Shown here one piece after another: positions 1 through 64,000 of a DNA stretch of 64,000 nt (within the stretch, counting starts at the first letter, position 1; each line of letters opens with the position of its first letter). A program made the position numbers and the translations under genes. The notes under the pieces were generated by a model. The model was not told where the DNA came from. It did no database searches and was given only the letters and a program-made list of their open reading frames with translations. This DNA is from Candidatus Moranbacteria bacterium GW2011_GWA2_39_41 (lineage in GTDB: Bacteria > Patescibacteriota > Minisyncoccia > Moranbacterales > UBA2206), in assembly GCA_000995125.1 (NCBI GenBank), contig LBXA01000001.1, positions 15,511-79,510 of the forward strand. The letters run 5' to 3'.

Positions 1-33
1 TTTTAAAAAAATAATAATTGAAAGTATAATTTT

Positions 34-1362
34 ATGAAAAAACTACAGAAACAGGATCCGAAAATTTATAATGCAATCAAAAATGAAATAAAAAGACAAG
101 AGGAAGGCTTAGAGCTTATTCCTTCAGAAATTGCTGCATCAATTCCAGTGATGGAAGCATTGGGATCTGTTTTGACTAATAAATATAGCGAGGGTTATCC
201 ATATAAAAGATATTATGGAGGACAAGAAAATACGGATATTGTGGAAAGTATTGCGATTGAAAGAGCAAGAAAATTATTTGGCGTTCCGCATGTCAATGTA
301 CAACCATATTCCGGAAGCCCAGCTAATTTGGCGGTCTATGTTGCTGTCTGTAAACCAGGGGATACTGTGATGGGATTGAATCTTTTGGATGGCGGTCATT
401 TAACTCATGGCTGGAAAGCCAGTGCAACTAGTATGTTTTATAATACAATCCCATATCATGTAAAACCCGATGGCTATCTTGATTTGGAAGAAATTGAAAG
501 ACTGGCTTTGAAACACAAGCCAAAATTGATTTGGGTTGGCGCCACAGCATATGCTAGGGAATTTCCTTTTGAAAAAATGGCTAAAATAGCTGACAAAGTT
601 GGTGCTTATCTGGCCGCAGACATTGCTCATGTCGCTGGATTAGTGATAGCCGGAGTACATAAGAGTCCTGCAAAATATGCGCATATTATTACAACAACGA
701 CTCACAAAACACTTCGCGGACCAAGAGGCGGAATGATAATGGTTACTGCTAAGGGATTGAAAAAAGATCCAGAATTGGCGCAAAAAATTGATCGTGCCAT
801 TTTTCCTAATCTTCAAGGCGGTCCGCATAATCACCAGACAGCCGCAATCGCAGTAGCCTTGGGTGAGGCGATGAAACCTTCGTTTAAAAAATATGGACAG
901 CAAGTTGTTAAAAATGCCAAAGCTTTAGCTACTGAGTTAATGAAATTGGGAATAAAATTAGTAAGTAATGGTACAGATAATCATTTAATGCTTATTGATT
1001 GTGGTAAGGGTAGGGGGGTGCTTTTGCAAGATGCAATGGGCATGGCAGGAATGACAGTTAATAAAAATACTATACCGTTAGACCCTTCGACTCCTTTTTA
1101 TCCAAGCGGAGTTAGACTGGGAACCCCATCGCTTACCGTGCGAGGTATAAAAGAGCGAGAGATGAAAAAAATAGCTGGATGGATTGCGGAAGTAATGGAA
1201 GAAATCAAAGCCTTTGAATTTCCAGAAAACAAAGAAGAAAGAATAGAAGCTTTGAAAAAATTTAAAGCATATATTGGAAAAAATAAAAAATTAAAAAGCA
1301 TAAAAAGTGAAATTAAAAATATGTGCAAAAAATTTCCATTGTATAAAGATTTAAATTGGTAA
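34..1362 (+). CDS. glyA: Serine hydroxymethyltransferase, with an unusual lysine-rich C-terminal tail
   Basis: Shows the SHMT hallmarks YSEGYPYKRYYGG, the TTTTHKTLRGPRGG PLP-lysine region and VQPYSGSPANLAVY. The 442-aa length includes a roughly 35-aa K-rich tail. Confidence 0.9.
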   Translation: MKKLQKQDPKIYNAIKNEIKRQEEGLELIPSEIAASIPVMEALGSVLTNKYSEGYPYKRYYGGQENTDIVESIAIERARKLFGVPHVNVQPYSGSPANLAVYVAVCKPGDTVMGLNLLDGGHLTHGWKASATSMFYNTIPYHVKPDGYLDLEEIERLALKHKPKLIWVGATAYAREFPFEKMAKIADKVGAYLAADIAHVAGLVIAGVHKSPAKYAHIITTTTHKTLRGPRGGMIMVTAKGLKKDPELAQKIDRAIFPNLQGGPHNHQTAAIAVALGEAMKPSFKKYGQQVVKNAKALATELMKLGIKLVSNGTDNHLMLIDCGKGRGVLLQDAMGMAGMTVNKNTIPLDPSTPFYPSGVRLGTPSLTVRGIKEREMKKIAGWIAEVMEEIKAFEFPENKEERIEALKKFKAYIGKNKKLKSIKSEIKNMCKKFPLYKDLNW

Positions 1363-1437
1363 ATAAGGCACTGAAATAAATTCACAAAGAAGTAATTGTG
1401 TTGTGCAAAAAATTTCCGTTGTATAAAAATTTGAAAT
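1321..1437. repeat. Direct repeat of about 36 bp: the glyA 3' end (1321-1357) is duplicated at 1401-1437
   Basis: Both copies read tgtgcaaaaaatttcc[a/g]ttgtataaa[g/a]attt[a/g]aaat, about 80 bp apart. Confidence 0.8.
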
Positions 1438-1461
1438 AATAATAAAATTCTTTTAAAAAAT

Positions 1462-2259
1462 ATGAAAGGAATCATATTGTCTGGTGGAACAGCTACTCGA
1501 CTTTTTCCATTAACCGCCACAACAAGCAAGCAACTTTTGCCGGTGTATAATCGACAGATGATTTTTTATCCCTTGAACACTTTGATCAAAGCGGGAATAA
1601 AAGATATTTTGATAATTGTGTCACCAGAGCACAGTGGGCAATATTTGAATCTTTTGGGATCAATATTCAAAAAATATGGTGTTAATTTATATTTCGAAGT
1701 GCAAAAACTCCCACGTGGATTGGCTGAAGCTTTCATTCTTGGAGAATCTTTTATTGACAAGGATGATGTGACGATGGTTCTGGGAGATAATATTTTTGAA
1801 GATGATTTTTCTCAGGAGATTAAAAACTTCAAATCAGGCGGACATGTTTTCGCCAAGAAAGTTTCTGATCCAGAAAGATTTGGTGTGGTGAAGTTTGATG
1901 AGAATAACAAAGCGATTGAAGTGGTGGAGAAGCCAGTTGACTGGCTTAGTGACTATGCAGTGACTGGACTATATATTTATGATAATCGTGTGGTGGAGGT
2001 GGCTAAAAATGCCGTGCCGTCAGAACGTGGAGAGATTGAAATAACCTCATTGCAGAATTTCTATCTGCAGAAAGGTGAATTGCAAGTTAGCATTGTTGAA
2101 GGTGAGTGGCTGGATGCGGGAACATTCGATTCATTGCTAGAAGCTGGTAATATTGTGAAGAATAAAAAGATATACAAAAAATTTGATCCAATCATTGATC
2201 GGGCTATTGAAGAATTCAATGCAGAACTGAAAGCTTTGGCCAAGAAAAGATTAGGCTAA
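1462..2259 (+). CDS. Sugar-1-phosphate nucleotidyltransferase, glucose-1-phosphate thymidylyltransferase-like (RmlA/RfbA family, short form)
   Basis: N-terminus MKGIILSGGTATRLFPLT...SKQLLPVYNRQMIFYPL matches the RmlA G-rich NTP-binding loop and core. Confidence 0.75.
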   Translation: MKGIILSGGTATRLFPLTATTSKQLLPVYNRQMIFYPLNTLIKAGIKDILIIVSPEHSGQYLNLLGSIFKKYGVNLYFEVQKLPRGLAEAFILGESFIDKDDVTMVLGDNIFEDDFSQEIKNFKSGGHVFAKKVSDPERFGVVKFDENNKAIEVVEKPVDWLSDYAVTGLYIYDNRVVEVAKNAVPSERGEIEITSLQNFYLQKGELQVSIVEGEWLDAGTFDSLLEAGNIVKNKKIYKKFDPIIDRAIEEFNAELKALAKKRLG

Positions 2260-2298
2260 AAAATAAAAAGAAAATTTTATTTTTAAATTTATCAAAAT

Positions 2299-3156
2299 AT
2301 GAAAATCAAAAAAGCGGTTATTGCAGTTGCGGGATCTGGCACCAGACTTTTGCCAGCAACAAAGGCTATGCCTAAAGAAATGTTGCCAATTGTCGACAAG
2401 CCAATTATTCAGTTGGTGGTGGAAGAGCTGGTTGAGGCTGGAATTGAGGACATTATCTTTGTGACTCGTTGGGACAAAAAGCCATTGGAGGATCATTTTG
2501 ATCACAGCGTGGCTTTGGAAGACGATTTAATAAAAAATGGCAAAACTGCAGCGGCTGAAAAGATTTCCAAAATTGCCGAAATGGCCAACTTTGTGCATGT
2601 ACGACAAAAAGGACCGTACGGCAATGGAACTCCAATTTTGTCAGCGGCGAGTCTTGTTGATGACGAACCTTTTATTTTTTGTTTTGGAGATGACCTTGTG
2701 AAATCAGAAGTTTCTTTTACCAAGCAAATGGTGGATGATTATGAAAAGAATGGCAATTTGATTTTGGGCGTACAGGAGGTGAAACAAGAAGATGTTGTTA
2801 GATACGGAATAGTTAAATTGAAAGAAGGCACCAATCAGATGGAAGATATCATTGAAAAGCCTTTGATTGAAGATGCTCCTTCTCGCTTGGCTGGCTTTGG
2901 AAGATATATTTTGAATCAAGAAATAATTGATATTTTGCGAACCACTAGTTTGGGCAAAGGCAATGAACTTTGGATTACGGATGCGATCAAGGAATATATT
3001 AAGAGGGGTGGCGTAATGGTGGCCAAGGAAATTAAGGATGGACAATGGTTGACCACTGGTGACCCTGCCAATTATTTGAAAACTATCTTGGCCTATGCTT
3101 CGGATAGAGATGATTTGAAGGATACTCTGGCTGAATTTATTCAATCTCAAAAGTAG
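2299..3156 (+). CDS. galU: UTP--glucose-1-phosphate uridylyltransferase
   Basis: KAVIAVAGSGTRLLPATKAMPKEMLPIVDKPIIQ is the GalU signature; the protein is 285 aa. Confidence 0.8.
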   Translation: MKIKKAVIAVAGSGTRLLPATKAMPKEMLPIVDKPIIQLVVEELVEAGIEDIIFVTRWDKKPLEDHFDHSVALEDDLIKNGKTAAAEKISKIAEMANFVHVRQKGPYGNGTPILSAASLVDDEPFIFCFGDDLVKSEVSFTKQMVDDYEKNGNLILGVQEVKQEDVVRYGIVKLKEGTNQMEDIIEKPLIEDAPSRLAGFGRYILNQEIIDILRTTSLGKGNELWITDAIKEYIKRGGVMVAKEIKDGQWLTTGDPANYLKTILAYASDRDDLKDTLAEFIQSQK

Positions 3157-3157
3157 A

Positions 3158-4276
3158 ATGAAAATTGCAATTTCTGTTGCTGATCTTGATCAATCGCGCG
3201 TTGACGGAACTCGCGTCTATATTCTCAATTTGCTGAAACATTTCGGCCAATTAGATTTTGACAGCGAGTTTTTGTTATATCATAAAAATGATTTCAACCC
3301 AGAGTTGACTCCGCCAAATTTTCTCAATTACAAAATCATTCAAAAATCTTTTCCATTTTTGTGGACACAGATTCGCTTGGCAATGGAGTTGTGGAAAGAC
3401 GTGCCAGATGTTTTGTGGATGCCGATGGCAGCCTTGCCGTTGGTGCGTCGCAAGAACTTGAAAACGGTTATCACGATTCATGATTTGGCTTTCAAACATT
3501 TTCCGCAATATTTCACCAAGAAAGATTTGCGCAAGCTGAATTTTTTTGCCGACTATTCCGTTAGAAATGCCAGCAAGATTATTGCGGTTTCACAATCAAC
3601 CAAGCAAGACATTTTGAAATTTTATCCAGAAGTTAAAGAGGACAAAATTAAAGTCATTTATCATGGCTTCACTGATGGAGTTTTTTCGCAGGCGCGTGAT
3701 TTGACGCAAGAAGAAAAGGTGAAAAATGAGCTGGGAATTGTAGGGGATTATATCTTGTATTCCGGTGCTCTGCAGCCAAGAAAAAACATTGAAAGACTAA
3801 TTGAAGCCTTTGATGCCTACAAGACTCGCTCAAAATCGGCCGTCAAGCTGGTTTTGGCAGGAGAAAAGGCTTGGTTGTGCGAAAATATTGAGAAAAAGGC
3901 CAAACGAAGCCTATATAGTGCAGACATTGTGATGCCCGGTAGGCTCAGATTCTGCGATATAGGACACTTGTTCCGTGGGGCAGCTCTCTTTGCCCATCCT
4001 TCATTGTATGAAGGTTTTGGCATCACAGTTTTGGAAGCATATGCTGCGGGTGTGCCACTTTTGACGGCGGACAATTCCTCTTTGCGAGAGGCGGGTGGTG
4101 AGGCGGCATTGTATTTTGATGCTTATGATGTTTGCGAGATGAGCGCGCAAATGGAGCGACTTTTGACGGATGAAAAATTGCGCACTGAATTGATTGCCAA
4201 AGGAAAAGAGCAATTGCAAAAATTCTCGTGGGAAAAATGCGCCAAGGAGACGTTGGGATATATTAAGACCTCGTAG
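3158..4276 (+). CDS. Glycosyltransferase family 4 (GT-B fold)
   Basis: C-terminal GT4 motif EGFGITVLEAYAAGVPLLTADNSSLREAGGEAALYF. Confidence 0.8.
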   Translation: MKIAISVADLDQSRVDGTRVYILNLLKHFGQLDFDSEFLLYHKNDFNPELTPPNFLNYKIIQKSFPFLWTQIRLAMELWKDVPDVLWMPMAALPLVRRKNLKTVITIHDLAFKHFPQYFTKKDLRKLNFFADYSVRNASKIIAVSQSTKQDILKFYPEVKEDKIKVIYHGFTDGVFSQARDLTQEEKVKNELGIVGDYILYSGALQPRKNIERLIEAFDAYKTRSKSAVKLVLAGEKAWLCENIEKKAKRSLYSADIVMPGRLRFCDIGHLFRGAALFAHPSLYEGFGITVLEAYAAGVPLLTADNSSLREAGGEAALYFDAYDVCEMSAQMERLLTDEKLRTELIAKGKEQLQKFSWEKCAKETLGYIKTS

Positions 4277-4306
4277 AAACGAGGCACTGCCTCGTTTCTA
4301 CATGAC
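4272..4306. terminator. Perfect 13-bp stem-loop (gtagaaacgaggc-act-gcctcgtttctac) between convergent genes
   Basis: The inverted repeat is visible in the sequence and overlaps the GT4 stop codon. No T-tract follows, so it may serve as a bidirectional attenuator. Confidence 0.45.
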
Positions 4307-4314
4307 TGGCTAGA

Positions 4315-4716
4315 TTAGTCTTCCTGAAAAACCCTAATCAAAAAATAACTGGTCACAAAGAGTGTGATTAGAATAAAAATATTCAAAAAAATATTGAGCT
4401 TGAGCAGACTATTGAAAAGTAAGAGTGCACAGATGATAAGTAGGGACGCGATTAATCGCGTCTCTACTATTTTTTTGTTGCTGGCTTTTTCTGGTACTTT
4501 GATGACTTTACCAATGCCGGTGATGGCTAGAACATTCAAAAGAATCATGATGACAATTTTGTAGAGTCCGATGTGCGTGGAAACAACTCCAGGCAAAGCA
4601 CCTTCGGCTAAAAGTGTGAGCATGAAAAATGTCAGCAAAACCAAGAGGCTGTCGTTGAGTAATTTATACAGAATAATTGTTTTAGGTCCGGCACTGAATT
4701 TAATTTGTGGGAACAT
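4315..4716 (-). CDS. Small four-TM membrane protein, GtrA-like
   Basis: 133 aa with four predicted hydrophobic helices. Its size and topology resemble GtrA-family polysaccharide-synthesis proteins. Confidence 0.4.
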   Translation of the reverse strand: MFPQIKFSAGPKTIILYKLLNDSLLVLLTFFMLTLLAEGALPGVVSTHIGLYKIVIMILLNVLAITGIGKVIKVPEKASNKKIVETRLIASLLIICALLLFNSLLKLNIFLNIFILITLFVTSYFLIRVFQED

Positions 4717-6034
4717 AATTGTTTTTTACCCGATTAGACATTCTACTTAGAGTTAAGAATAAATTATCTTGATTGACGTCTTTTTTGAACTCAATGTTGA
4801 TGGTGTCGACCTGAATGGCAGAACTTGATTTGGCATAAAATTCATAATCACTGCCGAGCAAATTTTGCATGTTGGCGATTGGAATTTCACATGAATATGA
4901 ATTGTCACTAAGCGCATCTTTTTTGAATGAGCATGAATTTGTTAGACTGAGACTATCTCGTGAAACCAGAATCGGATTTTTTTTGAGCCAGGAAGCCACA
5001 ACATTGGCTGAAGGCAATAGTCTTTTTTTGCCATCTTGAATCAAATAATGATTGCCACTTTCACTGGTTTTGAAAATCGTACCATTGGAATGTATGCTGG
5101 CTATGGTGAAATTTTTCTCTTTTGTATAAAGCGCTATTTCTTCCGGAGTGACCGGGATAACATCTTTCCAAACATAGCCTTTGCTAAGAAAGGTTTCTGG
5201 ACTATCGACAGGCAGGATATTTTGACCACTGGTGATATAAATTGTGTCACCATAAGACAGAATTGAGCCATCAGCGAAACCAATTAGATTATTAGAAGGT
5301 TTGAAGGTTGATAGAAAGCTGATATCTTTTATGATGGCTTGATTTGAGTCATATTGACTGAGGAAGGCGTTGGCGCTGATAAATTTTTGCAAGTGCTCGC
5401 TTTGCAATAAATAGTATTCATCGTTAACTCTAAAAAAAGTTTTATTGGGATATTGCGCTTTGGTTATGGAATCACCTTTTTTATTATAATTGATTTCAAT
5501 TGGTGCGACCTCTCGAAAAGCTTCCGGCGCATAACCCAGTTCGGTCACTAAATTCGGCTTAGCGAATTTATGCATTTTTCCATTAAAAACTATATAATAG
5601 CTTCCTTCACTTTTGAGAAGCGAGCCATCCTTGAAGCCCATAATCGGACCATCCAGATAGAGGAAAGCTTGATATGATTTTCTAACAATGATTGATCCGG
5701 ATTGAAGTGGGGCAGATTTTTTGTCTAACGAAAAAGTCACAACTGCCTTGGAAAAAAAATCAAACACGGAAGCATTGAAATTCAAGGTTGCGTTGGCGGC
5801 CAATAGACCTTTTTCTGGTAAAAGCTTGGTATAGTCGCGCACATCATAGATGTTGTTACTCTTAGCTAAAGGCTTGTTGAAATCAAAACCGAAATAGGAA
5901 GTGGGGAAGAGGATGCGGATGGCAAAAAAGACCGCCAAAGAAATAGTGGATAAATAAAAAATAACCTGCAAAATGCGGTAGATGATTGAATTTTTTTTAT
6001 CGAGTTTAATGTGAGCGGTTAGGTCTAGAGTCAT
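4700..6034 (-). CDS. Hypothetical N-terminally membrane-anchored extracytoplasmic protein
   Basis: 444 aa. One N-terminal TM helix (IIYRILQVIFYLSTISLAVFFAI) is followed by a large hydrophilic domain. No motif was recognised. Confidence 0.5.
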   Translation of the reverse strand: MTLDLTAHIKLDKKNSIIYRILQVIFYLSTISLAVFFAIRILFPTSYFGFDFNKPLAKSNNIYDVRDYTKLLPEKGLLAANATLNFNASVFDFFSKAVVTFSLDKKSAPLQSGSIIVRKSYQAFLYLDGPIMGFKDGSLLKSEGSYYIVFNGKMHKFAKPNLVTELGYAPEAFREVAPIEINYNKKGDSITKAQYPNKTFFRVNDEYYLLQSEHLQKFISANAFLSQYDSNQAIIKDISFLSTFKPSNNLIGFADGSILSYGDTIYITSGQNILPVDSPETFLSKGYVWKDVIPVTPEEIALYTKEKNFTIASIHSNGTIFKTSESGNHYLIQDGKKRLLPSANVVASWLKKNPILVSRDSLSLTNSCSFKKDALSDNSYSCEIPIANMQNLLGSDYEFYAKSSSAIQVDTINIEFKKDVNQDNLFLTLSRMSNRVKNNYVPTN

Positions 6035-6120
6035 ATTATTAGTTTGTAAAGTTCTTAAAGTTAAAAGTTCGTAAAGTGTTGATTTTAAAAACCTTATAAA
6101 CTTGATGAACTTTTTAACTT
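6035..6120. repeat. Left copy of a roughly 75-bp inverted repeat; its partner is at 9262-9339
   Basis: The reverse complement of 9262-9339 aligns with this segment at about 88% identity (gttaaaagttYgtaaagtgtYgaYtttaaaaacYtt..aaacttgatgaac). GTAAAGTT-like sub-repeats are present. Confidence 0.75.
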
Positions 6121-7962
6121 CTAGTTTTTTAATAGATAAATTTTACCATAAATTGTAATATCTTGCATGGTTGGCAATTCAATTGGTGCGTCAAACATTT
6201 CTTGTTTTTCACCAGTTTTGATAGCGAGAACAGAATTGTTGATTGTATAGTCTTGCACAGGCATCAATTTCGGAAAGATATTGCTCTGGCGGTAGAAATC
6301 CAGTTTGTTATCAGGAATGATGAAATAGATGTTGCTAAATTTGCTATGATCAATTTTTTCTAAATCAGTCGGATTGAAAAAATAAACAGCTTGTTTGTTG
6401 AATAGAAAATTAAGCGGTCCAGTCATCATAGACCAGCCATCGCCAGTAGCATCGCGATCAACCAAAATCAAATCAGAATCGATGAAGTTGGCAGAGATTT
6501 TTTCAATTTGAGGCAAGAGGTTTTTGTCAGGTGAGATTGTCAGAAAGGGCACGAAAACCATGAGGCTGGTGGCAATGAGCAAGGCTATGACAAAATAGAA
6601 ATAAGCTCTTTTTTTGAAAAAGTAATCGAAAAACCAAACGGCATAGAGAATACTGACGGGAATGATGGAGAAAACGAAGCGACGCAACATCCAGGGATGA
6701 TCAGCTGAAATGCTGGGATGGATAATGTAGACAAATGTCGGCAGAATGATGAGAAATGGCACCAAAATTTCAAATTTTTTGCAGCGCCACAAATAAACAA
6801 AGCCAGTTAGCCCAAACAAAATAAAATTGAAAAGCGCATAGGCCGAGAAAACTTTGAGTACATAAAATGTAGTGGCAAAAAATGGCACAGATTCTGCTGA
6901 CGAATAATCCTTAAGTCCAGAGCCAAGAGAAATGAAAGGACTCAAAATGCCCTTCAGCATGGAATAATAGGATGGACTGTCAATAGTTAAATTGAAAAAA
7001 TATAAAACTAAAAAACCGCCAACAATTAGGATAATTTTTTTGCCAATTACAGTAAACAATAGGTATTTCCAATCTTTATATTTAATAAGCAAAATAGCAG
7101 TGATGACGGCCAAAAATCCAAGCGCTTCCACGCGAATGAAAACCAATAGGGCAAAAGTGGTGAGAGATGACAAAAGATAGAAACGTGATTTGTTTTTGGT
7201 AAATAGCACAAATTCATAAATCCCAAACCAAGTCAGCATCATGGCTAGGTTTTCACTCAGAGTGAATTTGAAAAACCAAGCGAAAACGAAAGAGGTCAGA
7301 ATTAGCAAGGTGGCCATTATGGCAGATGACGCGCGCAGATAATAACGAGCGACTAAATAGAAAGAAAAAATGAAGATGGCAAAGGTGATACTATTGGCTA
7401 CAGCAAAACCATTAAGACCAATCAAGGAATAGAAAATTGCCAACCATGAGATGTAGCCCAATGGGAATTGAGTAGCAAGATTGCCTTGAGCAGTGTATTG
7501 AAAGCCTGGGAAATTCAAGGCAGGTCCAGCGTCATAGATTTTGAAAAATTCTTGTGAAGCAGTTGAGGCAAAAGACAAATGATGATTTTGGGCTAGGCGG
7601 ATGGCGGCTTCACTGAGGGAGCCTTGATCGCGTCCGGAAAAGATAGTTGGAGTGGCATAGAAAGAAAAAATAAAAACTGAAATTAAAGTCAAAATGAAAA
7701 TCAGAAAGAAACGGAAATTGATCTCAATTTTGGTTTTGTTGAAGTTGATTAGATATATTAGAAAGATTGAACCCAAAAGAATGTAGCTAACTAGGATAGC
7801 ATTATAAAAAATACCCAACAGTGATAGGGCTAAACCAAGCCATCCCATCCCAATCCAAAAAAGGACAAAAGCCGTGAATAGCTGAAATTTATCTAAATTT
7901 ACCTCAGGTATTTTGAATTTGATCATTAGTGTAATTATATAGCCAAAATACTCTTTTGCCAA
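6121..7962 (-). CDS. Large polytopic membrane protein, putative GT-C-type glycosyltransferase or polymerase
   Basis: 613 aa with more than 12 predicted TM helices and a C-terminal soluble domain. No catalytic motif was recognised confidently. Confidence 0.45.
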   Translation of the reverse strand: MAKEYFGYIITLMIKFKIPEVNLDKFQLFTAFVLFWIGMGWLGLALSLLGIFYNAILVSYILLGSIFLIYLINFNKTKIEINFRFFLIFILTLISVFIFSFYATPTIFSGRDQGSLSEAAIRLAQNHHLSFASTASQEFFKIYDAGPALNFPGFQYTAQGNLATQFPLGYISWLAIFYSLIGLNGFAVANSITFAIFIFSFYLVARYYLRASSAIMATLLILTSFVFAWFFKFTLSENLAMMLTWFGIYEFVLFTKNKSRFYLLSSLTTFALLVFIRVEALGFLAVITAILLIKYKDWKYLLFTVIGKKIILIVGGFLVLYFFNLTIDSPSYYSMLKGILSPFISLGSGLKDYSSAESVPFFATTFYVLKVFSAYALFNFILFGLTGFVYLWRCKKFEILVPFLIILPTFVYIIHPSISADHPWMLRRFVFSIIPVSILYAVWFFDYFFKKRAYFYFVIALLIATSLMVFVPFLTISPDKNLLPQIEKISANFIDSDLILVDRDATGDGWSMMTGPLNFLFNKQAVYFFNPTDLEKIDHSKFSNIYFIIPDNKLDFYRQSNIFPKLMPVQDYTINNSVLAIKTGEKQEMFDAPIELPTMQDITIYGKIYLLKN

Positions 7963-7984
7963 ACGATTATTTATGGGGTAAGAT

Positions 7985-8085
7985 AGGCATAAGACATGTT
8001 AACATTTTAGCACGTTAGCAATTTTTGAATTGCCCAAATGCTAGTTTGTTAATATGTTAAAATGTTAATATGCTAACGTGCTGAC
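7985..8085. promoter_or_regulatory. Repeat-rich divergent promoter or operator region
   Basis: Four TGTTAAnAT repeats are present. There is also a perfect 12-bp inverted repeat, AGCACGTTAGCA (8013-8024) / TGCTAACGTGCT (8068-8079), immediately upstream of the 8086 ATG. Confidence 0.35.
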
Positions 8086-9261
8086 ATGAAAATACTAGTT
8101 ATTGCCCCAACCCCATTTTTTGCTGACCGCGGAACCCACATTCGTATTCTGGAAGAGGCGCTGGCATTGGAAAGGTTGGGCAATCAGATTACAATTGCAA
8201 CCTATCATATTGGCCGGGACATTCCAGCTGAGATTGATACCAAGATTGATGTACGACGGATCCGTCGTTTGCTTTTTTGGTACAAAAAATTGGAAGCGGG
8301 ACCAGACTGGCAGAAAATCATTTTGGACTTGATGCTCATCAAAAAAGTTTTGTTTTTGGCGCGGACACAAAAGCCAGACGTGATTCATGGTCATTTGCAC
8401 GAAGGAGTTTTGATTGGCTGGATTGTGCAAAAATTGCTTTTTTGGCGCAACATCAAATTGGTGGCTGATTTTCATGGCAGTCTGACGGGCGAGATGGTTT
8501 CGCACGGTTATTTAAAAAAAGGTTTGAAATGGTTTTTTAGAAGCATTGAAAGATTTATTAATGGTTTGGGTGATTGGGCAATTGTCAGTTCTTGGGAGGG
8601 TTTGGAGCCAATTAAGTTGGCCAGAGGTGGGGAGGGTGCGGAAGTGATGTTAGATGGAACAAGTTTGGCCAGTTTCAATTTGAAACAAAGCAAAAGTGAA
8701 TTGCGCCGAGAAATGGAAATTTCTGAAGACAAATTTGTAGTCATCTATTCGGGCGGTTTGGTGCCTAACAAGGGCGTGGCGCATCTTTTTGCGTCTATCC
8801 AGCCAACGTTGGCGCAAAATCCCAATGTCTTTTTTATGATCGGTGGTTTTCCTGCTGATTATGCGAGTGATTTTGTGAAGAAAAATAATTTAGAAAAATT
8901 TGTCCGCGTGGTGAGTCCGTTGAGCTATTTTGATATGCCAAAATTCAATTGTGTGGGAGATGTGGCAATTGATCCCAAAGAAATTGAGACCAATCAAGCC
9001 AGTGGCAAGATGCTCAACTATATGTCCGCCGGTTTGCCAGTGGTGTGTTTTGATAAAGATAACAATCGTAAATATTTGGATGACGGTGGCTATTTTTGTG
9101 AATCTTCCGCTTCCGGCATTGTGAAAGGTATTTTGCATTTTGCGAGCCATCCTCAAGAAGCACGTGAGAAAGGCGAGAACAACAAAAAACGCGCGGTGGA
9201 TTTCAGTTGGGAGGCTTCAGCGGAAAAGATAAATGAGATTTATAAAAAGATAACAAGTTAA
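8086..9261 (+). CDS. Glycosyltransferase family 4
   Basis: GT-B architecture. The N-terminus MKILVIAPTPFFADRGTHIRILEEALAL and the C-terminal GGFP...nucleotide-binding half fit GT4. Confidence 0.75.
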   Translation: MKILVIAPTPFFADRGTHIRILEEALALERLGNQITIATYHIGRDIPAEIDTKIDVRRIRRLLFWYKKLEAGPDWQKIILDLMLIKKVLFLARTQKPDVIHGHLHEGVLIGWIVQKLLFWRNIKLVADFHGSLTGEMVSHGYLKKGLKWFFRSIERFINGLGDWAIVSSWEGLEPIKLARGGEGAEVMLDGTSLASFNLKQSKSELRREMEISEDKFVVIYSGGLVPNKGVAHLFASIQPTLAQNPNVFFMIGGFPADYASDFVKKNNLEKFVRVVSPLSYFDMPKFNCVGDVAIDPKEIETNQASGKMLNYMSAGLPVVCFDKDNNRKYLDDGGYFCESSASGIVKGILHFASHPQEAREKGENNKKRAVDFSWEASAEKINEIYKKITS

Positions 9262-9339
9262 AGGTTCATCAAGTTTTTAAAGTTTTTAAAGTCGACACTT
9301 TACAAACTTTTAACTTTACGAACCTTAAGAACTAATACC
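9262..9339. repeat. Right copy of the roughly 75-bp inverted repeat, reverse complement of 6035-6120
   Basis: The alignment is described under the left copy. The repeat abuts stop codon 9261 and start codon 9340. Confidence 0.75.
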
Positions 9340-10524
9340 ATGAAACTTTTTTTAATCAAACTTGGCAAAGCTTGGAATGTGTTGCGACGCGATGGCATTC
9401 TGGGTGGAGGCAAAAGAATATTTGGATTTTTCAAAGAATTTGTGAAAAACATTTTTAGTATTCGTGCAGGCGACATTCTTTTTGTGACCGCAGGCGTTGG
9501 CGATAGCGCCCTCTATCGTGCACACAATCAGGCAGAAGAATTGCGTTTGCATGGTTTTAGTGTTTCAGTGACAATGCAAGACAATCCTTTCTTGCCGATG
9601 TTGGCCAAGAAATTCAAGGTATTTGTTTTCCATCGCACTATGCAAACCCCAGCTATCACGAAGATGATTGAGAAAATCAAAGCGCAAAAAGGCGAAATCA
9701 TCTTTGAAACTGACGACTTGGTTTTTGATGTTAAGTATATTCAGCAAACTGATCATTATAAAAACATGTCTTTCTTTGAAAAGAAACAATATGAAAAGGG
9801 GATTGGCGAAGACATCTTGAAAGATCCATATGTTAAAGTTTGTACCACTAGCACGCAGTTTATTGCTAAGAAGTTGGCAGAATATGGTAAGCAAGTTTTC
9901 GTGACCACTAACAAGCTTTCACAATATTGGTTGGATTTGGCTGATCAGCTTTTACAAAATCACAAACAAGACAAAGAAATTCGCGACAAGGTTCGCATCG
10001 GCTATTTCAGTGGCACAGTGGGACACAACAAGGACTTTGCCACCATATCAGAAGCCTTGATTGAGGTTTTGCAAAAATATCCGCAAGTTGAAATATTTTT
10101 GGCTGGTCCGTTGGTGTTGGAAGAAAAATTCAACGCATTGGCGAACAGATTTGTACGTTCACCTTATGTTTCTCGTGACAAACACTTTGAAAACATTTTC
10201 TATTGTGATATTATTTTAGCGCCGTTGGAAATGGATGATTTTTCGGAAGGCAAATCAGAATTGAAATTTTCTGAAGCAGGTCTGCTGGAAGTGCCGGTGG
10301 TAGCCGCGCGTAATCAAACTTTTTCTGGCGCCATCACAGATGGAGAAAATGGATTTTTGGCGGATCACAAAGAAGAATGGGTGGAAAAACTTTCCAAGTT
10401 AATTGAAGACAAGGAATTTAGACAAATGATGGGCAAAAAAGCTCGCGAAAAAGCTTTGCAAGATTATACGACGAAGAATAGTCATGAAGAAGAATACTAC
10501 GCATATTTAAAATCCAAAATATAA
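9340..10524 (+). CDS. Glycosyltransferase, GT-B fold (GT1/GT4-like)
   Basis: 394 aa. The C-terminal half has a GT-B Rossmann pattern (EIFLAGPLV...SEAGLLEVPVVAARN). Confidence 0.65.
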   Translation: MKLFLIKLGKAWNVLRRDGILGGGKRIFGFFKEFVKNIFSIRAGDILFVTAGVGDSALYRAHNQAEELRLHGFSVSVTMQDNPFLPMLAKKFKVFVFHRTMQTPAITKMIEKIKAQKGEIIFETDDLVFDVKYIQQTDHYKNMSFFEKKQYEKGIGEDILKDPYVKVCTTSTQFIAKKLAEYGKQVFVTTNKLSQYWLDLADQLLQNHKQDKEIRDKVRIGYFSGTVGHNKDFATISEALIEVLQKYPQVEIFLAGPLVLEEKFNALANRFVRSPYVSRDKHFENIFYCDIILAPLEMDDFSEGKSELKFSEAGLLEVPVVAARNQTFSGAITDGENGFLADHKEEWVEKLSKLIEDKEFRQMMGKKAREKALQDYTTKNSHEEEYYAYLKSKI

Positions 10525-10560
10525 ATGACAAATGTCAAATAAAATATATATTATAAAATT

Positions 10561-11517
10561 ATGAAAATTCTTGTTACGGGTGGTGCAGGGTTTATCGGTT
10601 CACATGTCACCAAAAAATTATTAGAGCGAGGAGATAGCGTGGTTTGCGTGGATAGTTTCAATGATTATTATTCACCCAAAGTGAAGGAACTGAATGTGGC
10701 GCAATTTGCGGAAAATCCAAATTACAAACTATATCGCGGTGATATCACAGACTATGAATTTTTGAAAAACATTTTTGCTACAGAAAAAATTGAGCGTGTT
10801 TTTCATCCGGCGGCGCGTGCGGGTGTGCGACCTAGTATTGCTGATCCTTTTATTTATGCCAATACAAATTATGTCGGAACTTTGAATCTTTTGGATTTGT
10901 CCAAAGATTTTGGTATTGAAAATTTTGTCTTGACCAGCTCTTCTTCGGTCTATGGCGAAAACAAAAAAGTTCCCTTTGCGGAAACTGATGTTGTCGATTT
11001 CCCAATCTCTCCCTATGCGGCCACAAAAAAAGGCACCGAGCTTATGGCGCATGCCTATCACTATTTACATAAATTAAATGTGAATGTGATTCGACCGTTC
11101 ACAGTCTATGGTCCAGGTGGACGACCAGATATGTTCCCATTCTTGTGCACCAAATGGATAGATGAGGGAACTGAAGTGAAAAGATTTGGCGATGGCTCAA
11201 CTCGACGCGACTACACTTATATTGATGACATTGTGGATGGTGTGATTGCCTCAATCGATCGAATTTTTGGTTATGAAATTTTCAATCTCGGAAATTCTGA
11301 TACAGTGGATTTGAATAGCTTTATCGCAGTGGTAGAAAAATGTTTAGGCAAGAAAGCCAACATCAAAGAATATCCGATGTTTTCTGGTGATGTGCCAATC
11401 ACTTATGCTGACATCACCAAAGCTCGCAAAATGTTAGACTATAATCCAAAAACAAAAATTGAGGACGGAATGAAAAAATTTGTGGAATGGTATCAAGAAA
11501 ATAAGCAAAATTATTAA
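10561..11517 (+). CDS. NAD-dependent nucleotide-sugar epimerase (UDP-glucuronate/UDP-GlcNAc 4-epimerase-like, extended SDR)
   Basis: MKILVTGGAGFIGSH is a Rossmann motif. YAATKKGTELMAHAY carries the YxxxK catalytic motif. PFTVYGPGGRPDM is typical of Cap1J/LpsL-type 4-epimerases. Confidence 0.8.
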   Translation: MKILVTGGAGFIGSHVTKKLLERGDSVVCVDSFNDYYSPKVKELNVAQFAENPNYKLYRGDITDYEFLKNIFATEKIERVFHPAARAGVRPSIADPFIYANTNYVGTLNLLDLSKDFGIENFVLTSSSSVYGENKKVPFAETDVVDFPISPYAATKKGTELMAHAYHYLHKLNVNVIRPFTVYGPGGRPDMFPFLCTKWIDEGTEVKRFGDGSTRRDYTYIDDIVDGVIASIDRIFGYEIFNLGNSDTVDLNSFIAVVEKCLGKKANIKEYPMFSGDVPITYADITKARKMLDYNPKTKIEDGMKKFVEWYQENKQNY

Positions 11518-11522
11518 ACAAA

Positions 11523-12302
11523 ATGGCACGACAACACGAAAATTACAAAGAGCTAATTTGGATGCTGGCCAAAACTGACTTCAAACTGCGCTATCACGGC
11601 AGTGTTTTGGGTTATCTGTGGGCACTGTTGAAGCCTTTGTTGACTTTTGCAATTTTGAATTTTGTTTTTTCTTCAGTTTTCAATCCGCGAGGCACCGGCA
11701 TGGACACCTATTCTTTGCAATTGTTGGTCGCCTTGATGATGTTCTATTTCTTCGCTGAAGGAACCAGTGCTGGTATGAACTCACTTTTGAGCAAATCGCA
11801 ATTGGTGACCAAAATCTATGTCCCGCGTTGGACCATCATCTTGGCTTCCACCATCAATGCGACTTTGATTTTTTTGATGAATCTAGTGGTGATCATCTTC
11901 TTTTTCGCGCTCAAAGGTTTCATGCCAAGTCTGGCGTCCATTGGAATGTTTCTGTTGTTCTCAATTTTCATCTATATCATAGTTTTGTCTTTTGCCTTGA
12001 TAACCGCGCCACTCTACGTGAAATTCCGTGACCTTTCCATGATTTGGGAAGTGCTCCTGATGATCATCATGTATGCTTCACCCATCATTTATCCCTTGGC
12101 CACTTTGCCAACTCAATATCATCAATTTATTCTCTTGAATCCTTTGGCCTTTATCATCCACTTCACCAAAGAATCTTTGATTAATAATCACTTCGCCAGT
12201 CCTATTCAATACGTTGTCTTTGTCTCCATTGTGCTCGGCGCCTTTGCTTTCAGCATCTGGTCCTACCGCAAAATGGCTCCACGGATTGCGGAAGATATGT
12301 AG
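11523..12302 (+). CDS. ABC-2 type polysaccharide or teichoic-acid export permease (Wzm/TagG-like)
   Basis: N-terminus ELIWMLAKTDFKLRYHGSVLGYLWALLKP is the Wzm/TagG signature. Six TM helices are predicted. No adjacent ATPase gene is present. Confidence 0.75.
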   Translation: MARQHENYKELIWMLAKTDFKLRYHGSVLGYLWALLKPLLTFAILNFVFSSVFNPRGTGMDTYSLQLLVALMMFYFFAEGTSAGMNSLLSKSQLVTKIYVPRWTIILASTINATLIFLMNLVVIIFFFALKGFMPSLASIGMFLLFSIFIYIIVLSFALITAPLYVKFRDLSMIWEVLLMIIMYASPIIYPLATLPTQYHQFILLNPLAFIIHFTKESLINNHFASPIQYVVFVSIVLGAFAFSIWSYRKMAPRIAEDM

Positions 12303-12423
12303 ATTTTATGAGATTTTGATATTGATATTTGAGATTTTAAGGAAATTATTTGACCTGTTTAATTTTTGAACAAAATCTGCCAGACGATAACAAATTGGAG
12401 GAATTAAACAAAAGTGACAGGAT

Positions 12424-12452
12424 TTGCACAATTAAAAATAGTGTGTTATAGT
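12424..12452 (+). promoter_or_regulatory. Sigma70-like promoter: TTGCAC, 17-bp spacer, TATAGT
   Basis: Read directly from the sequence, 33 bp upstream of the pseudouridine synthase ATG. Confidence 0.4.
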
Positions 12453-12484
12453 TAATATCCAAAAAAATTAATAAGGTTTTTGCT

Positions 12485-13201
12485 ATGGAAACTTCAGAAT
12501 ATCCAATGAGAATAAATCGCTACCTTGCCAAGAGGAATTTTTGCAGTCGGCGCGAGGCGGATGGTTTGATTGAGAAGGGATTGGTCACAGTCAATGGAAA
12601 ATTGGCTGTTTTGGGCGCTCGAGTGAATGAGGATGACAAAGTGGAAATTAACACAAAAAACACGGCTGCGATCAAAAATCGTCAATATTTTGCTTATTAT
12701 AAACCGATTGGAATTGTGACGCATTCTCCAGAAGAGGGGCAACGTGGCATTGAAGACACTGCCAATTTTTCAGCGGAATTTTTTCCCATTGGCCGACTCG
12801 ACAAAGATTCGCATGGTTTGATTATTATGACCAATGATGGTCGCATTACTGACAAATTACTTAATCCGAAATATGAACATAGCAAAGAATATTTAGTGCA
12901 TGTGAACAAAAAAATCAATAATTTTTTCGTACGCCATATGAGCGAGGGGATTGAACTGGAAGATTTTCGCACCAAACCAGCGATTGTGGAACGATTGGAT
13001 GACTTTGTTTTTCGTATTGTTTTGACTGAAGGCAAGAAACATCAAATTCGTCGGATGTGCACTGCTTTGGGCTTTGAAGTGACTGATTTGAAGCGTATGC
13101 GCGTGATGAACATCAAATTAGGCAGTTTGAAACCCAACCAAAAAAGAGAAATAAAAGAGGTTGAACTCAATATATTTTTAACTAGTCTAGAAATTATATA
13201 A
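12485..13201 (+). CDS. S4-domain pseudouridine synthase (RsuA/RluB family)
   Basis: The S4 domain reads RINRYLAKRNFCSRREADGLIEKGLVTVNG. The catalytic region reads FFPIGRLDKDSHGLIIMTNDG. Confidence 0.8.
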   Translation: METSEYPMRINRYLAKRNFCSRREADGLIEKGLVTVNGKLAVLGARVNEDDKVEINTKNTAAIKNRQYFAYYKPIGIVTHSPEEGQRGIEDTANFSAEFFPIGRLDKDSHGLIIMTNDGRITDKLLNPKYEHSKEYLVHVNKKINNFFVRHMSEGIELEDFRTKPAIVERLDDFVFRIVLTEGKKHQIRRMCTALGFEVTDLKRMRVMNIKLGSLKPNQKREIKEVELNIFLTSLEII

Positions 13202-13205
13202 TTTT

Positions 13206-14168
13206 ATGCTTACTGATGAAGTGAAAATCAAGGTCTTTGCCGGTCGAGGAGGCGACGGAGTAGTGGCTTTCAACAAAACCAAAATGAGTCTTGGTCCAAC
13301 GGGCGGCACAGGTGGCAAAGGTGGAAATGTATATTTCCAAGGCGTTTCGAATTTGTCCGCTTTGAATAAATATAAAAACAAGCCCAAACATTATGCAGGC
13401 AATGGCAAGAATGGTCAGACCGACAATTCTGATGGTCGCACTGGTGAAGACATTATTTTGACTGTGCCAATCGGCTCCGTTTTGCATAATTTGACCACAG
13501 GTGAAGATATTAATGTAAAAACAGTGGGTGAGCCAATTTTGGTGGCCACTGGTGGATTTGGTGGTCGGGGAAATTTTTGCTTCCGTTCGCCAGTCAACAC
13601 TTCACCTGAGGAGCGCGAAGAAGGTCGACCAGGTCAAGAGTTTGAGTTTATGCTCGAACTTCGTTTGATTGCTGACATCGGATTAGTTGGTTTACCAAAT
13701 ATTGGGAAATCGAGCTTGCTGAACGAATTGACCAAGGCAGATGTCAAAGTAGCCAACTATGAATTCACAACCCTAGAGCCCAATTTGGGGGCTCTGGAAG
13801 GCATCATAATCGCGGATATTCCTGGATTGATTGAAGGTGCTTCTCAAGGCAAGGGATTGGGTATAAAATTCTTGAAACATATCAAGAGAACCACGGCTTT
13901 GGCACATTGTATCTCTTTGGAATCAGAAAATCCGAAACGAGATTATGATATTATTCGCAAAGAATTGGGGGATTTTGATCCTGAGCTTTTGCAGAAAAAA
14001 GAGATCATTCTGTTGACCAAATCTGATTTAATGGCAAAAAATGAAATTGATGCTAAAATTAAGGAGGTAGTAAAAATCAACCCAGCGGTGGAAGTCATCT
14101 CGATTCATGATTGGGACAGTCTGCAAAACATCCGTAAAGTGTTTTTGGAATTAGCTAAGCCTCTGTAA
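13206..14168 (+). CDS. obg: GTPase Obg, short form lacking the C-terminal domain
   Basis: The Obg fold N-domain has glycine-rich repeats (GGDGVVAF, GGTGGKGGNV, GGFGGRGN). The GTPase motifs are GLVGLPNIGKSSL and DIPGLIEGA. Confidence 0.85.
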   Translation: MLTDEVKIKVFAGRGGDGVVAFNKTKMSLGPTGGTGGKGGNVYFQGVSNLSALNKYKNKPKHYAGNGKNGQTDNSDGRTGEDIILTVPIGSVLHNLTTGEDINVKTVGEPILVATGGFGGRGNFCFRSPVNTSPEEREEGRPGQEFEFMLELRLIADIGLVGLPNIGKSSLLNELTKADVKVANYEFTTLEPNLGALEGIIIADIPGLIEGASQGKGLGIKFLKHIKRTTALAHCISLESENPKRDYDIIRKELGDFDPELLQKKEIILLTKSDLMAKNEIDAKIKEVVKINPAVEVISIHDWDSLQNIRKVFLELAKPL

Positions 14169-14349
14169 CGAAATAACTTATACGATTTCGCACTCATCTT
14201 CACGACATCTTTGCTTAAAAAAATTCTCAAAGTATCTCGATACATTCTCAAATTTTTTTAAACAAATCTGACGCAAATCTGAGCACGAACTTGCACAACC
14301 TATTTTGTTACAGAGACTTAAATAAATTAATTATTTTTAAAATAAAAAA

Positions 14350-14571
14350 ATGGAAAATAAAATCCTTTACATTCTCATCGCCATCGCTGTCTGGTCAATC
14401 CCGTGGAAAGGTTTTGCTCTGTGGAAATCAGCGCGACGTGGAGATTCTGGTTGGTTTATTTTTTTGCTACTCGTCAACACTATCGGCATAATGGAAATTG
14501 CATATTTATTTATGTTCTCCAACAAGCGTAAAGTAATAATAAATCAATCTGAACATGGAATTCAGAATTAA
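14350..14571 (+). CDS. Small two-TM membrane protein (PLDc_N-like)
   Basis: 73 aa. W..W...G....W..LLL...G...I.YL..F resembles the PLD-N small membrane domain. Confidence 0.35.
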   Translation: MENKILYILIAIAVWSIPWKGFALWKSARRGDSGWFIFLLLVNTIGIMEIAYLFMFSNKRKVIINQSEHGIQN

Positions 14572-14582
14572 ATAATAAATTT

Positions 14583-15281
14583 GTGTATTGGATATATCTT
14601 GGCATTTTTACGTTTGCAGTTATGATTCCAGATATTTTTAAGGAAGATGTTTTTGGCGTGGCACATGAGCAAATTCAAGAGCTGGCTATATTTTTATTGG
14701 GAATAGCTGGCTTTTTATTTTTTATTGTAAATGAAAAAAAATTAGCGTTGCAGCAAAAAGAAAAAGATCGCGAACAAAAAAGATTGCAGCAAACAGCTAA
14801 AGATTTAGTAGAGTCATATAGCTATATTGGTGAGGTAAATCGAAAAATGGAACTGTTAATGCAAGTTGGTCTGGGGTTATCAGAACGATCGACTATGAAT
14901 AAAAATCAGGAAAGAGAAATTTATCAATTAATTTTAGATTCAATCAACTTTCTTCTAAAAGCAGAGGGATCGACAATTCGTTTTGTGAATATGAAAACTG
15001 GACGAATTGTTAAGGATGTTGTTTTTAATGAAAAATATCGGGCGCTGGAAGATGGCATTGATTTTTTTAAAATGGAAGAGAATGTTTACATCAAACATGT
15101 GCGAGGTTATATGGTTTTTTGTTCACAAAAAACTATCAATGACGTAAAGGGTTATTTGATAGTAAAATTGCCAGACGAGTTTCAGAGTCATGATAATAAT
15201 AATCAAGAAATTATAAAATATCTAATTTCACAAGCTTTATTTTTATACTCATACTTTGTAAAGACGCCCACTCGGCAGTAA
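14583..15281 (+). CDS. Hypothetical protein with N-terminal TM helices
   Basis: The ORF starts with GTG. It has two N-terminal hydrophobic segments and a charged coiled segment (QQKEKDREQKRLQQ). Confidence 0.35.
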   Translation: MYWIYLGIFTFAVMIPDIFKEDVFGVAHEQIQELAIFLLGIAGFLFFIVNEKKLALQQKEKDREQKRLQQTAKDLVESYSYIGEVNRKMELLMQVGLGLSERSTMNKNQEREIYQLILDSINFLLKAEGSTIRFVNMKTGRIVKDVVFNEKYRALEDGIDFFKMEENVYIKHVRGYMVFCSQKTINDVKGYLIVKLPDEFQSHDNNNQEIIKYLISQALFLYSYFVKTPTRQ

Positions 15282-15355
15282 CAGCAATAGCAATATAAAA
15301 AATCCATCTGATTTATAACAAGATGGTTTTTTTATTTGCTTAAAGCCCTTAAGTT

Positions 15356-16189
15356 CTAAGATCCTTTAATTAGCTCAAAACCTTTCTTTTTCCAATTATC
15401 TAACCCATCGGAAAGAATAAGAGCATTGAATAATCCCATATCAAATAAACGCACACCGGCCTTAAAAGCCCAAAGTCCATCATTATCATATAATATAATT
15501 TTTTTGTTGAAAGGGATTTCGGTGCGTCTCTTTTCCAAATCTTCTAAATAAATATTAGTTGCACCTTTAATATGTCCTTCATTAAATTGGTTCTTTTTGC
15601 GTACATCAAGAATAATTAGATTATCTTCTGTTTCCAGCATCTCTTTTAATTTATCTGTTTGAATATATTTAATCTTTGATTGATCAACAAAGGAATCTGG
15701 ATCCCCAGCAGAAATCGTAGAGTTGAAGTCTAGTTTCCAAGCAGTGAAGCCACCATCGAGGTAAGATATGTTTTTGAATCCGATATTTGTTAGAGCTTCT
15801 ACAATCAATGCAAGCGACTCTATAGATGAATCATAGTCGATAATAATATAATCATTGTTTTTATCTAGTGGAGACATAGCATCAACAATAACTGATAATG
15901 GTATATTTTGTGAATCTAACAAGTGTTCTTTGGAAAAATCGGCAGCATCGCGCACATCAATAAGACTTAGATTTTCTGGGTGAGCTAATATTTTTTTAGC
16001 CAGATCGCTGGTAGAAATTTTAGTGGCATTTTGCATATTTTTAATCGGCGTATCTTTGGATGCTTCACTAATTTCCTTGGCAGTATTTTGTGATTTATTT
16101 AATCTAAAAAAAGCTAAGCCACCTATAGAGATGATTAAGATAAGTCCAATGATCATAGCGACAAGATTACTGGTATGATTTTTTTGCAT
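15356..16189 (-). CDS. Membrane-anchored tandem rhodanese-like domain protein; both active-site positions appear to be Asp rather than Cys
   Basis: Two rhodanese-like modules (LIDVRDAADFSKEHL... and IILDVRKKNQFNEGHIKGA...). The putative active-site loops read IIIDYDSS and ILYDNDG, with no Cys. Confidence 0.6.
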   Translation of the reverse strand: MQKNHTSNLVAMIIGLILIISIGGLAFFRLNKSQNTAKEISEASKDTPIKNMQNATKISTSDLAKKILAHPENLSLIDVRDAADFSKEHLLDSQNIPLSVIVDAMSPLDKNNDYIIIDYDSSIESLALIVEALTNIGFKNISYLDGGFTAWKLDFNSTISAGDPDSFVDQSKIKYIQTDKLKEMLETEDNLIILDVRKKNQFNEGHIKGATNIYLEDLEKRRTEIPFNKKIILYDNDGLWAFKAGVRLFDMGLFNALILSDGLDNWKKKGFELIKGS

Positions 16190-16193
16190 ATTT

Positions 16194-17141
16194 TTAACTT
16201 AAAATACTACCGATGAAATTTTTATAGCCATTTGAAAAATTAAGAATTTTTGTGACAGGCTTACCCTCCAATTGTACTTCTTTCAATTCAATTGCACCAG
16301 AAGCGGTTTGCACAAAAATTGAATTCTCAATTCGAAATATTTCACCATTTTTGTATTCAGCAAAACTGCTCGTAGCAAGTGCGACTGAGTTCAATTTCAA
16401 GTGCTTATCATTCCAACTAGTGAAAATGCCAGGCCAACTAGCAAAGGCACGATATTTATTAAATATATTCTCAGCAGACTGATTCCAATCGACTTGTCCT
16501 TCCTCTTTGCGAATCATTTTGCAATATGTAGCGTCATTGTCATTTTGTTTGCGTGGTTTGGCTTGGCCAGAAATTAGTTTTGGCAAAGTTTCTAAAAGTA
16601 ATTTCACAGACAGCTTAGTCAATTTTTTTTCTAGTTCAAAATAAGTCTCATTAGTATCAATATCAATTTGCTCTTGTTGTAGGATATGGCCAGTATCAAT
16701 CCCAACATCCATCAGCATAATAGTTGTGCCAGTGACTTTTTCTCCATTCAAAAGTGCACTCTGGATGGGGGATGGACCACGGAATTTTGGCAATAGTGAT
16801 GGATGAATGTTGACCGCACCCAATCTCGGCAAATCCAAAACAACTTGTGGCAAAATCTTGCCATAAGCAATGAGCACAATTAAATCTGGGTTCATTTCGC
16901 GCAAGTTTTCAATGGCCTCGGCATCTAGTCGACGTGGATCAAAAACCGGAATAGAATTTTTCTCAGCCAAAGTTTTGACAGGTGATTTTTGCAAAACTTG
17001 TTTGCGGCCCACCCTTTTATCGGGCTGAGTGTATACTCCAACGATGTTATATTTATCTTGAAGAAGCGCACTCAATATGTCAGCTGAAATTTCTGGCGTA
17101 CCCATGAAAACTATACGCAAATTTTCTTTTGTATCTGTCAT
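16194..17141 (-). CDS. fmt: Methionyl-tRNA formyltransferase
   Basis: LRIVFMGTPEISADIL...NIHPSLLPKFRGPSPIQ carries the formyltransferase SLLP motif. Confidence 0.85.
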   Translation of the reverse strand: MTDTKENLRIVFMGTPEISADILSALLQDKYNIVGVYTQPDKRVGRKQVLQKSPVKTLAEKNSIPVFDPRRLDAEAIENLREMNPDLIVLIAYGKILPQVVLDLPRLGAVNIHPSLLPKFRGPSPIQSALLNGEKVTGTTIMLMDVGIDTGHILQQEQIDIDTNETYFELEKKLTKLSVKLLLETLPKLISGQAKPRKQNDNDATYCKMIRKEEGQVDWNQSAENIFNKYRAFASWPGIFTSWNDKHLKLNSVALATSSFAEYKNGEIFRIENSIFVQTASGAIELKEVQLEGKPVTKILNFSNGYKNFIGSILS

Positions 17142-17609
17142 TTATTTTTTAACTTTCTTTCTAATTTTTACTTCTTTCTCGATATAGAGTTTGCCATCTA
17201 GGTGATCAATTTCATGTTGCAACGCGCGAGATAGAAGACCCTCAGCCTTAATAGCAATTTCTTCACCCAATTCATTTTGTGCTTTGACACGAACTTTCTT
17301 AGGCCGCTTGACGGGAATAAATTTGCCAGGAAATGACAAACAACCTTCCTCCCAAGTTTCTTGCAACCAAGATTTGTAGGTCACACGTGGATTGATCAGA
17401 ATATAAGTCATATCATCCACGCGGATGACACAGAGTCGCACGGATTTGCCAACTTGCGGAGCGGCCAATCCCACGCCATTATTGGCTTCCATAGTTTCCA
17501 ACATATTGGCAATCAATTTTTGGATAGAGGGTTTTTTGACATCCAAAACCGGCTCGGTGACTTTGCTGAGAATCGGATTGGGATATTCAACTATTTTGAG
17601 TTCTGGCAT
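17142..17609 (-). CDS. def: Peptide deformylase
   Basis: The three Def motifs are present: GVGLAAPQVG, EGCLSFPG and HEIDHLDG. Confidence 0.9.
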   Translation of the reverse strand: MPELKIVEYPNPILSKVTEPVLDVKKPSIQKLIANMLETMEANNGVGLAAPQVGKSVRLCVIRVDDMTYILINPRVTYKSWLQETWEEGCLSFPGKFIPVKRPKKVRVKAQNELGEEIAIKAEGLLSRALQHEIDHLDGKLYIEKEVKIRKKVKK

Positions 17610-17614
17610 GTGAT

Positions 17615-19618
17615 TTAGATTATACTAATTGGATCAACATCTATGAGCCAGCCAGTCGGCAAAGCTTCGATGATGGTTTTGATTTCTGCAGGCAACTCTT
17701 TGTTTTTTAATTTTATAATAATTTGTTCCCGATGTCGTCCACGCACATTGGCAATGAATGATTTCTGTGGTTCAGAAATGCTGACTTGCTCATTGATTGA
17801 TTTTTCTAACATTGCATAAAGTGTGCGAGTGACAGTTGAAACTTTTTTGGCATCATAATCTTGAAAAATCAATTTGATCAATTTGCCAAAAGGTGGCAGT
17901 GACAAATCCTGCCTATTTTTTATTTCACGCGCAAAGAATTTTTCAAAATTGCGCTGCGCGGCAAAACGGAAAATTTCTAGATTTGGATTGAAGGTTTGAA
18001 TGATGACTGAGCCGCGAAATTTGGCATGTGGTCGATTGGATCGACCTGAAACCTGCACAATATTTGAAAAGGCACGAAAATTCACGGAAAAATCAGGAAT
18101 TGAAACCATATTATCCGCGTCAATTATACCAATCAAAGCCACATTTGGCAAGTCCCAACCCTTGGTCAGCATTTGCGTGCCAATCAGAATATCAATCTTG
18201 CCTTCGGCAAAATCATGATAGGTTTTTTCTTGAGCACCAGCCTCTTTCATGGTTTGCGAATCCATGCGGGCAATTTTGGCGCTGGCAAACATTGAAGCCA
18301 TTTCCCGTTCAATTTTTTGAGTGCCCAATCCAATATTTTGAAAAATCAAACCTTTGCATTTGGAGCAAGTGGGTGTGATGGAAGATTGAAAGGTGCAACT
18401 GACGCATTTATAAACCCCGCTGTTGTCATAAATCAGCGCGCGTTCACATTTGGGACATTTCAAAACTGTTTTGCAACCAGCGCAAATGGAAAAGCTACTC
18501 ATGCCCTGGCGATTGATAAAGAGAATTGTTTGCAATCCATTTTTCAAAGCATAAGCAATTTCACTGCGCAGTTTGCGCGAGATGGGAGAATGATTTTTCT
18601 CCCACTTTTCTTTTTTCAAATCGACAATAGAAACTTCTGGTCCATCATAATCTTTTTTCGGCGCATCAGGAATTTGCAAATGCGGAATTTTCACCAAGAC
18701 AAATTCTTGGTCAATAGTTTTTTGAAATGATTCAATGCTGGGCGTGGCGGAACCGAAAATGATTTTGCATTTGTGCAGTTGCGCCAATTTTTCAGCTACC
18801 GTGCGCGCGTCATATCTGGGATTCATATCCCATTGCTTGAAAGACATATCTTGTTCTTCATCTACTACAATCAGTCCCAGTTTCTTGAAAGGCGCAAAAA
18901 CTGCCATGCGCGTGCCAATGACAATTTTGATTTCGCCAGCTTTGATTTTCTGCCATTGGGTGAAAAATTCACCTTTGGAAACTTTGCTCGTCAAAACACT
19001 GATATTTTCTGCTCCAAATTGCGCGCTATATCTCTCAATGGCTTGGGGCGTCAGAGTCAGTTCCGGCACTAGAATCAACACCTGCTCATTTTTTTTGAGT
19101 TGCTTGATACTTTCAATATAGACCTCAGTCTTGCCAGAACCAGCTGGACCGCACAATAGGTATTTGGTATTTGGTATTTGGTATTTGGTATTTATTTTTT
19201 CAACAGCATCTGTTTGTTCTTTTGTAAGCTTGATATTATTTGTTATTTGTTTGGGATTCGTATCTTGTTTTTTGTTTCTTTGTTTCGTTCGTTTCGGCAC
19301 AAAAGATTTCATCACAATGCCCAATGGTGAAAAATAATACTCTGAAATAAATTGCGCCAATTCAATTTGTTTTTTGTCGAGAAAGTTCTCTTCTAAAACA
19401 CTTGAGACTTTTTTGAGTTCAATATTACCCAAGCGCGCAAAGTCTGGACGATAGCCCGTCACAACACCTTGCGCTTTGCGATGGAAAAGTGGCACCTCCA
19501 CCAAAGAGCCAGCCGTAATTTCAACCTCTGACAAATAGGAAAAAGACTGATTCCGAGACAATGGAATTCTGGCAATCGGCACCACATCGATGATGATTTT
19601 AGCTTGTTTTGTACTCAT
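17615..19618 (-). CDS. priA: Primosomal protein N' (replication restart helicase PriA)
   Basis: Walker A is LLCGPAGSGKTEVY. A DExH helicase core and a Cys-rich zinc-binding region (CAGCKTVLKCPKCE...CVSCTF...CSKC) are present. Confidence 0.85.
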   Translation of the reverse strand: MSTKQAKIIIDVVPIARIPLSRNQSFSYLSEVEITAGSLVEVPLFHRKAQGVVTGYRPDFARLGNIELKKVSSVLEENFLDKKQIELAQFISEYYFSPLGIVMKSFVPKRTKQRNKKQDTNPKQITNNIKLTKEQTDAVEKINTKYQIPNTKYLLCGPAGSGKTEVYIESIKQLKKNEQVLILVPELTLTPQAIERYSAQFGAENISVLTSKVSKGEFFTQWQKIKAGEIKIVIGTRMAVFAPFKKLGLIVVDEEQDMSFKQWDMNPRYDARTVAEKLAQLHKCKIIFGSATPSIESFQKTIDQEFVLVKIPHLQIPDAPKKDYDGPEVSIVDLKKEKWEKNHSPISRKLRSEIAYALKNGLQTILFINRQGMSSFSICAGCKTVLKCPKCERALIYDNSGVYKCVSCTFQSSITPTCSKCKGLIFQNIGLGTQKIEREMASMFASAKIARMDSQTMKEAGAQEKTYHDFAEGKIDILIGTQMLTKGWDLPNVALIGIIDADNMVSIPDFSVNFRAFSNIVQVSGRSNRPHAKFRGSVIIQTFNPNLEIFRFAAQRNFEKFFAREIKNRQDLSLPPFGKLIKLIFQDYDAKKVSTVTRTLYAMLEKSINEQVSISEPQKSFIANVRGRHREQIIIKLKNKELPAEIKTIIEALPTGWLIDVDPISII
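19159..19193. repeat. Heptanucleotide tandem repeat (GGTATTT) in 5 copies inside the priA CDS
   Basis: Read directly from the sequence. It encodes NTKYQIPNTKY just N-terminal to the Walker A motif. Confidence 0.9.
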
Positions 19619-19675
19619 GTTCTAAGAATAGCATAAATATTGCGTATAGGCGTATTTTAAGCTAGAATTTAGTAT

Positions 19676-20218
19676 ATGAAGAGAAAAATATTCATCAATA
19701 TAAATTTACCGGATCGAACAAAAAAACGGCTAAGTAGAGCCATTGAAAGATGGGTGGATTTGCCGGTGAAGTGGGTGCGGGAGGAAAACCTGCATGTTTC
19801 TTTGTTTTTCCTGGGCTTTGTGGATGATGATTCGACCTATGAGGTGTGTGAGGCTGTCACTCGAGCGGCCCAAACAGAGGAGATTTTTGACATAGAATTC
19901 GACACTATCAAGCTCAGTCCATCAGCTGAGGATCCGCGAGTGGTTGTGGTGACTGGCAAGCCCAATGAAAACTTGCGCAACTTGGCGGAAAAAATTGAAA
20001 AAGAATTGGGCATTTTTACGAGCGCAAAAAAAGAATTTCGTCCCAACATCACTTTGGGCAAGGTTCGTAAAAATATTTGGCAAGACTTGTCAGAGAAGCC
20101 GGTGATCAATAAGGAGTTTCCTTTGCTGGCCACTGTAGAAAGTGTGGACGTGATGGCAAGCAACTTTGAGGGTGATGACGCTGAATTTGTGATTGTTGAA
20201 AGTTGTCAGTTAGTGTAG
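19676..20218 (+). CDS. 2H phosphoesterase superfamily protein (LigT/ThpR-like 2'-5' RNA ligase); the second HxT motif is degenerate
   Basis: The first motif is HVSLFFLG. The second position reads NITLGKV, with N in place of H. Confidence 0.55.
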   Translation: MKRKIFININLPDRTKKRLSRAIERWVDLPVKWVREENLHVSLFFLGFVDDDSTYEVCEAVTRAAQTEEIFDIEFDTIKLSPSAEDPRVVVVTGKPNENLRNLAEKIEKELGIFTSAKKEFRPNITLGKVRKNIWQDLSEKPVINKEFPLLATVESVDVMASNFEGDDAEFVIVESCQLV

Positions 20219-20251
20219 TAACTCGTAACTAGTAATTGGTAACTAGCAAAT

Positions 20252-21049
20252 ATGAATAGTATTTTGGGAGTTACAATTGATAATTTTTCTAAATATGAAA
20301 TACTTCAAAAAGTAGAATTTTTTCTTTCAGAAAATAAGCTTCATCAAATAGCTACAATAAATCCGGAGTTTATTTTGCAAGCACAAAAAGATAGTGAGTT
20401 CAAAAATATTTTGAATACTTGCGATTTGCGAATAGTGGATGGCGTCGGAATTTGGTTTGCTTTTTTGCGCTTTGGGAGTTTTCTGAAAAACAGAATGACC
20501 GGCATTGATTTGATGCTGGACATTTTGCGCATAGCCAATGAAAAAAAATTAAGAATATTTTTAGTTAGTTATACTGGCGCTTTGAGCTCGTGGGAAGAAA
20601 CTAAAGATGCTATTGCGAAAATTTATCCCAATCTAGAAGTAGACGGCGAAGCAATTTCGAATTTAGAATTTCTAATTTCGAATCAAACCAAAATTTCTAA
20701 TGACTTAATGTATAAAAAAATTAGTAATTCGAAATTAGAGCATTCAAAATTCATTCAAAATTCAGAATTCAAAATTCAGAATTCAGATATCGTTTTCTGT
20801 GCCCTAGGCTCTCCTTTACAAGAAAAATTCCTGCACTCGCTGAAATCACGTGAAAATGCTAAGATAAAACTAGCAATGGGCGTGGGTGGTAGTTTTGATT
20901 TCTTGACTGGCAAGCGTCAAAGGGCGCCAAAATTTCTGCAAAAAGTTGGACTAGAATGGTTGTGGCGTTTTGTTCAAGAGCCAAGATATCGCGCCAAAAG
21001 AATTTTCCGTGCCGTGGTGATTTTTCCAATCAAAGTAATTTTTAATTAG
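20252..21049 (+). CDS. WecB/TagA/CpsF-family glycosyltransferase (GT26) with a low-complexity insertion
   Basis: The conserved C-terminal GT26 motif is GVGGSFDFLTGKRQRAPKFLQKVGLEWLWRFVQEPR. An internal NSKLEHSKFIQNSEFKIQNS stretch is encoded by AAATTCA-like repeats. Confidence 0.75.
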   Translation: MNSILGVTIDNFSKYEILQKVEFFLSENKLHQIATINPEFILQAQKDSEFKNILNTCDLRIVDGVGIWFAFLRFGSFLKNRMTGIDLMLDILRIANEKKLRIFLVSYTGALSSWEETKDAIAKIYPNLEVDGEAISNLEFLISNQTKISNDLMYKKISNSKLEHSKFIQNSEFKIQNSDIVFCALGSPLQEKFLHSLKSRENAKIKLAMGVGGSFDFLTGKRQRAPKFLQKVGLEWLWRFVQEPRYRAKRIFRAVVIFPIKVIFN

Positions 21050-21078
21050 CAATATTGTTTGGCGTCTGACGCTTCACA

Positions 21079-21540
21079 ATGTGCCAAAATTATATGACCG
21101 ACAAAACAAAGTTGATTCGCACCATCTATCTCTATCTAGCGGTGGCTGGCAGTTTGATTTTCACTGGCGTGGGCGCTGGCACACTTTTAAACACTGGCCT
21201 CAAATATTATTTTTTTCCGAAAGCTGAAAAGGGGGGATATAGCCAATGCAATCAACAACCACCAATCTATATGCTAGATAAATCTGCGCTTGTGGGCGTG
21301 GCGACTTCTGACCAGAAAATTCAACTCGAAAATCTTTTGCAGGACTATGAGCAGTGGAAATTGAATAATACCGGCGAAGAATGCTACAGCGCGCAACGTC
21401 AATCTAACTCTGTAGATTCAATCACAATGATTCTGGTGGCTTTACCAATATTATTATTGCATTGGAGGATTATTCGTAAAGAAAAAGAAATTAATGAGCA
21501 ATATATGTTCACAAAAAAACTTCACCCAACTAAATATTAA
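21079..21540 (+). CDS. Hypothetical membrane protein
   Basis: 153 aa with two predicted TM helices. No motif was recognised. Confidence 0.35.
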   Translation: MCQNYMTDKTKLIRTIYLYLAVAGSLIFTGVGAGTLLNTGLKYYFFPKAEKGGYSQCNQQPPIYMLDKSALVGVATSDQKIQLENLLQDYEQWKLNNTGEECYSAQRQSNSVDSITMILVALPILLLHWRIIRKEKEINEQYMFTKKLHPTKY

Positions 21541-21695
21541 AAAAAACAATCAAACCAGATACTTGTAAGATATTATAAACTCTTGTTTTGATAAAAAACA
21601 AGAAAATAATCGGTAAAAGCTTACTCAACATTAGGTTTGAGCTTTTGGGAAAAAGTGTTAGAATGGGGGAAGATTAGAATTAGAATACAATATTT

Positions 21696-23243
21696 ATGGA
21701 TAAAAAAGTTAGGGTCAGATTTGCGCCGTCACCGACGGGGTATATGCATGTGGGAAACTTCAGGACGGCCTTGTATACTTATCTTTTCGCCAAAAAAACT
21801 GGCGGAGAGTTTTTGTTGCGTATTGAAGACACAGACAAAAACCGCTTTGTTGAAAATTCTATTGAAAATATCATAACCTTGCTAGAATGGTCGGGTCTAA
21901 TATACAGCGAAGGGGTTTTTGTAAATCCCAAATCAAAAATCTCAAATTCCAAACAAAATCCAAATTCAGAAATGACTAATTCTACAAGCTATCCTGACTT
22001 AGTTGAAATTGGAAATTTTGGGCCATACATTCAGTCTGAGAGATTAGACAGCTACAAAGAATACGCGCAGAAATTGATTGAAAATGGCACAGCTTATTAT
22101 TGTTTTTGCACTGAGCAAGATTTGGAAGCGATGCGCAATGAGCAAATCGCCAACAAGCAGGCGCCGATGTATAATCGCAGTTGTTTGAAATTGTCCACTG
22201 AAGAGATTCAGCAAAAAATTGCGGCAGGTGAAAAATATGTAATTCGTCAAAAAATAAATACAGAAGGATTCACAAAATACACTGATTTGATTCGGGGAGA
22301 AATTGAATTCAAGAATGAATTGTTGGATGATCAAATTCTTATGAAGTCCGATGGATATCCAACCTATAATTTCGCCAATGTGGTGGATGATCATTTAATG
22401 AGCATCTCACATGTTTTACGTGGCGAAGAGTATGTTTCTAGTACACCCAAGTATATTCAACTTTATCAAAATTTTGGTTGGGATGTGCCAGAATTTGCTC
22501 ATCTGCCATTGCTTTTGAATCCCGACAAAACAAAATTATCCAAGCGACAAGGTGATGTGGCCGTGGAAGACTACATTAAGAAAGGTTATTTAAAAGAAGC
22601 GATCATAAACTTTGTAGTGCTTTTGGGTTGGAACATCGGCGACGGCAGCACCCAAGAAGTTTTTTCACTGGCAGAATTGGAACAAGTTTTTGACTTGAAG
22701 CGCGTGCACAAGGCTGGCGCGGTTTTTGATTTGAAAAAATTGGATTGGCTGAATGCGCAATATATCAAGAAACTTTCTGTGGATGAACTGTATGAAAAAT
22801 CATTGGAATTTTTTGCCCAAAAAGATTTCTATAACAATGCTGCACCAGATGTGAAAACAGAAACATATTTGAAAAAAGTTTTGCAAATTGAACAAGAGCG
22901 CTTGAACAATTTATCTGAGGTGGGGGAGAACAATCAATTTTTCTTTGCACCGATTGCCTATGACAAAGTGATGCTCAATTGGAAAGATATGTTGCCGGAA
23001 GCCTTGCAAGAATCATTGCAGAAATCCATTGAAACACTGAGCGGAATTGCTGAAGAAAATTGGGAACTGAAAAATATTGAAGAAAAACTTTTTGCTGTCG
23101 CCGGAGACAAGAAAGGTGATTTGCTGTGGCCATTGCGAGTGGCACTGTCCGGCGCGCAAAAATCGCCTTCACCGATGGAATTGGCCTGGGTGTTGGGCAA
23201 AACAGAATCTTTGCAACGATTACAAAACGCGTTGGAAAGATAA
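21696..23243 (+). CDS. gltX: Glutamyl-tRNA synthetase
   Basis: FAPSPTGYMHVGNFRTALY is the HIGH-region equivalent. KLSKRQGD is the KMSKS-region equivalent. The protein is 515 aa with an inserted low-complexity segment. Confidence 0.85.
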   Translation: MDKKVRVRFAPSPTGYMHVGNFRTALYTYLFAKKTGGEFLLRIEDTDKNRFVENSIENIITLLEWSGLIYSEGVFVNPKSKISNSKQNPNSEMTNSTSYPDLVEIGNFGPYIQSERLDSYKEYAQKLIENGTAYYCFCTEQDLEAMRNEQIANKQAPMYNRSCLKLSTEEIQQKIAAGEKYVIRQKINTEGFTKYTDLIRGEIEFKNELLDDQILMKSDGYPTYNFANVVDDHLMSISHVLRGEEYVSSTPKYIQLYQNFGWDVPEFAHLPLLLNPDKTKLSKRQGDVAVEDYIKKGYLKEAIINFVVLLGWNIGDGSTQEVFSLAELEQVFDLKRVHKAGAVFDLKKLDWLNAQYIKKLSVDELYEKSLEFFAQKDFYNNAAPDVKTETYLKKVLQIEQERLNNLSEVGENNQFFFAPIAYDKVMLNWKDMLPEALQESLQKSIETLSGIAEENWELKNIEEKLFAVAGDKKGDLLWPLRVALSGAQKSPSPMELAWVLGKTESLQRLQNALER

Positions 23244-23255
23244 TTTCCAAAAAAT

Positions 23256-24497
23256 ATGTTCAAAATAAAAAACAAAAAAATAAATATTTCTAATATCGCC
23301 ATCCTATCGACCACAATTTCTGTGTGGTCAATTTTTAGTTTTGCGGGCGACAAGGTGAGTGCTTCAACTTGCGACACACTCATTGGCGACGCCCAAAAAA
23401 AATGCGTGGCTCTGGAAAAGAAAGCGCAAGCTTATCAGGATATCATTGCTATTAAGGTCAAGCAGCAAGCTACTTTGCAAAAACAAATGACTTTGATTGA
23501 TGCTGAACAATCTAAAAATAAAAATGATTTGCAAAAAGTTCATGATAAATTTCAAACTGTTTCACAGCAAATTGCCAGTTTAGAAAAAAGGATCTCTAGT
23601 GAAGAAGAGCAAATTGAGCAGCAAAAAACAATCTTATCGGGATTAATGCGCATATATTATGAAGATTACCAACAAGGCGTACTAGATATCGTTTTGGTTG
23701 ACAAGGAATTTTCAGAATTTATGAATCAAGCTGATTATATGCAGCAATCTAGTTTGAAGGTTTCAGATGTTTTGAAATCTATTCAGGATATTAAATTGGA
23801 TTTAGAAAATCAAAAAACTGAATTGGAAGGCAAAAGATCTGAACATGAACAACTGCAAGGGCAACTGGAAGAAAAAAATCTAACCCTGCAAAAAACCGAG
23901 ACCCAAAAGCAAATCCTACTTGGACAAACAAAAGCTGAAGAAGCGAAATATCAAGATCTGTTGTCTGATATTGAAGATGAAATCAGTAGTCTAGAGCAAA
24001 ATTTGTCTAGTACAGTTAATATGGCCAATTTGCCACCAGACAAAAGCGGCTATTTCACTTGGCCAGTTAATCCACATATTCTTACACAAGGTTATGGCAA
24101 AACAAGCTTTGCTAAAACATCAGGGATATACAAAAATAATTTTCACAATGGATATGATTTCGGTATTAAATTTGGCAACCTATATGCAGCTAAAGGTGGC
24201 ACGGTGATTGGTTCAGGTGATAATGGAAAATATGCCTATGGTAAATGGCTGGCCATCAATCATGGCGACGGGTTAGTAACACTCTACGGACATCTTAGCG
24301 CTAAAAATGTCAGTAAAGGTTCTAAAGTTACTGAAGGTCAAAAAATTGGCACCACTGGTAACACCGGAAATTCAACTGGACCACATCTGCATTTTTCAGT
24401 TTTTGCTTCCAACACGTTCAAAACAGTTGAATCATCCTATGTCAAAGGACTCATGATTCCAACTGGCGCGCCTGTGACACCAAAGAAATATCTATAA
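23256..24497 (+). CDS. M23-family peptidase with N-terminal signal anchor and long coiled coil (EnvC-like)
   Basis: The central region is coiled-coil. The C-terminal M23 motifs are HNGYDFG and GHLHFSV. Confidence 0.75.
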   Translation: MFKIKNKKINISNIAILSTTISVWSIFSFAGDKVSASTCDTLIGDAQKKCVALEKKAQAYQDIIAIKVKQQATLQKQMTLIDAEQSKNKNDLQKVHDKFQTVSQQIASLEKRISSEEEQIEQQKTILSGLMRIYYEDYQQGVLDIVLVDKEFSEFMNQADYMQQSSLKVSDVLKSIQDIKLDLENQKTELEGKRSEHEQLQGQLEEKNLTLQKTETQKQILLGQTKAEEAKYQDLLSDIEDEISSLEQNLSSTVNMANLPPDKSGYFTWPVNPHILTQGYGKTSFAKTSGIYKNNFHNGYDFGIKFGNLYAAKGGTVIGSGDNGKYAYGKWLAINHGDGLVTLYGHLSAKNVSKGSKVTEGQKIGTTGNTGNSTGPHLHFSVFASNTFKTVESSYVKGLMIPTGAPVTPKKYL

Positions 24498-24523
24498 AAT
24501 TATTTCTTGTGCTAAAAAAATAA

Positions 24524-24562
24524 AAAATGACTCAATCACCTTTTCGAGTCATTTTTGATTTT
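24524..24562 (+). terminator. Rho-independent terminator (aatgactc...gagtcatt stem followed by a T-tract)
   Basis: Hairpin plus TTTTTGATTTT, 27 bp downstream of the M23 peptidase stop. Confidence 0.5.
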
Positions 24563-24926
24563 AGATAACTCAACGGGGGATAGTCTGGTTTTGGAAAAAT
24601 AAAAAGCCCAAAAAGGTGTTTTTGGGTATACATCAATGTATGTCTGATTTGGACAGACTGAGTTCAAAACGCCAAATTGGAGGTTAAAAAATTTTCCGAC
24701 AGAAATTTCAGATACGTAGTAGTATATAAAAATAAAAAAATACTTTTGCAAATATTTTTTTTATGCGTGTTATTTAGTTTTTAGGATAGTGACACAAAAG
24801 AGTTCGAATGGGATAGTTAGATATATATACTAAGTGTATTCAACTCAGGATTCTTTTGTGCGGTGTCGTAAAAGATAGATTGTGCGACACTGTCCATATT
24901 TCAAGATGCACACTTCCTTAGTCAAA

Positions 24927-25490
24927 TTAGGCATTTTTGGGATTGTAACTTTTTATAAAACTAATTGGTTCTTTCCAATATTCTATCTCTGTGATGTTCT
25001 CACCCTTCTCCTGCTCCTTGAAATAACCTGGTAAAACTTTTCCGTGAAATGGTCCATCATAAATTCCAAAATGCAGATGCTCCTCTTCCCAAACCCCATT
25101 GGACTCACTGAGTGATTTTCCGATGGTTCCCATAAGACCTCCCATTTCAATGGTGTCACCTTTCTTCACAAAACGTCGACCGAGATGGCCGTATAAAGAA
25201 TAGAAAACTTTTTTAGTTTTTGGATCCTTGTGTGCGATGATAACGATGCCTCCCCAATTTCTTTTTGTGACTTCGCCGCTCTCAGATAATTCTCCTGAAT
25301 GTAGTTTTGAGTACACAACAATGCCTCGGCCAATTGAAAAAACTTTCGTTTCTGCAACGGCTGAGATATCAATGCCGAGATGTCTGCCCCATAGTTTTTT
25401 GTCATACACATTCATCTCGCCGAAACCAGAAGAAATGTTTTTGAAATTTCCAACCGGGAACATTAGATTAGGTGTGATTCGATACGCCAT
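24927..25490 (-). CDS. M23-family peptidase (small)
   Basis: HLGIDIS and GHLGRRF carry the M23 HxxxD and HxH-like motifs. The protein is 187 aa. Confidence 0.65.
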   Translation of the reverse strand: MAYRITPNLMFPVGNFKNISSGFGEMNVYDKKLWGRHLGIDISAVAETKVFSIGRGIVVYSKLHSGELSESGEVTKRNWGGIVIIAHKDPKTKKVFYSLYGHLGRRFVKKGDTIEMGGLMGTIGKSLSESNGVWEEEHLHFGIYDGPFHGKVLPGYFKEQEKGENITEIEYWKEPISFIKSYNPKNA

Positions 25491-25566
25491 ATAATCGACT
25501 CACGAATGTGAAACGAATTCTTAGCAAATTGATGCTAATAAAAAATTTGTTTCAATTCGCTTTGAA

Positions 25567-25962
25567 TTAGTGTTTATTTTGCGAGTTTTTCTTATAATCT
25601 TTGATGGCTTCATGCAGTGCTTCATCTGCCAAATTTGAACAATGCATTTTGATAGGTGGCAAACCTTCCAAGGCATCCGCCACATCATCACGCGTAATCT
25701 TCAAGGCCTGCTCAATGGTTTTGCCCATCGCCAAATCTGTCACCATGGATGATGTCGCAATCGCTGAAGCGCATCCTAGAGTTTCAAATTTAATATTATC
25801 AATTATGTCGCCCTTTTCCTTGTCTTTTTTGACTTTGATATAGATCTTCATCAAATCACCACACACTGGATTGCCCACCATGCCAACACCAGAGGCGTTT
25901 TTAATCACTCCTTGATTGTGAGGTCGTGTGAAATGATCGAGAACTTTTTTTGAATATTGCAT
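25567..25962 (-). CDS. iscU: Fe-S cluster assembly scaffold IscU/NifU-like
   Basis: Carries the three conserved Cys positions GNPVCGD, LGCASA and HCSNLA. Confidence 0.85.
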   Translation of the reverse strand: MQYSKKVLDHFTRPHNQGVIKNASGVGMVGNPVCGDLMKIYIKVKKDKEKGDIIDNIKFETLGCASAIATSSMVTDLAMGKTIEQALKITRDDVADALEGLPPIKMHCSNLADEALHEAIKDYKKNSQNKH

Positions 25963-26125
25963 GCCATTTTTGTCTGCGAGCTGTGCGAGTAGCTACAAAA
26001 ATGAGCATCCCGCACAAATTTCTCGCGAAACTTGTTATTTGGATTAAGTTTAGCCGTTAGGCGAATTTGCAAAACAACTTATATATTATTTGCCCAGCGT
26101 AACAAAAATTTGTGCTGGGATACCT
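25963..26125. repeat. Copy A of a roughly 150-bp repeated leader element (other copies at 30800-30943 and 39629-39790)
   Basis: Shares tttgtctgcgagNNNNcgagNagctacaaaaatNagcatcccgcacaaatt...tttagccgNNaggcga...(tttgtgctggga) with the other copies. Its 3' hairpin abuts the iscU ATG. Confidence 0.55.
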
Positions 26126-26127
26126 CC

Positions 26128-27390
26128 CTATTTTTTAGAGTAATAGTCTGTTAATACTGAACCAGAAATTTTTCGCAATCTAGTTATGATTATTTTTAAT
26201 TTCTTCACTGTCATGTCTATTTCCTGCTTGGTTGTGTATTTGCCGATTGTGAATCGCAATGATCCATGTGCCTGTTCTGCCTTGAGCCCGATGGACAACA
26301 AGACATGTGAGGGTGACAATGCGCCCGATGAACAAGCGGAACCAGTGGAGCAAGCAACGCCCTCCATATCCAATGAAAGCAAAAGTCCCTCCCCTTCCAC
26401 ATCAGCAAAACTGAAGTTGGCATTGTTGGGCGAGCGCATAATGCGCGATCCATTTAATTTTGCATCAGAAATTTCTCGCAAAACTTTTTCTATCAAATAA
26501 TCACGTAATTTTAGTATAGCCATATTTTGTTTTTTGTTTTTTGTATCTTGTATCTTTTCAATGGCTTTGCCAAACCCAACAATTCCAGGCACGTTGTGTG
26601 TGCCCGCGCGCATCTTGTATTCCTGATCACCACCGTCTTGAATTTTCTTGATGGCAGTCCCCTTTTTAACGAACAACATCCCTACACCCTTGGGTCCATA
26701 AATTTTGTGTGCTGACATAGAAAGCAAATCTACACCTAATTTTGTCACATTGCACTCAAAATAGTTCACTGCTTGTGTTGCATCAGTGTGAAATAAAAGC
26801 TTAAATTCACTTTCTTTTTTAGTGGCATTTATTTTTTTCACCAATTTGCCAATTTTTTCAATAGGTTGCACTGTGCCAATTTCATTGTTCACATACATCA
26901 CGGAAATCAAAATTGTGTTTGATTTGATAGCCTTGGCGATATCGCTAACTTCAATTAGCCCATCTTTGCCTGGGTTGATATAAGAAACTTCCGCTAAATT
27001 TTCTTTTTCTACGGCTTTGCAAGAATCCAGCACGCAATGATGTTCAAATGCGGTCGTGATTATGTGGGGTTTTATGTTTTTCGTAGTTCGTACATTCGGG
27101 CTTGATTCGTAATTCGTAGCGAATTGCGAATAATATGACTTCAAAACACCCTTAATGGTGATGTTGTTTGCTTCTGTGGCTCCACTGGTAAAAATTATTT
27201 CTGATGGTGTAGCGCCAAAAAAACTGGCGATTTTGCCACGCGCGCAGTCTACTGCTTGCAAAGCATCTTGTCCAAAAGAATGAATCGACATGGCATTGCC
27301 AAAATTCTCCGAAAAATATGGCAACATTTCTTTCAACACTTCTTTGTCTACGGGTGTAGTGGCAGCATAATCTAAATATATCTTTTTCAT
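26128..27390 (-). CDS. iscS: Cysteine desulfurase
   Basis: MKKIYLDYAATTPVD; the PLP lysine region is SAHKIYGPKGVG; the active-site Cys loop is SSGSACSSG. Confidence 0.85.
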   Translation of the reverse strand: MKKIYLDYAATTPVDKEVLKEMLPYFSENFGNAMSIHSFGQDALQAVDCARGKIASFFGATPSEIIFTSGATEANNITIKGVLKSYYSQFATNYESSPNVRTTKNIKPHIITTAFEHHCVLDSCKAVEKENLAEVSYINPGKDGLIEVSDIAKAIKSNTILISVMYVNNEIGTVQPIEKIGKLVKKINATKKESEFKLLFHTDATQAVNYFECNVTKLGVDLLSMSAHKIYGPKGVGMLFVKKGTAIKKIQDGGDQEYKMRAGTHNVPGIVGFGKAIEKIQDTKNKKQNMAILKLRDYLIEKVLREISDAKLNGSRIMRSPNNANFSFADVEGEGLLLSLDMEGVACSTGSACSSGALSPSHVLLSIGLKAEQAHGSLRFTIGKYTTKQEIDMTVKKLKIIITRLRKISGSVLTDYYSKK

Positions 27391-27463
27391 AGATAGTATC
27401 CTAGAGCTTAGCTCTTGGATATCCTAGAGCTAAGCTTTAGGACTCCATCAAGCAACTCATTTT

Positions 27464-27853
27464 TTATTTTATTAAATCACTTAATTTTATTCCCCGTAAT
27501 GTTTTTTCAATCTGTGTTCCTAAAATTTTCCAAACAATTTTTGATGAACATAAATGCTCCATTCTGCAAACCTTGCCAACACATTTCATCGGCGCAATCG
27601 GGCCTTCCAACGCAATCACGATATCAGCCACATTGATTTTTTTAGCCGGAATTTTCAAAGCATATCCCCCGTTGGTGCCCTTGAAACTATCTACTAAATC
27701 ATATTTTCGCAAAACATTTAAAAGTCGTTCCAGATATTTAATCGAGATTGACTCTTCTTTGGCAATCAATTTGATGTTTTTGACCTTGGTTTCATTCTTC
27801 GCCAAATTCACCATCGCCTTGAGCCCGTATTCAGCTTTAGTTGAAAATTTCAT
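27464..27853 (-). CDS. iscR: Rrf2-family transcriptional regulator (IscR-like)
   Basis: N-terminal wHTH reads MKFSTKAEYGLKAMVNLA...SISIKYLERLLNVLRKYDLVDSFKGTNGGYAL. A Cys cluster is CVGKVCRMEHLC. Confidence 0.8.
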   Translation of the reverse strand: MKFSTKAEYGLKAMVNLAKNETKVKNIKLIAKEESISIKYLERLLNVLRKYDLVDSFKGTNGGYALKIPAKKINVADIVIALEGPIAPMKCVGKVCRMEHLCSSKIVWKILGTQIEKTLRGIKLSDLIK

Positions 27854-27855
27854 TT

Positions 27856-27964
27856 ACCCTGTTGAATAGAATTTATTATATATGCGTTCAAACTTAAAGC
27901 TTGGTTAAATTTATACTTCAATTGCAGTTATTGTTTGTTATTATTCAACAGGGTTAACCCATCA
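27856..27964. promoter_or_regulatory. 13-bp perfect inverted repeat pair flanking the iscR 5' region, plus a gggttaaccc palindrome
   Basis: accctgttgaata (27856-27868) and tattcaacagggt (27943-27955), separated by 74 bp and immediately upstream of the iscR ATG. Confidence 0.3.
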
Positions 27965-28053
27965 AATATACTAACAAACACATATCCCACCAATTTAGTA
28001 TACATTCATATTACAAAAAAACCTGACACAAGTCAAGTCGGTCGTCAAAGAAT

Positions 28054-28176
28054 CTAGATTAATTCGGAAAGTCCATAGGATATTGTAAAAACGATAATGA
28101 TAAAAACTGAGGCTGCAATCAGAAATACAAATCTAAACATTTCATCTCCAGTTGGTTTTTTTATATCCTTTATCAT
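28054..28176 (-). CDS. Possible 40-aa single-TM micropeptide (MIKDIKKPTGDEMFRFVFLIAASVFIIIVFTISYGLSELI)
   Basis: This ORF was found by eye and is below the ORF-track size cutoff. It has a hydrophobic core but no other support. Confidence 0.15.
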   Translation of the reverse strand: MIKDIKKPTGDEMFRFVFLIAASVFIIIVFTISYGLSELI

Positions 28177-28295
28177 GTTTATTTTTTATATCAAAAACAT
28201 TACTCTTCTATTATAATATAACTATTTTTTCTGGCAAGTCCCCTATTTGACCACCCAACCACAATAAACTACAATTAGAAATATAAAATAAAACT

Positions 28296-29420
28296 ATGCG
28301 TATATCATATTCCGCTCTAGATTCTTATCAAAACTGTTCCCTGAAATACAAATTTCAGAACATTGATCATATCAAAACTCCCAAATCCAAAGAGGCGGTT
28401 TTCGGTACCACCATTCATGATACCATGAAATTAATCCACACGCCGGCTATTCTATCCCCGACGGTGGACGAAGCCTTGGAACATTTTTCCAATGCCTGGA
28501 ATCCAGCTGTTTTTGAAACTCCCGATGAAGAGCGCGTGGCTTTTTCGCAAGGCGTGAAAATCATTCAAGATTATTATCAAAAGAACAATCCAGCCAATTT
28601 CAATATTGTGGATTTGGAATCACGTTTTCAGATTGAAATCGGCGCTGGCGAAAACAAGCACATTGTTTCTGGCATCATTGACCGCATCGACAAAACAACT
28701 GACGGCTATGAAATCATCGACTACAAAACCACCAAGAAAATGCCTTCGCAAGACAAAGTGGACAATGATTTGCAGTTGTCCGTCTATTTGCAAGCTTTTC
28801 TAGCTCGCTATCCCAAAGAAATTGCCAACATTGAAAAGTTGACTGTGAGCCTCTATTATCTCAAGCATGGCGTGAAGCTTTCAGCCACTCGCACCGTTGA
28901 ACAACTCAAAAAAAGTGAAGAACTATTCTTGGATGTGATTGCGCAAATTGAAACTGGAAAATTTGAACCCAACATCACTCCCCTGTGTGATTGGTGTGGC
29001 TATCAAAACATCTGTCCGATGTGGCGACACAAATTCAAAGAATTGCGCAAAATTGACACTGCCGAAATTGATTCAGCCATCAATGAATATGTCGAGCTCA
29101 AATCCGCCATTTCCCTCACCAAAGACCGCTTGGCAGAAATCCAAGAGACAATTCTGGGCTATATGAATCAAGAAGGCGTGGAACGTGTTTTTGGCGCTCA
29201 AGGTATCATCGCCCGCTCCCTGCGCAAGACCTACAAATATGATGAAAAGAAAATTCGTGAAATTTTGGAACCGCTCGACAAATGGGAAACCGTCTTGAAA
29301 GTTGATGGCGTGGCTTTGAAGCAAATCATCGGCGTTCTACCCTTTGACGCCCGCACCGAAATTGAAAAAGCTAAAGTGGTCGACAAAGAAACTAAGACTT
29401 TGGCGGTGAAGAAGAAATAG
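28296..29420 (+). CDS. PD-(D/E)XK nuclease superfamily protein (Cas4/RecB-like) with a C-terminal Cys cluster
   Basis: IIDRIDKTTDGYEIIDYKTTKK carries the D...E.D.K nuclease motif. C-terminal CDWCGYQNICPMW resembles a Cas4-like Fe-S Cys motif. Confidence 0.65.
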   Translation: MRISYSALDSYQNCSLKYKFQNIDHIKTPKSKEAVFGTTIHDTMKLIHTPAILSPTVDEALEHFSNAWNPAVFETPDEERVAFSQGVKIIQDYYQKNNPANFNIVDLESRFQIEIGAGENKHIVSGIIDRIDKTTDGYEIIDYKTTKKMPSQDKVDNDLQLSVYLQAFLARYPKEIANIEKLTVSLYYLKHGVKLSATRTVEQLKKSEELFLDVIAQIETGKFEPNITPLCDWCGYQNICPMWRHKFKELRKIDTAEIDSAINEYVELKSAISLTKDRLAEIQETILGYMNQEGVERVFGAQGIIARSLRKTYKYDEKKIREILEPLDKWETVLKVDGVALKQIIGVLPFDARTEIEKAKVVDKETKTLAVKKK

Positions 29421-29454
29421 AAAATCCTGTAGGAGTGAAACCCCTATAAAAATA

Positions 29455-29492
29455 AACAAAAAAATCCTCACTTCTCACGAGGATTTTTTTAT
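29455..29492. terminator. Bidirectional Rho-independent terminator (aatcctc...gaggatt, with an A-tract before and a T-tract after)
   Basis: Read directly from the sequence, between convergent genes. Confidence 0.5.
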
Positions 29493-29504
29493 GTCGCGAT
29501 AAAT

Positions 29505-30197
29505 TTATCTTATAATCGTCCCCTTGGCTTTTTTACCTTCCAAGTATTTTTTCAAGTTAGGCAAATTTTTGCCATTCATGATGGCCACTTCCAAATTGTT
29601 TTCTTGCGCTTCTTTGGAAGCGATGGGATCAAACGGCGCGTTCATGCCGGGGTCCCACTTATTGCCGACCATCTTGCGAAAATCTGCCCAAGACATTGTT
29701 TCAATTTTCTTGGCATCGGGAAACTTGCGCGGATCTTTGTCGCAAACATAATCAATGTTGGAGAGATTGATAATCGTTTTGATGTTCAAATACTTCGCCA
29801 ACAGTACGGCGTCAAAATCGGTTGAGAAACCTGGGCGCCAACCAGCAGCCACCAAGATGTTTTCTTTGAAGTCATAGAAATCTTCCAAATCGTGTGGATT
29901 CTTATTGATTCTGGGATGCGCGTTTTTTCGAAAAATTGTGCGAATGAAATGCGCGTTCATTCTGGTGGCATGAATGCCAATCCAATCCTTGTCATCATCT
30001 GTAATGTTGTCCACCTTGGCCGCCGCATCAATATATTTGCGTGCCGTTTTGCCGCCACCCGTAATCAAAATAAATTTATAACCCTTCTTGATTTGCTCTT
30101 CAATCAGCGCTTTGAACTTTTTCACAAATTTCCAATCAATCTCCTCTGGCACAATAAGCGACCCACCCAACGAAATAATTACTGTTTTTTTGTCCAT
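29505..30197 (-). CDS. pyrH: Amino-acid-kinase-fold uridylate kinase, archaeal-type PyrH-like
   Basis: VIISLGGSLIVPE...ILITGGGKTARKYIDAA and CDKDPRKFPDAKKI resemble archaeal-type UMP kinases. The protein is 230 aa. Confidence 0.5.
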   Translation of the reverse strand: MDKKTVIISLGGSLIVPEEIDWKFVKKFKALIEEQIKKGYKFILITGGGKTARKYIDAAAKVDNITDDDKDWIGIHATRMNAHFIRTIFRKNAHPRINKNPHDLEDFYDFKENILVAAGWRPGFSTDFDAVLLAKYLNIKTIINLSNIDYVCDKDPRKFPDAKKIETMSWADFRKMVGNKWDPGMNAPFDPIASKEAQENNLEVAIMNGKNLPNLKKYLEGKKAKGTIIR

Positions 30198-30209
30198 AAA
30201 TTATAAAAA

Positions 30210-30629
30210 TTAATATTTACATCCCATGCTACGTGTGCGTCCCTGGGCTGTTGCCTCCCCTTCCGTTTTGAAGCAGGCTAGATTTTCTGGCTTGATTCTT
30301 TTGGCATAGGAGCAAGTCGGCGGATAATATTTATCTGAACTTTTACTGCCAACATATAGACAATTGGTCATATTTGCCGGTTGTTGTGAATTGGCCTCAG
30401 GAACGGCCTTTTGAGTAGGGGTGCTGTTGGATTCAATTATACCACCAACTGGGCTTTCCGGGCTAGTTTTGGGGCTCTCGATGGGCTTCTCGATGACCAA
30501 AGGGCTAGTCTCGAGAGATTTGCCTTGCACATAACCAAACTCAAAGGAAATTCCAGCCACCAACAAAAAACCAATAGCGATAACTATCTTATATTCATAT
30601 TGCGTCCAAAACTCCTTTATTTTGTTCAT
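30210..30629 (-). CDS. Hypothetical secreted or anchored protein, Pro/Ser-rich with C-terminal Cys
   Basis: An N-terminal TM segment is followed by a PESPVGGIIESNSTPTQ low-complexity region and C-terminal cysteines. Confidence 0.35.
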   Translation of the reverse strand: MNKIKEFWTQYEYKIVIAIGFLLVAGISFEFGYVQGKSLETSPLVIEKPIESPKTSPESPVGGIIESNSTPTQKAVPEANSQQPANMTNCLYVGSKSSDKYYPPTCSYAKRIKPENLACFKTEGEATAQGRTRSMGCKY

Positions 30630-30799
30630 TTATTTGTTCCCATTGACTACAAACCACAAACTATCAACTAAAAACTAATTGACTGTTGACATTATACCAT
30701 ATTTTGCTATAATAAATCTCGTTAGTCGAAAGCATTGTGGTGATGGACAAATGTGCCGACAAATGATTTTTAAAAAACATAATATCTTGGCAGTCCCAG

Positions 30800-30943
30800 C
30801 ACCAATTCCAACAAAGTTTTGTAATAATATTTAATTTTGTTTGTGTAGGCGCCTTCGGCTCAATCAAGATATTTCCTAAGAATTTAATAGCGAATTGGTG
30901 CGGGATGCTCATATTTGTAGCCGCTCGTACCTCGCAGACAAAT
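30800..30943. repeat. Copy B of the repeated leader element, directly upstream of rpmA
   Basis: gcgaattggtgcgggatgctcatatttgtagccgctcgtacctcgcagacaaatATG. The upstream part is also related (ttgagccgaaggcgcc, ggtgctggga). Confidence 0.5.
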
Positions 30944-31297
30944 ATGGCACATCGTAAAGCTGGTGGTTCTACCCAGCTGGGCCGAGATTCAATCTCGAAA
31001 CGGCTCGGCGTAAAAATCTTTGGAGATCAAAAAGTTCAAGCTGGCAACATCATTATCCGGCAAAGAGGTTCCAAGTGGCGACTTGGAAAAAATGTTCGTC
31101 GCGGTGAAGATGACACTCTCTATTCAGTAATTGACGGTATGGTGAAATTCACTAAAAAGAAAATCACCACCTTCACTGGCAAGCTGGAAGAAAAAAGATT
31201 TGTTTCAGTGGTGGAAGCTGTAACTATTGAAAGAAAAGTTCGAGCTCCTCGCGCCAAAACAAAGGCTGGCAAAATCAGCAACGCAAAGAAAAAATAA
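30944..31297 (+). CDS. rpmA: 50S ribosomal protein L27 with a lysine-rich C-terminal extension
   Basis: [29 protein letters not shown]...[13 protein letters not shown] is the L27 signature. The true start is the internal Met, because the upstream in-frame extension is the repeat element. Confidence 0.85.
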
Positions 31298-31354
31298 TTT
31301 TGTACACCCCAGTTAAATATTTCTGCCTACGGTAAAAATTTAACGGGGTAAATA

Positions 31355-31390
31355 AAAAAATCCTCTCAGTTATTTGAGAGGATTTTTTGT
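31355..31390. terminator. Bidirectional Rho-independent terminator (tcctctca...tgagagga flanked by A and T tracts)
   Basis: Read directly from the sequence, between convergent rpmA and pyrG. Confidence 0.55.
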
Positions 31391-31402
31391 TAGCATCAAG
31401 CT

Positions 31403-33049
31403 TTATTTTTTTTTCTTCTTCAAGTCTTGTCCGGCTTTGATGAACGCGTTGAAAAGTGGATGACCGCTAAGTGGACTGGTTTTTAGTTCTGGATGAAATT
31501 GGGTGGCCAAGAAGAATGGGTGCACTGCGGTTGGCAATTCAGTGATTTCCATCAATTTGCCATTTGGGGATTTGCCTGAGAAAACCAAACCAGCTTTTTC
31601 CAAGCTTTCGATATACACTGGATTGACTTCCCAACGATGTCTGTGTCGTTCAGAAATTTTTGTAGTTTCGTAGGCCTTGTTAGCTAGACTGCCTTTTTGC
31701 AAATTGGCAGGATAAGCTCCCAAGCGCATCGTGGCTCCATAGTTGCCATCTTCCAAATTCTTTTTTTGTTCTGGCATAATGTCGATGACTGGATTTTTCG
31801 TTTTGCGATCCACTTCAGTGGTATTGGCACCTTTGAGTCCCAAAACATTGCGCGAATATTCAATCACAGCCAATTGCATGCCATAACAAAGTCCAAAGAA
31901 TGGAATTTTGTTTTTACGCAAAAATTCAATTGCCAAAATCTTGCCCTCAATTCCACGTGAACCAAATCCACCGGGAATCACCACGCCGTCATAAAATTTT
32001 AAGTCTTCCAATTTATCAGGATTTTTTTCATACACCTCTGAGCTGATCCAATCGATTTCTGGCTTCACATTGTTTTGGTAGGCGGCGTGTTTCACAGCTT
32101 CAATCACACTGATGTAGGCATCTGACAAAACGAAATCGCCGGTGCCAAAATATTTTCCCACAATTCCAATTTTGGCCACACCCTTTGGATGCTTGATTTT
32201 GTCCACCAAGTTATACCACCTTTTCAAATCGGTCTTATTATATTTAAGTCCCAATTTTTTCAAAATCAAACGACTGAAATCATCGCGTTCGAAATTAATT
32301 GGCACTTCATAGATGCTGTCGATATCTGGCGCAGAGATCACATCGCGTTCTGGAATATTGCAAAACATTGCAATCTTTTCTTTGCGTCTTTGATCTAAAT
32401 ATGTTTCCGCTCGCGCAATAATGAAGTCTGGTTGGATGCCAGCGCTATTCAAAGTTCGCACAGCATATTGCGTTGGCTTGGTTTTCATTTCGCCTACCTT
32501 GGAAGGGATTGGCAGATAACTGACCATGATTGTGATTACATCATCTGGATGCTTAATTTTCATCATGCGTGCTGCTTCCAAGAAGAGAATGTTTTGATAT
32601 TCGCCCACTGTTCCGCCCACTTCAATAATAGTGATGTCAGACTTGGCCTTGTCTGAGGCTTTCTCAATGCGGTCAATCACTTCCAATGGAATGTGAGGCA
32701 CAACTTCCACACATTTGCCCTTGTACTCCAAATTTCTTTCTTTATGAATGACAGTTTCATACACGCGTCCCGTGGTCATATAATTGTCACGTGGCAATTC
32801 CACTTCCAAAAATCTTTCGTAGTTGCCCATGTCTTGGTCAGTTTCATCCCCGTCATTCAAAACAAAGACTTCACCATGTTCAGTTGGATTCATTGTGCCA
32901 GCATCAACGTTGATATACGGATCAATTTTGATTGCAGTTACAACAAATCCACGTGCTTTCAAAATAGCGCCCACCGATGAAGTTGTAATTCCTTTCCCCA
33001 CACCGCTCATTACTCCCCCAACCACGAAAATATATTTTCTGTTCTTCAT
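31403..33049 (-). CDS. pyrG: CTP synthase
   Basis: The N-terminal synthase domain reads YIFVVGGVMSGVGKGI. The GATase catalytic triad region is GLCYGMQL...HRHRWEV. Confidence 0.9.
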   Translation of the reverse strand: MKNRKYIFVVGGVMSGVGKGITTSSVGAILKARGFVVTAIKIDPYINVDAGTMNPTEHGEVFVLNDGDETDQDMGNYERFLEVELPRDNYMTTGRVYETVIHKERNLEYKGKCVEVVPHIPLEVIDRIEKASDKAKSDITIIEVGGTVGEYQNILFLEAARMMKIKHPDDVITIMVSYLPIPSKVGEMKTKPTQYAVRTLNSAGIQPDFIIARAETYLDQRRKEKIAMFCNIPERDVISAPDIDSIYEVPINFERDDFSRLILKKLGLKYNKTDLKRWYNLVDKIKHPKGVAKIGIVGKYFGTGDFVLSDAYISVIEAVKHAAYQNNVKPEIDWISSEVYEKNPDKLEDLKFYDGVVIPGGFGSRGIEGKILAIEFLRKNKIPFFGLCYGMQLAVIEYSRNVLGLKGANTTEVDRKTKNPVIDIMPEQKKNLEDGNYGATMRLGAYPANLQKGSLANKAYETTKISERHRHRWEVNPVYIESLEKAGLVFSGKSPNGKLMEITELPTAVHPFFLATQFHPELKTSPLSGHPLFNAFIKAGQDLKKKKK

Positions 33050-33079
33050 AAAATTATTTTGTATTAAAAAATTTAATTT

Positions 33080-33113
33080 TTTACAAACGAAAAAGTCGCT
33101 TCCCCTGCGACTT
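33080..33113 (-). terminator. Rho-independent terminator for rplI (agtcgc...gcgact stem with a T-tract on the minus strand)
   Basis: Read directly from the sequence. Confidence 0.45.
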
Positions 33114-33154
33114 CATATTTAATCTTTCAAAAAGTTCAAAAACTACAGGTATCT

Positions 33155-33598
33155 CTAGCTAGCACTTTCTACAAGCACTGCGATAGTTGCCTCTATTCTA
33201 TGATCTAGTTCAACTTTCACTTCGTATTCACCCAATTCTTTGATGGGACTTTCTAATATAATTGATTTTTCTGGCAGAACAATATTTTCTTTTTTCAATT
33301 CTTTCAGGATGTCTTTCACATGCACTGCGCCAAAAAGTTTGCCACACTTTTCTTTCACCAAAAGCGTGATGCTTTTGCCATCCAATTGCGCTGCCAGCTC
33401 TTGAGTTTTCTCCAAATCAATTTGCTCTTTTTCCTTTTGCTTACTTTTGATAACTTCCACTTTTTTCAAACCTGATCCTGTGGCAATTTCCGCTAATTTT
33501 TTCACAAACAAAAAATTGCGCGCATATCCTTCAGACACTTCTTTGATATCGCCTCTTTTGCCAAGGCCTTTCACATCTTGCAATAGGATTATTTTCAT
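33155..33598 (-). CDS. rplI: 50S ribosomal protein L9
   Basis: [30 protein letters not shown] is the L9 N-domain. The start is taken at the internal Met, not the longer ORF-track start. Confidence 0.75.
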
Positions 33599-33718
33599 AT
33601 ATTTGATGTTATTGCTAACCTCTCTATTATAGCAAATTTTTGGAGTGTGGCAAATAGAAAAAATCGACCCAGAAAAGAGTCGGCTCAATCAAATTAAATC
33701 AGTATTTTTCTAAAAATC

Positions 33719-34999
33719 TTAATTAACAAGACCTCTGATAATCTTCACCGCCTTATCCATCTGTGGATCTTTTTCAGCTTTGAAATCTTCCAAAGTCAAT
33801 TCTACTTCAGTGTCAGGAGTGATGCCTTTTTCCATAATATAATCGCCATTCGGAGTTAGCCATTTGGCCACGGTTATTTTGACACTAGATTTTCCAGGTA
33901 AACCAATAAGTTCCTGCACTGAGCCCTTGCCAAAAGATTTTTTGCCAATCAACTGAACTCCGCGATTATCGCGTAAAGCACCCGCTAAAATTTCTGAAGC
34001 GCTAGCGCTTCCTTCATTGATCAAAACCACCAGTGGAATTGCGTTGAGTTTGTCGCCACCCGAGGTGTATAGATTATCTTTTTTTCCAGCACTATCCTCT
34101 TCAGACACTACTACCTTGCCTCTGGGAATAAACCGACTGGCAATTTCAATTGATGAAGTCAAGAACCCTCCTGGGTTGTTACGCAAATCCAACACAATTC
34201 CCTTGGAACCTTGAGCGATGATTTGATTCATGGCTACGTCAAATTCTTTAGAGGTCTTTTCACCAAACTGATTTATTTTTAAATAAGCAATATTGTTATC
34301 CTTGAACTCAACTTTCACGCTTTTCACTTCAATTGTGTCTCGAATGATAGTTATATCCCTAGTCTCTTGATCGCCTTTGTGAAAAACTGTCAGCTGCACT
34401 TCCGTGCCTTTCTTGCCACGAATCAAATCTACTGCCGCATCAATCGTTAAATCTGAAGTTGTTTTGTCACCAATTTTCACAATCTTGTCGCCTGACATCA
34501 ATCCTGCTTTTTGCGCCGGTGAGCCATCTAACGGTGCAATTACCGTCAAAATATCATCCTTGATGCCCAGTTCTGCTCCAATACCATCAAAACTACCCTG
34601 GATATCTTGAGCAAATTCTTTAGTTTCTTTGGGATCAAAAAAAGTTGTGTATGGATCATCCGTCGCTTTGAGCATTCCCTTGATGGCACCATAAACCAAT
34701 TTTTGTGCATCTAATGAACTTTGGTTAGCATATTTCACCTTAAGCGTGTCCCAAACTTTCCAAAAAAGCCCAAAATCAACTGTGTCTTTGCCAGTAGAAA
34801 ATTGATTGGTTACAATTGTTGAGCCGATTGGATGCTCTTGGTTCAAAATCAATTCGTCGGCAGATTTCTTGCCGTTAGTGTAGCCAAGCCAAAAAGCTCC
34901 AATTAGAAGAAATAGAATTATAAAAAAAGAAAGGTATTTTGAAAAAATATTTTTATTTTTTTTCTCTGGACTTATTTCTGGAGTTCGCTCTTCATCCAT
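33719..34999 (-). CDS. Carboxyl-terminal processing protease (S41, CtpA/Prc-like) with a PDZ domain
   Basis: The PDZ region reads GIGAELG...LDGSPAQKAGLMSGDKIVKI. The S41 catalytic Ser region is LVVLINEGSASASEILAGAL, with K in GKKSFGKGSVQ. Confidence 0.8.
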   Translation of the reverse strand: MDEERTPEISPEKKNKNIFSKYLSFFIILFLLIGAFWLGYTNGKKSADELILNQEHPIGSTIVTNQFSTGKDTVDFGLFWKVWDTLKVKYANQSSLDAQKLVYGAIKGMLKATDDPYTTFFDPKETKEFAQDIQGSFDGIGAELGIKDDILTVIAPLDGSPAQKAGLMSGDKIVKIGDKTTSDLTIDAAVDLIRGKKGTEVQLTVFHKGDQETRDITIIRDTIEVKSVKVEFKDNNIAYLKINQFGEKTSKEFDVAMNQIIAQGSKGIVLDLRNNPGGFLTSSIEIASRFIPRGKVVVSEEDSAGKKDNLYTSGGDKLNAIPLVVLINEGSASASEILAGALRDNRGVQLIGKKSFGKGSVQELIGLPGKSSVKITVAKWLTPNGDYIMEKGITPDTEVELTLEDFKAEKDPQMDKAVKIIRGLVN

Positions 35000-35024
35000 A
35001 ATCTTTTTGTATTTTTAATTTTTT

Positions 35025-35834
35025 TTAATTATGTTTAGGTATGGCCTTGCCTGAATATTTAATAAAATATTTTATGGCACTAATAATGTGAATTCGAGTC
35101 AATTTATTCGAAAGCAAAGACTGAAGTACACTTTTGCCAGCTGAACCACGACCATGATAATGAAACATTTGTGATCCGGGGAAATAGACAACCTTGAAGC
35201 CTTGCTCCCAAAATCGTCGACACCAGTCAGTGTCTTCAAAATATAAATTGAAGCGATGATCCATTTCACCAACTTTGTCCACCGCCTTGCGACTAGTCAT
35301 CAGAGATGAGCCCATAATCCAATCAACTTCACGAATACTTTGATGATCAAAATCCTTCATCAAGAATTTCTCCAAATGTTTTTTAGCAAACCACAATTTG
35401 CCCAAAGGAGTTCGACGATACACAATTGTCATGGGAGTGTAAAATCTGAAAGTTGAAGGTTGCGAAGTTTCATTGAAATTCAAAAGTTGTGGCCCGACAA
35501 GACCAGCTTCCGAATGATTTTTAATATAGTTCAAAAGATTTTCTACGGAATCTTTTTTGACAATAATGTCGCCATTCAGAATCAAAATATATTTTCCTTG
35601 CGCCACGGCCAAACCATTATTAACAGTCATACTGAATCCGACATTTGAAATTGCTAGCAAAAATTTGATTTCCGGATAATCCTCCCCCATCATCAATTCA
35701 GTTTTTTCCTGTGTCTCACTATCTGAAACAATAACTTCATAATCAGACAAGGTTACATTTTTCTTAATCGAATCAATACAAACCTTCAAAAGATCTGGAT
35801 TTTTGTAATGCGTTATGATGATGGAAAGTTCCAT
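35025..35834 (-). CDS. Glycosyltransferase family 2
   Basis: LSIIITHYKNPDLLKVCIDS fits the GT-A N-terminus. A DxD-like motif reads ILILNGDIIV. Confidence 0.75.
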   Translation of the reverse strand: MELSIIITHYKNPDLLKVCIDSIKKNVTLSDYEVIVSDSETQEKTELMMGEDYPEIKFLLAISNVGFSMTVNNGLAVAQGKYILILNGDIIVKKDSVENLLNYIKNHSEAGLVGPQLLNFNETSQPSTFRFYTPMTIVYRRTPLGKLWFAKKHLEKFLMKDFDHQSIREVDWIMGSSLMTSRKAVDKVGEMDHRFNLYFEDTDWCRRFWEQGFKVVYFPGSQMFHYHGRGSAGKSVLQSLLSNKLTRIHIISAIKYFIKYSGKAIPKHN

Positions 35835-35853
35835 TGGAAGTTGAGCTTAACAC

Positions 35854-37053
35854 TTACATTTTGGGTTTGATATCAGATTGAGCTGGCATAGTGAATATAT
35901 TTTTTGCCATATCGCGAATCTTGTCGTAATTATCTCCGATGGGTAGTAAGATGTATCCTGCCCCGTTAGCTGGTGGATTATACAAAAAGCCTTCTTCTGA
36001 ATTTTCTAGAACTCTTTGATAAATCTGTGGATTATTCATCTCCATATATAATTCATAAAATCGTTTCATTTCCCAAGCTTGCATATCGGTGCGCGTGTTG
36101 TCACCAAGATCATCCAAAATATTGTTCAATTTAGCAAAATCCGTTAGTGTTCCAGCACTCAATAATTTATTTTTAATAGCTTGAATAATCAATTGTTGTC
36201 TCTTGGCTCGCTCAAAATCACTGGATGTTACGCGTGATCGAGAAAGGCACAATGCTTGATCGCCGTTGAGTGTGACGTCACCCGCTGGCAATGAGAAATC
36301 TCCACCACATTCCAATTCTTCCTGTTTCACTTCTTTGGCAAAACATAGTGGATAAATTTTTGGATTAGCATAGTATGTTCCATTCTTCCTTTGAATTCTT
36401 TTAGTTTCTACTTCACCAGATGGCACGGTATATATAATGCCGTCACATCGTTGTTTCAACCCGCGAAATTGCATTGTTTCAGAAAATGGCGCATCCAAAT
36501 GAAAATTGATGCCACCAATATTGTCTACCAAGTTTTTAAAACCTTCAAAATTAATACTGGCTGCATAAGCTACATCAAGACCTGTCACTTCACTTAAGAT
36601 TTTCTTCATATCTTGCATCCCCTGTCCCTTGCCCTTTTGTTCACCATAAGCATGCACGGCGTTTATTTTTTGTTGAGTCTGTGTTCCGGGCACTGTGACA
36701 TACAAATCTCTTGGTACAGAAATCATCGAAGCTTTATTATCGGTCGGCCTAATACTCACCACCATAATTGTATCAGCTAAGAGACCACCACCCTCAACAC
36801 CTTCGCCACGCATACCTAAAAGCGCAATATTGACCTGCCCCTCTTTCTCACCTTTCAATTTTTCAGTCACACCTGGCAAAGAATGTATCAGGCTAGAAAA
36901 TATGCCACCATTACCATCGGAAATTTTGTTTAAAAGATTGGTTGCTTTCCAAGCAAAAACACCTCCGCCAATAGCTAGAATGGCGATAATTATCATCGAA
37001 ACCTTAACCCACTTTCTTTTGAAAAAACTAGGTTTGTAATTTGCCTCTAACAT
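35854..37053 (-). CDS. LytR-CpsA-Psr (LCP) family cell-envelope glycopolymer transferase
   Basis: An N-terminal TM helix is followed by the LCP core NIALLGMRGEG...ADTIMVVSIRP...SVPRDLYV. Confidence 0.8.
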   Translation of the reverse strand: MLEANYKPSFFKRKWVKVSMIIIAILAIGGGVFAWKATNLLNKISDGNGGIFSSLIHSLPGVTEKLKGEKEGQVNIALLGMRGEGVEGGGLLADTIMVVSIRPTDNKASMISVPRDLYVTVPGTQTQQKINAVHAYGEQKGKGQGMQDMKKILSEVTGLDVAYAASINFEGFKNLVDNIGGINFHLDAPFSETMQFRGLKQRCDGIIYTVPSGEVETKRIQRKNGTYYANPKIYPLCFAKEVKQEELECGGDFSLPAGDVTLNGDQALCLSRSRVTSSDFERAKRQQLIIQAIKNKLLSAGTLTDFAKLNNILDDLGDNTRTDMQAWEMKRFYELYMEMNNPQIYQRVLENSEEGFLYNPPANGAGYILLPIGDNYDKIRDMAKNIFTMPAQSDIKPKM

Positions 37054-37291
37054 AACTTTTTTCTTCTTAAATTAATGAATAAATTGCTCATTCATGTATG
37101 TATGAGCATAGTATATATTTTACTTTTGATTGCGCTTGATGTCAATCGACCCTAGTCAATACTCATTTTATGGTATATCTCAAGCATTTTCTGATGGTCT
37201 TCTATTATAACTATATTTATAACGCTACTTTTAACTTATTAATTAATTTTGAAAATTTTCACTCCACACCATCTCCGCAGTCTTGCATCTA

Positions 37292-46392: not shown

Positions 46393-47463
46393 ATGCGAAT
46401 TTTATTTATTTCCCATGCTCATCCACCCACTGTGGGAGGTGTGGAGAACCAGAACTTTGAACTTTCCACTTGGCTAGGAGAAATTGCGGAAGTCAAAACC
46501 ATTGCCAATGGACGAGGCAAGAAATTCTTGCCACTTTGGATGCCCTACACTCTCGTGAAGAGCCTTTTTCTGATGTCAAAATATGATGTCATTCTTTTGG
46601 GCAATGCTCTCTTGGCACACATGGGTTGGATATTAAAAATAATTTATAGAAAACCTGTGGTTGTTGTAGTGCATGGATTGGATTTAACTTTTCAAAATTG
46701 GTGCTACCAAAAATTCTGGGTCAAATTTTTCATCCCCAAAATGGACAAGTTTGTTTGCGTTGGCAATGAAACCATTCGCGTGGCCAAAGAGAAAGGCATT
46801 GCGCAGGACAAATTAGTTTTCATTCCCAATGGCGTCAACACCAACAAATTTCAGTCGGAATATAATTGGTCAGAAATTGAAAAAATCTTTGGACAAAAAT
46901 TAGGAAACAAAAAAGTTTTGATGACTTCTGGTAGACTTGCTAGACGCAAGGGCGTGGCGTGGTTTGTTCGCAATGTTATGCCAAAATTACCTGAGAATGT
47001 TTTGTATATCGTGGCAGGTGACGGTGCTGATCAAGAAAACATTGAGCAAGCTATCAGCGAAAACACTTTGTCTGAACGTGTTAAAATGATTGGCTATATG
47101 GGCGATTATGTACGCGATATGCTTTTTCACACTTGTGATCTTTTCATTCAACCCAACATCAAAGTGACTGGTGACATGGAAGGCTTTGGTCTATCAGTTA
47201 TTGAAGCAGCGTTTTGTGGTATTCCAGTTATTGCCTCCAATCTTGAAGGATTGAAAGACGCTATCAAAGATGGTCAGGATGGTTTTTTAGTTGAACCAGA
47301 AGATGCAGATGGCTATGTTAGAAAAATAAATGAACTTCTATCTTCCGATGAATCCAGAAAAGCCTTCGGTCAAAAAGCCAAACAATTTGTTATTGATAAT
47401 TATAGCTGGGAAAAAATTGCACAAAAATATTTAGTTGAAATAGAGAAAGTAATTAGTAACTAG
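46393..47463 (+). CDS. Glycosyltransferase family 4
   Basis: EGFGLSVIEAAFCGIPVIASNLEGLKDAI is the GT4 motif. Confidence 0.75.
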   Translation: MRILFISHAHPPTVGGVENQNFELSTWLGEIAEVKTIANGRGKKFLPLWMPYTLVKSLFLMSKYDVILLGNALLAHMGWILKIIYRKPVVVVVHGLDLTFQNWCYQKFWVKFFIPKMDKFVCVGNETIRVAKEKGIAQDKLVFIPNGVNTNKFQSEYNWSEIEKIFGQKLGNKKVLMTSGRLARRKGVAWFVRNVMPKLPENVLYIVAGDGADQENIEQAISENTLSERVKMIGYMGDYVRDMLFHTCDLFIQPNIKVTGDMEGFGLSVIEAAFCGIPVIASNLEGLKDAIKDGQDGFLVEPEDADGYVRKINELLSSDESRKAFGQKAKQFVIDNYSWEKIAQKYLVEIEKVISN

Positions 47464-47467
47464 TAAA

Positions 47468-49339
47468 TTGTATATGCTAGATTTTATATTCAATCAAGTA
47501 TTATTTTATCTCATCTTAGCTTTTGTGTTATTTATTCCAGGCTATTCTTTGCTTTTGGCGATTTTTGGTCACAGCAAAACTCTGAGTACTTTAGAAAAAT
47601 TTGCCATATCCTTTGGTCTGAGTATTGTTGGTGTGGACTTTATCTTCTTCGCTTTTTCAAAAGCCAACATTGCCATCACTCGCCTCTCATCTGCCATTGG
47701 CATTGCCGCTTTTATCCTGATCTGTTTGGCAATTTTCAAAATCAGAAAGTTTTCAAATTCAACTGCAGATGAAAAATTATTTTCCTTTTCCAAAAATCAA
47801 TTCATCCTTATTCTACTTTTGATTTTCCTCAGCATCTTCATTAAAACTGCCTATCTGACCGACACTGTTTTCCCAACTGCCACCGACATGGGGCATCACA
47901 TGTATTGGGCCAAATGGATGGTGGAAAATCATCAACTACCGACCTATGACGGCATGCCAGATTTCATCATTGGCGAGCACATCATTTTTGCCACCGTTGC
48001 CACCTTGAGTGGTGCCAGTTTCTTTTCAGCTTTTCCAATTGCAATTCTGTTTTTAGTGAATCTACTCAGCATCTTGATGGTTTCCATTTTGACTCTGCGA
48101 ATTTTCAAAGAAAAAAATATCGCTATTCTCTCATTATTATTTTTAGGTGTTCTCTATGCTGTGAGTTCACCTCAAGCCAAATTTGTCAGCGGTGGAGTGG
48201 TTGGCAATATCCTTGGCAATCTACTCTTGCCCATGAGCTTTTATTTTTATTATCGCGCTTTCAGTTTTTTTGAAACTGATGAAAAAGTTTCTGGACAATC
48301 CAAAACATTTTTGGCCTTGGCCTTTTTCTCAACTTTCGGATTGCTCTACACACATCATCTAACTGTTTTTATTTTTCTTTTTATCCTCACACTCATCGTT
48401 GCGATTTTCTTGGTGCTGAACATAAAAAATCTGAAAAATATCTTCACCTCACTATTCAAAATTATTTTTTCTCCACAAGTTTTGGCTACACTGGCTATCT
48501 GCCTAATCTTTTTCTTTTGGGTTTTCACTCCCAACTATATCAAGGGCGGTGCGGTGGACACGGCCGTGGGCGCGCCGAGCAAAGAAACTCGCGCTGGTCT
48601 CACCATTGCCAACTTGCGTTCTTCCATTGGCGAGGCTCGCATTGCCTTGGGCTTTCTAGGCTTGTTAGTTTTGGCCATCGGATTTAAACGTAAAAACTTT
48701 GGCTACACCATTGTCGCCGCTTGGGCCATTATGATTTTCACTATGTCCACTCAGCCAAATCTTCTACTAGTGAATCTACCTAGCAGTCGCATCGGCAACT
48801 ATCTCTCCTATCCATTTGCCATCCTCAGTGCCTACACTTTTTATTTTGTTTTCAAAAACAAAGCCAATCAATTTTTGAAAGTGAGTTTCATTGTCATTGC
48901 CACCTTTGTCTTAGTAGATGGAATTTCTGATTCAGCCTACAGCTTCAAAAACAAGGAGGATTTGAGCCCCCTTGCCCAAACATTCAATGCTTCAACATAC
49001 CTAGCTAATCATACCACTACCACTGATGAAATTTTGAAAGACCACAATTACATCACCGCTGACTCCTGGATGAAAATCATCTTGATGCGCGGTTACAAAT
49101 ACCCACAATCCCGCGGTTTTTTTAAGCGCTATGACGATGCGACCAAACCGCGCGAAATGTGTACACTACATATGATTTCCACACCCGACAGCCCGGAAGC
49201 CAAACTTTGCTTTGCTGACACCAACACCAATTTCATCGCCATCAATCCGAATTTTGATAGCGCGCAATTTTTGAAATTGAAAAATTTTGATCAAGTCTAT
49301 TCCAGCACTGGCATAAATATTTATTACAAAAATAACTAA
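47468..49339 (+). CDS. Large polytopic membrane protein, putative GT-C glycosyltransferase
   Basis: 623 aa with about 13 predicted TM helices and a C-terminal soluble domain. It lies immediately downstream of the GtrB-like synthase. Confidence 0.45.
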   Translation: MYMLDFIFNQVLFYLILAFVLFIPGYSLLLAIFGHSKTLSTLEKFAISFGLSIVGVDFIFFAFSKANIAITRLSSAIGIAAFILICLAIFKIRKFSNSTADEKLFSFSKNQFILILLLIFLSIFIKTAYLTDTVFPTATDMGHHMYWAKWMVENHQLPTYDGMPDFIIGEHIIFATVATLSGASFFSAFPIAILFLVNLLSILMVSILTLRIFKEKNIAILSLLFLGVLYAVSSPQAKFVSGGVVGNILGNLLLPMSFYFYYRAFSFFETDEKVSGQSKTFLALAFFSTFGLLYTHHLTVFIFLFILTLIVAIFLVLNIKNLKNIFTSLFKIIFSPQVLATLAICLIFFFWVFTPNYIKGGAVDTAVGAPSKETRAGLTIANLRSSIGEARIALGFLGLLVLAIGFKRKNFGYTIVAAWAIMIFTMSTQPNLLLVNLPSSRIGNYLSYPFAILSAYTFYFVFKNKANQFLKVSFIVIATFVLVDGISDSAYSFKNKEDLSPLAQTFNASTYLANHTTTTDEILKDHNYITADSWMKIILMRGYKYPQSRGFFKRYDDATKPREMCTLHMISTPDSPEAKLCFADTNTNFIAINPNFDSAQFLKLKNFDQVYSSTGINIYYKNN

Positions 49340-49340
49340 T

Positions 49341-49694
49341 ATGCAACAACAAACTAAAATCATTTTATTTTTCATTATTCTATTCTTGGCCAGTTCCATT
49401 TATCTTTTTACTATTGATTCCAGATACAATGACTCAGCCTACAACAAAAACTGGTATTCCCTATCATTTGTTGAACCAAAAACAGATAGTCTGAATTTCA
49501 CTATTGAAAATTTTTCGGCCAACACAAATTTCCACTGGGAGCTTCTGACTGGCAAAGAAAAAATTGAGACTGGCGATGTTGAAGTTCAAACTGGCGAGAA
49601 AAAAGAAATTGGTCTTTCAAGGATAATGACCGATCAAAAAATGACTGTGCGAGTTTCTTCTGGCGATGATATACAAGAGATTTATAAAAACTAA
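49341..49694 (+). CDS. Small N-terminally anchored protein
   Basis: 117 aa. An N-terminal TM helix is followed by a hydrophilic domain. Confidence 0.35.
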   Translation: MQQQTKIILFFIILFLASSIYLFTIDSRYNDSAYNKNWYSLSFVEPKTDSLNFTIENFSANTNFHWELLTGKEKIETGDVEVQTGEKKEIGLSRIMTDQKMTVRVSSGDDIQEIYKN

Positions 49695-49805
49695 TTGTCA
49701 TTCCCGTGGAAACCTGCCTGCCGGCAGGCAGGCGGGAATCCAGTCACGCATCATTAAGTTTCTACACTAGATTCCCTTCGCCCGCTAGCGGAGGGAATGA
49801 CAAAA
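49695..49805. repeat. GC-rich structured element with two attccc-palindrome-gggaat hairpins and 11-bp terminal inverted repeats
   Basis: ttgtcattccc...gggaatgacaa are the terminal inverted repeats. Internal perfect palindromes are cctgcctgccggcaggcagg and ccgctagcgg. GC content is far above the local background. Confidence 0.8.
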
Positions 49806-49830
49806 ACATAATATTCTAAAAAATATATTC

Positions 49831-50955
49831 ATGTCCAATCCTAAAAAAATTCTCCTCGTCACGCGTCCAATCGCCCCACCTTGGGATGAGGCCTCTAAGA
49901 ATTTTGCCTTTAGTTTGGCCAAGGATCTGGTTTCAAATGAAAATCTAGAACTTCATTTGATGACCAATGGTGCTGTTGCTGAATTGCCTCAAGGGATAAT
50001 CCAAGAACATGTTTATACTCATTCAGAAAATGATTTTGGATTTTCGCAAAAAATTCGCTCACTACTTTTTCAGATTATGACGCGTAGCCAATTTGATATT
50101 GCTCATTTTGTTTTCACTCCGACAAAACTCAATTCTTTTATCATAAAGAAATTCATCCAAAACGAAAAAACTAAAACTATTCAGACCGTCGCCACTTTGC
50201 GAGAAGATATGTTTTCCGATGCAGAACTGAAAAATTTGATGTTCGCTGATTTGGTCATCACCTATTCTACCTATGCCCAAGAAAAATTGAAGGACTTGGG
50301 CATTGTCAATGTCGCCCGAGTCTATCCTGGTATTGATTTGGAAAATTATCGCGCCAAACAAACACGTCAACTTTTTCCAGCCTACAATGCTTCTGATTTC
50401 GTGATCAATTTTGCCGGAGAATACACACGCCTCGGAGCTATGGATGATGTGATCGATGCCTTCATTCAAATCAGTCAAAAAATCCCGAACGCCAAACTTT
50501 CAATGGCTGTGCGCGTGAAAAACGAAAAGGATGCTAGCAAGAAAAAAGAAGTCATTGAAAAACTAAAGCAAAGCGATGTTCTGGAAAAAGTCGTCTTTCA
50601 TGATGATGGCAGATTCAATATGGCTGACATTTACAATTTTTGTGACGTGAGTCTTTTCCCCGTGCAGAATATGCGTGGCAAATTTGATGTGCCATTGGTG
50701 GTGGTGGAAGCTATGGCATGTGAAAAACCAGTGATTGTTTCCAATCTACCAATCCTCAAAGAATTTGCCTCAGACACAAACTCAATTACAATTGAACAAG
50801 GCAATGTTGCACAATTAGTTGACGCAATTCTTGATCTCTACAATAATCCAGAAAAACGCACACTTCTTGGCAAGGGCGGACGCAAATTCTGCGAAAAAAA
50901 TTTTGACATCAAAAAAGTCGCCTCAATCTACGAAAAAATTTACTTTGAATTATAA
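49831..50955 (+). CDS. Glycosyltransferase family 4
   Basis: GT-B fold. The C-terminal region reads FPVQNMRGKFDVPLVVVEAMACEKPVIVSN. Confidence 0.7.
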   Translation: MSNPKKILLVTRPIAPPWDEASKNFAFSLAKDLVSNENLELHLMTNGAVAELPQGIIQEHVYTHSENDFGFSQKIRSLLFQIMTRSQFDIAHFVFTPTKLNSFIIKKFIQNEKTKTIQTVATLREDMFSDAELKNLMFADLVITYSTYAQEKLKDLGIVNVARVYPGIDLENYRAKQTRQLFPAYNASDFVINFAGEYTRLGAMDDVIDAFIQISQKIPNAKLSMAVRVKNEKDASKKKEVIEKLKQSDVLEKVVFHDDGRFNMADIYNFCDVSLFPVQNMRGKFDVPLVVVEAMACEKPVIVSNLPILKEFASDTNSITIEQGNVAQLVDAILDLYNNPEKRTLLGKGGRKFCEKNFDIKKVASIYEKIYFEL

Positions 50956-50999
50956 ATATGCGTTAATTCGCTAATTCTTTAATCCGTTAATTATTTATT

Positions 51000-52493
51000 A
51001 TGTCCTATCAAATCGAAAACTTGTCCCCTCACAAAAAACAATTTCAAACCTCTGCTATGCAAGTTCCGGCTATCTTGCATGTCTCGGATGACTTGATGCC
51101 CAACGAGGCCACGTTGGCTGAAATTGAGGGCGTAGCTTCTGACCCGCATGCTTTTCATCATGTAGCTGCCATGTCTGACGTACACAGCAAAAAGGGCCGT
51201 AAGAACCCAACTGGCACCGTGATGGCCTCAGAGGACCATTTGTTGCCCCAAATCAATGATACGGCGCCCAATTGTGGTATGCGCTTTTTGAAGACCAATC
51301 TCACCGATGCAGATTTTACTCCAGAAAACATTGACCGACTTTTCCAAGAATTGATTGGTGTCATCCCAACCAAGGCTTATGTTGGCACCAAAATGCCCTA
51401 TTCTTTGATTATGGACATTTGCCGCAAAGGCATTGCGCCAGTGCGAGAATTTTTCCAAACTCGCACTAAAAATGAAATTGCAAACGCTTTCGAAGGTGGC
51501 AACTTTTTTTCTGAAATTCCCACGGAAAAAGAAATTCTCAATGCCATTCCAAAATTGTTTTTACACATTGGGCAATATCGTCTTGGCATCCTCGGCGCTG
51601 CTGGCAATCATTTCTTGGATTTGATGAAAATCACCGAAATTGAAAATCAAGAGATTGCTACCAAATTCGGATTGCAAACTGGGCAATATATTTTTTTGTT
51701 ACACACTGGCTCCGGACTTTTGGGGCAATACGCGTCATACCTTTATACGCCCAAAAGAAAAGAACACTTGAGCCAAAGAATTATCTTGGAAATTGGCAAA
51801 TTTCTTTTCAAGACAGATTATAAAAAAGAATTCAAAACCTTGTGGAAAAAAATTGAAAGTTTCAAGGACAGCAAAGAATATTTCGCCTATGATGACCAAA
51901 GCTTGGAAGGCAAACTCTTTTTGACTTCGCACAATGCCGCCGCCAATCAAGGCTATGCCAATCGTTCAATTTTGAATCATCAATTAGACTTGGCAATTGA
52001 AAAAGTTTTGGGCAAAAATCCAGAATTAGATATGCTCTATGACATGCCACATGTTTTTGTGCATCGGGAAAAAAATCATTTTGGCAAAGATGTTTGGGTG
52101 CATAGAAACGGCACTGTACGCGCCAATGGCCCAGCACGTATGAACCATCCATTGTTCTCCCAAACTGGTGAGCCAGTTTTCATTCCGTCTTCCATGAGCA
52201 CGCCGGCCTATATTTGCGCTGGGACTGACGCCAATGAATCTAGTTTCTTCTCAGCGAGTCACGGCACCGGTCGTCGCAGAGATCCCTTGGCTGATGCGAC
52301 GCATAATAGAGCGGAACTTTTCGACAAGCTCAAAGCAAGACAAGTCAAACTTTTCAATGCCAAATCCAAAGGCGTAGTCATGCAGGATAGTTCATACTAC
52401 AAAGATGTGGAAGAAGTCATCGCTGGCATGGAAGCCAATCAAATCGTCAAAGCCGTGGCCAAAATGGAACCAGTGGCAGTTTTGATGTACTAA
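51000..52493 (+). CDS. rtcB: RtcB-family RNA 3'-phosphate/5'-OH ligase (divergent)
   Basis: MSDVHSKKG...DTAPNCGMRF parallels RtcB PDxHxGyG...DIGCGM. HNAAANQGYA parallels HNHA. SHGTGRRRD parallels the HGAGR motif. Confidence 0.65.
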   Translation: MSYQIENLSPHKKQFQTSAMQVPAILHVSDDLMPNEATLAEIEGVASDPHAFHHVAAMSDVHSKKGRKNPTGTVMASEDHLLPQINDTAPNCGMRFLKTNLTDADFTPENIDRLFQELIGVIPTKAYVGTKMPYSLIMDICRKGIAPVREFFQTRTKNEIANAFEGGNFFSEIPTEKEILNAIPKLFLHIGQYRLGILGAAGNHFLDLMKITEIENQEIATKFGLQTGQYIFLLHTGSGLLGQYASYLYTPKRKEHLSQRIILEIGKFLFKTDYKKEFKTLWKKIESFKDSKEYFAYDDQSLEGKLFLTSHNAAANQGYANRSILNHQLDLAIEKVLGKNPELDMLYDMPHVFVHREKNHFGKDVWVHRNGTVRANGPARMNHPLFSQTGEPVFIPSSMSTPAYICAGTDANESSFFSASHGTGRRRDPLADATHNRAELFDKLKARQVKLFNAKSKGVVMQDSSYYKDVEEVIAGMEANQIVKAVAKMEPVAVLMY

Positions 52494-52591
52494 TCTTGAC
52501 ATTTCCTCAAAAACCAGTCAGACTTATAGGCGTTAAGAAAGAAAAAAATAACCAGTTCCTTTTTATAACCCATATTTCACGGAGGGAGCAG

Positions 52592-52852
52592 ATGAACAGC
52601 TATCATACATTTATAACAATACATGGACTTACTGTGGAAAAGGCTCTGGAATGCATGCAGGTAATGCGAAATTTTTTGCAAAAAACTATACCGGATGAAT
52701 GCAAGGGCGTTATTTACACTCATAATCCCGCGCCAGTATTCAATGATTTAGGTCAAGAAATAATGACCATTGAAATAACTGCACGGCCAAACCGTCGCTC
52801 GCAAATCACCGAACGTCTAGCACCCCTCGAGCTCAACATTCTTGAATCCTAA
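52592..52852 (+). CDS. Small hypothetical protein, possibly a truncated archease-like RtcB cofactor
   Basis: A strong RBS (ggagggagcagATG) is present. YHTFITIHGLTVEKALECMQ resembles the archease [21 protein letters not shown] pattern, and KGVIYTH resembles VKAITYH. This is weak by-eye similarity only. Confidence 0.3.
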   Translation: MNSYHTFITIHGLTVEKALECMQVMRNFLQKTIPDECKGVIYTHNPAPVFNDLGQEIMTIEITARPNRRSQITERLAPLELNILES

Positions 52853-52872
52853 CCCCAATTACGCATTTGTAT

Positions 52873-52997
52873 GCCTCAGTAGCTCAATAGGTGAAGCAAC
52901 TGATCATCTGACCGCTGGACAAGTGATTTTCCAGTGAGATGAAGCACCCTTTCTTGAGAAGATCAGAAAGCTGGAGGTTCGAGTCCTCTCTGGGGCT
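52873..52997 (+). tRNA. tRNA-like gene with roughly 50 extra nt in the anticodon arm (putative intron-containing tRNA; anticodon unresolved)
   Basis: The acceptor pairs GCCTCAG with CTGGGGC. The T-arm is GGAGG-TTCGAGT-CCTCT. The D-arm is class-II-like (GCT...GGTGA...AGC). The only anticodon stem is CTGAT(C) at 52900-52905 with (G)ATCAG at 52961-52966, about 55 nt apart. A terminator follows. Confidence 0.55.
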
Positions 52998-53007
52998 ATA
53001 CCCACAC

Positions 53008-53052
53008 CTGACTCGCCTCGCACGATTAACATCGTTGCGGGGCGTTTTTTAT
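53008..53052 (+). terminator. Rho-independent terminator (cgcacgat...atcgttgcg stem followed by a T-tract)
   Basis: Read directly from the sequence, immediately after the tRNA-like gene. Confidence 0.5.
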
Positions 53053-53110
53053 TCCTAGCTTTTGCGCCTGTTTTATGCTATGATTTTGGTATAAGAAAGT
53101 TAAATATCCT

Positions 53111-53749
53111 ATGAAAATTATCACTATTTCCGGCGTGGACGGATCAGGTAAATCGACCCAAATCAAGCTTCTACAAGAATATTTAGAATCGCGAGATATG
53201 CGGGTTTTTTATTTCCATGCCATTGAGTTTGGTTTGGCTACCAAACTAGCCGATTTCAAGAAAAAATATTGCCTGATTTGCAAAATCAAAGGTCTGTGCA
53301 ACATCAAATCGTCTGAAACAAAAAGTGTCACCAAGGCCAACTGGCTACAAATCCAACTACGCAAAATTTTTCTTCGCATCGATATTTTACGCTTCAAAAA
53401 ACTCATAAAAAAATTAGAGAAAGAAAAAATTGACTATCTTCTTAGTGATCGCTTTTTCTACGATTCAGTCGTCAACATCCACTATCTTGAAAATTCGGAC
53501 ATTAAAAATTCGGCTTTGATTCAAAATTCAAAATTCAAAATTCAAAATTCTTTTTATATGGACATATCTCCCGAACAAATCATGCAACGCGAAAGAAAAC
53601 CCGATCAAGGCCTGGAATATTTACAAAAAAAGACTGAACTGTTCAAGCAAAAAATTGAAGACTGGAATATGCAAATTATTGACGCCAATCAGTCTAAGGA
53701 GGAAATTTTCAATGCCATCAAGAGCATTGTGACTTTACGGACTTTATAA
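53111..53749 (+). CDS. tmk: Thymidylate kinase-like nucleotide kinase with a low-complexity insertion
   Basis: MKIITISGVDGSGKSTQ is the Tmk-type P-loop and LLSDRFFYDSVVN is a DRY-like motif. The protein is 212 aa, and IQNSKFKIQNS is encoded by an (AAAATTC)4 repeat. Confidence 0.55.
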   Translation: MKIITISGVDGSGKSTQIKLLQEYLESRDMRVFYFHAIEFGLATKLADFKKKYCLICKIKGLCNIKSSETKSVTKANWLQIQLRKIFLRIDILRFKKLIKKLEKEKIDYLLSDRFFYDSVVNIHYLENSDIKNSALIQNSKFKIQNSFYMDISPEQIMQRERKPDQGLEYLQKKTELFKQKIEDWNMQIIDANQSKEEIFNAIKSIVTLRTL

Positions 53750-53766
53750 ACTTTTAACTTCACGTT

Positions 53767-55302
53767 ATGTCAAGCAATATTGCCAAATCGGCCCTTTGGG
53801 TCACTGTTTCAGAAATCCTCTTTAACTTGTCAGGATTTATCATTCACAGCGTTCTGGGACGCGTTTTGGGGCCTGCAGACTATGGCAGATATGGCCTAAT
53901 TGTGACTTTGACCACTATGGTCATTGTCCTTATTGGCAATGGCATTCCAACCGCCATGGCCAAATACATCAGTGAAATTTATGAAACCAATCCACTGGGG
54001 GTTTTGCAAATCAAAAAACAAGCTATCAAATTGCAAGTGCTCATCGTCGGTGCCATCACAGTGATTTTCTATTTTTCTGCAGGACTAATTTCCAAGGCTT
54101 TGGGTGATCCAACTCTGGCACCACTCTTCCGTTTTTCAACTTTGATTATCCCAGCTTTCGCTGCGGCATCTTTCTATTTTTCCTATTACACTGGCCTACA
54201 TAAATTCAACACTCAAGCTACACTCAAAACCATTCGCTCAGTGATGCGCATTGGCTTTGTCGTTGGCTTGGCGTTTATTTTTGGTCTCAAAGGATCTATC
54301 TCTGGCTATGTCATTGCGCCATTTTCTGTTTTTGCAATTGCCTACGCGATTGATAAATTCAAAATTGCGAAAGAACTGAAATCGCGCATTGTAGAGACGC
54401 AAAATATTGCGTCTATACCAGAAACGAATTTTGATTGGAGAAAATTAGTCAATTATGGCTGGCAGGTGGTAGTTTTCTTTTTAGCCTATGAGCTGCTCAT
54501 CAGCATTGATTTATATATGGTCAAAGCGATTTTGCATGACGATGTTTTGACTGGAATTTACAACGCTTCACTCACCGTCGGACGCATCCCCTATTACATT
54601 TTCTATGCTATGACTGTTTTTCTTTTGCCAATGATGTCCAAATCTACGGCTCAAAATAATCATGCTGAGACTGCAAGAATTTTGGAGCAAGCTCTGCGTA
54701 TTATTTTGATTTTACTCGTGCCAATGATAATTTTGCTTTCCATTTTTGCCCTACCAACATTGCAACTGCTTTATGGTCAGAAATATTTGGCGGGAGCCGT
54801 GCCAATGTCAATCCTCGTGTTTGGGGTTGGATTTTTGACACTTTTTTATGTTCTAAGTTTTGCTATGAACGGCGCTGGCAAAACTAAACTTGTGATGTGG
54901 ATTGCTTCGGTTGGATTAGTAATAAATTCTGTTTTGAATTATTTTTTTATCCACAAATATGGCATTCTCGGCTCAGCCATTGCCACTTCCGTCACTTCAT
55001 TTGTCATCATGACCATCATGCTCTACTATCTGAAGCGTGATTTTGGCGTTACCTACAAAATGAAAAGTATTTTACGCGTGACGCTAGCAGGATTTCATGT
55101 TTATATTTTTTCCCTAATCGTTCCACTTCGTCCTAAACTATTTTTCCTTGAAACCATTCTTCTTCTAGGTGTTTACTTTGGCTTCCTTTGGATTTTGCGA
55201 GAAATCAAAAAGGAGGACCTTGTAATCCTCCAAAATATTATTCGTCGTAAGAAAGTTGCGGAAGTGGAACAAGAATTGTCCGGCAATGAACCAAGCGCCT
55301 AA
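53767..55302 (+). CDS. Wzx-like oligosaccharide flippase (MOP/MATE-like polysaccharide biosynthesis protein)
   Basis: 511 aa with about 14 predicted TM helices. The N-terminus AKSALWVTVSEILFNLSGFIIHSVLGRVLGPADYG is typical of Wzx/RfbX proteins. Confidence 0.7.
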   Translation: MSSNIAKSALWVTVSEILFNLSGFIIHSVLGRVLGPADYGRYGLIVTLTTMVIVLIGNGIPTAMAKYISEIYETNPLGVLQIKKQAIKLQVLIVGAITVIFYFSAGLISKALGDPTLAPLFRFSTLIIPAFAAASFYFSYYTGLHKFNTQATLKTIRSVMRIGFVVGLAFIFGLKGSISGYVIAPFSVFAIAYAIDKFKIAKELKSRIVETQNIASIPETNFDWRKLVNYGWQVVVFFLAYELLISIDLYMVKAILHDDVLTGIYNASLTVGRIPYYIFYAMTVFLLPMMSKSTAQNNHAETARILEQALRIILILLVPMIILLSIFALPTLQLLYGQKYLAGAVPMSILVFGVGFLTLFYVLSFAMNGAGKTKLVMWIASVGLVINSVLNYFFIHKYGILGSAIATSVTSFVIMTIMLYYLKRDFGVTYKMKSILRVTLAGFHVYIFSLIVPLRPKLFFLETILLLGVYFGFLWILREIKKEDLVILQNIIRRKKVAEVEQELSGNEPSA

Positions 55303-56825
55303 TTACTCCACCGATACACACCAATGTCACCGCGCACCGCGATGGCATTTATTTTTTCCAAGTTTTTCTCAACATATTTTTGCACATCTTCGGAGATATA
55401 ATCTTTGTCATTGCCAGAATATATAAACCAGCCGGACAGATTCTCACTCATGATTTTCTGCAACTCTGTTAAGTTGAATTTTTCTTGTGACAATTCCCCA
55501 CCAAAATCAAAGGTTACAACTTTCTGTCCACTCCAATAATAATTGCGGAAATCTCGAGTGATCAAAACATCATTCGGTTTTTTGTTTTTCTTGAAATAGG
55601 TGAAAACACTACGATAGTTCGGATTTTCTGAACGCGAGGTTTGCTGATAGACACTGTTTTCTTGGAAAAAATAGGCATAATTTGGCAAAATCAAGAAAGC
55701 TACAATAATTGCGATATAAAATGGTTTTTTATTATACTTCAACAAACTGTCTTGGAAAAACACGGCCACTGCATAAATTCCCGTTGCAATCAAAATCATT
55801 TCGAAAGATTGGATGAAGAAGATATATTGTTCACCTACATTTCTACGCCACATAAAAATGGCAAACAGTAGTGGCACGAAAAATGAAATCGACAGCCACA
55901 AAGCTTCTTTGCCCAAGAATCTTGTTTTGACTAAATAATAAATTCCGAGTATTGCAAAAGCAATCGCAATCAAAACATCATTATAATCCCGTAAAACGAT
56001 AGCCAAATAACTCCAATGTGTGGTGAAGAAAACTAAGGTTCCTAAAAATTGTGCCACTAAGTCTTTGGCAAAAATTTCAACCAAAACAAATCCCGCCACA
56101 GCTATGGCCAACATCACCGCATACTTATTTTGCCATGATTTTGTTTTGCGATAGACACTTGCCAAACGCACAACAAGATACACTGCGACAACAATGGCAA
56201 TATTAGCGGTGAGTTGATGCAAGTGGAAACTCAGTGCTCCCAGTGTCAGTATCGGCATCAAATACATCAAATTCAATCCGTATTCAACATTAACTTTTTT
56301 TATCCAAGCCACATTGCCCTCGTATTTTCTTTCCAAAAATTTGAAAGTTGACCACGAAAACAACAAAAAGATTGGAAAAAACATCGCATACATTCGCACA
56401 TGTCGATCAAAAATGATACCAGAAACACTCAAGGCAAACAAAGTTGCGCTCAATAGACCGATAGCTCGTTTCTTGGTGAAGCTGGTTGCCACCAAATACA
56501 TCGCACCAATGGAAATCATACCCCAAAAAACACTCACGGCGCGAGCTGTAGTCTCTGTAGGTGGAAAGAATTTATATAATTGTGCCATTTGCCAGCGATA
56601 AATCCAGGCACGCTCATCACTTGGGTCATTCAAGCGCTCTGCTGAGGTTTCTAAATTGAAATCCCAAGCATGCCAATCACCAGTTTTGAAATAGCCATAA
56701 CTGGCGTTTACATCCAAAAATTCATCCGCTACAAATGAAGAATTACCCAATTTATACATGCGCAAAAACCCGCCCAACAAAACTACCAAAAACAAAATGG
56801 CAAAGAACTTTTTTTTGTCTAACAT
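55299..56825 (-). CDS. GT-C family glycosyltransferase (ArnT/PMT-like, GT39/GT83)
   Basis: N-terminus FLRMYKLGNSSFVADEF carries the DE motif in the first extracytoplasmic loop. The protein is polytopic. Confidence 0.65.
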   Translation of the reverse strand: MLDKKKFFAILFLVVLLGGFLRMYKLGNSSFVADEFLDVNASYGYFKTGDWHAWDFNLETSAERLNDPSDERAWIYRWQMAQLYKFFPPTETTARAVSVFWGMISIGAMYLVATSFTKKRAIGLLSATLFALSVSGIIFDRHVRMYAMFFPIFLLFSWSTFKFLERKYEGNVAWIKKVNVEYGLNLMYLMPILTLGALSFHLHQLTANIAIVVAVYLVVRLASVYRKTKSWQNKYAVMLAIAVAGFVLVEIFAKDLVAQFLGTLVFFTTHWSYLAIVLRDYNDVLIAIAFAILGIYYLVKTRFLGKEALWLSISFFVPLLFAIFMWRRNVGEQYIFFIQSFEMILIATGIYAVAVFFQDSLLKYNKKPFYIAIIVAFLILPNYAYFFQENSVYQQTSRSENPNYRSVFTYFKKNKKPNDVLITRDFRNYYWSGQKVVTFDFGGELSQEKFNLTELQKIMSENLSGWFIYSGNDKDYISEDVQKYVEKNLEKINAIAVRGDIGVYRWSN

Positions 56826-56842
56826 TTTTTTATATATAATAA

Positions 56843-58600
56843 TTATTCTTCTTCACTGTCTTCAGCAAAAATTTCCTCCCAGCGGAAACGCACTGGCACA
56901 TTTGGGCCACTCTGTGGTTTGCCCTTTGGCCTAAATTCCTGACTGTCGGTGGTAATAAATTCTTTTTTAGGCACCAAATTAAACACTAGCAATGTCCCAA
57001 ATTCTTTTTGACCAATAATTTCAAATTTATCTGTATAATCATCCAGTTCAGCATCCAAATTATCCCCCGATGGATAAATCAGAAAATAATTGCTATCGCG
57101 GTATATCTTGTTGTTGCGCATATCATCGCGCGGAATCTGACGTTGCTCCAGATTATATAAAAAAGCTCGACGATAAAATGGGTCACTATCCAAATAGATC
57201 GGGAAATTATTTTTCTTATAAAATTCTTCCATATAATCAGTAATGATTTCTTGCTGAAGCATGGTCACCCGCTCTTGTTCTTTGAGAATTCTGTCAGCTT
57301 TGATTTTGAAATTTTCAAATGGTGCTCTACTCAATTGCGAAAATCTGGCTTGTGTTTCGCGCAAATTGGAAAACAAAACAATTGCAACAATCACAATCAA
57401 CGCCACAAGTGCAGCTCGCCTATTTTTAATTATCTGGCCAAAAAATTGCAACATCAATCCCAAGAAGATAAATGGCAATCCAGCCACTAGCAAGAAAAAT
57501 CTTGGCGCAAAATCATAGGCAATTGGCGTGAAAGCCACAAAAGAAACGCCAAACCACAAACAAATCAAAATGATGAAATCTCGCTGTGGACTGTTTTCCT
57601 GGCGCCAAACTTTTATCAAATTATATGCCAGCAGGATTATGCCAGCTGAAAACAAAATTATTGACAAGATCCCCATTGGTGTCCCTTTTGTGCAATCTTC
57701 ATCACAAACCAAAACTGCGGGAACAACCTTATAATTAACTTTTGGCAACTCCGCCTTTTGATAACTACTCACCAACAATAAATAGCTGAGTGAATTTTCT
57801 TTATAATTTCGAACAGCCTTTTCAAAAAGAGAATTGTCGTTTTTAGTTGATTTCTTGGTGAAAACTTTGGCAAATTGCTTGATATTTGCCCCGCCTGTGC
57901 CAAAATCATTCACAATCGGCGGAATATACAGAACCACGAAAATCAAGACTGCTGCAAACCAATGAATCAGTCTCAATCTCGGTCGCTTAATCACTAGAAA
58001 AACCACAGTCACCATTGGCACCACCAAGAACGCCACGAAATGCAATTGAGTAGTGATGGCCATTGCGCCAGACGCCACCGCCGCCCACCAACCCTTTCTT
58101 TTTTCATCGGGATCAACAGTTTGCAATAGTGCATAGAAAGTCAGCAGGATGAAAAATGGCAAATTGTTCGGGTTCCACGCAAAACGCGAATACATAATCA
58201 AAAAAAGTGAGGTGGAAAAAACCGCCAAAAGTGCCATAGATATTTTTCGCTCAAAATATCTACGCACAAAAAGATAGAACAACGGCAAGGTCAGAATAGA
58301 AAAAATCAGATTGACAGTTGCAATGCCAGCGGGTGTGTTGCCAAAAATTTTGGCACTAATGTATTCAAAATAATAAAAGATTGGTCCCAGCCGCAAAAAT
58401 GACCCGGCCGCCTTGGGTCCCAAAAGTGGCAAATTCGCTGCGCCTTCCTCCACTGCCAAATCAATCACTATAGCATCGCGAGACTGATCTAACTCGAAAT
58501 GCAACCAATCCGCAAAATGATAGACGCGTAAGAACGTTCCCAGCGCCAAAATAGCCACAATCAACCCCACAAACCAATACTTTTTGAAATAATTATTCAC
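56843..58600 (-). CDS. GT-C family glycosyltransferase (ArnT/PMT-like)
   Basis: N-terminus ALGTFLRVYHFADWLHFELDQSRDAIVI. The protein is polytopic with a C-terminal soluble domain. Confidence 0.6.
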   Translation of the reverse strand: MNNYFKKYWFVGLIVAILALGTFLRVYHFADWLHFELDQSRDAIVIDLAVEEGAANLPLLGPKAAGSFLRLGPIFYYFEYISAKIFGNTPAGIATVNLIFSILTLPLFYLFVRRYFERKISMALLAVFSTSLFLIMYSRFAWNPNNLPFFILLTFYALLQTVDPDEKRKGWWAAVASGAMAITTQLHFVAFLVVPMVTVVFLVIKRPRLRLIHWFAAVLIFVVLYIPPIVNDFGTGGANIKQFAKVFTKKSTKNDNSLFEKAVRNYKENSLSYLLLVSSYQKAELPKVNYKVVPAVLVCDEDCTKGTPMGILSIILFSAGIILLAYNLIKVWRQENSPQRDFIILICLWFGVSFVAFTPIAYDFAPRFFLLVAGLPFIFLGLMLQFFGQIIKNRRAALVALIVIVAIVLFSNLRETQARFSQLSRAPFENFKIKADRILKEQERVTMLQQEIITDYMEEFYKKNNFPIYLDSDPFYRRAFLYNLEQRQIPRDDMRNNKIYRDSNYFLIYPSGDNLDAELDDYTDKFEIIGQKEFGTLLVFNLVPKKEFITTDSQEFRPKGKPQSGPNVPVRFRWEEIFAEDSEEE

Positions 58601-58684
58601 TTTGTTTTTTTCCTTAATTTATAGTAAAATAAGCCTTGTAAGCTACTTCTATTTTATTACATAATCCGTAACAAATCAAACGTC

Positions 58685-60961
58685 ATGTTAAATCAATTGC
58701 GAGAGTTTTTCAAAGACCAGACCAATCTATTGCTGCTATTCCTGTCCACTCTACTCGGCCTAAATTCCCTCTTTTTTCTGGCCTCCCAAGAAAAAGTCTT
58801 TCGTCTGCTCCACAATTCATTTGACCTCAATATATTTTATTTTGCCTATTTGCTAATTTCAGCCATTGGCATTGGCTTTTATTTACTAAAAAATAAATTG
58901 AACTTGTCACATTTCTTGGAAAAAATGTTGCTTTTATTTCTGCCAACAGAAATTATTTTTATGTATGGCTTGCAAAAAACCACCGAACTTAATCCAAACA
59001 TCGGTATGATCAACGCCATATATGCTCTAGCACTAGCATTGTTCATCGTCCTACGCGGCTTGAATAGCGATAAACGGATCCTAACTGAAAACACTCAGCC
59101 AAAAACAAAAAACTCAGCGCTAATTGCAATCGCAATTTTTTCCATCATGTTGACTTCGCTCTTATTTGGCAATTATCACATCGGCAAAATGGCTATCGTT
59201 GATGAACCGCTTTGGACTTTTGATCGCATTCCAGATTTTTGGAAAAATGTCGGGGAAAAAGATTGGTACAACAGTCGGGTCAGTGACAAACCGGGCCTGA
59301 CTGTGGCCGTCCTGTCTGGCACTGGTCTTTTTTTCGAAAAAAATCCGCAATATTTTGAAAATATGCCGTGGGTTAACAATGAAATTATATCAGAAAAATC
59401 TATTGAAAATTTTAATTATGCTTTCCGCTTTCCAATTTGGCTTTTTGTTATCCTGTCACTGCCAATTTTTTACCTCCTGCTCAAAAAACTAATTGGACAA
59501 ACTAGCGCGCTTTTATCAATCACTTTCATTGGACTTTCTCCAATTATGCTTGGCAATGCCAGAATCATCAATCCTGATTCAATTCTGTGGATTTTTGTGA
59601 CACTTTCCATCATCACCTATCTAATTTATCTCCGAAGCATTCGAAAAACTGATCTTTTTTTGAGCGCGCTTTTTTTGAGTCTTGGTATTCTCACCAAATA
59701 CACGGCCAATATTCTCTATTTCTTTTTTTTGGCGCTTATTTTTGCCGAATACATTTTCAATCACGCCAAATATTCTCAAGAATCTTTCTATATCTATCTT
59801 AAAAAACATCTGCTAAATTATTGTTTGCTAGTTGCACTGTCTTTTGCAATTTTCTATGCTTGCTACCCAGGCGTTTGGGAAAAACCAAGTCGAGTCCTGA
59901 TTGGCACCATTTACAGCCAAGCCTTCGAACCACTCTGGCCATTCTTCGCCAGCCTCCTAGGATTTATCTTGCTAGACCTCTTACTGTTTAAAAGTTTCCT
60001 AATGAGCGCGGTTGTGAAATTTTTTGTAAAATTCAAACGGGCATTGTTTGTTGGCATCAGCAGTCTTTTTCTAGCATCTATCCTAGCCACTCTCACCAAT
60101 GTCTATCTCAGCATGAAGTTTTTTGATTTTGAAAATATCCTCGCTTCGCCAAAATCATCTTTTGCCGCCACTAGCGTACTTGGTTTTTTCTTGTCCAATT
60201 TTTATCCAATGATTTTTGGAATTTCTGTTGTTGCTCTGTTAGCAATCATGGCCTTTCTAGTTTTAGCCCTGCAGAATAAAGCTAAATTAAATCAACAATC
60301 TGTCCTGACCGCTTTCTATTTGATGCTATTTATTATCGCCTACTATCTTGGCGCCGTGGCGTCACATGTCGCTTCCATCATTCGCTATCAAATAGTCGTC
60401 TTTCCGATTATTTTCATCATTGCCGGCATTGCTTGTAGTGAGATTTTTCGACTGTTCGTCTTGAAAAAAAATGATGACGCCCAAAAAATATTCAGCAAAC
60501 AAATTGTATTTTTTGTTGGATTGTTGATTGTGCTTTTCACTTCTCTGTGGCAAAGTAAACCATTTTATATGAGTTATGTTTCTGCTCTACTACCAGAAAA
60601 ATATTATCTCGATATTAAGGATATGGGTGAAGGTAGCTATGAGGCGGCTCATTATCTCAACTCTTTGCCCAATGCTCATAATTTAAATATCTGGACAGAC
60701 AAACAGGGTGTCTGTGTCTTTTTTGTCGGCAAATGTCATTCGGCGCTTTCGGCCAAAACTTTTGCTACCCGTCAGATTGACTATTTCGTCGTCTCCTCTG
60801 GTCGCAAGAGTCGCACCACCAAAATGAGTGGCATCATTTCAATCAATGGCGCCTCATTTATGGATATCTATAACAGTGAGAATTTTGTGCAAAAAATAGA
60901 ATTGGGTGGCCGACCTAATAATTTCGTTAAAATTGTTGAAACTAATTCCATCAAAAAATAA
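58685..60961 (+). CDS. Large GT-C-like polytopic membrane protein, first of two tandem paralogs
   Basis: DEPLWTFDRIP...DKPGLTVAVLSG...KYTANIL...EAAHYLNSLPNAHNLNIWTD...GVCVFFVGKC are shared with the next gene. Confidence 0.55.
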   Translation: MLNQLREFFKDQTNLLLLFLSTLLGLNSLFFLASQEKVFRLLHNSFDLNIFYFAYLLISAIGIGFYLLKNKLNLSHFLEKMLLLFLPTEIIFMYGLQKTTELNPNIGMINAIYALALALFIVLRGLNSDKRILTENTQPKTKNSALIAIAIFSIMLTSLLFGNYHIGKMAIVDEPLWTFDRIPDFWKNVGEKDWYNSRVSDKPGLTVAVLSGTGLFFEKNPQYFENMPWVNNEIISEKSIENFNYAFRFPIWLFVILSLPIFYLLLKKLIGQTSALLSITFIGLSPIMLGNARIINPDSILWIFVTLSIITYLIYLRSIRKTDLFLSALFLSLGILTKYTANILYFFFLALIFAEYIFNHAKYSQESFYIYLKKHLLNYCLLVALSFAIFYACYPGVWEKPSRVLIGTIYSQAFEPLWPFFASLLGFILLDLLLFKSFLMSAVVKFFVKFKRALFVGISSLFLASILATLTNVYLSMKFFDFENILASPKSSFAATSVLGFFLSNFYPMIFGISVVALLAIMAFLVLALQNKAKLNQQSVLTAFYLMLFIIAYYLGAVASHVASIIRYQIVVFPIIFIIAGIACSEIFRLFVLKKNDDAQKIFSKQIVFFVGLLIVLFTSLWQSKPFYMSYVSALLPEKYYLDIKDMGEGSYEAAHYLNSLPNAHNLNIWTDKQGVCVFFVGKCHSALSAKTFATRQIDYFVVSSGRKSRTTKMSGIISINGASFMDIYNSENFVQKIELGGRPNNFVKIVETNSIKK

Positions 60962-60962
60962 T

Positions 60963-62801
60963 ATGCAAAATAAAAAAATATCTGTCCTATTTCTACTCAT
61001 TTTGTCTGTGGGACTTTTTTTTGCTTTTGGTTTTCAGCATCTGACGAAATTTGTGACAGCCGATGAGCACTATTGGACCTACGAACGGATCCCGCAATAT
61101 TGGCAAGCACTGAGTGATTTCAATCTCAAAAAAACGCTCATCAATGACAAACCCGGCATCACGGTGGCCATGTTTTCAGGTGTTGGACTCCTCGTAGAAA
61201 AAGATCCGACTAGTCACACCACCAAAGTTGATGCGGATCTGCGAACATTTGATGTTTCCAGAACTGAAAACATCAATCTTGCTTTTCGTTTGCCAATTCT
61301 AATTATTAACAGTCTCCTATTACTATACTTCTTTTGGATTATCAAAAGGGTCACAGAAAATGAATGGATTGCTTTGTGGAGTGTCGTTTTGATGGCGCTT
61401 TCCCCCATTCTCATCGGCATCTCACAAATCATCAATCCCGATGCTTTGTTTTGGTCTTTCAGCGCGGCCGCGATTTTTTCCTATCTAGCTGTCTTGAAAC
61501 ATAATCAAAAGAAATTTGTTTTTCTGACAGCGCTTTTTGTCGGTCTAACCATGCTTTCCAAATACACTGCCAACATTCTTCTGCCTTTTTTCTTTTTCAA
61601 TATTTTTTTCTACTACCTGTTTATCTGCGAAAAATACACCCAGGCTGAAATTAAAAAATATTTTGTCTCGCAAATTTTTAATCTGGCAATCATCGTTGCC
61701 GGCGCGCTAGCTGTCATTGCCATTTTCCTGCCCGCCATCATCATCAAACCAATTTACCTCTATCGTTTGACTCTGGGCTTTGGAGCTATGCAATCAATCG
61801 TCTGGACAATTACTATTGTGTCTATAATCTTCCTGCTCGATCAATTCATTTTTAGAAGCACACTTTCACTTTGGCTAAAAAAATATTCTCAGACATTCAT
61901 CACGATTTCAAAAATTGTATTAGCTCTGGTTTTTTCAATTTTTGTCATATTGCTTGTTGGTCGCAATGTTGTTCAGCATTGGCAACTTTTTGAAATGGTG
62001 CCCTTTGATGTAAAAGAATTGAAATATATTGATGACTATGGCTATTCCATCACGCTGTGGGAAAAATTTCTTTTTGAATTCAATCCACTAGTTTTTTCTA
62101 TCACACCGATTGCATTGTTGGCTGTGTTATTTGTTTGGCTCAAAACATTTTTCACCAAAAAATCATCCGAGGCTTTCTTGGTTATTTCTGCCACATCTTT
62201 TATTCTGATTTATTACACCGCTTCAGTTATCATAGGCATTACCTCTATCGTCCGCTATAGCATCATCCTTTATCCGATGATTGCTTTTCTGGGTGGCATC
62301 GGACTTTGGCAAATTTCTCAAAAAATAAAAATCAAGAATGTTCTCAATTTAAATATTGCTATCACCCTCATCTTGATAATCTTTTCTTCAGCTATCGTCT
62401 TTTCCATCAAGCCTTTCTATTTCAACTACACTGGTTCACTCTTGCCTAAAAAAGATTTGATTTCTGATGCTTGGGGCTATGGCGGTTATGAAGCAGCACA
62501 ATATCTCAATGCCTTGCCCAATGCTAAAAACATCACCATCTGGGCAGATTATTATGGTGTTTGTGAATTTTTTGTCGGCAGATGTATCACTGATTACAAT
62601 CTAGAGACTGGGCAATATTCTTTAGACTATTTAGCCCTGACTCGTCGCGGACAAATCCGCTACCTACAAAACAATGCCAAATGGCTTGAAAAAGAAACTG
62701 GAATCAAAGTTGCAGAAGATTACAACGATCCCAATCCAGTCTGGAAAATAGAAATCGGAAATCGTCCAGACAACTTCATTAAGATTATGAAAAAATACTA
62801 A
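60963..62801 (+). CDS. Large GT-C-like polytopic membrane protein, second tandem paralog
   Basis: DEHYWTYERIP...DKPGITVAMFSG...KYTANIL...EAAQYLNALPNAKNITIWAD...GVCEFFVGRC. The start is taken at MQNKK to avoid overlap with the previous gene. Confidence 0.55.
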   Translation: MQNKKISVLFLLILSVGLFFAFGFQHLTKFVTADEHYWTYERIPQYWQALSDFNLKKTLINDKPGITVAMFSGVGLLVEKDPTSHTTKVDADLRTFDVSRTENINLAFRLPILIINSLLLLYFFWIIKRVTENEWIALWSVVLMALSPILIGISQIINPDALFWSFSAAAIFSYLAVLKHNQKKFVFLTALFVGLTMLSKYTANILLPFFFFNIFFYYLFICEKYTQAEIKKYFVSQIFNLAIIVAGALAVIAIFLPAIIIKPIYLYRLTLGFGAMQSIVWTITIVSIIFLLDQFIFRSTLSLWLKKYSQTFITISKIVLALVFSIFVILLVGRNVVQHWQLFEMVPFDVKELKYIDDYGYSITLWEKFLFEFNPLVFSITPIALLAVLFVWLKTFFTKKSSEAFLVISATSFILIYYTASVIIGITSIVRYSIILYPMIAFLGGIGLWQISQKIKIKNVLNLNIAITLILIIFSSAIVFSIKPFYFNYTGSLLPKKDLISDAWGYGGYEAAQYLNALPNAKNITIWADYYGVCEFFVGRCITDYNLETGQYSLDYLALTRRGQIRYLQNNAKWLEKETGIKVAEDYNDPNPVWKIEIGNRPDNFIKIMKKY

Positions 62802-62815
62802 CGAAAAACAAAAAA

Positions 62816-62840
62816 CGAGATTGCAATCTCGTTTTTTTTT
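62816..62840. terminator. Bidirectional Rho-independent terminator (cgagatt-gc-aatctcg followed by T9)
   Basis: Read directly from the sequence. Confidence 0.6.
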
Positions 62841-62855
62841 ATTCACAAGAATGAT

Positions 62856-63797
62856 TTACTTATTCTTCAAATACACCGGCAAAGCCAAGAAACTTAGGAG
62901 CATTTGGAGAAAGCGACTGAGGATAGCTACGGTGATGACTAGCGCCGGACTGATACCAAAGAAACCAAAGAATGTGACATAAGCCCATTCCTTCACGCCG
63001 ATATTGTTAATGCTAATTGGGATAGCGGAAACGAAGCTAATGAGGAATATAACTGACAAGAAATCTAGGACATTTATTTTGGCTCCCAGAGCCAAAAATA
63101 GCACGAAATTGGTCAAAGCTAGTCCAATTATGCCAAAGGCCACAGAAGCTGCCACAGCACGCCACAGCACGCCTGAATTGCTGTGATAATTGGTCATTTC
63201 GGTCAAAAAATTCAAGATTTTCTCTGGCACATATTTAGCCACTCCTAACTTGTGCAATGACAACTTTTTCCAAAAAGAAAAATTTCTAGTAGCAAAGAAC
63301 AATAGAATAAGCATTATTCCAATTAGCACACCCAGATTGAGAACAACCAGAATGTGCTTGGACAAAACCGTGCTGAAATTTAACAGCGAAAAAAACAAAG
63401 TCAGCACCATCGCTCCAAAAAGACCCGTCAAGCGATCCATTACTACCGATGAAGCGGCCTGCGAATATTTCTTTTCAGTCTTACCAATTTGATAGGCACG
63501 AAAAGTGTCCCCACCAATGAATGACGGCATAAAATTATTAATAAAAGTTCCAGCTAAATAAAATTTGAAAAAATCACGCAGTGGCAAATGAATGCCCTTG
63601 AACTCGGCTAGTTTTTTCCACTTATGAGCTGATACAACAATTCCTGCAATTAAAACGAAAAAATACAGGATAATATATTTTATTTCAACTTTACTCAGCA
63701 GCGTCAAAACTTCCTGCCAATCAACTTTAAAAACAATCCAAAAAAGAAAAAGCAAACTAACTGTTATTTTCAATAAAAATTTTAATTTCTTGTTCAT
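62856..63797 (-). CDS. Flippase-like / lysylphosphatidylglycerol-synthase-TM-domain family (UPF0104) membrane protein
   Basis: 313 aa with about 8 predicted TM helices. FYLAGTFINNFMPSFIGGDTFRAY resembles the UPF0104 motif. Confidence 0.55.
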   Translation of the reverse strand: MNKKLKFLLKITVSLLFLFWIVFKVDWQEVLTLLSKVEIKYIILYFFVLIAGIVVSAHKWKKLAEFKGIHLPLRDFFKFYLAGTFINNFMPSFIGGDTFRAYQIGKTEKKYSQAASSVVMDRLTGLFGAMVLTLFFSLLNFSTVLSKHILVVLNLGVLIGIMLILLFFATRNFSFWKKLSLHKLGVAKYVPEKILNFLTEMTNYHSNSGVLWRAVAASVAFGIIGLALTNFVLFLALGAKINVLDFLSVIFLISFVSAIPISINNIGVKEWAYVTFFGFFGISPALVITVAILSRFLQMLLSFLALPVYLKNK

Positions 63798-63808
63798 TCG
63801 TTAATCCA

Positions 63809-64000
63809 CTAATCCTTTAATTTTTTAATTTTTCCATAGAGTTCGAAGTATTGTTGCGCCACCTGCCCCCAGCTCATTGTTTCCGCCACTTTGCGACTTG
63901 CTTGTCCCATCTTTGCGCACAATTCTGGATTGGAAATAATCGCTTCAATTTTTTCTGCCAAATCTTCAACATTGCCCATCTCAATCACCAAGCCATTTTG
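63809..64000 (-). CDS. Glycosyltransferase (GT4-like) C-terminal fragment, continuing beyond the window
   Basis: The C-terminal region MVIEMGNVEDLAEKIEAIISNPELCAKMGQASRKVAETMSW is typical of a GT-B C-terminus. Confidence 0.45.
   Translation of the reverse strand, partial: QNGLVIEMGNVEDLAEKIEAIISNPELCAKMGQASRKVAETMSWGQVAQQYFELYGKIKKLKD

Follow-up and report, generated by a model that had tools for sequence, protein, structure and literature searches.

A probable MITE/REP-like palindromic repeat in stop-to-start spacers within operons of a Candidatus Moranbacteria genome

Two inverted repeats bracket a divergent gene pair in the window (the whole stretch of 64,000 nucleotides that was analysed) from Candidatus Moranbacteria bacterium GW2011_GWA2_39_41. 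With a probability of roughly 0.6, we conclude that both belong to one subtype of a small, non-coding, AT-rich MITE/REP-like palindromic intergenic repeat and are not sites of inversion recombination. The element occupies stop-to-start spacers within operons of this genome. Each copy is internally palindromic, the same subtype lies at non-orthologous junctions of a close relative, the gene order is constant and the order of the arms holds family-wide. These features suggest that the repeat behaves like a mobile or convertible palindromic element, with a function that we infer.

The candidate phase-variation switch of the original prediction does not stand; what is documented is an intergenic palindromic repeat, mobile or convertible, from a genome of the candidate phyla radiation (Patescibacteria), for which no description was found in Rfam or in the searchable literature. 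Such repeats can fill the stop-to-start spacers inside operons and even supply the stop codon. They also point to a wider family of polar arrays of 7-9 nt units common to Patescibacteria and Bacteroidota, for which no Rfam family or searchable paper was found and which, if the arrays prove to be expression signals, would bear on operon expression in organisms without Shine-Dalgarno sequences.

The divergent gene pair and its repeats

The first inner gene (minus strand, 6121-7962) is a 613-aa ORF from TTG 7962 that encodes a polytopic membrane protein. Its true start is probably ATG 7926 (~601 aa), because the closest homologues have about 600 aa and our own ORF calling chose that codon. The product has no Pfam match and probably is a GT-C-type glycosyltransferase, judging from a weak NCBIfam match to a putative glycosyltransferase family and from homologues, some of which carry PMT_2 or are named GT39. 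The second inner gene (plus strand, 8086-9261, 391 aa) encodes a GT4-family glycosyltransferase with the domains Glyco_transf_4 and Glycos_transf_1. Between them, positions 7963-8085 contain nested palindromes (7995-8021/8046-8072 and 8003-8020/8071-8088) and presumably act as promoter/operator region for both operon arms; this region sits within the segment proposed to invert. Downstream of the left repeat lies a 444-aa gene (minus strand, 4700-6034) of unassigned function with an N-terminal hydrophobic segment, which has the 613-aa gene as its neighbour in all relatives with that flank. Downstream of the right repeat lies a GT1-family glycosyltransferase gene (plus strand, 9340-10524, 394 aa), assigned by domain match and synteny. 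The possibility that the two outer genes are paralogues and the source of the repeat was rejected (BLASTP E = 0.5), and the repeat is therefore confined to the spacers, 6035-6120 on the minus strand and 9262-9339 on the plus strand. An SD-like tetramer precedes 6 of the 56 genes in the window, so that Shine-Dalgarno sequences are almost never present.

In a repeat search of positions 4000-12000, the pair was outstanding, with arms 6031-6131 and 9243-9343 (101 nt) that are 81% complementary without gaps, the runner-up being 33 nt at 73%. The inverted pair of the original prediction is thus real, with a gapped identity between the spacer portions of 83-85%, slightly under the 88% that had been claimed. 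The left copy (minus strand, 6035-6120; subtype A) occupies the interval between the stop codon of the 613-aa gene and the start codon (ATG) of the 444-aa gene. The right copy of the same repeat (plus strand, 9255-9339) extends from the end of the GT4 gene to ATG 9340. The predicted stop-to-start geometry agrees with the gene coordinates, but the right copy begins at 9255, inside the end of the GT4 gene, and not at 9262: the last codons of that gene, with its TAA stop, are provided by the first unit of the copy, AAGTTAA (9255-9261). Both repeats are 85-86 nt long and without ORF, their longest exact match is 14 bp, and the GC content of the bracketed segment is that of its surroundings.

A 23-nt core, CACTTTACRAACTTTTAACTTTA, was found with up to three mismatches at both copies and at one further site, 53740, for an expectation by chance of 0 (100 shuffles). 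This third site belongs to a single, non-palindromic four-unit array of AACTTT type (plus strand, 53732-53760; ACTTTACGG ACTTTATAA ACTTTTA ACTT; nhmmer E = 0.04), which overlaps the last part of a thymidylate-kinase-like gene and stops 6 nt short of the start codon (ATG 53767) of the gene for a Wzx/MurJ-like flippase. The ~84 kb around the site contain two full copies and two single arrays, a low copy number that counts against a MITE/REP-like reading, as does the absence of any transposase or RAYT among the genes called in these 84 kb.

Internal palindrome and predicted folding

Each copy in the window is itself an imperfect palindrome of 70-90 nt, in which AAAGTT-type units of 7-9 nt are followed by a loop and by AACTTT-type units. 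On the minus strand, the left copy has a 5' arm of AAGTT/AAAGTT-type units (6119-6084), a loop (6083-6076) and a 3' arm of AACTTT-type units (6075-6041), with the ATG 6 nt beyond the last pair. On the plus strand, the right copy has its 5' arm at 9256-9292, its loop at 9293-9296 (centre GTCGAC) and its 3' arm at 9297-9333, followed by AATACC and ATG 9340. With respect to transcription, both copies therefore read alike (stop codon, AAAGTT-unit arm, loop, AACTTT-unit arm, ATG), and they appear inverted because the two operon arms diverge. The internal palindrome of each copy was absent from the original prediction.

From end to end, the element forms an imperfect palindrome (85-116 nt) with no coding capacity, which is the structure of a MITE. 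As RNA, the left copy is predicted to fold with a minimum free energy of -15.0 kcal/mol (z = -2.0, or -2.2 with its flanks) and the right copy with -21.4 kcal/mol (z = -4.3; none of 200 shuffles folded equally well). A long hairpin was predicted for all eight elements at the junctions of this locus in five genomes, with z between -2.2 and -6.3. The arms co-vary by subtype, with AAAGTCC/GGACTTT in the relatives L137 and L138 and AAAGTT/AACTTT in the window, and three arm pairs show changes on both sides. Against the MITE/REP-like reading, the arms are not nucleotide-exact complements and pair mainly through the cores of their units. The G-U asymmetry test gave no support for selection on the sense RNA, the antisense strand folding slightly better in 7/8 elements.

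Gain and loss among relatives

The comparison set consisted of nine related loci with 53-89% identity in the 613-aa protein. The gene order of the window was found in all nine and none was inverted. The 613→444 adjacency is kept in the eight loci having that flank, and the GT4→GT1 adjacency in the five where both genes were seen (L123 is without GT4), while the recombinant adjacencies expected from an inversion were never seen among the nine.

The element itself is facultative in this group of very small bacteria from groundwater, with a presence/absence polymorphism at orthologous junctions. Between the 613-aa and 444-aa genes, it was found only in the window and in the closest relative, L137; the spacer is 7-11 nt long and without element in L122, L123, L124, L127 and L138, and L125 has there an unrelated GC-rich hairpin. 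Between GT4 and GT1, the element is present in the window, L125, L137 and L138, and L126 has a spacer of 11 nt. Most relatives carry just one of the two repeats, or none. The left and right copies of the window and the copy at the GT1→epimerase junction of L137 are 82-86% mutually identical and constitute subtype A, at three junctions in two genomes. The left copy is 86% identical to this L137 copy and 85% identical to the right copy of the window, and the two orthologous junctions of L137 carry copies with only 57-64% identity to those of the window. Empty spacers in relatives together with similar copies at non-orthologous sites are the distribution expected of a MITE. No target-site duplication was recognised by comparing filled with empty sites, whose flanks are too diverged and AT-rich.

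The palindromic intergenic repeat, as we read it, would spread by copy-and-paste or gene conversion between spacers and would be co-transcribed within the operon. Its transcript is predicted to form an imperfect hairpin with about 30 bp, the base of which would place the upstream stop codon beside the AUG of the next gene. On terminating at this stop, a ribosome would melt the base of the stem and free the G-poor leader before the AUG; translational coupling could thus be retained despite an insertion of 86 nt, where the relatives would couple through spacers of 7-11 nt. The hairpin may also stabilise or process the mRNA, as for REP, ERIC and Correia elements.

A wider family of unit arrays

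A 20-nt core of the repeat has at least 120 loci among the matches listed, in genomes of Patescibacteria and Bacteroidota and nearly all intergenic. The type of the repeat is thus present at many unrelated intergenic sites, a result contrary to inversion of the segment and listed by the original prediction itself among those that would refute it. In an array scan of 121 sources (886 kb, with genes from our own ORF calls), 208 of 220 array arms lay outside ORF calls, and the arm order was AAAGT then ACTTT in 50 cases and the reverse in one. By the same arm-based count, the sense strand is ACTTT beside gene starts (64 vs 15) and AAAGT beside gene stops (66 vs 28). ACTTT-sense arrays usually end 3-25 nt before an ATG, and their units show a regular spacing of 7-9 bp with a conserved core ACTTT and a variable linker. 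The genes that follow arrays include those of ribosomal proteins, tRNAs and a 16S flank, and some arrays of Flavobacteriales/Bacteroidales run straight into a TAnnTTTG box, the -7 promoter motif of Bacteroidetes. Single non-palindromic arrays and arrays adjoining tRNA/16S genes are unexplained by translational coupling and speak against our preferred reading.

Searches of Rfam gave no match on the elements of the window, the best sub-threshold hit being FopS with 21.8 bits against a gathering score of 56; this identity was rejected, as the match is at chance level. Ten array-bearing loci likewise gave no relevant Rfam match, and nothing relevant was found in the searchable literature, whether on the unit sequences, on the T7 epsilon sequence or on promoters and intergenic repeats of CPR bacteria. 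AAAGTT-unit arrays after gene ends and AACTTT-unit arrays before starts, often paired in a hairpin and found in Patescibacteria as well as in Bacteroidota and their relatives, may constitute a class that crosses phyla, of which the two copies in the window would be local members. It is a tentative and rather doubtful proposal that they form an undescribed class of polar cis elements acting as an RNA-level expression signal rather than merely as selfish repeats. They might, for example, be leaders that recruit ribosomes or couple translation, signal antitermination in the manner of boxA, or serve as modules for processing by an RNase.

Alternative readings

A first alternative, which we consider possible but rather unlikely, sees in the element a signal that combines transcription stop and start, or a leader signal. 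Its hairpin would attenuate or terminate the upstream transcript, the 5' arm and loop would provide a weak sigma-70-type promoter, and the AACTTT arm would be a G-poor leader for SD-independent initiation or a boxA-like/UP-like signal. The polarity and position of ACTTT-sense arrays before starts, the ribosomal protein, tRNA and 16S-flank neighbours and the TAnnTTTG boxes all agree with such a module, as do the identity of the unit TTAACTTTA with the T7 gene-10 'epsilon' enhancer and its resemblance to rrn boxA. On the sense strand, one can moreover read TTCATC-16 nt-TAAAAT in the left copy and TTCATC-16 nt-TAAAGT in the right, ending just before the loop, and the arm order places U-rich tracts in the 3' arm, in the manner of a terminator. 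The stems are nevertheless AU-rich, are followed by AAUACC or AAUAAU without a terminal U-tract, and were not called by a terminator scan; the GC-rich hairpins which that scan and the repeat search picked out in the window look different. The -35/-10 reading falls below the thresholds of the promoter scan and is absent from L123 and L125, and a promoter in the 5' arm was not favoured, being weak and unconserved. The module is also dispensable, since the same gene pairs of relatives span 7-11 nt spacers without it; an AAAGT-sense array lies directly before an ATG in L130, an exception to the polarity; and arrays abut the mature 5' ends of tRNAs, leaving no space for a core promoter. The duplicated terminator-promoter module once suggested for this locus comes closest to the evidence as a duplicated intergenic module, but canonical features of terminators and promoters were not found. 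As a separate observation, boxA motifs gave scattered and uninformative matches in the fetched loci, one exception being GCTCTTTAC in L081, where it neighbours an array unit between the 16S and 23S genes.

Less probable still is a reading at the level of DNA, in which a nucleoid-associated protein or regulator binds the 7-9 bp units as iterated sites and the dyad reflects binding of a symmetric multimer, or a cruciform, and not RNA structure. It would account for the regular spacing of the units, for arms that pair chiefly through unit cores and not by exact complementarity, and for the missing G-U bias of the sense strand. All four arrays in the 84 kb sit in glycan-biosynthesis operons, but almost all of the 84 kb is devoted to glycan biosynthesis and this association is therefore uninformative. 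Against it, the genes that follow the same subtype in different genomes are unrelated, the elements are dispensable, and no candidate binding protein was identified; a polarity relative to transcription is also unexpected for a symmetric DNA site.

We regard it as very improbable that site-specific or homologous recombination between the repeats inverts the segment 6121-9261 and so makes it a phase-variation switch for surface glycan genes. Inverted repeats of ~85 nt do bracket it exactly at gene junctions, such that an inversion keeps all reading frames, and the locus encodes functions in cell-envelope glycosylation, a common target of phase variation. Against a switch, a single orientation was found across the nine related loci, the repeats were gained and lost independently, and they belong to a widespread intergenic family. 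The remark that no recombinase is visible in the window was borne out and now extends to ~84 kb, as no serine or tyrosine recombinase or transposase domain was found among the Pfam families of the called genes. The longest exact identity of 14 bp falls short of the 20-25 bp that RecA usually requires to recombine efficiently. Since both genes of the divergent pair lie whole within the segment, together with their central control region, an inversion would relocate no promoter and only swap the downstream partners. The further idea of a composite transposon or transposon-like cassette found no support, as the repeats hold no ORF and no transposase domain was called in ~84 kb, the inner pair is ancestral and syntenic, and its GC content is that of its surroundings.

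Comparison with known systems

The site-specific invertons (fim, hin and the capsule promoter switches of Bacteroides) resemble this locus in having inverted repeats that flank a segment, here in a surface-glycan locus. They differ from it in that here no invertase was called in 84 kb, no alternative orientation occurs in relatives, the segment consists of whole genes and not of a promoter or alternative coding ends, and the repeats belong to a generic intergenic family gained and lost independently.

REP, BIME and REPIN sequences are extragenic palindromes with effects on mRNA stability and are regarded as non-autonomous mobile DNA (PMC12306157, PMC3116915, PMC3479197). The palindromic repeat described here is likewise extragenic and matches in particular the class located between two cistrons of one operon, intercistronic REPs within operons having been described (PMC12306157). 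Unlike REP/REPIN, its hairpins are AU-rich and 70-90 nt long with two full copies in 84 kb and, unlike RAYT-mobilised members, it has no RAYT gene called in that interval.

Closer are the MITEs Correia of Neisseria and ERIC of Enterobacteriaceae. MITE and REP elements can have terminal inverted repeats, long RNA stem-loops, co-transcription and effects on mRNA stability, as reviewed (PMC3184786). Correia and ERIC are, like the present element, of about 100 bp, non-coding and intergenic, with terminal inverted repeats giving a long stem-loop; they too are present or absent at a given site in close relatives and can overlap gene ends, and they are often co-transcribed with the flanking genes (PMC3184786). 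Unlike them, our element is very AT-rich, is made up of iterated AAAGTT/AACTTT units of 7-9 nt and spans the whole distance between stop codon and ATG; it showed neither a TA nor any other target-site duplication and has no known parent IS, and its units also occur as single polar arrays, in two distant phyla.

Finally, in structure-mediated translational coupling, a model holds that an intercistronic structure hides the region where downstream translation starts until the ribosome terminating upstream opens it (PMC4538824). Models of classical coupling by SD occlusion are not directly transferable to an organism without SD sequences; the geometry inferred here is nevertheless like that of structure-mediated coupling, with the stop codon at the base of the stem on the 5' side and the AUG 6 nt past the base on the 3' side.

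Structure of the two intergenic elements

The proteins of the window match exactly those of UT50_C0001, a Candidatus Moranbacteria contig assembled from groundwater metagenome data (PRJNA268031), and the ~84 kb of contig surveyed are devoted almost entirely to cell-envelope glycan biosynthesis (GT2, GT4, PMT-like, Wzy, Wzx, sugar epimerases). Scanning 4000-12000, we found that the arms 6031-6131 and 9243-9343 form by far the longest inverted repeat, with 101 nt that are 81% complementary without gaps, the runner-up having 33 nt and 73%; after gapped alignment, the spacer parts of the two copies are 83-85% identical. Both sites share a 23-nt core, found a third time at 53740 with three mismatches, for which 100 shuffles gave an expectation of zero. 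The repeat pair of the original prediction is thus present in the sequence, as is the gene arrangement it described: on the minus strand, the gene for a 613-aa polytopic membrane protein (6121-7962), the left copy (6035-6120) and the gene for a 444-aa protein (4700-6034); on the plus strand, the GT4 gene (8086-9261), the right copy and a GT1-family gene (9340-10524). The spacers are flanked as it stated, except that the right copy starts at 9255, inside the GT4 end, where its first unit (9255-9261) provides the final codons and the TAA stop. An element of the closest relative (L137, 3379-3393) likewise provides through its first unit the final codons and stop codon of GT1, so that the 5' edge of the repeat overlaps coding sequence. 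The two outer genes are unrelated to each other, which rules out the repeat pair as a remnant of a larger duplication. Homologues of ~600 aa and the ATG chosen by our own ORF routine point to ATG 7926 as the probable start of the 613-aa gene. The divergent control region that separates it from GT4 (7963-8085) carries nested palindromes (7995-8021/8046-8072 and 8003-8020/8071-8088) which look like an operator, and because the region is a hairpin, several Rfam microRNA models match it at chance level.

Each copy is also a long imperfect palindrome in its own right, a feature overlooked initially. Read in the sense of transcription, both consist of a stop codon, an arm of four to five AAGTT/AAAGTT-type units, a short loop, an arm of the inverse AACTTT-type units, 6-9 bases and an ATG; they share one orientation relative to transcription and appear inverted only because one lies in each arm of a divergent operon pair. 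The right copy folds with -21.4 kcal/mol (z = -4.3) and the left one with -15.0 kcal/mol (z = -2.0), and long hairpins were obtained for 8/8 elements of the window and related loci (z -2.2 to -6.3). The arm sequences co-vary by subtype, with changes on both sides at three pairs. Pairing occurs mostly through the unit cores and no bias in G-U pairs towards the sense strand was seen, two features that count against a function at the RNA level.

Gene order and element turnover in relatives

Gene order was compared in nine related loci (L122-L127 from JGI metagenomes, L137 from GCA_030645735.1, and L138/L139), whose 613-aa homologues are 53-89% identical to that of the window. All eight loci covering that flank have the 613-aa gene beside the 444-aa one, and all five showing both GT4 and GT1 have these two adjacent (L123 is without GT4); the recombinant adjacencies, 613 beside GT1 or GT4 beside 444, occur in none of the nine. 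Across ~84 kb, no called gene has a domain of a recombinase, integrase or transposase. Exact identity between the copies extends over 14 bp at most, less than RecA-dependent recombination usually requires. The interpretation of 6121-9261 as an invertible segment is not supported; this segment encloses both inner genes and their shared control region, and therefore a flip would move no promoter.

Among the compared loci, the window and L137 are alone in having an element in the 613→444 spacer, which measures 7-11 nt in L122, L123, L124, L127 and L138 and contains an unrelated GC-rich hairpin in L125. The GT4→GT1 spacer holds an element in the window, L125, L137 and L138 and is 11 nt long in L126, and the GT1→epimerase spacer has one in L123 and L137 and none in the window. 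Copy similarity does not track position: the left and right copies of the window and the GT1→epimerase copy of L137 share 82-86% mutual identity, copies at orthologous positions are just 57-64% identical, and the left and right copies of L137 are of a different unit subtype (AAAGTCC/GGACTTT). Judged from these comparisons, such facultative presence and position-independent similarity are those of a mobile or gene-converting repeat and not of conserved recombination sites.

GC-rich hairpins unrelated to the element were seen at 3281-3367 of L125, where other genomes have the AT-rich element, and at 609-699 of L126, at a junction which holds it elsewhere (gtagtggtccggt...accggaccactac and gagacatcggatgtc..., respectively). 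Different kinds of spacer hairpin seem interchangeable at equal operon positions.

A wider family of polar arrays

A 20-nt core, ACTTTAYRAACTTTTAACTT, matched at least 120 loci of species-representative genomes, those among the matches listed being mostly from Patescibacteria and Bacteroidota/Ignavibacteria, with a few others and five viral contigs. The matches lie in arrays of units spaced by 9, 7 or 8 nt with the core ACTTT. Scanning 121 sources (886 kb) with our own ORF calls, we found 208 of 220 array arms outside these calls, and the arm order AAAGT→ACTTT in 50 cases against a single reverse one. The sense strand reads ACTTT beside gene starts (64 vs 15) and AAAGT beside gene stops (66 vs 28). 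The arrays usually stop 3-25 nt short of an SD-less ATG, and are found ahead of ribosomal-protein genes, beside tRNAs and in one 16S-23S spacer. No Rfam family covers them and literature word searches returned no relevant description.

Over ~84 kb, the contig holds exactly two full elements and two single arrays. One (53732-53760) lies ahead of a Wzx-like flippase; the other, ~9 kb past the window end (L130, 948-972), consists of four AAAGT-sense units and fills the spacer from stop to ATG where two epimerase genes adjoin, which departs from the usual ACTTT-sense polarity ahead of starts. Shine-Dalgarno sequences are nearly absent from the window, an SD-like tetramer being found for 6 of its 56 genes, and the regions upstream of the 56 starts are A/T-rich and G-poor, as is known for Bacteroidota.

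Several further observations concern individual loci. Three palindromic family elements lie within 7 kb of a Saccharibacteria contig (CAZBAS010000004.1, L107), each directly ahead of an apparent ribosomal-protein gene, which we take from the N-terminal sequences to be S4, L13 and L17; two of the three are near-identical, like the window's pair. The end of an IMG/VR viral contig (L135, 1-150) is a perfect tandem array of about five repeats with a 31-nt period, made of family units (ACTTTATAA ACTTTTA ACTTTCAA ACTTTTA). On its sense strand, the left copy contains at 6047-6059 TTAACTTTAAGAA, identical to a 13-nt stretch in the leader of T7 gene 10 which includes the 'epsilon' enhancer TTAACTTTA; the array units resemble the rrn boxA core (CUUUAACAA), and a GCTCTTTAC motif stands beside an array unit in the 16S-23S spacer of L081. 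All these are unverified resemblances in low-complexity sequence. Finally, Rfam called at 52873-52997 (+) a 125-nt tRNA (41.1 bits) not reported by ARAGORN, with normal acceptor, D and T arms and ~50 additional bases within the anticodon loop. An RtcB RNA-ligase gene (51000-52493) ends 380 nt upstream of it, and a GC-rich hairpin with a T-run, resembling a canonical terminator, comes after it; this may be an intron-containing tRNA adjoining its ligase.

Discussion

The palindromy of the copies, their turnover between junctions, the constant synteny, the lack of a recombinase in ~84 kb and the polarity of the whole family are direct observations. We propose that the element is a MITE/REP-like insertion which would be co-transcribed. 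The base of its hairpin would bring the stop codon of the upstream gene close to the AUG of the next one, and a terminating ribosome could open the base of the stem, which would keep the translational coupling achieved in relatives by spacers of 7-11 nt. Neither a target-site duplication nor, in ~84 kb, a transposase was found, and both results count against a simple MITE. The main rival explanation, a terminator/promoter or leader-signal module, is favoured by the polarity of the arrays relative to genes and by the kinds of genes downstream. The features of a canonical terminator or promoter are either missing or lack conservation, and the element is dispensable in relatives.

For the co-transcribed insertion, effects of the hairpin on mRNA stability or processing are also possible; REP, ERIC and Correia elements are reported to have such effects (PMC3184786, PMC12306157). 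Beyond the pair of the window, the wider polar-array family poses a moderately interesting question. The feature itself belongs to the palindromic intergenic repeats, a known kind, of which it is a new variant.

Follow-up and report, generated by a model that had tools for sequence, protein, structure and literature searches.

The 64-kb stretch of DNA analyzed here (the window) comes from a 109.6-kb contig of a Candidatus Moranbacteria genome recovered from a groundwater metagenome (PRJNA268031) and contains, at positions 49695-49805, a GC-rich and strongly self-complementary element between two genes. This raises the question of what kind of element it is and how it came to occupy this site. 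The earlier note, based on the letters alone, considered a small structured RNA, a REP/MITE-like element and a protein-binding or recombination site. We find that the element is a non-coding DNA repeat and not a gene or riboswitch. It is likely a gene-less HH heterodimer (HH, tags outside) of CGTC/TGTC-tagged REP hairpins of the dRS3/NTS and SRM type, representing the ends of an SRM-ssn-SRM unit inserted in a CPR genome. As part of the same reading and with the same confidence, we consider the gene missing from the unit to be a GIY-YIG nuclease gene of roughly 290 bp.

Anatomy and insertion site of the element

The element is composed of two inverted hairpin modules whose tags point outward. 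Its full sequence (49695-49805) is TTGTCATTCCCGTGGAAACCTGCCTGCCGGCAGGCAGGCGGGAATCCAG-TCACGCATCATTAAGTTTCTACA-CTAGATTCCCTTCGCCCGCTAGCGGAGGGAATGACAA and follows the layout TGTC-ATTCCC…GGGAAT-CCAG, a 23-nt spacer and CTAG-ATTCCC…GGGAAT-GACA. Two independent assemblies carry the element with zero differences. The features of the locus are as follows.

49341-49694, plus strand: small ORF, 117 aa, no Pfam match; stop codon TAA (49692-49694) at the left junction of the insertion
49686-49691, no strand: left copy of the AAAAAC direct repeat, read from sequence
49692-49807, plus strand: probable inserted block, 116 bp, based on empty orthologous sites; register ambiguous within the AAAAAC repeat
49696-49743, plus strand: module 1, an Ssn-related hairpin found by inverted-repeat and pattern searches; tag TGTC (49696-49699), stem ATTCCCG (49700-49706), loop remnant TGGAAA (49707-49712), stem CGGGAAT (49733-49739), tail CCAG (49740-49743)
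49713-49732, no strand: nested perfect 20-bp palindrome CCTGCCTGCCGGCAGGCAGG in the module 1 loop; 0.02 expected by chance
49744-49766, plus strand: 23-nt spacer TCACGCATCATTAAGTTTCTACA, at the same position as the ssn gene in full-length units
49767-49802, minus strand: module 2, an Ssn-related hairpin, reading TGTC-ATTCCCT-CCGCTAGCGG-GCGA-AGGGAAT-CTAG
49782-49791, no strand: nested perfect 10-bp palindrome CCGCTAGCGG in the module 2 loop
49802-49807, no strand: right copy of the AAAAAC direct repeat, read from sequence
49831-50955, plus strand: GT4 glycosyltransferase gene; ATG 28 nt past the last base of module 2 (49802); its product is 100% identical to a protein of Candidatus Moranbacteria bacterium GW2011_GWA2_39_41

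The 11-nt terminal inverted repeats described in the earlier note are present (TTGTCATTCCC at 49695-49705 and GGGAATGACAA at 49793-49803) and are 100% complementary. They are not classical transposon ends; each consists of the tag and outer stem of one of the two inverted hairpins. Our searches also recovered the two ATTCCC…GGGAAT modules (49700-49739 and 49771-49798) with the perfect palindromes that had been reported inside them. The ATTCCC…GGGAAT pattern is matched twice compared to 0.06 matches expected from 100 shuffles and is absent from the rest of the 64-kb window. The stems ATTCCCG/CGGGAAT and ATTCCCT/AGGGAAT contain 7 clean pairs each with the 8th pair broken by loop insertion, leaving an interior of 26 nt between the stem arms of module 1 and 14 nt in module 2. 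The TGTC tags are located at 49696-49699 on the plus strand and 49802-49799 on the minus strand, and the unpaired tails are CCA(G) in module 1 and CTA(G) in module 2. As the earlier note stated, the GC content is far above that of the surroundings, at 0.57 for 49700-49799 and 0.26-0.39 in flanking windows.

Folding predictions, which the earlier note had suggested, show that the element folds far better than shuffled sequences on both strands. The predicted RNA fold energy is -49.4 kcal/mol (z = -5.5), with a z-score of -5.1 for the other strand, and DNA folding yields z = -4.9 and -4.3 for the two strands; 0 of 200 shuffles were equally good in either case. No terminator-like site or T-tract is found at the element, the latter in agreement with the earlier note, and promoter-like sites around it occur only at chance level. 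An Rfam scan of the whole 64-kb window at gathering threshold, also proposed there, identified tRNA only and no match on the element. A permissive scan of 49400-50100 returned noise, the best overlaps scoring 11-13 bits with E = 3-9. Searching the window for tag and stem with 2 mismatches produced coding-sequence coincidences only, for example at 17420 and 41882. GC-rich patches in neighboring ORFs (48.5 kb and 51.1 kb) do not contain inverted repeats and were therefore rejected as intragenic copies.

Comparison with syntenic loci indicates that the element was inserted at its present site. It lies where the earlier note had placed it, between the small ORF and the GT4 gene on the same strand, within a same-strand cluster of the order GT4, DUF1616/DUF6541 membrane protein, small ORF, GT4, RtcB. 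We examined the syntenic loci of GT4 orthologues with 71-77% protein identity. At the orthologous site of L006/L007 and L010/L011, 7 bp separate the stop codon of the small ORF from the GT4 ATG. The orthologous gap contains an unrelated 292-bp sequence in L008/L009 and a different 43-bp palindrome in L003-5. Orthologous small ORFs end in EIYKNIN, EIYKNIKN or EIYKNF before the stop codon, and the window ORF ends in EIYKN with the TAA abutting the element. After in-silico removal of 49692-49807, the C-terminus reads EIYKNIIF and 11 nt remain before the ATG. The empty sites in relatives combined with the restored ORF end indicate that the insertion took place within the final codons of the ORF, whose new stop codon is provided by the element, and judging from this comparison the small ORF is shortened by about 3 codons. 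The inserted block (49692-49807, 116 bp) is probably slightly wider than the bounds 49695-49805 given in the earlier note. No sequence-identical empty site was obtained among these relatives, whose protein-level identity is only about 75%.

The repeat flanking the inserted block may be a target duplication or a coincidence. An 11-bp terminal inverted repeat is present, as in MITEs, and 6-bp AAAAAC sequences flank the window insert, but A-rich sequence is also found 3' of other copies. Since GACAAAAA(A)CAT likewise follows the right end in copies L158 and L133, the status of AAAAAC is ambiguous. A consistent target-site duplication, for which the earlier note had proposed to look, was not found among sibling copies.

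Sibling dimers and membership in the CGTC-tagged repeats

Homologous dimers are found at other loci and in several phyla, answering the search for further copies that the earlier note had called for. The window itself contains one dimer in 64 kb, a low density, and relatives carry siblings at other loci. The L003-5 genome carries a homologous dimer elsewhere, between Wzy_C and another GT4 gene. Its first module is that of the window, with TGAAAA and a CCTGCCT…AGGCAGG inner hairpin, its second module is plain, and its spacer matches the window spacer at 18/23 positions. A metagenome scan with a spacer pattern returned five stretches, two of which are the L003 locus while the others represent three further unrelated loci (L158, L159 and L162) with a GC content of 0.38-0.42. 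The 23-nt spacer is kept in the dimers at L003, L158, L159 and L162 with 6 of the 8 pattern-free positions being invariant (spacers across siblings: TCNCGNATCNTTAAGTTTNTAYA). Together with the insertion described above, these comparisons indicate that the dimer has been dispersed as a unit.

The siblings reveal how the window modules differ from simpler versions. Module 1 of L162, ATTCCCGTGAAAACGGGAAT, corresponds to window module 1 without the inner palindrome and possesses a full 8-bp stem (ATTCCCGT/ACGGGAAT). The lack of the 20-bp palindrome in L162 identifies the inner palindromes as loop insertions. Plain versions of module 2 are present in L158 (ATTCCCGCTTACGCGGGAAT) and L159 (ATTCCTGCCTACGCAGGAAT), and the 10-bp palindrome is missing from sibling copies. 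Module 2 stems show compensatory changes across siblings (ATTCCCT/AGGGAAT, ATTCCCGC/GCGGGAAT and ATTCCTGC/GCAGGAAT). Covariation is seen at stem pairs 7 and 8 of canonical copies and likewise among siblings. The tag starts with C in 125 and with T in 53 of the 183 canonical copies from fetched loci; the N8 variant GTGAAAAC is also present among canonical copies.

A scan of one genome per species using GTCATTCCCGTGNAAACCTGCC identified 26 stretches with a CCTGCC…GGCAGG inner hairpin in several phyla; the genome from which the window derives is not among these hits. Hosts include Ignavibacteriales, Bacteroidota, Thermodesulfovibrionia, Thermodesulfobacteriota, Gammaproteobacteria, Syntrophorhabdus and a second Moranbacteria, and most stretches possess the two-module, tags-outward layout. 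Depending on the phylum, the CCTGCC…GGCAGG hairpin is found on one or the other side of the loop. One Thermodesulfovibrionia MAG alone contains at least 6 dimers on 5 contigs. In the second Moranbacteria genome (L133), the region around the dimer is syntenic with window positions 26.1-29.4 kb and the dimer site itself corresponds to 27.4 kb, so this dimer fills a gap that holds something else in the window. Scans of viral contigs with two lineage-specific patterns gave 0 matches.

The tag, stem and tail of both modules place the element among the CGTC-tagged REPs, which include Neisseria dRS3/NIME and Rickettsia RPE-6/RPE-4 (Di Nocera et al. 2013, PMC3733652). These repeats are characterized by a terminal CGTC tag (often TGTC or CCTC), an 8-9 bp stem that starts with A-T and T-A pairs, a loop of 4-5 nt and a short unpaired tail that is mostly CCA, with other loop lengths found in some families (PMC3733652). 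HH dimers with conserved spacers are their usual form, and no Y1 transposase accompanies them (PMC3733652). Like CGTC-1 HH dimers, the window element is an HH heterodimer with the TGTC variant of the tag, a stem beginning with A-T and T-A in both modules, a CCA-type tail on each and a conserved spacer (20-100 bp in the family), and like other CGTC REPs it sits between genes of the same direction near the 3' end of the upstream ORF (PMC3733652). It differs in its loops, whose interiors of 26 and 14 nt with perfect inner palindromes exceed the 4-5 nt of the definition, and in its host, as CPR/Patescibacteria lie outside the five reported phyla (PMC3733652). The REP/MITE-like option of the earlier note is thus supported by the REP tag, stem and tail, the homologous dimers elsewhere and the empty orthologous site in relatives. 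The element also resembles MITEs that overlap ORF 3' ends, such as Coxiella QMITE2 (PMC5896051) and the Neisseria Correia elements, in being small and non-coding with terminal inverted repeats, a strong fold and a new stop codon for the upstream ORF. In contrast to such MITEs, it lacks both a DDE-type IS parent and a clear target-site duplication, and its terminal repeats are the outer halves of two hairpins.

Association with ssn genes and weighing of alternatives

Modules of the same type are physically associated with ssn genes, including in CPR genomes. In 2025, the extended dRS3 motif NTS (CGTCATTCCCGCGMAVGCGGGAATCYRG) was reported to be bound and cut by SsnA, a 94-aa GIY-YIG nuclease, as single-stranded DNA only and on one strand only (PMC11893778). 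Across phyla, ssn genes are flanked by Ssn-related motifs (SRM), an arrangement that the authors likened to an insertion sequence (PMC11893778). The 3 nt upstream of the stem are most critical for cleavage by N. meningitidis SsnA and the C after the stem for binding, and binding and nicking upstream of the tag were shown for Neisseria and three other homologues (PMC11893778). Both window modules have kept the GTC before the stem and the C after it, the positions most critical in Neisseria. The window element further shares with NTS/SRM the (Y)GTC tag, the stem ATTCCCG/CGGGAAT, the tail C-YAG and the inverted, tags-outward arrangement found around ssn (PMC11893778). Different from the SRM/NTS-ssnA-NTS unit, it contains a 23-nt spacer and no ssn, and its loops carry inner palindromes. 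Its host is a CPR bacterium; the term Patescibacteria has 0 occurrences in PMC11893778.

The long loops separate the window modules from the published motif definitions. We coded the published SRM pattern as HGTCWYN(0-2)YYVSBRHN(0-5)WNVSBRGN(0-2)RNCYNB and obtained 0 matches in the window, both modules being missed on account of loops of 26 and 14 nt, compared to at most about 5 nt in the pattern. Siblings do match, namely module 1 of L162 and modules 1 and 2 of L158. The window modules do not match the strict NTS motif.

Several of the fetched loci contain small GIY-YIG genes (Pfam PF01541, E about 1e-15; tblastn and HMM) adjoining the hairpins. In a Bacteroidota MAG (L135), a CCTGCC…GGCAGG module (6254-6295) is followed by a GIY-YIG gene (6412-6684) and a plain module (6701-6724) with tags outward, and plain modules with outward tags also bracket the GIY-YIG gene in L106, L052, L012 and L171. 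In CPR genomes, two ssn units with plain modules and a gene-less dimer are present in a Taylorbacteria from the same aquifer (L163), and a Paceibacterota (L169, GC 0.35) carries an ssn unit with a CCTGCC…GGCAGG inner hairpin in the left module, a plain right module and tags outward. A Pacebacteria contig (L173) contains a variant ssn unit. The gene between the modules in L135 and L169 encodes a 95-aa GIY-YIG protein of the Ssn type. Sequence identity among the Ssn proteins of CPR, Ignavibacteria, Kiritimatiellia, Omnitrophota and Rhodocyclales is 70-80%, and the proteins are often encoded on very short contigs; both features are expected of horizontally moving repeats that break assemblies.

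The association of SRM with ssn (cd10448-type GIY-YIG) thus holds for the family (L135, L106, L052, L012, L163, L169 and L171) and not for the window locus. Using an HMM built from 4 Ssn proteins on six-frame ORFs, we found no ssn homologue in the 64-kb window or in about 200 kb of Moranbacteria-type loci, and no Moranbacteria name appears among the 120 best Ssn matches. Given that ssn genes are flanked by like modules with outward tags, the window element is most simply explained as the ends of such a unit in which the spacer replaces the gene. The protein-binding or recombination-site option of the earlier note is supported by analogy: the hairpins are of the type cut by Ssn (PMC11893778) and may be recognized in the same manner, with ssn genes being flanked by such modules.

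The strong predicted fold could also reflect a function in RNA. As a cis-acting structured RNA, the element would form a stem-loop that stabilizes the upstream mRNA, offers a site for RNase III or modulates translation of the GT4 gene, and this role would be the reason for its retention. We judge this reading unlikely. Besides the fold, it is favored by the CPR-lineage dimers, 6 of 6 of which are co-oriented with their flanking genes with module 2 ending 6-30 nt before the next start codon, by T·G stem pairs in two siblings that are tolerated on one strand only, and by the argument that many REPs act as RNA (PMC3733652). However, orientation relative to neighboring genes across phyla is mixed (6 same, 4 opposite), and the co-orientation in CPR is therefore not taken as evidence for an RNA function. 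Like modules flank a nuclease gene that acts on single-stranded DNA and not RNA (PMC11893778), and relatives manage with a 7-bp gap at the orthologous site. These observations, combined with the lack of an Rfam match and of terminator or promoter signals above chance, speak against a small structured RNA as the primary identity of the element, although a role in RNA is possible as a side effect.

Two orthologous gaps contain a dimer in one genome and another palindrome pair in a second, suggesting sites of repeated turnover. This would be consistent with a recombination or integration target at which IS110-family elements or phage integrases land and which does not move itself, as would the use of dRS3 as the attachment site of Nf prophages, the Neisseria filamentous phages (PMC1797815), and of REPs as IS targets (PMC3733652). 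As the identity of the element we find this quite improbable, since no IS or prophage interrupts or abuts any examined copy and the arrival of a conserved 110-bp unit at different loci would be left unexplained. As a secondary role, it is compatible with the gene-less SRM-ssn-SRM unit.

The paired architecture is shared with REPINs, REP doublets mobilized in trans by RAYT, a domesticated IS200-like Y1 transposase. REPINs consist of two inverted REPs with outward tags and a conserved spacer (Bertels & Rainey 2011, PMC3116915; PMC3337134; PMC3733652). The window element likewise forms an inverted doublet with a spacer in one long hairpin of about 100 nt and has counterparts at different loci. 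In addition, a Y1_Tnp gene is found in the locus of a relative (L010, 8816-9265). This gene, however, encodes a typical IS200-type TnpA and lacks an ATTCCC…GGGAAT module in its vicinity, and tblastn with it across about 160 element-bearing loci returned its own locus (L010/L011) only, a search that distant RAYTs could escape. No Y1 gene flanked by like REPs was found among the fetched loci. RAYTs partner GTAG-tagged REPs, and REPINs combine GTAG tags with a Y1 (HUH) transposase (PMC3116915), whereas TGTC/CGTC tags occur here together with a GIY-YIG gene between the modules. The literature on CGTC repeats describes no Y1 association (PMC3733652). We therefore regard mobilization by a RAYT as very unlikely. 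An incidental local palindrome without a family, suggested by the single copy in the 64-kb window, has a negligible probability given the 2 pattern matches against 0.06 expected and a fold z-score of about -5, and chance origin is refuted by the homologous copies at other loci and in other phyla.

Proposed mechanism and implications

Taking the element as the gene-less ends of an SRM-ssn-SRM unit, we propose the following mechanism. Each hairpin loop would later have acquired, or else inherited, its extra inner palindrome. The modules would fold when the DNA is single-stranded, as during replication, DNA uptake or conjugation. By analogy with Neisseria, a putative Ssn-family nuclease would then bind the strand 5'-YGTC-ATTCCC…GGGAAT-C and nick it a few nt 5' of the tag. 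As the tags point outward, nicks are predicted just outside each end and on opposite strands. We infer that a Moranbacteria Ssn able to recognize long-loop hairpins exists. In Neisseria, Ssn lowers the integration of transforming DNA that carries the motif (PMC11893778), and nicking could similarly limit recombination of incoming DNA here. The nicks could also supply the breaks for copying the unit and its gene-less miniatures to new sites. Speaking against such copying, Ssn is a hydrolytic nuclease that is not known to have transposition activity. The element is probably co-transcribed within the operon, and as a side effect the operon mRNA would gain a -49 kcal/mol stem-loop between two formerly near-abutting genes.

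A broader proposal, which we put forward tentatively and consider possible rather than likely, is that SRM-ssn-SRM units form a cross-phylum mobile class with the 95-aa GIY-YIG protein as its "transposase" and the gene-less pairs as its trans-mobilized MITEs. In this proposal, the loops would be nurseries or landing sites for a second tier of tiny palindromes such as CCTGCC…GGCAGG. CPR bacteria depend on DNA uptake, and the hairpins could therefore also gate which incoming single-stranded DNA recombines.

The findings extend the host range of the system into the CPR, with ssn units in Taylorbacteria, Paceibacterota and Pacebacteria and gene-less dimers in Moranbacteria. A subfamily with nested palindromes in its loops is present in several phyla and escapes the published search pattern, making current SRM counts underestimates. 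For annotation, the element should be treated as a repeat that alters the end of the small ORF. For two decades, CGTC-type REPs such as dRS3 and RPE have been described as "without a dedicated transposase". The empty site and the spacer shared with dimers elsewhere provide comparative evidence for a gene-less dimer as an inserted and dispersed unit, and mobilization of such hairpins by Ssn thereby becomes directly testable. The importance of these units would grow if Ssn does mobilize them.

Exchange of palindromic repeats with the hairpin dimer

A second palindromic repeat family, CCWAGAGCTWAGCTCTWGG, with two units side by side, occurs both in the window and in the relatives' loci L003, L004 and L005 that are syntenic with the site of the hairpin dimer (window 49695-49805).

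Window 27400-27441: CCWAGAGCTWAGCTCTWGG palindrome family
L003/L004/L005 10007-10049: CCWAGAGCTWAGCTCTWGG palindrome family

In L003-L005 the repeat lies exactly at the position orthologous to that of the window hairpin dimer. Where the window carries its own copy of the repeat, Moranbacteria GWE2_36_40 (L133) has a hairpin dimer at the orthologous position. These reciprocal positions indicate that CCWAGAGCTWAGCTCTWGG repeats and hairpin dimers trade places at two independent intergenic gaps.

The sibling dimer at a second locus of the L003-L005 genome (L003/L004 1455-1516, L005 1469-1509) has an inner hairpin whose length varies between the near-identical assemblies, with 42 nt in L003/L004 versus 21 nt in L005, and L005 carries an N-gap there. 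Either the palindrome is still expanding or contracting or the difference is an assembly artefact at a hairpin. Contig CAZMNQ010000001.1 (L154), labelled as a Bdellovibrionales MAG, shows no difference from the Moranbacteria-type L003 locus around the element; the MAG was probably misbinned or mislabelled.

A tRNA-like site and window-scale features

An Rfam tRNA call lies directly 3' of the RtcB gene (51000-52493).

Window 52873-52997, + strand: tRNA (Rfam call, 41 bits)

Its anticodon-loop region comprises 58 nt versus 6 in the model, corresponding to an insert of ca. 51 nt. The call, if correct, would imply a bacterial tRNA with an intron-like insert adjoining an RtcB RNA ligase gene. ARAGORN reported zero tRNAs in the whole 64-kb window, including at this site. 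Cumulative GC skew over window 1-64000 rises up to ca. 24 kb and falls thereafter, a pattern suggestive of an origin or terminus of replication, or of a strand switch, at about 22-24 kb. At 14151-14325 there is a long inverted repeat with imperfect arms (75 nt each, 73% complementarity, 25 nt between arms).

GTAG/GTAC palindromes

The window also contains three related GC-rich palindromes, perfect or near-perfect, that start with GTAG or GTAC.

Window 4273-4301: GTAGAAACGAGGCA…
Window 4439-4468: GTACAGACGAGGCA…
Window 41966-41993: AGTAGGGACGCGATTA…

Two of the three are followed by T-runs. They resemble either REP-type hairpins with a GTAG tag or terminators, so this genome may harbor both REP superfamilies.

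Transposase and conjugation-like genes in relatives

The syntenic region of another relative (L010) encodes an IS200-type Y1 transposase that is missing from the window.

L010 8816-9265, - strand: IS200-type Y1 transposase gene (149 aa)

No CGTC-type hairpins are found near this gene. In two CPR lineages, ssn units, small GIY-YIG ssDNA nuclease genes between two hairpin modules, are inserted in a cluster of type IV secretion or conjugation-like genes with PrgI, TraC-like and TraG/VirB4-like components.

L163 2243-6254 (Taylorbacteria): ssn units in cluster
L173 1-4236 (Pacebacteria): ssn unit in cluster

Such clusters are a possible vehicle for the horizontal spread of ssn units.

Follow-up and report, generated by a model that had tools for sequence, protein, structure and literature searches.

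A strain-specific tRNA-like gene with an interrupted anticodon region downstream of rtcB in a Moranbacteria genome

In archaea and eukaryotes, interrupted pre-tRNAs are processed by an endonuclease (EndA or TSEN) together with RtcB and archease, and the rule for bacteria is that tRNA introns are only self-splicing. In Patescibacteria and Cyanobacteria some tRNA genes contain group I introns (PMC13011429), and short, unexplained inserts exist in tRNA genes of bacterial viruses (PMC6784885). In rtcB operons, both tRNA-like Y RNAs and the sensing of tRNA fragments have been documented (PMC7790460). Here we describe a locus that has features in common with each of these systems. The window, by which we mean the whole 64,000-nt stretch of Candidatus Moranbacteria bacterium GW2011_GWA2_39_41 DNA that was analysed, carries an rtcB gene followed by a short open reading frame (ORF), a tRNA-like gene and a terminator (Table 1), and a first-pass annotation of the same DNA had raised the idea of an rtcB-archease-intron-tRNA module.

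Table 1. Coordinates of the features discussed in the text (window positions; nt numbers count from the first nucleotide of the tRNA-like gene)
Feature	Position	Strand	Basis or remarks
rtcB, 3'-phosphate/5'-hydroxyl RNA ligase, 497 aa	51000..52493	+	PF01139
Hypervariable slot, strain-specific content (orphan ORF, tRNA-like gene, terminator)	52494..53066	.	blastn synteny
Shine-Dalgarno GGAGG, six nt 5' of the ATG of the 86-aa ORF	52581..52585	+	direct sequence reading
Orphan 86-aa ORF	52592..52852	+	plausibly coding, atypical codon usage, not archease
tRNA-like gene, 125 nt	52873..52997	+	Rfam RF00005, ARAGORN -i
Acceptor stem GCCUCAG/CUGGGGC	52873-52879 with 52990-52996	+	
D arm	52882-52897	+	
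Anticodon stem, 5' strand CUGAUC (nt 28-33)	52900..52905	+	cmscan alignment
55-nt insertion replacing the anticodon loop (nt 34-88)	52906..52960	+	
Predicted hairpin A (nt 32-70)	52904..52942	+	MFE, pair probabilities 0.79-0.99
Predicted hairpin B, CUUUCU/AGAAAG (nt 77-98)	52949..52970	+	pair probabilities 0.79-0.95
Anticodon stem, 3' strand GAUCAG (nt 89-94)	52961..52966	+	cmscan alignment
T arm GGAGG-UUCGAGU-CCUCU	52973-52989	+	
Intrinsic terminator, 13-bp G+C-rich stem then U6	53014..53050	+	fold, shuffles
Thymidylate-kinase-like P-loop gene, conserved downstream neighbour of rtcB	53111..53749	+	PF02223, 39 bits; synteny

The gene just upstream of the tRNA-like gene had already been taken for an RtcB, and judged by its sequence it is a bona fide one. 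The Pfam match to PF01139 reaches 227.4 bits (E 4.9e-67), the best solved relative in a search of PDB sequences is Pyrococcus horikoshii RtcB (133 bits), and the catalytic and active-site motifs NCG, GNHF, HTGS and HGTGR align between the two. We found 979 homologs, mainly from Moranbacteria and Parcubacteria. A GT4 glycosyltransferase gene lies on one side of rtcB and the variable slot on the other, and rtcB otherwise stands alone; according to Pfam and synteny, the genes that flank rtcB and the cassette (glycosyltransferase, kinase-like) are not RNA-repair partners. Neither Pfam nor inspection of the neighbourhood revealed Ro60 (TROVE/rsr), RtcA, RtcR or PrfH genes adjoining rtcB, and no EndA domain was detected among the neighbours and ten small ORFs of 129-187 aa within the window.

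The tRNA-like gene is matched on the plus strand by the full tRNA model of Rfam (RF00005, model positions 1-71) at 41.1 bits, where the gathering cut-off is 29 bits; the E-value, computed over the whole window, is 2.9e-5, and the alignment places 58 extra nt in the anticodon loop. The canonical acceptor and T arms reported in the first pass were reproduced, with 7/7 pairs in the acceptor stem and 5/5 in the T stem, and on reading the sequence we also find nearly all of the nucleotides expected for tertiary contacts, namely U8, A14, G18G19, A15:U48, G46, U54-A58 and G53-C61. The variable loop, AAGCU, has 5 nt and the gene is thus class I, so that the earlier description of the D arm as class-II-like holds for a C13-A22 mismatch alone. 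The discriminator is U at 52997, CCA is not encoded, and the acceptor stem is of a kind known from Lys, Asn, Thr and Arg tRNAs. ARAGORN without intron mode calls zero tRNAs in the 64 kb, and with -i it calls solely this gene, as tRNA-Leu(GAG) with a 48-nt intron. In the canonical register position 33 is a C, U33 is absent, and there is no 5-bp stem closing a 7-nt loop. The initial reading is borne out: no ordinary anticodon hairpin is present, and the gene is either interrupted by an insertion or intron or a pseudogene. Annotation pipelines overlook genes such as this one. The locus is not an assembly artefact, as assemblies made independently from two further samples match it at 100% identity over 636 bp. 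A look-up of identical RtcB sequences returned only one sequence variant of the cassette, in identical copies from the same population, which was assembled from the groundwater data sets SRR1658344 and SRR33189851.

The sole tRNA-type anticodon stem is CUGAUC/GAUCAG, as first noted, and it spans 55 nt; the size of the insert depends on the method, being 58 nt by Rfam, 48 nt for the 'intron' of ARAGORN and 55 nt between the stem strands. In the free ensemble this stem has a pairing probability of only about 0.017, and a fold constrained to the cloverleaf is 3 kcal/mol worse than the minimum free energy (MFE) structure. The predicted fold instead contains two hairpins, of which hairpin B competes with the tRNA-type anticodon stem. 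Hairpin A has two helices, UCAUCU/AGAUGA of 6 bp and CGCUGGA/UCCAGUG of 7 bp, with a bulge of 3 nt (GAC) between them and a loop of 10 nt, and in this predicted form it resembles half a bulge-helix-bulge motif. No second copy of the insert occurs within the window, no Rfam family matches the insert at E<=10, and models for group I and II introns, ribozymes, YrlA and tmRNA gave nothing at E<=10 against 52400-53150. A group I or II intron was rejected, since 48-58 nt is far too short and the Rfam intron families were blank at E<=10.

Comparison with related rtcB loci (L001-L012) showed that blastn synteny breaks exactly at the slot. The slot is empty in L005, L006, L010, L012 and L260 and holds unrelated ORFs in other loci, so that across the related loci it contains either nothing or a member of one of at least six unrelated small-ORF families. 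At 19 related Moranbacteria loci, with RtcB identities of 61-96%, no tRNA was found near rtcB (0/19, within 2.5-4 kb), and the tRNA-like element is carried only by the identical copies from the same population. The proposed rtcB-archease-intron-tRNA module is not conserved in this comparison, the related loci having no tRNA and slot contents that differ from genome to genome, and we see no sign of a dedicated RtcB/archease system for tRNA splicing. The slot downstream of rtcB in Moranbacteria is a hotspot for small accessory genes. A MAFFT alignment hinted that the insert might be homologous to the 3' UTRs of the slot ORFs of L002, L003 and L007, but the similarity proved to be at chance level (p 0.47-0.91), and kinship of the window ORF with the 66-aa ORF family of the same three loci was likewise dropped, the two being unrelated. 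The region around the ORF start and nt 28-38 of the tRNA-like RNA form an inverted repeat that is about as good as expected by chance.

The 86-aa ORF has the strong ribosome-binding site that had been pointed out before, and its in-frame codon score of 0.106 compares with 0.141 for the 5th percentile of genes and a median of -0.39 out of frame. A search among 5.8e9 clusters returned the ORF itself as the sole match, Pfam gave neither PF01951 nor any other family at E<=1, and PDB sequences gave nothing at E<=10. Exhaustive phmmer runs yielded spurious matches to repeat proteins only; these matches, to proteins of 1600-2600 aa, were discarded as internal-repeat artefacts (insect-allergen, Big_9 and Rib repeats). 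The AF2 model, of low confidence (mean pLDDT 66), has a beta-alpha-beta-alpha arrangement, and Foldseek found for it only generic ferredoxin-like matches with E>0.01, none of them archease. Archease (PF01951) is about 140 aa long. The faint resemblance to archease that had been perceived in this ORF could thus not be reproduced by family, structure-database or fold searches.

Downstream of the tRNA-like gene, the terminator seen in the first pass was confirmed by a fold of -20.1 kcal/mol for 53014-53044 (z = -4.6), with 0 of 200 shuffles as stable, and its 3' end, GGCGTTTTTTATTCC, is common to the slot terminators of L002 and L003. A terminator and promoter scanner, whose limits on stem and loop size led it to miss this terminator, detected no sigma-70 promoter. 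There is no terminator between rtcB and the cassette, so that rtcB, the ORF and the RNA probably share one transcript, in which the RNA comes last and which ends at 53050. Cleavage by RNase P at G52873 and trimming of the 3' end, possibly with addition of CCA, would then yield a stable 125-nt tRNA-shaped RNA unable to decode.

The most likely explanation, to which we give about an even chance, is that an insertion-tolerant slot has received an accessory cassette in this one population, and that a non-decoding tRNA derivative thereby came to lie beside rtcB by accident of location. The RNA gene would descend from a class I tRNA that kept the parts building the L-shape and lost a usable anticodon arm, 55-58 nt with hairpins of their own replacing the 7-nt loop. 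The well-preserved tRNA core points to a recent origin or to selection for the L-shape, and a long-dead pseudogene in a streamlined genome is unlikely. A position adjoining rtcB is not in itself evidence of function, here neither for a dedicated splicing substrate nor for a repair substrate, and archease is not involved. Because the two genes have the same orientation and are probably co-transcribed, there may nevertheless be a functional link between rtcB and the tRNA-like gene in this strain.

If the gene were instead a real tRNA precursor, an intervening sequence of 48-58 nt would be cut out by a protein endonuclease, either a relaxed enzyme of the bulge-helix-bulge type or a different RNase whose products end in 2',3'-cyclic phosphate and 5'-OH, and the halves would be joined by the co-transcribed RtcB without archease. 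The ARAGORN call is in favour of this, as are the unexplained viral inserts cited above and an RtcB that is catalytically intact and has the archaeal splicing ligase as its closest relative. An alternative junction gives the loop AUCUGAA with anticodon CUG, with a cut after the second nucleotide of the 3-nt bulge that follows a 4-bp helix, which is canonical 5' splice-site geometry; indeed, with the cut placed after loop position 6, the 5' side of the insert in the predicted fold looks like a canonical archaeal/eukaryal splice site. However, an exhaustive script found no strict hBHBh' motif (two opposed 3-nt bulges with a 4-bp helix between) in the tRNA-like gene, just as no convincing bulge-helix-bulge had been folded before, and the best relaxed version combines the helix AUCU/AGAU and the bulge GAC with a second 'bulge' of 20 nt. 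We also removed every 30-76-nt segment of the gene and scored the products by ARAGORN. The best product reached 114 and none was a canonical tRNA. With the best junctions at 31-33, the products (73-79 nt) compete as Ser-UGA, Leu-GAG, Phe, Gln and Lys, all with 6-7 stacked layers in the anticodon stem and with non-standard spacers, so the anticodon stays ambiguous between Leu-GAG, Ser-UGA and Gln-CUG; the anticodons originally suggested, GAG and CUG, are both among the products, but Ser-UGA competes with them and no canonical tRNA results. A class I body and discriminator U would be odd for Leu, the tRNA-type anticodon stem is thermodynamically disfavoured, no EndA-like protein is found among the neighbours or the small ORFs scanned, and linkage to rtcB is not conserved. 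We consider splicing improbable, and the full scenario of a CPR bacterium making a working tRNA by an endonuclease cut at a relaxed bulge-helix-loop site, sealed by co-transcribed RtcB, more improbable still. If true, Bacteria would for the first time be seen to splice a tRNA with the help of proteins, bacterial RtcB would gain a natural, housekeeping substrate, and self-splicing could no longer be the rule for all bacterial tRNA introns. The evidence points against it and towards a tRNA derivative that is confined to one population and lies in an accessory slot, and the practical lessons are therefore modest.

The same gene might have been acquired horizontally from the insert-bearing tRNA genes common in phage tRNA arrays, and share their processing route. 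At least 100 distinct tRNA-shaped phage genes carry inserts of 34-63 nt between the D and T arms; their Rfam tRNA scores (43-61 bits) lie near the 41 bits of the window gene, and the cassette is strain-specific with an ORF of atypical codon usage. The phage inserts follow position 28/29, inside the anticodon stem, in 52 phage genes, and the dominant classes A and B in IMG/VR carry the motifs A(C/U)(A/U)GCAA or GUUAC(U)U, whereas the junctions here are at 31-33 and both motifs are absent from 52906-52960. The deletion procedure gave unique solutions for the phage genes (median 119, range 117-128). No RtcB is encoded in their examined flanks, and intron-less alleles of two of them were looked for and not found. 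As the cassette showed no similarity to phage records by blastn or to IMG/VR contigs in protein and DNA scans, and no prophage genes lie near it, we regard a phage origin as quite unlikely. In metagenome contigs, a pattern of D arm, insert and T loop had 0 matches, and a looser one retrieved, apart from two unrelated insert-bearing tRNAs, nothing but ordinary tRNAs for Lys, Asn, Arg and Thr. With these two metagenome scans and three scans of viral sequences, all either empty or with unrelated hits, there is no second example of the element. The conserved, short inserts of dozens of phage tRNA genes may matter more than the window element, and to our knowledge no mechanism is known for their removal from the anticodon stem.

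By analogy with YrlA, the RNA could also be a functional, non-decoding tRNA mimic in RNA damage, repair or defence that retains the insert as an extended anticodon arm, for example by decoying or sensing nucleases that attack anticodon arms, or by being bound by RtcB or its partners. An intact L-shape core with the anticodon loop replaced, the predicted stability of the inserted hairpins, probable co-transcription with rtcB, a strong terminator of its own and a slot behaving as an accessory island would all fit, and we further count in its favour the documented Y RNAs of rtcB operons, the sensing of tRNA fragments there and, as parts of the literature describe them, the many anticodon-arm nucleases in phage conflicts. 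The YrlA family (RF02553), however, is unmatched at E<=10, the gene lacks the permuted topology of YrlA, genes for Ro60, RtcA, RtcR and PrfH do not adjoin rtcB, nothing ties the element to RtcB in the 19 related loci, and the metagenome and viral scans gave no second example, so that we hold such a role to be rather unlikely. A decaying local rearrangement, in which part of a tRNA gene was duplicated in tandem and fused into one functionless unit, would account for two internal similarities: AGAUGAAGCA in the insert resembles the D-arm piece AGGUGAAGCA (9/10), and AUCUGACCGCUGGA in the insert resembles AUCAGAAAGCUGGA from the anticodon-3'/variable/T-stem region (11/14). Both similarities are at or near chance against shuffles (p about 0.05 and 0.14) and the outer tRNA parts are free of decay, which makes this origin doubtful.

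Returning to the described systems, the locus shares with archaeal/eukaryal pre-tRNAs an interruption of about 50 nt in the anticodon region and a 4-bp helix with a 3-nt bulge on its 5' side, here with an archaeal-like RtcB gene immediately upstream. It differs in having 20 nt in place of the second 3-nt bulge, in yielding no canonical tRNA after removal, in its bacterial host, in an rtcB linkage that is not conserved, and in that archease and endonuclease were not seen. The group I intron tRNAs (PMC13011429) come from the same phylum-level host group and likewise have anticodon-loop insertions missed by standard annotation, but the 48-58 nt found here leave no room for a group I core (RF00028 blank at E<=10), and the insertion is not at 35/36. 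With the 'enigmatic introns' of Lak megaphages and the tRNAs of IMG/VR phages, the gene has in common a short insert that is not group I and has no known splicing route; the phage inserts, however, belong to conserved classes located at 28/29, and their removal leaves a clean canonical tRNA, neither of which applies here. YrlA of the rsr-yrlA-rtcBA operons is also a tRNA-shaped, non-decoding RNA beside rtcB, as the window RNA would be, although YrlA is circularly permuted and needs Ro60 (Rsr), while the window gene has the normal order of arms, no RF02553 match and no rsr neighbour. Lastly, the gene resembles the tRNA pseudogenes and tRNA-derived fragments of accessory regions in that it is a unique, strain-specific copy, lies where gene content varies and has no usable anticodon arm, but its two halves are complete and nearly free of decay, and it has its own terminator and lies in an apparent operon.

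The Rfam tRNA model matched the tRNA-like RNA over its full length, with a 58-nt insertion in the anticodon loop, and the gene starts 20 nt past the stop of the 86-aa ORF (see table). Standard-mode ARAGORN found no tRNA in the entire 64 kb, and in intron mode this gene was the sole match. The acceptor stem has 7 pairs, U4-G69 among them, the T arm is GGAGG/UUCGAGU/CCUCU, and U8, A14, G18G19, A15:U48, G46 and U54-A58 are all present; the D stem comprises three pairs and a C13-A22 mismatch, the discriminator is U, CCA is not encoded, and the 5-nt variable loop places the gene in class I. The anticodon stem in its canonical register consists of an A27-A43 mismatch and CUGA/UCAG, extended by U32-A and C33-G, and nothing resembling a 7-nt anticodon loop with U33 is found. 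The tRNA-type anticodon stem reaches a probability of only ~2% in the free-energy ensemble, which favours two local hairpins over it; a cloverleaf-constrained fold is 3 kcal/mol worse, and the stability of the entire RNA does not exceed that of shuffled sequence (z -0.9).

Features of the rtcB locus, contents of the slot downstream of rtcB in related loci, and phage insert classes
Feature	Location	Strand	Description
rtcB (RtcB)	51000-52493	+	PF01139, 227 bits
86-aa ORF	52592-52852		downstream of rtcB; GGAGG six nt ahead of ATG
tRNA-like gene	52873-52997	+	Rfam tRNA model, 41.1 bits (gathering 29, E 2.9e-5)
Hairpin	nt 32-70 of tRNA-like RNA		predicted; 6 bp, bulge GAC, 7 bp, 10-nt loop
Hairpin	nt 77-98 of tRNA-like RNA		predicted
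Intrinsic terminator	53014-53050		strong; downstream of tRNA-like gene; -20.1 kcal/mol, z -4.6
LigT/2H-phosphoesterase	19676-20218	+	180 aa; PF13563, PF02834
66-aa ORF family	L002 5547-5747, L003 5549-5749, L007 5543-5743		slot; directly 3' of rtcB; MMHISVCSF...SVWET.PD
119-aa helical protein	L011 5538-5897		slot
Cys-rich ORFs	L001	opposite	slot
108-aa membrane ORF	L255, L256		slot
124/148-aa family	L258, L259		slot
Another 124-aa ORF	L261		slot
Class A phage insert	e.g. L046, L021, L031, L024		hairpin, then A(C/U)(A/U)GCAA
Class B phage insert	e.g. L082, L014, L068, L033		ends GUUAC(U)U or GUUAU

Group I and II introns were ruled out, as the insert measures 48-58 nt and matches no intron family; in Rfam, no intron, ribozyme, YrlA (tRNA-like bacterial Y RNA) or tmRNA family was found at E<=10 in 52400-53150. 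Patescibacteria tRNA introns on record are group I, at 35/36 (PMC13011429). A strict bulge-helix-bulge (BHB) intron was also ruled out, with zero hBHBh' motifs in an exhaustive script search. The best relaxed BHB has a 5' site that looks canonical (helix AUCU/AGAU, 3-nt bulge GAC, 7-bp inner helix), its second 3-nt bulge being replaced by a 20-nt loop. ARAGORN -i proposed tRNA-Leu(GAG) with a 48-nt intron straight after the stem, and Arg(UCU) with loop CAUCUGG, without U33, when the intron was forced to 37/38. Upon removal of each possible 30-76-nt segment and rescoring of the product by ARAGORN, the top score was 114, with Ser-UGA, Leu-GAG, Phe, Gln-CUG/UUG and Lys competing, and all products were 73-79 nt with anticodon stems that are too long. 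The same test on 100 distinct tRNA-shaped phage genes with long D-to-T distances gave a median of 119, up to 128, and a mostly unique solution. Measured against these controls the deletion products are ambiguous and low-scoring, and thus a normal tRNA cannot be obtained by removing the insert.

The first-pass annotation had tentatively joined rtcB, a faintly archease-like ORF and a tRNA-like gene with an insertion or intron into one module. Among solved structures, the RtcB encoded here comes closest to the splicing ligase of Pyrococcus horikoshii (133 bits), and the metal-binding and guanylylation motifs of the two align. Situated 31 kb from rtcB is a gene for a member of the 2'-5' RNA ligase superfamily, LigT/2H-phosphoesterase, which, like RtcB, acts on RNA 2',3'-cyclic-phosphate ends. 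The likeness of the 86-aa ORF to archease did not hold up: it had no Pfam match at E<=1 and no PDB match at E<=10, found only itself among 5.8 billion clusters, and gave spurious repeat-driven matches only in exhaustive phmmer searches, while a fold search with its low-confidence AF2 model (mean pLDDT 66, beta-alpha-beta-alpha layout) returned generic ferredoxin-like folds only (E>0.01), archease being absent. Its codon usage is coding-like, yet under the 5th percentile of window genes. Its start-codon region, CAGAUGAACAG (52589-52599), is 10/11 complementary to 52900-52910 (nt 28-38), and such matches are about as many as chance predicts in the region.

The source genome belongs to Candidatus Moraniibacteriota (Parcubacteria, CPR), and Moranbacteria/Parcubacteria MAGs or mislabelled bins account for all 12 of the rtcB loci that lie nearest among GTDB genomes; groundwater metagenome contigs carry an identical rtcB gene. 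The slot (52494-53066) recurs in two other assemblies from different samples at 100% identity over 636 bp, as a single sequence variant, so its structure is not an assembly artefact. In relatives, rtcB lies after a glycosyltransferase gene and is followed by the slot, a thymidylate-kinase-like gene and a flippase gene, in that order. The slot is a hotspot: five of the genomes compared have it empty, and the others fill it with small ORFs from six or more families that are not related to one another or to the 86-aa ORF. Most of these ORFs lie on the same strand, follow a strong ribosome-binding site and have a terminator of their own. The 66-aa ORF is 56-59% identical across three Moranbacteria genomes, is followed by a conserved hairpin and then a terminator, and has no Pfam domain and no homologs beyond these three; the 119-aa protein may, by eye, resemble four-helix-bundle '23S rRNA intervening sequence' proteins. 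No tRNA, with or without an intron, was found in any of the 19 related rtcB loci (L001-L012 and L255-L261). Given this and the unrelated slot contents, the tRNA-like gene is confined to one population and its adjacency to rtcB reflects where the hypervariable slot sits, which leaves the proposed module without its archease and its conserved tRNA.

The most likely reading, held with moderate confidence, is that the cassette is an acquired accessory and its RNA a non-decoding tRNA derivative. rtcB, the 86-aa ORF and the tRNA-like RNA would lie on one transcript running to the terminator, from which RNase P and 3' trimming would release the RNA, as suggested by the intact acceptor/T-arm minihelix. 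The well-preserved L-shape would also suit a functional tRNA mimic, which we consider unlikely. Genuine splicing with RtcB as ligase is conceivable and quite improbable. A rearrangement relic seems equally doubtful; two stretches of the insert weakly resemble other regions of the gene (9/10 and 11/14 nt), each at a level near chance. Metagenome tRNAs with the same acceptor GCCUCAG are Lys(CUU), Asn(GUU), Arg(UCU) and Thr, and one Lys(CUU) also has the CUGA/UCAG anticodon stem. Searches of phage records, IMG/VR and metagenomes turned up no relative of either the RNA or the 86-aa ORF. On metagenome contigs we noted two other insert-bearing tRNA genes. In L171 (6668-6781), a tRNA-Thr(UGU) whose acceptor stem and discriminator match the window element is interrupted by 39 nt at canonical 37/38; in L143 (602-711), the D loop of a tRNA-Asn(GUU) is enlarged by an insert of ~37 nt.

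A degenerate pattern designed to find relatives of the window element matched at least 120 IMG/VR contigs (loci L013-L132). Among the 100 phage genes, 52 yield canonical tRNAs with high scores, spanning many isotypes, once 34-63 nt immediately after position 28/29 are removed; this point falls inside the anticodon stem, on its 5' strand. Rfam reports 'tRNA' alone for these insert-bearing genes, a BHB motif is not consistently present, and the literature search yielded only the 'enigmatic introns' noted in tRNAs of Lak megaphages (PMC6784885). The phage inserts form two conserved classes, A and B; the window element belongs to neither, which makes it improbable that it is a phage-type insert-bearing tRNA.
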